From a virus (taxonomy: Duplodnaviria; Caudoviricetes), in IMG/VR virus record IMGVR_UViG_3300044657_000762, positions 1 through 24,292 of that record: DNA of 24,292 nucleotides. The stretch is one strand, 5' to 3'. Positions 1 through 24,292 of the stretch are shown one piece after another; within the stretch, counting starts at the first letter, position 1; each line of letters opens with the position of its first letter. Made by a program: the position numbers and the translations under genes. The notes under the pieces were generated by a model that was given only the letters and a program-made list of their open reading frames with translations, did not search any database and had not been told where the DNA came from.

Positions 1-2
1 GC

Positions 3-1697
3 AACCTCGGTCAGAATCACCGTGCAGTCCGCAATGTCAGGGGACATGCCATACACTGACTTCATGTCACGCTTTGTTTGCAGTTTGAGTTTACGACGTT
101 CGTCGTCAAACTCACGCGAACAGAATTCCTTGGCCGTCCACGGGTCAATGCCCCTTAGCTGACCGGCCTGTAAATACTCACGGGCAGTAAACCAAAGCTC
201 AGTCACCCTACGATCATATACCTCTTTGGCAGGTCTCATGTCCTCGCTCGATACAGGTAAATCACTGGGTGCGCCACCGAACTCAACGCGAATAATTCTA
301 GGAGACCACTGCTTGGCCAAGATGTCTGCCAAACCACCACCTTCACCACTTGCATCTATCCCAAAATCCTCTGGTCGGCACCCACGCTCCTCACACTTGG
401 ACTGGATCATCCCAGCCAACTGAAAGTGGACAGGCTCGCTGGAAGACGCATCTATCTCAAGCTCCTCAAACAACTCCAGCTCAATACCAGGCTTACCACT
501 GTCAGTGATACCACAAACCGCAAACCTTAAAACAGCACGGTCACCCCCACCGAATGCAGGGTCACATGCACCGATGACTTTGATCTCACGACGAAACATA
601 TAGCCCAAGTGCGCTTGCATCTTGGCCAGTAAGGTTTCGTTGAAGACCGTCTTCAGCACACCACTCGGAGCCCAGAACCCACGGTAGAACTTCCAGAACA
701 ACGGAGACTCAGGTCCATACTTTCTACGAGCACCCCCAAGCTGATGCTCCGTCATCAAATACTTGTAGGTCGTTTTACCGAGGATAATATTAGGAGACTT
801 CTCAGCATCAAACCGAAGGCAATATCCCGGATGACCGTTTAACTGAATACCAGTTTCCCAATCCTCCGTCTCAACACCCACAGAAGCCCACCCTTCTTTT
901 GGTTCGCTGAACTTCCCGTGCGGGTCGTAGTGACTGTTTGGGTTTCCGATGACGAGCATCTGGAATTTTTCACAACCTGCATAAAGGTTCGCGGTCGCAT
1001 CAAAAATGGCTTGGGGAGTGTCCGTAGCTTCATCGATTACTATCAGCACCCTGCTTGTATGGATCCCTTGAATGTGACCCACGGCAGCGGCTGTGTTGCC
1101 GTCCTTTACGGCTAGACCAAAGATTGCGTTCTTTTCGTCGCCCTTGACCGCTTGCCATACAGTCTTGGAATCAACCATGTTCCCCGGTGGATTCCATTCC
1201 ATGGACGTATAGAGTTTCTGGATCTCGCTCCACATACGCTTGCGAAGCATCCCCTTGGTAGTGGAAGTAAGCACTGCTGCACTGACATCCGGTTGGCAGA
1301 TCCACCAAACCGTGGCGTAGAGTGCTCCAGCAAAAGTCTTACCTGATGCCGCGCATCCAGTCCAACTGACGAAGTCATTATCACAAAGTGACTGAATCGC
1401 TTTCTCAAGCCACATGTTCCATTCGATCTTCGGCCACAGGATCGAGACGATGCTCCTGAAGTTATCGAAGCGAGTGCATCGTGCTTTCTGAAGACCTTTA
1501 TACGCCACGAACGACAACATCTCATAGTGGAGCTGTGTCAGTCCTTGGATCTTATCGTAGCCGTATGTGCGAAGTTCGTAGTCCTTGGACTCATCCAGTC
1601 GCTTGATCAAGTCTCCCATGGCAGTGCTGTTAGCTATCTGCCGTTTACGAGCGTCAAGCTTCTCCTTGGTAGCTTTTTTGGAGATAGCTTTTGCCAT
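3..1697 (-). CDS. terL: Terminase large subunit (partial; 3' end runs off the window; absent from the ORF track)
   Basis: Manual translation from ATG 1697 (MAKAISKKATKEKLD...). In one frame it shows Walker A GCAASGKT (~1335-1358), Walker B VLIVIDEA (~1026-1049), coupling motif VIGNP (~940), RNase H-like nuclease motif ACDPAFGGGD (~540-570) and SPDIAD (~30-45). Confidence 0.93.
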   Translation of the reverse strand, partial: MAKAISKKATKEKLDARKRQIANSTAMGDLIKRLDESKDYELRTYGYDKIQGLTQLHYEMLSFVAYKGLQKARCTRFDNFRSIVSILWPKIEWNMWLEKAIQSLCDNDFVSWTGCAASGKTFAGALYATVWWICQPDVSAAVLTSTTKGMLRKRMWSEIQKLYTSMEWNPPGNMVDSKTVWQAVKGDEKNAIFGLAVKDGNTAAAVGHIQGIHTSRVLIVIDEATDTPQAIFDATANLYAGCEKFQMLVIGNPNSHYDPHGKFSEPKEGWASVGVETEDWETGIQLNGHPGYCLRFDAEKSPNIILGKTTYKYLMTEHQLGGARRKYGPESPLFWKFYRGFWAPSGVLKTVFNETLLAKMQAHLGYMFRREIKVIGACDPAFGGGDRAVLRFAVCGITDSGKPGIELELFEELEIDASSSEPVHFQLAGMIQSKCEERGCRPEDFGIDASGEGGGLADILAKQWSPRIIRVEFGGAPSDLPVSSEDMRPAKEVYDRRVTELWFTAREYLQAGQLRGIDPWTAKEFCSREFDDERRKLKLQTKRDMKSVYGMSPDIADCTVILTEV

Positions 1698-1699
1698 GA

Positions 1700-4600
1700 T
1701 CAGTATCCAGCGGCTTTAGCTGCTTTGGCAGCAGGGTCAGTAAGGTCTTTTGAAAGTCTAGCCCCGCCAACCGTGTCCGTTATGTTCCTCTGCCACTTGT
1801 CTAATTGTTTCCTAGTCAATCCAGGGACATACTTCAACGCGCCTACATACAAGTCAGAGTATTCTTTGGCGATGGCTTGAATCCTAGCGTCTTCTTTATC
1901 CTGCAAAGCTTTAGCTTCTTCGGGTTTACCCGCTGCGATGAGTTCGTCTAGGTCTCGCTTTGGAACGATGCGTTTAGCTTCGCGGACACGCCTCTCAAAA
2001 TTCTGCATCTGTCCCCGTAAAGCTCCCTCCCATTCATAGCCGTAAGTCCGAACACCCATATAGCTCATGAGTTCCTCTTCGACAGAATATTCGCGCCCGA
2101 AAGGTTTTTTCCCATCGGATAACATCCTTGGGAGTTTCCTTACAATTGTTTTAGCTATACCAGGAGAAATCGAAATACCAGCTTCGGTTGCCCTTTTTAT
2201 CATCTGATCCCGCATGGGAAGCTCCGTATTAGCAACCTTAATGCCTCTACTAGGATCATAGTTTTGTATTAAAATCTGAAGAGCTTGAACTAAAGGATGT
2301 AACCCACCAACGGTGTCTTTGAGGGAATCAGCCATCTTGGTAAGCGCATCTCCGAAAGACTCTCCCTTCATAGCGGCTTTAAAAGGAACTCCTAAAAGAG
2401 CATCAGGCAGGATGTAGGACAACGGGTTGTATGCAAACCCTTTTTCGTCAAATTTAACTACTGCCGTTGATTGATTTTCATCCCAAGGAGGTAGGAGGTT
2501 CTCGGAAATCCAGTCACCCGCTTCAGGTGTATACTCGTCGTCGTTGGACCCCAACCAACCCATCAACGCTTCCAACATGGTTCGCCCACCCGCAACCGCT
2601 GCTGAAATCAAAGCCATACCCGATACAGCTCTACGGTATCCTCTTGCCCTGTCTACTAGGTTGGCAGAGGTTATTTCCTTAGAAGCTATAGCACCTTGAT
2701 TGTAAGTATTTCGGACAAGCTCGATTTGCCATGATATAAAAGCATTCAGTAAAGACAAAGAACTTGCCTCTTTTATAGAAGGAGCGATGGTCGATGGAGT
2801 AGGAGTCGTCGCCATGGTTTTCTGAGCAGCAACTACCATAATATCCTCCAAGGTAGCATCTGGGTTCGAAGTAGCCTCCCCAATAGTTTCGACAAGGAAA
2901 GCGTTCATCTTCCCAGCAGCATCACCACCACCATAGGCTTTGGTTAAGGCTTTACCCGTGGCCTTCAAACCTTTGATGGGACTTAAAGACTTAATAGTTT
3001 CTTTATCCAACCGCTTTCCTAAACCCGACAACATACGCCTAGCGGTCAAATCTTTTAGGACATCTTTCTCTCTTTGATTTATTAGAGTCTCCTCAATATA
3101 GCGTAAATCTACATTATCGCTAAGTGCCCCATAGCGATAAGCTAAATCCTCTAGCAAAATGCTATTATCAGAGATAAACTTTGAAGGGTTCTTTAGTAAG
3201 TCAGAACCTTTTAAATTAAGAAGATCATCTTGGTCTTGTAAAGTCGGTAGGTTCTTGCCTGACTTTCTAAGCTTACGATTCTTCAAAAGCATAGTCACTG
3301 CCTTGGAATTTATAACCGTTGCATCAATCAAACCAATCCCAGCGGCGTAATTAGGCCACAATAATCTACCCTGCTTTACTTCATTTACCGCCGCCGCAAT
3401 ATACTGCGTGGAATAAGCCGCAGGATTTAGAATAACCAAATTGTATTTAGTAATACCCGCGAGCTTTTTTAGATTTCTCTTTATCCAACCCAATTCCGAA
3501 TCGATGTTTTGCCTTATGAAAAAAGATTGGAGTTCCCTAGCGTAATTTGGCGTAGTATACAGTGGTCGAAGCGACGGATACTTACGTTTACTTTGAATGC
3601 CTAGAGCAAAGTTGTCTTGAAAAATCTGCTGAGTAAATCCTTTGGATTTGTCTTCCTCATGAGATGCAATCCCAGATTCGACCATAAGCTCTGCTATTTG
3701 GTTCTGTTGCTGAAAACCCATCAACAGATTTATCTGTTTATCCAAAGTGAGTAATGTATTTGTTACTGGATCCTTTATCTCGCCCAATAATTCACGGATC
3801 GGCTTTGAAAGCTGTTTACGTTTGTATAGCAACCTAACTGGAATTCCTCGAATAGAACTAAGACCCATAGTCCACTCAAAGGTAGAGTCTCTGTCGGTCG
3901 TCATTTCCCTAGCAATCTCAACTGCCTCCTGCTCGGTTATAGGATTATCTTGATTTTTCTTCTTAGAGTTGACTGTAGACAATATATCTTTCACCGCTGC
4001 GTCTCGTATAGCAGTTGGTATAGTGTTCCAATTCCAGTCGTAAGCTTTATTGAATACCTTATAGCTCCTAGTTAGATATTCCCCTATAGCACTCTCAAAA
4101 GTAGCTTTGTCCTCCTCTGCAACTATGCCCGAATCGATCATCTTCTGACTCAGATAATCGATCATTTTTCTGGACTGATCCAAGTTCTCAACTACATCAC
4201 GGGCAAGCTGCTTGTCTGACTCTGTCAAAGCATAGTTCGCGCCACGATGGGCAAACAAACGACTTGCAAACTTGCCAAAGTCTACATTCTTAATTGCATC
4301 CTTGTCCCGTAATAACTCATCTAAAGGAGCAATGTTCCTCTGTTCTACCGGTAATTTTCTACCAGTTGAATCCACGAACACTTTAGTGAGGTTGGATTCA
4401 AAAGCGTTGACTAAAGTATCTACGCTCTTCTTTAAACCAGCGGCTTGCGTTTTAACAAAGTTAGTGGCTCGGTTAGCAGCGTCTTTAGGTTTCCCCCCAA
4501 AAAGCCGTTCTCGGAACCGATCCCCAAACGAAAACAAACTATCAACATTGAAACTAAGCTTACCTCCTTTGTAACTCAATAAAGGACGAAGTGTGGGATC

Positions 4601-6253
4601 AACCGCACCTACAATGAACAAACCAGAGCGTTCTGCCGCTGGGTCGGTCACTACTTCAGCGAAAGGGGACGGAGGTTCTTTTTCTACGTTAGATATTACT
4701 TGGTCTTCTACTATTTTAGATGCGGCATCTAACGCCTGAGTTTGTTTTACCTCAAGCTCCTTGCGCTTCAACTCAAGTCCTCGTTGCTGGGATTTCAGAC
4801 GAGCTTGATACTCACGCATTGAGGCTGGAGTTTCTTTAGCTGAAGGAAACGTGCTCTGGAGAGACTCCAACTGAGTCGTAAGAGCATCGACCTGTTTGTT
4901 TAGATTTGAAACTTCATCTGTAAGGGTATTCGCAGTCTCAATAGTAGACACCTGCTCGGCAGTCATAGCCTCCGTCACTTCAAATCTTGGAGGAGCGGCC
5001 TCAGTTACAGGAGCTGCACCCTCAGTTACAGGAGCTGCACCCTCAGTTACAGGAGCTGCCTCAGTTACAGGAACTGCACCCTCAGTTACAGGAACTGTAC
5101 CCTCAGTTACAGGAACTGTACCCTCAGTTACAGGAACTGTACCCTCAGTTACAGGAGCTGCACCCTCAGTTACAGGAGCTGCACCCTCAGTTACCGTAGG
5201 CTCCATAGGAGCTGTCTGAGCTATTTCCTCTACAGACCTTGTCCCGGTGATCCGTTCCGTCTCTTCTATGACGGGTTCCGCAACAGGAGTGGGTATAAAT
5301 TCGGTGGATTCAGCCACAGCTTCATCCGTAGCAGGAGTCGTAGAAGGTCCACGTCTAAATCTTCCACCTAAGCCAGATGCTATCCCAGATAGAATAATTC
5401 CAGTTATCCCCCCAACCGAGGCAGATTCTGGAATACCCTCAAACGTCTCCCTGTCTGCGTCGTATCCAAGTTGCTGTGCTGTTACATTCTGGGCTAACTG
5501 CTGAACAGTTTCTTGAACGGCTTCTTCCCCACCCTCAAGCGCAGCGTCTAAAATGGCTTTCTTAATTGGAGAAGATGCATTCCCAGATACACGATCAAGA
5601 ATTCTATTCAAAGGGATAAGCTCAGTGAGACCAACACCGGCACCCAATGCAGCGGCTTTAAAAGCCGTATTCTCATTCGCACCAGATTGTTTGGCATCCT
5701 CATAAAATTCAGAAGCACTAGCCGAAGATCCCAATGCAGCTATACCTGTAGTCCCTGCCCCCGCAGCCCTAGAGGCAACACCTCCTGCCATAAATCCAGC
5801 TGCGGACCCCAATCCTTGGCCAATCTTAGCTGCCCAAGTATCTCTCGCTTGATCATCAATAGGGAACTTTTCGTCAGCAGCTTCTCTAATCACTTCACCT
5901 AACTGGTAGGTTACAAATTCTTCTGGAGATGTATCTTTACCTCTTAACTTATCTATAGCAGAAGCACCCAACGCTATAGACTTAGGGACTGAGGCAAATA
6001 CATCCAAGGCTCCTTTGAAGGCTCCTTTAATACCTACTTCGCCAAATTCAGATACGGCAGCTACGGAGGTAGCCACAGGAGCCGAACCCATATTCGATTT
6101 TAAAACATTCTGGTAGTCCTGCTTGAACTCAGGATCCTCACTCAAAAAGTCTTTCTGAGTAGCTCCGATGAACTCAATCAAGTCCTCGTCCGATTCCTTT
6201 AGAAAAGCGGGTTCTACCTCACGAAAGAACTGAAGTACATCTTTAGTTGCCAT
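1700..6253 (-). CDS. Large internal virion / DNA ejection protein, 1517 aa
   Basis: Long ORF with a Gly/Ala-rich N-terminal region (EGGEEAVQETVQQ...NV, a motif seen in podovirus ejection proteins), a repeat linker, a coiled coil and a helical C-terminal region. It lies after the tail genes and before terL. Confidence 0.7.
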   Translation of the reverse strand: MATKDVLQFFREVEPAFLKESDEDLIEFIGATQKDFLSEDPEFKQDYQNVLKSNMGSAPVATSVAAVSEFGEVGIKGAFKGALDVFASVPKSIALGASAIDKLRGKDTSPEEFVTYQLGEVIREAADEKFPIDDQARDTWAAKIGQGLGSAAGFMAGGVASRAAGAGTTGIAALGSSASASEFYEDAKQSGANENTAFKAAALGAGVGLTELIPLNRILDRVSGNASSPIKKAILDAALEGGEEAVQETVQQLAQNVTAQQLGYDADRETFEGIPESASVGGITGIILSGIASGLGGRFRRGPSTTPATDEAVAESTEFIPTPVAEPVIEETERITGTRSVEEIAQTAPMEPTVTEGAAPVTEGAAPVTEGTVPVTEGTVPVTEGTVPVTEGAVPVTEAAPVTEGAAPVTEGAAPVTEAAPPRFEVTEAMTAEQVSTIETANTLTDEVSNLNKQVDALTTQLESLQSTFPSAKETPASMREYQARLKSQQRGLELKRKELEVKQTQALDAASKIVEDQVISNVEKEPPSPFAEVVTDPAAERSGLFIVGAVDPTLRPLLSYKGGKLSFNVDSLFSFGDRFRERLFGGKPKDAANRATNFVKTQAAGLKKSVDTLVNAFESNLTKVFVDSTGRKLPVEQRNIAPLDELLRDKDAIKNVDFGKFASRLFAHRGANYALTESDKQLARDVVENLDQSRKMIDYLSQKMIDSGIVAEEDKATFESAIGEYLTRSYKVFNKAYDWNWNTIPTAIRDAAVKDILSTVNSKKKNQDNPITEQEAVEIAREMTTDRDSTFEWTMGLSSIRGIPVRLLYKRKQLSKPIRELLGEIKDPVTNTLLTLDKQINLLMGFQQQNQIAELMVESGIASHEEDKSKGFTQQIFQDNFALGIQSKRKYPSLRPLYTTPNYARELQSFFIRQNIDSELGWIKRNLKKLAGITKYNLVILNPAAYSTQYIAAAVNEVKQGRLLWPNYAAGIGLIDATVINSKAVTMLLKNRKLRKSGKNLPTLQDQDDLLNLKGSDLLKNPSKFISDNSILLEDLAYRYGALSDNVDLRYIEETLINQREKDVLKDLTARRMLSGLGKRLDKETIKSLSPIKGLKATGKALTKAYGGGDAAGKMNAFLVETIGEATSNPDATLEDIMVVAAQKTMATTPTPSTIAPSIKEASSLSLLNAFISWQIELVRNTYNQGAIASKEITSANLVDRARGYRRAVSGMALISAAVAGGRTMLEALMGWLGSNDDEYTPEAGDWISENLLPPWDENQSTAVVKFDEKGFAYNPLSYILPDALLGVPFKAAMKGESFGDALTKMADSLKDTVGGLHPLVQALQILIQNYDPSRGIKVANTELPMRDQMIKRATEAGISISPGIAKTIVRKLPRMLSDGKKPFGREYSVEEELMSYMGVRTYGYEWEGALRGQMQNFERRVREAKRIVPKRDLDELIAAGKPEEAKALQDKEDARIQAIAKEYSDLYVGALKYVPGLTRKQLDKWQRNITDTVGGARLSKDLTDPAAKAAKAAGY
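4991..5194 (-). repeat. In-frame tandem repeat, 10 units (8 x 21 nt + 2 x 18 nt) encoding VTEG(A/T)(A/V)P / VTEAAP
   Basis: The unit cctcagttacagga(g/a)ctg(c/t)ac is directly visible and repeated. Confidence 0.97.
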
Positions 6254-6256
6254 AGA

Positions 6257-7228
6257 TTAATTGCGAGATTTCCTATCTCGGTACTGGTCTAATAAAGATT
6301 TTGAACTAGTAGGAGGGGTGGGTTCGGGTAAACTAATCCCTCGTCTGGTTGCTTCTTGACGTAACCATTGCTCGTTATTCTTGAGGTCCTGTTTCTGATT
6401 CTCATCCAGATTTCCAAGATTAGTTGTAGCTATGCCTAAAAACCTACGTTGGAGTTCCGCATCACTCAAACCTTTGAACTCAGCAGTGGCTTCATCCTTT
6501 TTATTACTAAGGAATAACTGCCCTCCAGGATAATTTATATTAACCCCCGTCGCCAAGGGTGTTGTTTCCAAAAAAGAAACACCCGTTTTAATAACTTCCT
6601 TTGCTATCTCCTGCTCCTTAACTCCTGTAATCCGGTCTAGCAAGTCCTTCATCCCAGGATAAGTATTCGGGATCAGGTCTGGAGGAACGTGACGAGACAA
6701 AGCCTCTCTCATGTTATCCATCTCAAACAGACGAGTGCCTCTCGCACTTGTTAGGAAGTCATTTTTCGCAGAAAATATTTTACCCGCTGTAGACTGAGAT
6801 ACATCAGAGGGAATTTGAAACTTATTTAAGCTATTTATGTCCCCAGCGACCAGAAGCTGGTTCATGGTGTTGATAGCCTCCGTATACACAAGCGAGTCCT
6901 GCAACTCAGCCTCTGCCTCGTTAGCTTCCAAGCTGTTTTTGTAATAATTTTGAGCGTCTATGGCCGCCTGTCTATCCTCGGCGGCCTTACGTTGCAAAGC
7001 GTAGTTCGCATCCTGAAGCTTCAACTGATCCTGCGCCAAACGTGTGCTGGCTGGAGTTGCTGCACGGGTAATTCCCTTCAGGATAGTTCGGCCCAAACCT
7101 GGAACTTCTTCCCCAGGCTCAAGCTTACCCTGTCGGGCGCGTTCCATCATGGAACGACGTTCTGCACCGGCTTCCATGCCAACGCCCATGCTTTCAAAAA
7201 AGCCTAAAAATGGATTGTCTTCTGCCAT
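6257..7228 (-). CDS. Probable internal virion / ejection protein, 323 aa
   Basis: Helical Q/A/E-rich ORF tightly packed between two other probable ejection genes. The function is inferred from synteny. Confidence 0.55.
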   Translation of the reverse strand: MAEDNPFLGFFESMGVGMEAGAERRSMMERARQGKLEPGEEVPGLGRTILKGITRAATPASTRLAQDQLKLQDANYALQRKAAEDRQAAIDAQNYYKNSLEANEAEAELQDSLVYTEAINTMNQLLVAGDINSLNKFQIPSDVSQSTAGKIFSAKNDFLTSARGTRLFEMDNMREALSRHVPPDLIPNTYPGMKDLLDRITGVKEQEIAKEVIKTGVSFLETTPLATGVNINYPGGQLFLSNKKDEATAEFKGLSDAELQRRFLGIATTNLGNLDENQKQDLKNNEQWLRQEATRRGISLPEPTPPTSSKSLLDQYRDRKSRN

Positions 7229-7232
7229 ATTG

Positions 7233-8087
7233 TTATCCCATTGACTGACCTATATTACCCAAAAACTTTCTCCAAAAGCCTGGTGGTGTTTGACCTGAAG
7301 GTTGCATTTGTGGACCCGCATATCCATCCGGTAAAGTGTAAGGAGATCTATAAGGGGTATATCCTGATCGGAAAGGAATGCCACCACCACCACCACCACC
7401 ACCACCATCAAACATAGAACCTCCCATTTGAGAACCCGCTTGGGCACCAGCCGGTCCTCCTACTGCGGCTCCTATAGCAGATCCGGCGACTTTAGCGGCT
7501 ACCTGCGCCATTCCTTTAGTAACTGGGTCTGCTTTTGCTCGTTCTTGTGCTGCTGCCATATCTCGTTGGAATTGTTGGTTTCGTTCTCCTTGGGCAAAAG
7601 CTATTCGGTCGCTGGGACTCATGAACATAGAGCTGACGCTCGTTCGTGGGACCATGGACGAATACTGCTGCAACGCTTGTGCAGCTTGGTTCGAGGCTCT
7701 GTCGATTACATCCAAGCTAGTTAGTCCTAAGTTACGTAGCTGATTGTATCCAGCAGCTTGACTGCCACTATATCCACCGAATTGGGACTGTATCGCTGAA
7801 CGATCTATTATCAGGTTACGAACGTCCTCTGGTAACTCACCACGCAAACCCGCTTGCAGATTAGAAACCTGCTGCTGGATTACTTGCTGGGTTCCTGGTG
7901 CTATTCGCTCCAGCACAGCCAACGCAGTATCCGCATCGGCTTCTCCAATGTTTTTGGTGATGCGTTGGGCTTCAGGTAACTGTTCCTGGATTGAGTCAAA
8001 GGCTTTTTGGATCTCAGCGTCTGGATCGATTTCCTTGAACTCAGGTACCTTAACTTTGGAACCAAATATTTTTGATAGGAATCCCAT
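7233..8087 (-). CDS. Probable small ejection / DNA-transfer protein, 284 aa
   Basis: MGFLSKIFG N-terminus, Q/A-rich body, Gly/Ala-rich GSAIGAAVGGPAGAQAG segment and Gly9 tract. These features resemble podovirus ejection proteins. Confidence 0.6.
   Translation of the reverse strand: MGFLSKIFGSKVKVPEFKEIDPDAEIQKAFDSIQEQLPEAQRITKNIGEADADTALAVLERIAPGTQQVIQQQVSNLQAGLRGELPEDVRNLIIDRSAIQSQFGGYSGSQAAGYNQLRNLGLTSLDVIDRASNQAAQALQQYSSMVPRTSVSSMFMSPSDRIAFAQGERNQQFQRDMAAAQERAKADPVTKGMAQVAAKVAGSAIGAAVGGPAGAQAGSQMGGSMFDGGGGGGGGGIPFRSGYTPYRSPYTLPDGYAGPQMQPSGQTPPGFWRKFLGNIGQSMG
7380..7406 (-). repeat. (GGT)n microsatellite encoding Gly9
   Basis: gcc followed by (acc)8 on the plus strand. Confidence 0.9.
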
Positions 8088-8091
8088 AAGA

Positions 8092-9096
8092 TTAAATTAT
8101 TTGAGGCATGCCACCGGCACCCCAGCTTTCAGATTGAATATTCATTGGTTCTACGTTGGATTTCCCTTGGTAATGTGTTAGCTCAACCTCCAACAAGCGG
8201 ATAGCTTCCCCAAAGTATCTGGCTGCTTCACCCACGTTCTGTTGCTCCTCCAGCTGCACTGCCTTGGCAGCGTTCTTCAGTGCAGGTAAATTGCCCAACA
8301 CAAACCAATCCGTGTCGCGCCTTACATCGATATGATCCAACTTCACGACTGCTCGCACGACTCGCTTGTCAGTAAGGGGATCTCCTGATCCGCACACATA
8401 CTGAGGGGCATCCCCAAGTCCTGGGATGATGCTTCGTCGATAGTCTGGAAGGGTTTCGTCCCATTCGTAATAGCCGATCGGCACGACGACTGACTCTCCA
8501 GTAACCTTTGCCAAATGAACCGGACCATTCGTAACCGGTTTCTGGACTCCAGTAATTGTAGTAAATATGTTGATCGACCCTGTCGGGGTCGTGCTGATGG
8601 TAATATATTCCCCGTCAACCCAAGTTCCGTTGTCGAGTGTTCTAATCCAATTCCCGTTTTCATCATAACCCTGAACAAGGAGCTTGGCCGATGCACTCTC
8701 GGATACTTCGCTGTAAACCCGCAAAGTCGAGGAGAAATCCGTCATGTCAAGGAACACAGGCGATCTACCACGATCCATTAGCTGCAACTCACTGGAGTTG
8801 CCGGTTGTCCTGATGCCAAACCCTGTCTGTAAATACTCAAACCAATTATTCCGAAGTGTGATCGGTTGATGGTTAACTGCCAAAGCCTCAATCGAGGCAA
8901 CCTGCCTCGGCCAAGTCATACACCCTTCTGAGCTGACACATATCTGGTAAGTCTGATACGTTCCCCAGAACAAACCCTGCATCATCAATCGTTGGTGCGC
9001 TTCGTTCACGATCTGCACCAACCTTGTGTCCTCTGGATCAAACCCGAGGAAATCCGGTATGCGCGATTGCTTTACTTGGCCTAAAGTCAGTTTCAT
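8092..9096 (-). CDS. Probable head-tail adaptor / tail tubular protein A-like, 334 aa
   Basis: Helical N- and C-termini (IVNEAHQRL; NLPALKNAAKA...YFGEAIRLL) flanking a beta-rich insert. It lies in the tail module next to the nozzle gene. Confidence 0.55.
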   Translation of the reverse strand: MKLTLGQVKQSRIPDFLGFDPEDTRLVQIVNEAHQRLMMQGLFWGTYQTYQICVSSEGCMTWPRQVASIEALAVNHQPITLRNNWFEYLQTGFGIRTTGNSSELQLMDRGRSPVFLDMTDFSSTLRVYSEVSESASAKLLVQGYDENGNWIRTLDNGTWVDGEYITISTTPTGSINIFTTITGVQKPVTNGPVHLAKVTGESVVVPIGYYEWDETLPDYRRSIIPGLGDAPQYVCGSGDPLTDKRVVRAVVKLDHIDVRRDTDWFVLGNLPALKNAAKAVQLEEQQNVGEAARYFGEAIRLLEVELTHYQGKSNVEPMNIQSESWGAGGMPQII

Positions 9097-9800
9097 CCTG
9101 CGTAATATTGTCTAGCGGTTCGTTTCAGGAAAAACACTCCGTAGTAAGGAGGCATGTTCGTGTGCGCCTGACCGCTACCGCCGCCGGTCACCGATACATC
9201 GGGGGTGGCACCTCCCGGAATAGTAACAATGTTCCTTTCGGCCATTAGCAACTCACCGGGCCCCGCAGCGTCATCTCCATTAACAGCCTTGTTCACTGTA
9301 AATAAATGACTATGATCCGGTAGTTGGTCTGAGGTCAATGTAACAGTTTCAGAACCTCCGGTGGTGCCAGAGTCTACCGCAGTTCCAGATGGCAGTGTAC
9401 CCGCTCCCAACGGGAACCTACCCGACATGTCAGTGTCGATTTCCCAGAACGGTCCAGTCGCACTTCCTACAGCTCCTACACTGCCTCCGTCCAACCGGTC
9501 TATGTCCGCAGACGATCCTTTGTAAATCTGCAATCGACTGTCACTCGGTGGTATGGCATGGGGCCATACCCAAGCTCCGTTGTAGTATACATACTGACGT
9601 ACTGGTGCGCCGCCGGATAGTTTGATCCATAGCTTGTCCTGGTCGTCAGCTCCTGGTGCGGTTTCGGAAATGATATACTTCAGGGAACCGTCCAACACAG
9701 TGCCAGTCATTTGTGAGACCCCGTCAACCCACATGGCTTGCAGAGAGTCGAAGCAACCGGAACTCAGCGTTCCCATCGATAGTGATATGTTTGTACTCAT
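9093..9800 (-). CDS. Tail collar / baseplate-like structural protein (likely start ATG 9800)
   Basis: The C-terminal pattern GRFPLGAG...TGGSETVTLT..QLP.HSH...H.NMPPYY.V.F..RTA is typical of tail collar / T4 gp10-gp12-like C-terminal domains. ATGA overlap with the upstream gene at 9797-9800. Confidence 0.7.
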   Translation of the reverse strand: MSTNISLSMGTLSSGCFDSLQAMWVDGVSQMTGTVLDGSLKYIISETAPGADDQDKLWIKLSGGAPVRQYVYYNGAWVWPHAIPPSDSRLQIYKGSSADIDRLDGGSVGAVGSATGPFWEIDTDMSGRFPLGAGTLPSGTAVDSGTTGGSETVTLTSDQLPDHSHLFTVNKAVNGDDAAGPGELLMAERNIVTIPGGATPDVSVTGGGSGQAHTNMPPYYGVFFLKRTARQYYAG

Positions 9801-11599
9801 GTGCTTATCTGAGGATATTCCGTCAACGGACATCCTGTATCTGTTGTTTGAATTCCGGTAGGTCGATCAGGGTAAATGTCTTCACTGATTACCTCTGCGA
9901 AGAACCGCATGGAATCCAACTCGGCGTATCCTACTCCTGTAAGTCTGAACTGAAAAGTGTTACCTAAGTTTCCTGGCGTAGCCGTATCTGTTTTGGTCGA
10001 TGTGTTCGGTGGGTTACCGAAGCTACGTCTTGGTCTGGAACTAGGTCTGAGATCCTTGGGATCTACGCACCCACTGAAGTCACTGTCGCAGAAATCAGTT
10101 TTGGCGTTCTCACTCCAAGTTGCCCATTGGTTCCATACCACTGACTCATCCGGTCTAGTATACAAAGTAAAGTCAACCTGCCCACGAACCTGTCGCAGCC
10201 ATGTCTCAAACCGATCCAGTCGTTTCATTTCAAACGGTGAATCAAATCTAGTTCCTCGGGTTTCGACATACCATTCGATGGGTTGTTCCGAGGTTCCGTT
10301 GTAGTCTGTCGTGGAGTCAGAGTCCAGTTCCCACAGCTCAATGTCTGAACCGTCCAGTGCAAACACAAACCCGCGTTCAACTCCCTGAAACGATCCGTTT
10401 ACCAAATGCAGGAAGTCCAACCCAGTCCATATGCCGTCATAGGCAAGTGGTGCGTTTACTCGGATGCCGCTAATCGGATTGAAGTCCAGACTCGCTATGG
10501 CCTTGTGAATTATTCCTCGACTGGATCTACGTCCCACGCATGTGTGCAACAGCCTGTTGTCAAACTGTGCTGAACTGGAATACCCAAGTAGCTTGGGATC
10601 TTCGTTGTCCAGTGCCCGATTGATTTCGTTGCTGATGGGTGACACACCTGGTGACTGGAAATCTCGTCGTGCAAAAACCATCGAACGTATTCCGTCTTCT
10701 GATCTGAAGTAAAGATCACCGTTGACGTTGATAGGAGTATAGGGGCCGACCGATCCGCTAGGAGCAACTAACCTCTGGACCGGATACGACAGGTTCTTCC
10801 ACTGAGTTCTATCAGTAGGGACGTTTGTCGCAAAGGCACTGTTCTTCGTAAACACTATTAGCTCACCATCACCCAGAGCAGTGTCCAACGACCCCATAAT
10901 CTGCATGGCAGTTATACTACCTGCGTTTGACGGAGTAGCGAATGCACCACCTTCGTTCAAGTAATCGTTCTCCGTAAACTTCAGGACTGCGTCTCGACGG
11001 TTCAAGTCAGGGTTGCCGCTGGATGATCCTACAAGATCTCCGGCTGCATACTCCGACCCTCTACCCACCCATAGTCTCCCGTTTCCGTATGTGGATATGG
11101 CTCCGGTAGGGACTTCGTCGCTCAGGGCACTTGAACGTCTGGACTCTGCCCTGTTGTAAATGATTGGTGCCGCCTGACCGTCTTGGATAACCATCCAGTC
11201 TTCGGCTTGTTGAAAAGTAACCAGCTCTTGGTAGGCACTGTTGCGACCCGTGTCAGGAGTTACGTCTGCCACTCGGTAGTTGCGAAGCGGGTTGATCGAA
11301 AAGATCCTGCCGCCAATCGAACACATGATCTCCGATTGATCTCCTACAGACCTGAAATATCCCGCTCCCTGAAACCTGGCAGTCGCTTGTTGAAAGTTGT
11401 TGCGATCCGTGTCTGACGCAAAGGTGAGCGTCCGCTTGCGGAGTCCAGGTCTAGGACTAACTGAACCACCACGCACCACACAGTTAGCTGCCCAAGCAAG
11501 TTGGTTGGGCTGAAGCAACTTTGGTTGTAAGTTGCTGTCAACCCCTCCTTCAAAGGACACATAAGCATCCCCCTGTAATTTGGACTTGGACTGTGCCAT
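9797..11599 (-). CDS. Tail nozzle / tubular protein B (P22 gp10-like stabilization protein), 600 aa
   Basis: Beta-propeller-like ORF with SFEGG...N.VVRGG.V.PRPG at the start, YGNGRLWVG and NGDLYFRSEDGIRS...PIS.EI. The size and position fit a podovirus nozzle. Confidence 0.7.
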   Translation of the reverse strand: MAQSKSKLQGDAYVSFEGGVDSNLQPKLLQPNQLAWAANCVVRGGSVSPRPGLRKRTLTFASDTDRNNFQQATARFQGAGYFRSVGDQSEIMCSIGGRIFSINPLRNYRVADVTPDTGRNSAYQELVTFQQAEDWMVIQDGQAAPIIYNRAESRRSSALSDEVPTGAISTYGNGRLWVGRGSEYAAGDLVGSSSGNPDLNRRDAVLKFTENDYLNEGGAFATPSNAGSITAMQIMGSLDTALGDGELIVFTKNSAFATNVPTDRTQWKNLSYPVQRLVAPSGSVGPYTPINVNGDLYFRSEDGIRSMVFARRDFQSPGVSPISNEINRALDNEDPKLLGYSSSAQFDNRLLHTCVGRRSSRGIIHKAIASLDFNPISGIRVNAPLAYDGIWTGLDFLHLVNGSFQGVERGFVFALDGSDIELWELDSDSTTDYNGTSEQPIEWYVETRGTRFDSPFEMKRLDRFETWLRQVRGQVDFTLYTRPDESVVWNQWATWSENAKTDFCDSDFSGCVDPKDLRPSSRPRRSFGNPPNTSTKTDTATPGNLGNTFQFRLTGVGYAELDSMRFFAEVISEDIYPDRPTGIQTTDTGCPLTEYPQIST

Positions 11600-12774
11600 T
11601 AGGCTAGGCTCTTAGCGGTTTGATACCAAACATAAGTGGAACCGTTGTAAATAGCTTTTAGGGTTAAGGACTCGTGGTAGTTACTCCCGCCTGTTCCTCC
11701 TAAAGTGTCAGGCACATCGGAAGAACTCCCCGGACCACGGACTATGAATCCCGAAGCGTCTGTTCCCAAAAAATTTATCGTGTCTGAGTTATTGTTTACG
11801 ATAGTCAAATACTTTGAAGCGGATGCAGTCGCATAACTATTCGCAGCAGGTAAGGTAAGGCTTACAGGGGAGGCAGACCCAATTAGTAAAACAGTAACGC
11901 CAGGATTATCATCGCCAGGAACATCTGTTAAAGTTAACGAGGAAGCCTTAGCAACACGAACAAGTTTATCCCCAGGCACAATAGTCGTGGACGTGTGAGA
12001 TGCCCAAGCAACGATAGTCCCGTTGGACTGAAGTATCGTATTAGGACCACCAATAGGCAAAATATTAGCTTGCCCCCCTGTCCCGCCAACAAGCAAGTCG
12101 CCCTGATTTGTCATCGGACTCAAGGCATCAAAACCAGCCAACGCCGTCGCCGCCCCAGTCCCACCATTGGCTACAGGAACCTGTCCGGTGATACTGGTGT
12201 TGGTTCCTCCAAGATCCACCGCACGATAAATCAAACCCATAGTCTCCCCAGAATCTGCATGCAGAATCTGGTTGTCTGGTCCCACACCAAGAGACGCATT
12301 CGCTGACCCAGTGTGACCACTCAAGTCCCCTTTCTGAGAGTTGATAGCAACCGTCGGATTTGGGTAAGTGCCACTCAGATCACCGCCAGCAATTCCAGCG
12401 AGGGATCCAGCCGGTCCCTGAACTCCACCAGAACATACTTTATTGGCCGCTGAAATCGGCGTGGACGGGGCGGCGTTTGCTGGGTATGCACCAGAAGCCG
12501 TATCTTCCAGATTACGCAGCACAACCGTCGTTGTGTCTGTGATCGTCACCACGGCCATGTATCCAGCGGTCTGGACATACAAAGTCTGACCAACACTCAT
12601 CCAGTCAGTGTTCCCAACTGACACAGATACAGTCGCCAACTCCGCTGGCATCAGGAATGAACTTGATACAGTTGAGTAAGCGTTCTGGCCGTTAGTGCCA
12701 TTGGTGCCGTCTGTTCCAGCAGAACCCCTAGGGCCAGGGGCTATAACGATGTTTGTTTGTTCTGGGCAGCTCAT
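11599..12774 (-). CDS. Tail fibre protein, 391 aa
   Basis: Collagen-like GXY run (PGPRGSAGTDGTNGTNG), fibre repeats GGDLSGTYPNPTV and VPVANGGTGA, and a C-terminal LTLPAA...TIVN...SLTL....W domain. Confidence 0.75.
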   Translation of the reverse strand: MSCPEQTNIVIAPGPRGSAGTDGTNGTNGQNAYSTVSSSFLMPAELATVSVSVGNTDWMSVGQTLYVQTAGYMAVVTITDTTTVVLRNLEDTASGAYPANAAPSTPISAANKVCSGGVQGPAGSLAGIAGGDLSGTYPNPTVAINSQKGDLSGHTGSANASLGVGPDNQILHADSGETMGLIYRAVDLGGTNTSITGQVPVANGGTGAATALAGFDALSPMTNQGDLLVGGTGGQANILPIGGPNTILQSNGTIVAWASHTSTTIVPGDKLVRVAKASSLTLTDVPGDDNPGVTVLLIGSASPVSLTLPAANSYATASASKYLTIVNNNSDTINFLGTDASGFIVRGPGSSSDVPDTLGGTGGSNYHESLTLKAIYNGSTYVWYQTAKSLA

Positions 12775-12777
12775 ATC

Positions 12778-13116
12778 TTATGCACTCAAAGCGTCTTCAT
12801 CTGCACGAACCCAAACCCCACCCGTAGTGTAGTCGCTTGGCCGCACGTAGTTCACCCCGTCATCCGCATTGGTGCCGGTGTTGTCCCACCTCCAGTTGGT
12901 GAAGTCTGTTGGGGTTGCCCCAAACACAACCGCGTATCTGTTGGTAGATGAAGTCAGGACTGCCCGCAAATCGGACAAGGAATCCACTGCATATATGCCC
13001 ACCGCTGCGGAACCTTTTACCTGGGCAAGGATATACGCATCCAGCGTGGTGGTGGTAATCGCCGTGCCATCAGCACAGTTACAACAGTCATTCGGATTGG
13101 GCAATGCACTAGCCAT
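12778..13116 (-). CDS. Small structural protein resembling a tailspike N-terminal module, 112 aa
   Basis: The pattern VDSLSDLRA...V.G...WRWD....DDG...VRP....G.WVR is recalled from tailspike N-terminal domains. It is the first gene of the structural operon. Confidence 0.55.
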   Translation of the reverse strand: MASALPNPNDCCNCADGTAITTTTLDAYILAQVKGSAAVGIYAVDSLSDLRAVLTSSTNRYAVVFGATPTDFTNWRWDNTGTNADDGVNYVRPSDYTTGGVWVRADEDALSA

Positions 13117-13125
13117 ACCAAACGG

Positions 13126-13154
13126 AGGCTACCCGACTAATTTTGCCTTGACAA
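13126..13154 (-). promoter_or_regulatory. sigma70-like promoter for the structural operon
   Basis: Minus strand TTGTCA-17 nt-TAGCCT, ending 9 nt before ATG 13116, with no SD sequence. Confidence 0.55.
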
Positions 13155-13155
13155 T

Positions 13156-13207
13156 AAAAATCCCGCCTCAACCAGAGTATCCAACAGCCGGTTGAGACGG
13201 GAATTTT
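13156..13207 (-). terminator. Intrinsic terminator ending the 13.3-18.2 kb operon
   Basis: Minus-strand stem UCCCGUCUCAACC / GGUUGAGGCGGGA (one G-U pair) followed by UUUUUAUU. Confidence 0.75.
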
Positions 13208-13276
13208 CGAGTCGTTCCAAACTCTCAATGAAGTCTACCCCCAAACCCACTCGGATCCGGGACTGACGAGCAAAAG

Positions 13277-13444
13277 TTACCACTGAGGCCCAGTATCGTC
13301 AAACAAATCTCCACTCGGTGGCACCATTTGAACGTAAGGCATCAGTGAAAACAACATGGCTTGGCAGTCCTGGTTCACACGACGTGCGTTATACAGCAGA
13401 AGCCACTGAATCAGAATGACCACAACTAGAAAGTATGATCTCAC
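13277..13444 (-). CDS. Small membrane protein, 55 aa (paralog of 13905-14063)
   Basis: GTG start in a GTGA overlap with the stop at 13441. Translation MRSYFLVVVILIQWLLLYNARRVNQDCQAMLFSLMPYVQMVPP... Confidence 0.65.
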   Translation of the reverse strand: MRSYFLVVVILIQWLLLYNARRVNQDCQAMLFSLMPYVQMVPPSGDLFDDTGPQW

Positions 13445-13776
13445 AGATCGTAGACGGTGCCTAAGCCTTTCTGCCAGTTTGCTTTGACTTGGGAAAGGTT
13501 TAATTGGTTTAGGTCTTGGAACAGTTCCATTGCTAGTGCTGAACATTCCTTGTAGGCATCGGGTGCTATGGATTTGTCTGTGATGGTTTGGTTAGCGATG
13601 GGGTCATGGATGGACCATGGGCCACGCAGGGGTTGATCCATAACGAAGTCAGTCTTGTTGTTGTCTGGGGTTAAATCGCGGAAGATGGCGATGATTTCCG
13701 TGTTGCACTGGGGATGGGACCATGACGCCTGGACGTAGGCGTCACCGATTTCGAGTAGTGTCTTTCTTTTAGCCAT
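13441..13776 (-). CDS. Hypothetical protein, 111 aa
   Basis: ATG start after an A/C-rich leader, co-oriented with the operon. Confidence 0.75.
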   Translation of the reverse strand: MAKRKTLLEIGDAYVQASWSHPQCNTEIIAIFRDLTPDNNKTDFVMDQPLRGPWSIHDPIANQTITDKSIAPDAYKECSALAMELFQDLNQLNLSQVKANWQKGLGTVYDL

Positions 13777-13808
13777 GTAATGTAGGGTTATAGGTTGAGT
13801 AGGGTGAT

Positions 13809-13883
13809 TTAGTCAAGACCGAGGAGGAGTCCTGTGATGAATCCTATGATGAATCCTAGTATGAGTATTGTAGTTGGTTCCAT
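13809..13883 (-). CDS. 24-aa glycine-zipper membrane peptide
   Basis: MEPTTILILGFIIGFITGLLLGLD fills the gap between two genes and has GxxxGxxxGxxxG spacing. Confidence 0.5.
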   Translation of the reverse strand: MEPTTILILGFIIGFITGLLLGLD

Positions 13884-13904
13884 TATGGTTACTTCGTTCG
13901 CTTT

Positions 13905-14063
13905 CTAAGGTGTGAGTTCCACATGTGGCAACAACGACATCATTGTGGATTCGCAGTCTGCCAGTTTATATCGCAGCCCCCTAATCATCATGCTTTGAAG
14001 CAGTATGACAAAAATCAACGATGCCACCGTAAAACCCATGATAGATACCAAGTGATTTTTCAT
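13905..14063 (-). CDS. Small membrane protein, 52 aa (paralog of 13277-13444)
   Basis: ATGA overlap with the stop at 14060. Translation MKNHLVSIMGFTVASLIFVILLQSMMIRGLRYKLADCESTMMSLLPHVELTP. Confidence 0.65.
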   Translation of the reverse strand: MKNHLVSIMGFTVASLIFVILLQSMMIRGLRYKLADCESTMMSLLPHVELTP

Positions 14064-14368
14064 AATATTTCAGGCAGACTAATGTCCAGCCAGTGGGTGA
14101 TGTTTTCGAGCACCCAATACATGTTCTCTGCATTATACAACGCTGAGTCGGTTTCACCGTCAAGCCAAGCAACGTAGTAATCTCCTGTTTTCTCCGGCAA
14201 CCGCTCATCCACGCTCACCCATTTGCCTGCCGCAAAGGGCTGAATCGCATCAGCAATCTCTGACCGTAACGATGCCACGATCTTCCGTCGTGCGGGTGTG
14301 TCAACTGGATCACCTGTTGCAGTTACCGCTGTCATGATGCAGGAAAGCATTTCTTCTTGTGGTGTCAT
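14060..14368 (-). CDS. DUF551-like phage protein (likely start ATG 14368, 102 aa)
   Basis: C-terminal WVSVDERLPE...Y.V....ITHW...LPE signature. The upstream part of the track ORF is occupied by another gene. Confidence 0.7.
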   Translation of the reverse strand: MTPQEEMLSCIMTAVTATGDPVDTPARRKIVASLRSEIADAIQPFAAGKWVSVDERLPEKTGDYYVAWLDGETDSALYNAENMYWVLENITHWLDISLPEIL

Positions 14369-14372
14369 ATCT

Positions 14373-14519
14373 TTAAATGTTTGCTGCACATTCCTGTCTG
14401 CATTTCTCGCAGCAGTTGCAAGGGATTTCCACATCATCAACCTCAGCCGTATAAGGGCATACGTCCGGTTCTGCGGGTTCGCCACACTCGCATAAAACAA
14501 CGTCTTGCCCTCCACTCAT
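14373..14519 (-). CDS. 48-aa Cys-rich acidic mini-protein (8 Cys), not in the ORF track
   Basis: ATGA overlap with the stop at 14516. Translation MSGGQDVVLCECGEPAEPDVCPYTAEVDDVEIPCNCCEKCRQECAANI. Confidence 0.75.
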   Translation of the reverse strand: MSGGQDVVLCECGEPAEPDVCPYTAEVDDVEIPCNCCEKCRQECAANI

Positions 14520-14854
14520 TTCTCCACCTCACTCTCACGCAGCACGATGTAGACTGGTTTGATGTAATATGAATCTGTTGCATGATCGATTGCGGTTCCT
14601 TTTTCCGGATAACAACACTGAAAGTTACCATCGCTACCAAACCCAGCCCAAGCCTCTTGCATCTCGTCGGGGTTGGGGATGCGCTGCCATTGGCCCTCAA
14701 GTCCGTCTACTTTAAACATGCTGTGATTATCCCAACTGATAGGTATTATATGGATCACTCCCGCGTATAACACTGCTTGGACAATCTCCCACTCGTCGCC
14801 CTCTTTGGCTCGCCAATGATAATCGCCTGGTTGGGTTGGTAGTTTAGTGGTCAC
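14516..14854 (-). CDS. Hypothetical phage protein (likely GTG start 14854, 112 aa)
   Basis: GTGA overlap with the stop at 14851. Begins TTKLPTQPGDYHWR. Confidence 0.7.
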   Translation of the reverse strand: MTTKLPTQPGDYHWRAKEGDEWEIVQAVLYAGVIHIIPISWDNHSMFKVDGLEGQWQRIPNPDEMQEAWAGFGSDGNFQCCYPEKGTAIDHATDSYYIKPVYIVLRESEVEK

Positions 14855-15090
14855 GGTTTTTCTGTCCCATCGTCCGGGCGAACCCCTATATAATATCCGC
14901 TTTTTCCATAAGGTGAATCCATACCGCAGTGAGCACACCGGTGTTCTACGTCATTGTTCTCAAGTTCCTCAGAATCCCAACCGTGCTTGTGGTATCGAGC
15001 GCAGTGGCTGCACCATACGCGAATTGTTTTTCCACTTTGGCTAACGTCCCCGACCAGTAATGGCCGAGCTTGTTTGTTGTGTCTCTTCAT
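14851..15090 (-). CDS. Small Cys/His (putative zinc-binding) protein, 79 aa
   Basis: Motifs WCSHCARYHKHG and HRCAHC, with 4-nt start/stop overlaps at both ends. Confidence 0.75.
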   Translation of the reverse strand: MKRHNKQARPLLVGDVSQSGKTIRVWCSHCARYHKHGWDSEELENNDVEHRCAHCGMDSPYGKSGYYIGVRPDDGTEKP

Positions 15091-15254
15091 TTATCACACT
15101 CCTTGATTGCTTGTTCTAATTCTGCTTTAGGACCGCCCGAGTCGTAAGCCCAAGGCACATAGCACATAACTTTTCTGGCTATCTCCAATAGCCGTTTAAA
15201 CTTAGCCTCGCGGCAGTCACATGCGTAGTGGCAGGTGGTGCATTGGTTGCTCAT
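15087..15254 (-). CDS. 55-aa Cys-rich mini-protein, not in the ORF track
   Basis: ATGA overlaps at both ends. Translation MSNQCTTCHYACDCREAKFKRLLEIARKVMCYVPWAYDSGGPKAELEQAIKECDK. Confidence 0.7.
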   Translation of the reverse strand: MSNQCTTCHYACDCREAKFKRLLEIARKVMCYVPWAYDSGGPKAELEQAIKECDK

Positions 15255-16381
15255 ATGATTTGCTCTCCTTGCTTGTACCAGCCTATGTCCCTGGTGAACT
15301 TGTAGCCCTTATCTTTAATCACAACCGGAAATGTCCCCAAAGTCTGAGCAACATCTTGATTCTGCCCAGGCTTGTGCTTCATGATCGCCAGGGCAAGCTG
15401 ATCCTTCATTGCCCATGTGCGACCATCGTGCGTGCCGCCATCATGCATCGCGCAAGCTGTCACCGTGCGACCTTGGCCGGTTGACATGATCCCTGTGACC
15501 ACGCCGTAGAAATTCAGCCCATGAAACTGAATATTGTTTCCAGAAACGCATATCCCAGCATTCCTTCGGTTCCACTTGTGTTTGCCTTCGATTAGGCAGT
15601 TGGAAAAGATCGGGTCAGGTAAGTAGTTGTTCCCGCTTGGGTCTTGCACAACTGGATACCAATCAGCGGTCAGGGCCGGTCCATGCTTGATGACAATGCT
15701 AGCCCCTTGGTGAGCTTGGATGTTGCAGTCCTTGATCCTCAGATTAAATGCATTGTCGCTGATGTAAATAGGCATGGTCCCGTTCTGCCCCACGATTGTG
15801 ACGTTGCTTATTGACTGCTCAAAGTTGCGAATTCTGCGGCCTTTTACAATTGTGGTTGGCTCGATATATAGCCCCACTGGCGCGTCGGTTTGGTGCCACC
15901 ATCCGTTGTTGTCTTTCAGCGTGACTTCCCCGAAGCTCAGAAACCTTAAACAACTCCCCATGTGCGCGTGACTGGTAAGCTGGAAAGACCCTGGGAGACT
16001 CGCGGTATTCTTGAACCTGTAAACCGGTTCAACGCATTTGATGACAACCTTAGGAGCCTCAAATGATCCATATCCACCCTCACCCCATGGTGATGGACCC
16101 TGATGCTCCCACATTTGCTCTGAGCTGTCACGATATGGGGCTTGGAGTGCTTGCCCTTTTAGAATGATGTCTTCCCATGAGTCATCAGCAAACCCGTAAG
16201 GATCGTTTTTTAGCGTGAACTCAAACGGATTGCTTGAGGTTGTCTCCAATGCTTGAACACGATTTTTGATTCTTGATAATAGCTCATTCAATTGCCCCAA
16301 TGATTCTTCAGTATCCGCTTTATGCTCTGGATAGCTTGCGATTGCTTGTAGGGATTTGCCTAATTCTTCTAAATTTTTCAT
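15251..16381 (-). CDS. Coiled-coil plus probable parallel beta-helix (pectate lyase-like) protein, 376 aa
   Basis: N-terminal heptads, then rung-like segments ISNVTIVG, LRIKDCNIQ, IFSNCLIEG, IQFHGLNFYG and TVTACAMHD. Confidence 0.55.
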   Translation of the reverse strand: MKNLEELGKSLQAIASYPEHKADTEESLGQLNELLSRIKNRVQALETTSSNPFEFTLKNDPYGFADDSWEDIILKGQALQAPYRDSSEQMWEHQGPSPWGEGGYGSFEAPKVVIKCVEPVYRFKNTASLPGSFQLTSHAHMGSCLRFLSFGEVTLKDNNGWWHQTDAPVGLYIEPTTIVKGRRIRNFEQSISNVTIVGQNGTMPIYISDNAFNLRIKDCNIQAHQGASIVIKHGPALTADWYPVVQDPSGNNYLPDPIFSNCLIEGKHKWNRRNAGICVSGNNIQFHGLNFYGVVTGIMSTGQGRTVTACAMHDGGTHDGRTWAMKDQLALAIMKHKPGQNQDVAQTLGTFPVVIKDKGYKFTRDIGWYKQGEQII

Positions 16382-16384
16382 AAT

Positions 16385-16768
16385 TCAAAAAGGAACGTCT
16401 TGACCATTGGTTGGTTGCTGTTTCTCTGCTTTATCAGGCCAATCAATGGGCTCTATGTTTGTCACCTTCACTTTAGTTTTGGATCGCTTTTGGCCGGTTT
16501 GTTTGTCTTCCCATTCCTCTGTTACAAGCTGACCTTGTAGGTTGGTCCGTAATCCCTTCTTGAGATACTTGCCAGCAAACTCCGCGCGTGGTCCGAAAAC
16601 GCTGCATCCAATCCATGCGGTGGTTTCTTTGTCTTCTCCTTGCGCGTTCTTGAATTTCTGCCCACTTGCCAGGGTGAATTCAGCTATTGCTTTACCTCCT
16701 GGTGTGAATCTTAGTTCAGGATCTCTTTCGAGCCTTCCGCTTAATATGACGATGTTTGTATTGCTCAT
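16385..16768 (-). CDS. ssb: Single-stranded DNA-binding protein
   Basis: N.VILSGRLERDPELRFTP.G..., YLKKG...GQL..E.WEDK, and a C-terminal DVPF tail. Confidence 0.95.
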   Translation of the reverse strand: MSNTNIVILSGRLERDPELRFTPGGKAIAEFTLASGQKFKNAQGEDKETTAWIGCSVFGPRAEFAGKYLKKGLRTNLQGQLVTEEWEDKQTGQKRSKTKVKVTNIEPIDWPDKAEKQQPTNGQDVPF

Positions 16769-17055
16769 GATTCTTGAATTCTTTCTTTGATTCTTTGATA
16801 TGTCATTTTAAAGCCAGGATTAACATCCAACGCATCTGAAACCCTTTTCCGCGCATTGAACACAGAACCATGTGTGCGATTGCCGAAAAACGGCCCAATG
16901 GTTCCATCACTTAACAGGCAAAATTCACTGATAAGGTTCATTGCTGCCTGTCTTGCCACTCTTGGAAGCTCAAAATTTGAGGTGTTGAGTTCTTCGATTG
17001 TGGTAGCGAATTCTTCCGCCGTGATGGTTTTGATTTTTTCAATGATTGCTTTCAT
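16765..17055 (-). CDS. Stand-alone DnaA domain IV-like HTH protein (likely start ATG 17055, 96 aa)
   Basis: ARQAAMNL...LS...IGPFFGNRTHGSVFNARKRV matches the DnaA C-terminal signature RQ.AMYL...SL..IG..FG.RDHTTV.HA..KI. Confidence 0.85.
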   Translation of the reverse strand: MKAIIEKIKTITAEEFATTIEELNTSNFELPRVARQAAMNLISEFCLLSDGTIGPFFGNRTHGSVFNARKRVSDALDVNPGFKMTYQRIKERIQES

Positions 17056-17141
17056 ATTAATCCTTGTTTGTGTGGTTTTAAAAGAAATCAACCTACGCTT
17101 GCCTTAGCTTTGAAACTTGCTCCGGTAGCGAAAGCAAATCC

Positions 17142-17276
17142 TCAAAGGTTTTTAGTAGTGTCTCGTTCATATACAGGTCTTCCTTTTATGTCTATGCTGA
17201 TAGGCATTTCTCGTTTCATCCAAAAACGGTCAAACGCTCTCGTCCATTCTTCCAAGTTAAGTTTGGGTGGTTTCAC
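17142..17276 (-). CDS. Possible small hypothetical protein (start uncertain)
   Basis: GTGA overlap with the fcl stop. Translation VKPPKLNLEEWTRAFDRFWMKRE... Confidence 0.35.
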   Translation of the reverse strand: MKPPKLNLEEWTRAFDRFWMKREMPISIDIKGRPVYERDTTKNL

Positions 17277-18169
17277 ATCCCAATCGATTTGCGGTAGTTG
17301 TTCACTGTCCATTCCAATCCCTTTCGTAGTGTTGTTAGTTGCCATGTTTCCGGTCCTCCCATAACCTTGACCGGTGTGCCAACAGGCTTGCCCGATTGCC
17401 ATCGGATCTTGCCCGTAAATTCCGTGATCTCTGCCAATGTGTAGACCAAGTATCTGATCGACGTAGCATGCCCACTGCCCACGTTGCGAAGTGAAAACCA
17501 TTCAGGTTTCTCCATCAGCTCGATAGCCGCTTCTGCCAAGTCGTCCACATACAAAAACTCACGCTTGGCGTCTCCATTACCCCATACCTCAACCTCCCCG
17601 TCCTTCGGTGCTTCCACAAACTTCCGAACCAATGCCGCAACCACATGGGAGTTTCGTGGATGGTAGTTGTCCCCAGGGCCATACAGATTGCACGGCATCA
17701 CTGCCCGAAAGTCACATCCATACTGGTCATGATAATACGTAGCCAACCTGCAAGCTGTCGCTTTAGCTAACCCATACGCCTCGTTGCTCGGTTCAATCGG
17801 GCCTGTAAGCAAGTCGCTCGGGATTGCCCCATCAGCCTTCGATACCGGATACGCACACGATGAACCGAAATACATCAGACGTGGAACGTCGGTGAGGCAA
17901 GCAGAACGCATGACATTCATGGCCATTCGCATGTTCTGCGTGAAGAACTCCGTCGGACTGTCCAGATTGGCTTGAATGCCTCCTACCAATCCAGCTGCCA
18001 TGTAGACCCTTTTGGGATTGTGGTCTCGGAAATAGGTCCAGACTTGGTGGCTGTCGATAAGGTTTAGTTCTTCGTGGCTTGGGAGAAGTAGCTCCGTGTT
18101 TTGTTGCTTGAGGCGTCGTGTCAAGGCACTGCCCACCATGCCCGTGGATCCTAAGATAAGTGTTCGCAT
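17273..18169 (-). CDS. fcl: GDP-L-fucose synthase (GDP-4-keto-6-deoxymannose epimerase/reductase)
   Basis: Rossmann motif GSTGMVG, AAGLVGGIQAN, GSSCAYP, catalytic YGLAK, PCNLYGPGDNY..NSHV and WG.G...REFLYVDD. ATG at 18169. Confidence 0.93.
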   Translation of the reverse strand: MRTLILGSTGMVGSALTRRLKQQNTELLLPSHEELNLIDSHQVWTYFRDHNPKRVYMAAGLVGGIQANLDSPTEFFTQNMRMAMNVMRSACLTDVPRLMYFGSSCAYPVSKADGAIPSDLLTGPIEPSNEAYGLAKATACRLATYYHDQYGCDFRAVMPCNLYGPGDNYHPRNSHVVAALVRKFVEAPKDGEVEVWGNGDAKREFLYVDDLAEAAIELMEKPEWFSLRNVGSGHATSIRYLVYTLAEITEFTGKIRWQSGKPVGTPVKVMGGPETWQLTTLRKGLEWTVNNYRKSIGM

Positions 18170-18176
18170 TGGGGAC

Positions 18177-18206
18177 AATAGACCACGGGTCTGGTATTTT
18201 TGTCAA
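18177..18206 (-). promoter_or_regulatory. Possible promoter for the fcl-ssb operon (near-leaderless)
   Basis: Perfect TTGACA (18206-18201) with an AT-rich upstream tract. The -10 is weak (TGgTCTATT). Confidence 0.4.
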
Positions 18207-18372
18207 ACAAATATATTGAAAATAGGAAAAAATCTCACGGGGGGTGTATTAACATTGATACCATCGAAAGGGGGGCGATGGGTATGGCTCAGAGGATAAA
18301 AATAATTTGACCACCCCCCCCCACCCCATTGCGTTTTCTTTTCAAAAGAATGTGAGCCCTGGCTGTAAATGT

Positions 18373-18846
18373 TTAACCTTCAAGGACTTGCGTGTCTTGG
18401 TCTTTTGCGCTGGGCGTAGCTAGGACATTTGAAATATGAGTTACGTTCAGTGTGCGTGGTGTATCCTGACTGCCCATGCCTAAAAGCTTTTGAACCTTTT
18501 CAACTATTTGTAACCCTTTCAACTGCAAATCACTACGCTGTATCATGCTTGGCACATCATCAGGAATCGGTGTGGTTTGCAGTCGCTTTAGCACGTTGCC
18601 AGCATCCGTAAACATTTTTAACGCATATGAATCCAGACGATTGTGCAAAGAGGCGTTTTCATCCGTCAGGATCTCATTCTTGCGACCAATAACTTGAGAA
18701 TATGCAGGATCTCGTTTCGATAATGATAACAATTTGGAGCGAATCGAAGACGGACGCACGTCAAAATAACGAGCGATTTCAGATTGTTTTAATCCTTTTT
18801 GAACCAGTTCTAGAAGAACATCATCGTTAACCTTGGACATTGCCAT
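18373..18846 (-). CDS. HTH DNA-binding protein, probable terminase small subunit, 157 aa
   Basis: N-terminal HTH (GLKQSEIARYFDVRPSSIRSKL), two central helices and a C-terminal beta-like TLNVTHI. This is TerS-like architecture, next to a G/C-tract region. Confidence 0.5.
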   Translation of the reverse strand: MAMSKVNDDVLLELVQKGLKQSEIARYFDVRPSSIRSKLLSLSKRDPAYSQVIGRKNEILTDENASLHNRLDSYALKMFTDAGNVLKRLQTTPIPDDVPSMIQRSDLQLKGLQIVEKVQKLLGMGSQDTPRTLNVTHISNVLATPSAKDQDTQVLEG

Positions 18847-18940
18847 AAGTTGAATTTGTCACACAAAACATAATCAGGCGAGGATATAAATGTTAGGCTA
18901 ATCTAACTTTGGAAGGCTCGTCTATTATGTATAGACGCAT

Positions 18941-18981
18941 CAAGCAATGTTACCCAGGACAAGCAATGTTACCCAGGACAA
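18941..18981. repeat. Perfect 19-bp tandem direct repeat CAAGCAATGTTACCCAGGA x2 (+CAA)
   Basis: Directly visible and intergenic. Confidence 0.9.
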
Positions 18982-19028
18982 ACATTGGGAGCAAAAAAAT
19001 ACAGGCAACATTGCCCGTATATGCGCAT

Positions 19029-19056
19029 AAAAAAACCGACCTGCAAAGGTCGGTTT
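19029..19056 (-). terminator. Intrinsic terminator downstream of 19149-19826
   Basis: Stem AAACCGACCT-gcaa-AGGTCGGTTT, with a 7-U tail on the minus strand. Confidence 0.85.
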
Positions 19057-19148
19057 GTGGTGGTTTGGATTGGCTTAGATTATGGCTGCAAGAATCCAAA
19101 TTGCCACAAAGGCGAATGCTGCCAAGATGGCGCACAAAATATCTTTGA

Positions 19149-19826
19149 TCATACGGAAATAGCCTTTGTTGCCGATTTGGTTTGATACCCGTGAACGGGT
19201 ATAGAGATAGATCGTGCTCGTTTACTAGTGCCAGAACACAATTGACATTGTGAGCATGTGACGCCACGCGATGAAGGGCAATCTGTCAACCCGTCTGGTA
19301 TGGGGCCAGACGGTGAACGAGTGACAAATGCACGAAACCCTTTTGACAATGCTTCGTGCATGTTTGAAGGCTCACAAGATGCCATGAAATAATGAGCGTA
19401 TTTTTTAGCCTTGGATTGGCTCATTTGGTGCCAGTCATGGAAGTACCCAGTCCAACCGCTTGCATTGTCTGCAATTAATTTGACAAGGGGCAAAGGAATC
19501 ATCGACGGATTGCCATAGGCTCCAAAGCGGACAAATTTGCCTTTGACAAGGTCAACAATTTGTTGCCTGTTTTTTGCCCTTGGTTTTTTACCAGCCCAAG
19601 CGGCGCGTTGGATTGCATCGACGTAATAACTACCAACGTAACAACCATTATTGCTGGCAAGCGGACACCCTTGACATTGGTTTTTGGAGTCGTTGCCATT
19701 GCGTCTCGATTCAGTGACCAATTCAGACCTAGGCACAATCCATATCTGAATTGCTTTGCCTATCTTCCTATTGCCACTTTTTTCGGTAGCAATAACCTGA
19801 ATGGAATTTGTTTCGTGAAGTATCAT
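19149..19826 (-). CDS. Cys-rich conserved phage protein (possibly Gp88-like, Fe-S/metal binding), 225 aa
   Basis: Motifs S.NRKIG, CQGCP-x5-CYV, VRFGAYGNP, WTGYFH.W, MASCE and C-terminal CP-x5-CxxCxxC. The family assignment is from memory only. Confidence 0.6.
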   Translation of the reverse strand: MILHETNSIQVIATEKSGNRKIGKAIQIWIVPRSELVTESRRNGNDSKNQCQGCPLASNNGCYVGSYYVDAIQRAAWAGKKPRAKNRQQIVDLVKGKFVRFGAYGNPSMIPLPLVKLIADNASGWTGYFHDWHQMSQSKAKKYAHYFMASCEPSNMHEALSKGFRAFVTRSPSGPIPDGLTDCPSSRGVTCSQCQLCSGTSKRARSISIPVHGYQTKSATKAISV

Positions 19827-19875
19827 ATAGGTTTTAGGATTGCGAGGGCAAACGGTATGCCCTCAATTCACGCCA

Positions 19876-19904
19876 AACCTACGCCACCAAGTCAAATTTG
19901 TCAA
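19876..19904 (-). promoter_or_regulatory. sigma70-like promoter for 19149-19826
   Basis: TTGACA-17 nt-TAGGTT on the minus strand with an AT-rich upstream region. Confidence 0.65.
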
Positions 19905-20016
19905 ACAATTATTTTAGGCCCATTCCAATCACCACCAAGCACTTACACATAATACACCCAATAACCAGCAGCAGCAGCGTTACATACTGAGGGGCAGAGT
20001 GTTATATTTAATGCGC

Positions 20017-20065
20017 TAAAAAAGAAAAAAAACATGTTGACCAGCAGCAAAAACCGTGAGACCTT
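20017..20065 (+). promoter_or_regulatory. Possible promoter of the plus-strand early operon
   Basis: A-tract UP-like element, TTGACC at 20037, and a 17-nt spacer ending TGa before an imperfect -10 (GACCTT). Confidence 0.4.
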
Positions 20066-20101
20066 AAAAACGTCGAACATTTAACCGATACAAAAACCGA
20101 A

Positions 20102-20650
20102 ATGAAAACAGAACAAAACCTAAATGAAGCGGCAGCGATTCTCGCGTGCCTACAAGGCAAACAACAACCCCCGACAAACCCCATAGTGACATGGGATGGG
20201 GTGCTTAGATTAACAAGCGCAACCCACCCCCTCGGGTCCACAGAGTTAATCCTGTTTGATGGGATGGACGGGTTTGGAGACGGCTGGAAAGAGGCGTCAC
20301 CGGAGGATGTACTGGATTGCATCCAAGACACCTGCGAGCCGTATTGGACGCAGATACAAGCGGACCTCCAGATCGAGCCTCGGCGGGACGGCAACTACTC
20401 CCTGAGCGTCCGCTCTGCTCAATACATAGCAGAGCAGGGTTTCGTGATAGCATGGGAGGATTACCATACAATCATACGCACAGTCCACGCCCATATAGGA
20501 GTCGGGGACTATGACTACAATGACACCGATGCATGGCTCGTCCTGACACCCGAACAGGTGGAGACAGAGCATTACCCTCTGGCTGTCGCCATAAACTACA
20601 CTCAATACAACAACAACGGATTAGTAGAGGAGGCATCGGAATTGTTATGA
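20102..20650 (+). CDS. Acidic hypothetical protein, 182 aa
   Basis: First gene of the plus-strand operon. D/E-rich and K-poor, with an ATGA overlap with the next gene. Confidence 0.8.
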   Translation: MKTEQNLNEAAAILACLQGKQQPPTNPIVTWDGVLRLTSATHPLGSTELILFDGMDGFGDGWKEASPEDVLDCIQDTCEPYWTQIQADLQIEPRRDGNYSLSVRSAQYIAEQGFVIAWEDYHTIIRTVHAHIGVGDYDYNDTDAWLVLTPEQVETEHYPLAVAINYTQYNNNGLVEEASELL

Positions 20651-20916
20651 AAACTGAAATAATACTATTCAATTTCGGCGAACTGGAATTACCAGTCGAG
20701 GCACTCGAAGACTGTCACCATCAAGGCCGATGCGATGATGACGTAGAATACTGGGTAGATCAGATTGACTGGGATAGTCAGACTATGAGTCCTGACCAAA
20801 TCAGGTCTGAACTGGAAGGGCATGGCGCATGGGATGACGACGAACTTGCCGATGAAGACGCTAACAGACGCCGGATTTTGTGGATTGCAGCAGGGGATTA
20901 CCAAGACTCCCAGTAA
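20647..20916 (+). CDS. Very acidic small protein, 89 aa (DNA-mimic candidate)
   Basis: ATG 20647 in an ATGA overlap. About 25 D/E versus 6 K/R by hand count. Confidence 0.8.
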   Translation: MKTEIILFNFGELELPVEALEDCHHQGRCDDDVEYWVDQIDWDSQTMSPDQIRSELEGHGAWDDDELADEDANRRRILWIAAGDYQDSQ

Positions 20917-20924
20917 CCAAACCC

Positions 20925-20944
20925 AACCCACATGCGTGGGTTTT
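20925..20944 (+). terminator. Short terminator-like hairpin
   Basis: AACCCAC-atgc-GTGGGTT-TT just after the stop at 20916. Confidence 0.5.
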
Positions 20945-20986
20945 CCTATCAGGCACTAATTAAGGTGACTGATCACGAAAACCTAT

Positions 20987-21277
20987 ATGAACCTAAAAAC
21001 AACATACACAGAGTGGCTGGATTACTGCAAACTAGCGGCGGACGAGATCCAGAGTGAGGAACAAGTATTTGAACAAGCGGCGGGATCTATGTGGCTCAAC
21101 TATGGGAGAAAATGGGAGCTGGTCTTCGCAGTCCGCGAGTGGGAGCCAGAACTATTCGACCAATCATCCTCAGAGGTAGCGGACTGGGGTCTGCAACCCA
21201 CTCCTGATGACTGTATACGCGCCATGGCACTGTCCATGACGAGCACCAAAATCGAACAAATATGGGACGCACGATGA
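20987..21277 (+). CDS. Ocr-like (T7 gp0.3-like) anti-restriction candidate, 96 aa
   Basis: Acidic and helical. DWGLQPTPDDCIRAM resembles T7 Ocr DSGLMPDTKDVIRIL (recalled sequence), and the N-terminal TY..W.D is similarly placed. Confidence 0.45.
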   Translation: MNLKTTYTEWLDYCKLAADEIQSEEQVFEQAAGSMWLNYGRKWELVFAVREWEPELFDQSSSEVADWGLQPTPDDCIRAMALSMTSTKIEQIWDAR

Positions 21278-21450
21278 AAACACGATTGAAACACCCCGGC
21301 TGGAAACCACTACCAGAACAAACCGAATGGAACCAAGCAACCCAAGCGGGTCCGCTTTGGGACCGTTACTGCAACTACGTGGACGCCATGGAGGAAATCG
21401 GCGCACCCCACGACAAGATAAAAACCTTCGACCAATGGATAAACTCATGA
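21274..21450 (+). CDS. Hypothetical protein, 58 aa
   Basis: ATGA overlaps at both ends. Ends with KTFDQWINS. Confidence 0.7.
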   Translation: MKTRLKHPGWKPLPEQTEWNQATQAGPLWDRYCNYVDAMEEIGAPHDKIKTFDQWINS

Positions 21451-21743
21451 AAACAGCAGATTACAGACGTGAAGCACATGAATACGTAAAAACACTCAAC
21501 CACTACCAAAAGCACGCACTACTCATCGAGTTGAGCAATGAGGTCGGAATCATGATCGAGTCCGAAGAGGCAAACATCCTCCTACCAGCGGAGCAAGTCC
21601 TATCTTACATAGACCTTAACCCGTTCACGATCATATGCGCCCTTGACGACCAAGAGACCGTATGCTGGCAGTCAAAGTTCGCAGAATCACCAAAACTTAA
21701 CATCAACGGTAACCTCAAAAGAGGAAGGAAGAAAAACTCATGA
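21447..21743 (+). CDS. Hypothetical protein, 98 aa
   Basis: ATG 21447 in an ATGA overlap. Confidence 0.7.
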   Translation: MKTADYRREAHEYVKTLNHYQKHALLIELSNEVGIMIESEEANILLPAEQVLSYIDLNPFTIICALDDQETVCWQSKFAESPKLNINGNLKRGRKKNS

Positions 21744-21928
21744 ACAAAACAGAAAGACAAGCGGTATCAACCGCATACGCATTGGCCCTGATGGGCGCAC
21801 AAATGGACTCCGTCAAGGATCTGAAACAGGTAGCAGCCGCAATTGCCCATAACCTGGAAACCCACATGGATTCCAACATGGCAGAGGCAGCATACAATCA
21901 GTTCACGGGGCAGGGAGATGAAAAGTAA
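21740..21928 (+). CDS. Hypothetical protein, 62 aa
   Basis: ATGA overlap and helical composition. Confidence 0.65.
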   Translation: MNKTERQAVSTAYALALMGAQMDSVKDLKQVAAAIAHNLETHMDSNMAEAAYNQFTGQGDEK

Positions 21929-22079
21929 AGTGGACAAAATTGGCTCCAGATTTGTCCAATTGACAATTGGACTGATATGCGCCTCCCCAACAGCCAAAGC
22001 TGGGAGCGTAAAGGCAAGCCTGATCGAAACAAGGACGACAAATGAAGATACTGAATTCAATTCCATTCAAGAAATTTAA
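21918..22079 (+). CDS. Possible hypothetical protein, 53 aa
   Basis: ATG 21918 overlaps the previous gene end and fills the gap in the operon. Confidence 0.4.
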   Translation: MKSKVDKIGSRFVQLTIGLICASPTAKAGSVKASLIETRTTNEDTEFNSIQEI

Positions 22080-22236
22080 AATGCCTGTGGGAAAACTCAC
22101 TGTCAAATGGGTCTCTAGCAGGAACGTGTATCAGTGTTATATAGGCGGAAGATATGTAGCCGCCGCATCAGGTGACACTAGAGAAGATGCCATTCTGGGA
22201 CTCCACAAGATTTATGAAAAACAACTACACAGTTAA
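22042..22236 (+). CDS. Hypothetical protein, 64 aa
   Basis: Co-oriented ORF filling the operon before the Mom-like gene. Confidence 0.55.
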   Translation: MKILNSIPFKKFKMPVGKLTVKWVSSRNVYQCYIGGRYVAAASGDTREDAILGLHKIYEKQLHS

Positions 22237-22837
22237 ACCTATCACTAGGATGGATTGCACCCCATACATAATGGAACGGCACTATGCAAAGAGGTTCCCT
22301 TCTGTCAGCTATGCATACGGGTTGTTTTTGAGGGGGGATTTAGTGGGATGCGTGACATTTGGATCACCCGCATGTTCACCTGTCAGGAAAGGTATAGCCG
22401 GGCAAGGAAACGCCAAGGATGTCATTGAACTAAACCGTCTATGTCTAAAAGATAACCGTAAGAATGAAGCAAGTATGCTTGTTACAAAGGCAATCAAACT
22501 ACTCCCAAAACCTAAGATCATCATCAGCTATTCTGACACAGCCCAAGGTCATCAAGGAACAGTTTACCAAGCATGTAATTTTATCTACTTGGGACTGTCA
22601 GCGAAGCGCACAGATTGGAAAATTGCAGGTATGGAACACCTCCATAACCAAACAATCATTGATGAGTTTAGAGGGGTTAAAAATAGAGGGAAAGCGGTAA
22701 GGGAAAAATATGGAGATGCATTCCAATTGGTTCCTCGTCCTCGCAAACATAGATACGTTTTACTGCACGGGTCAAAAGGGTGGAAGAAAAGAGTGATGAG
22801 CGAAATCAAATATAAAACAGAGCAATACCCAAAATGA
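22214..22837 (+). CDS. Mom-like DNA base-modifying GNAT protein (likely start ATG 22214)
   Basis: I...HY.K..P....GLF....LVG.VTFG.P, ELNRL.L...NEAS, ISYSD..QGH.GTVYQACNFIY.G and KHRY match the signature of the phage Mu Mom family. Confidence 0.8.
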   Translation: MKNNYTVKPITRMDCTPYIMERHYAKRFPSVSYAYGLFLRGDLVGCVTFGSPACSPVRKGIAGQGNAKDVIELNRLCLKDNRKNEASMLVTKAIKLLPKPKIIISYSDTAQGHQGTVYQACNFIYLGLSAKRTDWKIAGMEHLHNQTIIDEFRGVKNRGKAVREKYGDAFQLVPRPRKHRYVLLHGSKGWKKRVMSEIKYKTEQYPK

Positions 22838-23241
22838 AATCACTCATCCTATACCTCATACTCGCCACACAAGCCAAAGCTGGGATCGTCGCTCTGACGA
22901 TCCTGGCCGAGGCCAGAGGCGAAGGCCCGGATGGAATGACCGCAGTAGCAGCATGCATATACCAGCGGTCCATCAACCGGAAAATAACACCAGAGCAGGT
23001 CTGCCTTCAACGCAAGCAGTTCTCTTGTTGGAACGGCAAGACCGAAGCGGATCTGTCGCACCTACTGAAACTACCCCAAGCCAAAACAGCACTGTGGCTC
23101 GAAGCAAACCTACACAGGCTCAACCGAGCCAAAATAGGCTACGCTGACCATTACCACGCGGACTACGTCAAGCCGTATTGGGCAGACAAATCCAAAAAAA
23201 CATTTACCATAGGCAAACACATCTTCTACCGTCTTAATTGA
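22834..23241 (+). CDS. SleB-like cell wall hydrolase (Hydrolase_2) with N-terminal signal peptide
   Basis: ALTILAEARGEG..GM.AVA (catalytic Glu), QFSCWN, ADHYHA..VKPYWA and IGKHIFY. N-terminus MKSLILYLILATQAKA. Confidence 0.9.
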   Translation: MKSLILYLILATQAKAGIVALTILAEARGEGPDGMTAVAACIYQRSINRKITPEQVCLQRKQFSCWNGKTEADLSHLLKLPQAKTALWLEANLHRLNRAKIGYADHYHADYVKPYWADKSKKTFTIGKHIFYRLN

Positions 23242-23244
23242 CAG

Positions 23245-23343
23245 GTAGCGTCTGGGGGAGTGCCGGTCAGTTCGCTGACTACGACTCACGCCGAGGTTCT
23301 GAATACATCCTCCGCGAATAGCTTTGCAACCTATCCCCAGACG
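23245..23343. ncRNA. Putative structured RNA, copy 1 of a tandem pair (strand unresolved, minus favoured)
   Basis: Closing stem CGTCTGGGG/CCCCAGACG encloses three arms: GAGT..GTCAG-TTCG-CTGAC..ACTC, CGC.GAGG-var-CCTC.GCG and ATAG-CTTTGCAAC-CTAT. Confidence 0.65.
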
Positions 23344-23365
23344 ATTACATTCCTACCGATGACAT

Positions 23366-23467
23366 GTAGCGTCTGGGGGAGTGCCGGTCTCACGACTACG
23401 ACTCACGCCGAGGTTTTTCTAGCATTAGGTTCCCCTCCGCGAATGGCCTTGCAACCCATCCCCAGAC
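23366..23467. ncRNA. Putative structured RNA, copy 2 of a tandem pair
   Basis: Same scaffold 121 nt downstream. The third stem is ATGG/CCAT (compensatory versus ATAG/CTAT), and the length changes are confined to arm tips. Confidence 0.65.
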
Positions 23468-23505
23468 ACTTGCCTTCCCAAAATATATATGTTAAACAAA
23501 CCCAC

Positions 23506-23694
23506 ATGGGACGTTTAAAAAAAGAAATTACCCGAAGTGCACGAATCGGACTCCGAATCACTGAAAATCAGAAAACCTTATGGCAAGAAGCAGCAGATCA
23601 AGAAGATTTGACTCTAAGCAAGTGGATTGCAAAGACATGCGATCAGTTTATGTCGCCAGTCCATACACAATCGGACCCTGTGCGCGTAATGTAA
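23506..23694 (+). CDS. Ribbon-helix-helix DNA-binding protein, 62 aa (likely start ATG 23506)
   Basis: RSARIGLRITENQK..WQEAA....LTLSKWI matches the RHH (DUF1778/CopG-like) pattern. Confidence 0.75.
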   Translation: MGRLKKEITRSARIGLRITENQKTLWQEAADQEDLTLSKWIAKTCDQFMSPVHTQSDPVRVM

Positions 23695-23960
23695 GCACGC
23701 AGATCGACGCATTTCATAGGCTCATGGACATGGGCCTACTCCCATTCGCACCTCTCCTGACCCATTACGCCGAAATCCACCGCCAAAGACCTTGGGAGGA
23801 CTGGATCCACAACTACTGCCTACCATGGGTCAGTAAATGTGACATGGTCCTCCGACTGGAGGGACTCTCCATCGGAGGCGACATGGAGGTGAAGCAAGCT
23901 CACCGACTCAACAAACCCGTTTATTTCGGCTGGCAGGATTTGGAAGATAGTTTAGGGTAG
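23637..23960 (+). CDS. Nucleoside 2-deoxyribosyltransferase-like fold protein (DUF4406/DUF1937-like; likely start ATG 23637)
   Basis: Motifs VYVASPY, G..PFAP, CD.VLRL.G.S.G.D.E...A....KPV. Confidence 0.75.
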   Translation: MRSVYVASPYTIGPCARNVSTQIDAFHRLMDMGLLPFAPLLTHYAEIHRQRPWEDWIHNYCLPWVSKCDMVLRLEGLSIGGDMEVKQAHRLNKPVYFGWQDLEDSLG

Positions 23961-24066
23961 GATCTACATATCCCGTTCCTGAGGCTGCGTGATGCCTGTG
24001 GCTGCGTTTCTAGTCGAGGCAGATAGACAACAGCGGACAGAATAGATCCTGCCCTATACGGTCATC

Positions 24067-24267
24067 CTACACAAACCTCCTCTGCTGCTTCATAGCCTGA
24101 ATGTAAAACCACTGATCTATGACCTCCTCCTCCATGCGGTCGAGGAGATCCGGTTTCTCCCACAGGTTACCACCGTGCTCCTTCTGCCCTGCAACATACT
24201 TCAAGGTTGCCTTGTCCATGAATGCCTTCACGGCATCCTCCATCGATTGTTTTTGTTCGTTTGTCAT
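24067..24267 (-). CDS. Small all-alpha phage protein, possibly NTP-pyrophosphatase (MazG-like) superfamily, 66 aa
   Basis: KY..GQKEHGG.LW followed by EEEVID..FY (EExxD-like motif). Confidence 0.55.
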   Translation of the reverse strand: MTNEQKQSMEDAVKAFMDKATLKYVAGQKEHGGNLWEKPDLLDRMEEEVIDQWFYIQAMKQQRRFV

Positions 24268-24292
24268 ATCGCTCCTAAATGCCAGAAATAGG

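Follow-up and report, generated by a model that had tools for sequence, protein, structure and literature searches.

The phage locus and its tandem unit

The window (the whole stretch of DNA that was analyzed, 24,292 nt) was a linear phage record with a CheckV completeness of about 49%. Its genes included those for terminase, tail, SSB, epimerase, Mom-family, cell-wall hydrolase, ribbon-helix-helix (RHH)-like, and DUF7768 proteins. An estuary metagenome label was found on six of the seven runs that held at least half of the region's words. Limisphaera accounted for two of the three organism-named SSB homologues, which may be a weak hint at a Verrucomicrobiota host. The unit described here was surrounded by small, variable plus-strand genes (about 20,100-23,960), with mobile inserts among them; this run of genes was likely to be an early operon. 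The coordinates of the unit and its neighbors are shown in Table 1.

The stop codon of the upstream hydrolase gene (23239-41) overlapped the leader of copy 1. Downstream, the start of the RHH-like gene was preceded by an A-rich leader, as at other genes of the window, and the RHH match started at residue 10 when counted from this start. The start listed for the DUF7768 gene was the most likely one, and it gave an overlap of 58 nt (23637-23694) with the end of the RHH-like frame. Protein searches with the RHH and DUF7768 products returned no usable viral loci, and no protein homologue of the RHH product was found. No promoter- or terminator-like site and no anti-terminator were found in or beside the unit, including the 38-nt spacer.

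Table 1. Features of the tandem unit and the flanking genes (window positions)
Feature	Position	Strand	Details
SleB-like cell-wall hydrolase (Hydrolase_2), upstream neighbor	22834..23241	+	Pfam PF07486, E 4.8e-14; PHROG endolysin
Copy 1, short type	23250..23342	+	closing stem 23250-57/23335-42
Copy 1 arm 1	23258-87	+	4 bp, 3x3 internal loop GCC/ACG, 6-bp hairpin with UUCG
Copy 1 arm 2	23289-23316	+	3 bp, C-C, 4 bp, 12-nt insert 23297-308
Copy 1 arm 3	23318-34	+	4 bp, 9-nt loop 23322-30 with TTGCAA
Spacer and leader between copies	23343..23370	+	varies among relatives
Copy 2, long type	23371..23467	+	closing stem 23371-78/23460-67
Copy 2 arm 1	23379-404	+	
Copy 2 arm 2	23406-41	+	20-nt insert 23414-33
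Copy 2 arm 3	23443-59	+	loop 23447-55; ATG (23443) in the RHH-like frame
Spacer to RHH-like start	23468..23505	+	38 nt; free of indels in all 13 relatives with a contig that reached the start codon
RHH-like gene	23506..23694	+	NikA-like, E 0.004; TacA1, E 0.0066; weak, below cut-offs
DUF7768/nucleoside 2-deoxyribosyltransferase-like gene	23637..23960	+	overlaps the RHH-like 3' end

A first-pass annotation, made from the letters of the sequence, had placed two copies of about 100 nt with a 121-nt period between the SleB-like gene and an RHH gene, and the sequence, the repeats, and the alignment all agreed with this description. The copies started at 23239 and 23360; their 5' ends were 121 nt apart and their 3' ends 125 nt apart. 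In a blastn comparison of the copies, the two halves matched with E values of about 2e-12 and 1e-7, and no third copy was found in the window. Folding yielded a 95-nt unit in which each copy had an 8-bp closing stem (GTCTGGGG/CCCCAGAC) and three arms, as had been claimed. Three further differences between the copies were likewise seen: the compensatory change from ATAG/CTAT to ATGG/CCAT, the symmetric shortening of one hairpin, and the 12-nt versus 20-nt inserts in the GAGG/CCTC arm. The tandem was not an assembly artefact because a contig from DNA run X4, which came from another study, matched 23205-23423 with 0 differences across the copy 1-copy 2 junction, and because the relative L361 carried the same short-long pair as the window.

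Relatives, conservation, and the predicted fold

A stem-agnostic pattern was run over JGI metagenomes and recovered 60 loci, of which 17 were true relatives and 43 were chance matches that were dropped. All 17 relative contigs belonged to one phage lineage, and in each the unit occupied the same site, with the hydrolase gene on one side and the RHH-like gene on the other. One copy was present in eight loci and two copies in seven; the other two loci were cut by a contig edge. The first-pass annotation had proposed an RNA family processed from a tandem precursor, and these counts supported the family of structured units without the tandem as a requirement, given that 8 of the 17 loci were single-copy. 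Each of the seven two-copy relatives combined one unit with a long arm-2 insert and one with a short insert. Both orders occurred: short then long in the window and L361, and long then short in the six other pairs. Arm-1 loops and inserts were shuffled between copies, which suggested recombination in the invariant center. In addition, the contigs of seven runs included one-copy and two-copy forms, with no joints that skipped every copy. A circular RNA, for which a back-joint in X15/X16 was the candidate sign, was rejected; the letters of the joint were those of the spacer in long-short DNA tandems.

The element and the downstream genes formed one block that was about 95% identical in the relatives, and the hydrolase genes were 81-87% identical. 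In more distant phages, in which the hydrolase was 56-78% identical, the unit was absent after the hydrolase gene, and some of these phages ran straight into another RHH-like gene (loci inspected: L001-L014, L016, L017, L020, L025, and L026). Model R1 detected no unit in 80 hydrolase loci or in the 50 whole viral records that corresponded to 50 of those loci; two R1 matches among the 80 (L059 and L038, E 2-3) were another repeat array. The same model found nothing in 3 genomes or in 151 genomes, the latter representing the phylum of G051, and a DNA search found nothing in 401 genomes. DNA patterns in IMG/VR gave 0, 68, 17, 118 (52 of 64 parts scanned), and 41 matches, all of which were attributed to chance by nhmmer or inspection, as were all 21 matches of a pattern scan of GTDB. 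Blastn returned seven short chance matches in phages and one match in plasmids, with no relative among them. Thus, no relatives outside the estuarine phage lineage were found in these searches, which had no positive control outside the lineage and could have missed distant members because they depended on fixed motifs or on the shallow model R1. We found no published description of the unit's motif, with the caveats that such motifs are unsearchable in most papers and that the alignments of PMC10690425 could include it.

The 25 complete units were aligned and reduced to 15 distinct units. Variation was rare in the core (6 of 73 sites) and extensive in the two loops (25 of 29 sites). Using genes from 11 sequences, we found that 13 of 56 four-fold sites varied in the two downstream genes and 21 of 32 in the hydrolase gene. 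The difference between the core and the downstream four-fold sites was significant (Fisher p 0.024), including when the 22 sites fixed by the search pattern were removed from the core (4 of 51 variable, p 0.036). Unpaired core sites alone did not differ significantly (2 of 19 variable, p 0.33). In the long insert, the last 15 nt were identical in all 10 long units, and the short insert had two forms in five units. The frame of the unit relative to the RHH gene was 0, 1, or 2, depending on the unit; this difference in frame excluded a coding role for the whole unit and ruled out the coding reading of the ORF at 23260-23694.

A conserved 73-nt core with freely varying, frame-changing loops pointed to a selected non-coding structure. 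The purifying selection on the core bore out the first-pass view of a structured non-coding phage unit with a fixed scaffold and variable arms. We conclude that the unit is real, belongs to one phage lineage, varies in copy number, and is a non-coding four-way junction under selection. Among the loop and junction bases that had been described as invariant, TACG was TATG in 3 of the 15 distinct units and GCCG was GCCT in 1 of the 15. The TGACA.GTAGC flank, for which invariance had also been claimed, varied in the relatives.

The RNAalifold consensus was an identical four-way fold of 27 pairs in which 99.8% of cells could pair. Folding z-scores were modest (-2.0 to -2.7 with flanks and -1.7 to -3.2 for cores). 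A two-sided change was observed in 1 of the 27 pairs and in one sequence, a level that 28 of 500 shuffles reached. Thus, the fold fit all of the variation and was unproven by covariation, because only one pair changed on both sides; of the homologues and covariation that had been looked for, the 17 lineage relatives were found and the covariation came down to this pair. In one X12 contig of low depth (7.4), the arm-2 insert was rewritten, one GAGG/CCTC pair was broken, and the arm-3 loop was changed to TGGCAA. A kissing dimer formed through the palindromic TTGCAA was considered possible and was set aside, as the palindrome was broken in this contig.

Both UUCG loops and G-U wobbles are characteristic of RNA, and here they pointed to the plus strand. 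UUCG arm-1 loops were present on the plus strand in 9 of the 15 units, and a GUGA loop was present on the minus strand in 1 of the 15. The G19-U34 pair (14 of the 15 units) and one C-to-U change in the closing stem could pair only on plus, and the two neighbors of the unit were plus-strand genes. Because of the UUCG loops, the wobbles, and the gene direction, we favor the plus strand as the probable working strand, although the minus folds were slightly more stable (by 1.6-6.4 kcal/mol) and carried twister-like blocks. The first-pass annotation had leaned to the minus strand, and this lean did not survive the loop counts and the two pair types that wobble only on plus. Its 11-bp extension of the minus-strand closing stem depended on a variable flank. 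The UUCG loop of copy 1, which it had counted for plus, proved to be common in the relatives.

Contigs from four metatranscriptome runs covered the unit and both flanks; strand, ends, and level are invisible in such contigs, which could derive from DNA. These contigs were no proof of expression because the flanking genes were covered too and the strand and ends were not shown. Their depth at the unit was not clearly above that of the flanks, which was a weak observation given flat contig depths.

Known RNA families and candidate functions

In a scan of the whole window, no Rfam family reached its gathering threshold, and matches at E<=10 were limited to two lncRNA fragments and sbcD. Rfam 15 does not contain the motif, in line with the earlier statement that it was not a named family. 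It was also not a canonical tRNA, as had been proposed; ARAGORN found none, GTTCRA was absent, and no CCA followed the closing stem, such that the unit lacked the T-loop and 3' CCA of a tRNA or tmRNA cloverleaf.

The closest architectural parallel was the twister-sister ribozyme (RF02681). In the four-way form of this ribozyme, as described in an excerpt of PMC5660989, an internal loop lies between P1 and P2, P2-P5 form the junction, and the conserved residues of L1 and of the SL4 loop (U30-G-C-A-A34) dock. The unit, too, was a four-way junction of about 90 nt with variable peripheral arms, in which one arm had two short stems separated by an internal loop and the arm diagonal to it ended in a hairpin loop containing UGCAA. 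Its consensus fold had the twister-sister connectivity, as far as this is given in that excerpt, in the form of a circular permutation (L1 between P1 and P2, and the SL4 hairpin). In contrast, the internal loop of the unit was 3x3 (plus) or 4x4 (minus) rather than 5+6. Twister-sister cleaves at a CA in its 5+6 loop (excerpt of PMC11620745); the CA step was missing from the unit's GCC/ACG loop, and the motif was absent on both strands. The SL4 sequence G29-U30-G-C-A-A34-G35-U36-C37 was not found on either strand, because the unit had UGCAA with a different closing pair and spacing, and its 9-nt arm-3 loop was not closed like the T-loop-like SL4 with its G29-C37 pair. The RF02681 model gave no candidates in G000 and no match in the other Rfam scans.

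Other families were compared in the same way. C4 antisense RNA of P1/P7-like phages (RF01695) resembled the unit in its phage and intergenic location, its cloverleaf of similar size, and its operon position ahead of a small regulatory gene, but none of four candidates passed E<=10 and no complementary target sites were found in the window. On the minus strand, the sbcD RNA motif (RF01757) had the best Rfam score, 17.3 bits at E 0.51 (L371 scored 11.7 bits); it shares a junction with GAGG/CCUC and GAGY/RCUC arms. However, these scores were far below the 40-bit cut-off, and on a genuine sbcD locus, R1 recovered only fragments of 28-31 nt that scored about 3 bits. Membership in sbcD was ruled out by this failed reciprocal test, which gave no full match. 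An excerpt of PMC2864571 describes the sbcD motif from Burkholderiales, with a terminator. The ncRNA of UG27 reverse transcriptases occurs in phages as arrays of structured units that differ in number and are gained or lost (excerpt of bioRxiv 10.64898/2026.09.22.753630). Those units, according to the same excerpt, are 135-167 nt, diverse in sequence, and adjacent to a reverse transcriptase, unlike the 95-nt unit; no reverse transcriptase was found among the 32 window proteins (about 49% of the genome) or in the flanks read. A loose descriptor of the HDV-like double pseudoknot (P1-P2-P3-P1.1-P4) had no plus-strand matches in the window or L373. It did match in L367 and L393 and on the minus strand, at positions that were not shared, and 14 of 30 shuffles matched too. 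The observed double change supported arm 3 rather than HDV P2, and likenesses to HDV and yybP-ykoY found no support. The unit can also be compared with type III antitoxin RNAs, with pseudo-ToxI, and with Racr decoys, which are tandem non-coding units before small genes or phage RNA decoys. The units of these systems are repeats of 28-60 nt, and no terminator, toxin, or CRISPR-repeat likeness was seen here. By these tests, the unit is not a member of the twister-sister, twister, HDV-like, tRNA, C4, sbcD, or UG27 families.

Our leading explanation, which we hold only tentatively, was that the unit is an RNA of the early transcript that cleaves itself or serves in processing. The unit would be transcribed with the plus-strand operon and would adopt the predicted four-way junction. 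The arm-3 UUGCAA loop would then dock on the arm-1 internal loop, with UGC in arm 1 able to pair with GCA in the loop, and the docked loops would build an active site as SL4 and L1 do in twister-sister. Cleavage in or near the arm-1 internal loop would separate the hydrolase gene from the RHH/DUF7768 genes in the polycistronic early transcript. The arm-1 tetraloop and the arm-2 insert would be dispensable periphery, and a second copy would supply redundancy or extra cuts. By analogy, then, the unit may work like a twister-sister ribozyme. The conserved unpaired bases lay in the arm-1 3x3 internal loop and the arm-3 9-nt loop, which were diagonal across the junction. Conservation of the core relative to loops and synonymous sites, the twister-sister-like connectivity, and the sufficiency of one copy are consistent with self-cleavage, and self-cleaving ribozymes near phage genes have been proposed to process polycistronic transcripts (excerpt of PMC6765202). 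Several observations argued against it. The plus strand had no catalytic signature of a known class; hammerhead, twister, pistol, and T-loop motifs were not found, and Rfam ribozymes had no match at E<=10. In addition, only one pair changed on both sides, and the unpaired core sites were not significantly conserved. The 15 invariant nucleotides of the long insert would be needless in a dispensable arm, and the X12 contig carried an altered loop and a broken pair. Complete cleavage was not seen, because contigs from RNA libraries X18 and X20 ran across the unit into both neighbors, and contigs cannot show ends and could derive from DNA. Eckert et al. reported that 10 of 10 comparable motifs failed to cleave (excerpt of PMC10085705). 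The more specific proposal of a new natural self-cleaving class, a third twister/twister-sister architecture with its own active site and single or tandem long/short alleles, is rather doubtful.

Some of the same data were accounted for better if host RNases excise a stable 95-nt RNA that binds a host protein in trans, as a decoy or in the manner of an antitoxin, for anti-defence. In that case, the scaffold would be the binding surface, the two inserts would provide two specificities, and duplication would raise dose or range. Self-cleavage explained less well why one long and one short insert stood together, in either order, in all seven two-copy loci, or why the long insert was so constant when the short one had two forms. 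The setting among small variable plus-strand genes with mobile inserts and a closing stem that joins both ends, as in processed small RNAs, also fit such a decoy. We nevertheless regard it as rather doubtful; neither a partner protein nor a host look-alike was found (model R1 and the GTDB scan yielded nothing beyond chance matches) and the flat RNA-library depth was a weak point against it. As a sub-case, the RNA might mimic an anticodon loop. The arm-3 loop presumably reads like a tRNA-Ala loop, and its changes fell at positions 32 and 34 of the 7-nt loop, but position 32 was G in L394, unlike in tRNA, and ARAGORN predicted no tRNA. Control in cis is an unlikelier account, according to which a leader sets the translation or stability of the RHH/DUF7768 message by hiding the arm-3 ATG (23443) or by blocking exonucleases, and extra copies are passive duplicates. 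This ATG in the last copy was in the RHH-like frame, with no stop or indel, in the window and in 13 of 13 relatives that reached the start; the three-state loop position was the third base of an Ala codon, and the sole unit without an ATG was a first copy. Co-inheritance of the element with the downstream genes rather than with the hydrolase pointed the same way. However, the 21-codon extension held five amino-acid-changing variants, the start at 23506 had the usual A-rich leader and an RHH match that begins at residue 10, first copies retained the same core at a distance from the start, and no terminator or anti-terminator was present.

A role at the DNA level is distinctly unlikely. The unit could act as a single-strand fold or a protein-binding site, or it could be a nearly neutral local duplicate of a GC-rich hairpin kept by linkage or gene conversion. 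The narrow distribution, shallow divergence, single compensatory pair, and modest z-scores would suit this, as would the more distant phages in which the same hydrolase gene runs straight to the next gene. The core was conserved beyond synonymous sites, though, while loops within the same 100 nt turned over completely, and the RNA features and the lack of a zero-copy joint in seven runs likewise argued against this reading. We consider it quite improbable that minus is the working strand and that the unit is related to type-P3 twister (RF03154) and has been remodelled or has decayed. Block-B-like and block-C-like sequences, defined from the twister consensus in the excerpted supplement of PMC10085705, occurred in this order in all 15 units, and a block-A-like UAAUGC followed in the 10 long units, as in type P3. 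In a background of 1,937,308 nt of unrelated loci, B and C co-occurred six times and all three blocks never, using a pattern that was relaxed after the sequence was seen. The greater stability of the minus folds was also in its favor. Against it, pseudoknot 1 was fully paired in 0 of 10 units and pseudoknot 2 had a G-G mismatch in 10 of 10 (two of three pairs). Moreover, only 5 nt remained for P1, which was absent, the five short units had no block A, the GA of block C paired with the invariant CUC in the consensus fold, and the unit had an extra arm with an internal loop. RF03154 and the other twister models gave no candidate, and the UUCG loops and wobbles favored plus. The reading that we think least probable, and very much so, was the C4/CI-type antisense regulator or guide-arm scaffold that the first-pass annotation had offered, which would pair with phage or host RNA. 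It had the cloverleaf shape, phage location, and variable exposed arms in its favor, together with an 8-nt complement of the long insert (20989-20996) at the start codon of ORF 20987 that was kept or G-U-compatible in seven of the nine relatives with the region. In a duplex test, this complement was at chance level. The longest complements in the window were 8-9 nt, and the best duplex energies, -18.7 and -11.7, each lay inside the range of 8 shuffled inserts, in a search that covered about 49% of the genome. No target rose above the shuffled level in the window, Rfam C4 had no match at E<=10, and the window encoded no nuclease, recombinase, or reverse transcriptase.

The absence from Rfam 15 and the selection on a compact four-way fold made the unit a new candidate phage RNA family, one with a narrow distribution and a single covarying pair. 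The known natural self-cleaving ribozymes fall into few classes, about ten. If the self-cleavage explanation were true, a new class would inform both RNA catalysis and the question of why ribozymes are found in phages; if the decoy were true, the unit would represent RNA counter-defence with two exchangeable payloads.

Other features of the window and its relatives

The Mom-family gene was located inside an insert of about 860 nt (22010-22872) that had an imperfect direct repeat (about 18-20 nt) on either side. This insert split the 5' end of the hydrolase gene and provided a new N-terminus. None of the 17 loci with the element had Mom, not even L361 at 99% identity, and neither did any of the 80 hydrolase loci. 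L380 carried another insert at nearly the same site (2603-3298), with a 231-aa ORF that showed an HNH-like motif by eye, and this insert was likewise followed by a recoded hydrolase N-terminus. In L389, a truncated hydrolase gene and a 192-aa gene preceded the element. The 5' end of the hydrolase gene appears to be a hot spot at which mobile genes insert. In L347, the hydrolase frame was split about 740 nt into the reversed locus, with an apparent short duplication around the GPDGMT motif.

In the more distant phages, a run of short repeats composed of ATAAG and CTAAT words was present about 2 kb upstream of the hydrolase gene (L059, 815-1150) and was also seen in L036, L038, L039, L041, L042, L047, and L051. 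They might serve as iterons of an origin or as an array that binds protein. In the window, a minus-strand region adjoining SSB (16765-17091) encoded a DnaA C-terminal helix-turn-helix domain (PF08299, E 5.7e-8). A 66-aa minus-strand ORF (24067-24267) was conserved in relatives and had no Pfam or PHROG match; we take it to resemble MazG-like nucleotide hydrolases. Upstream of this ORF was a 693-aa ORF that appeared primase-like by eye.
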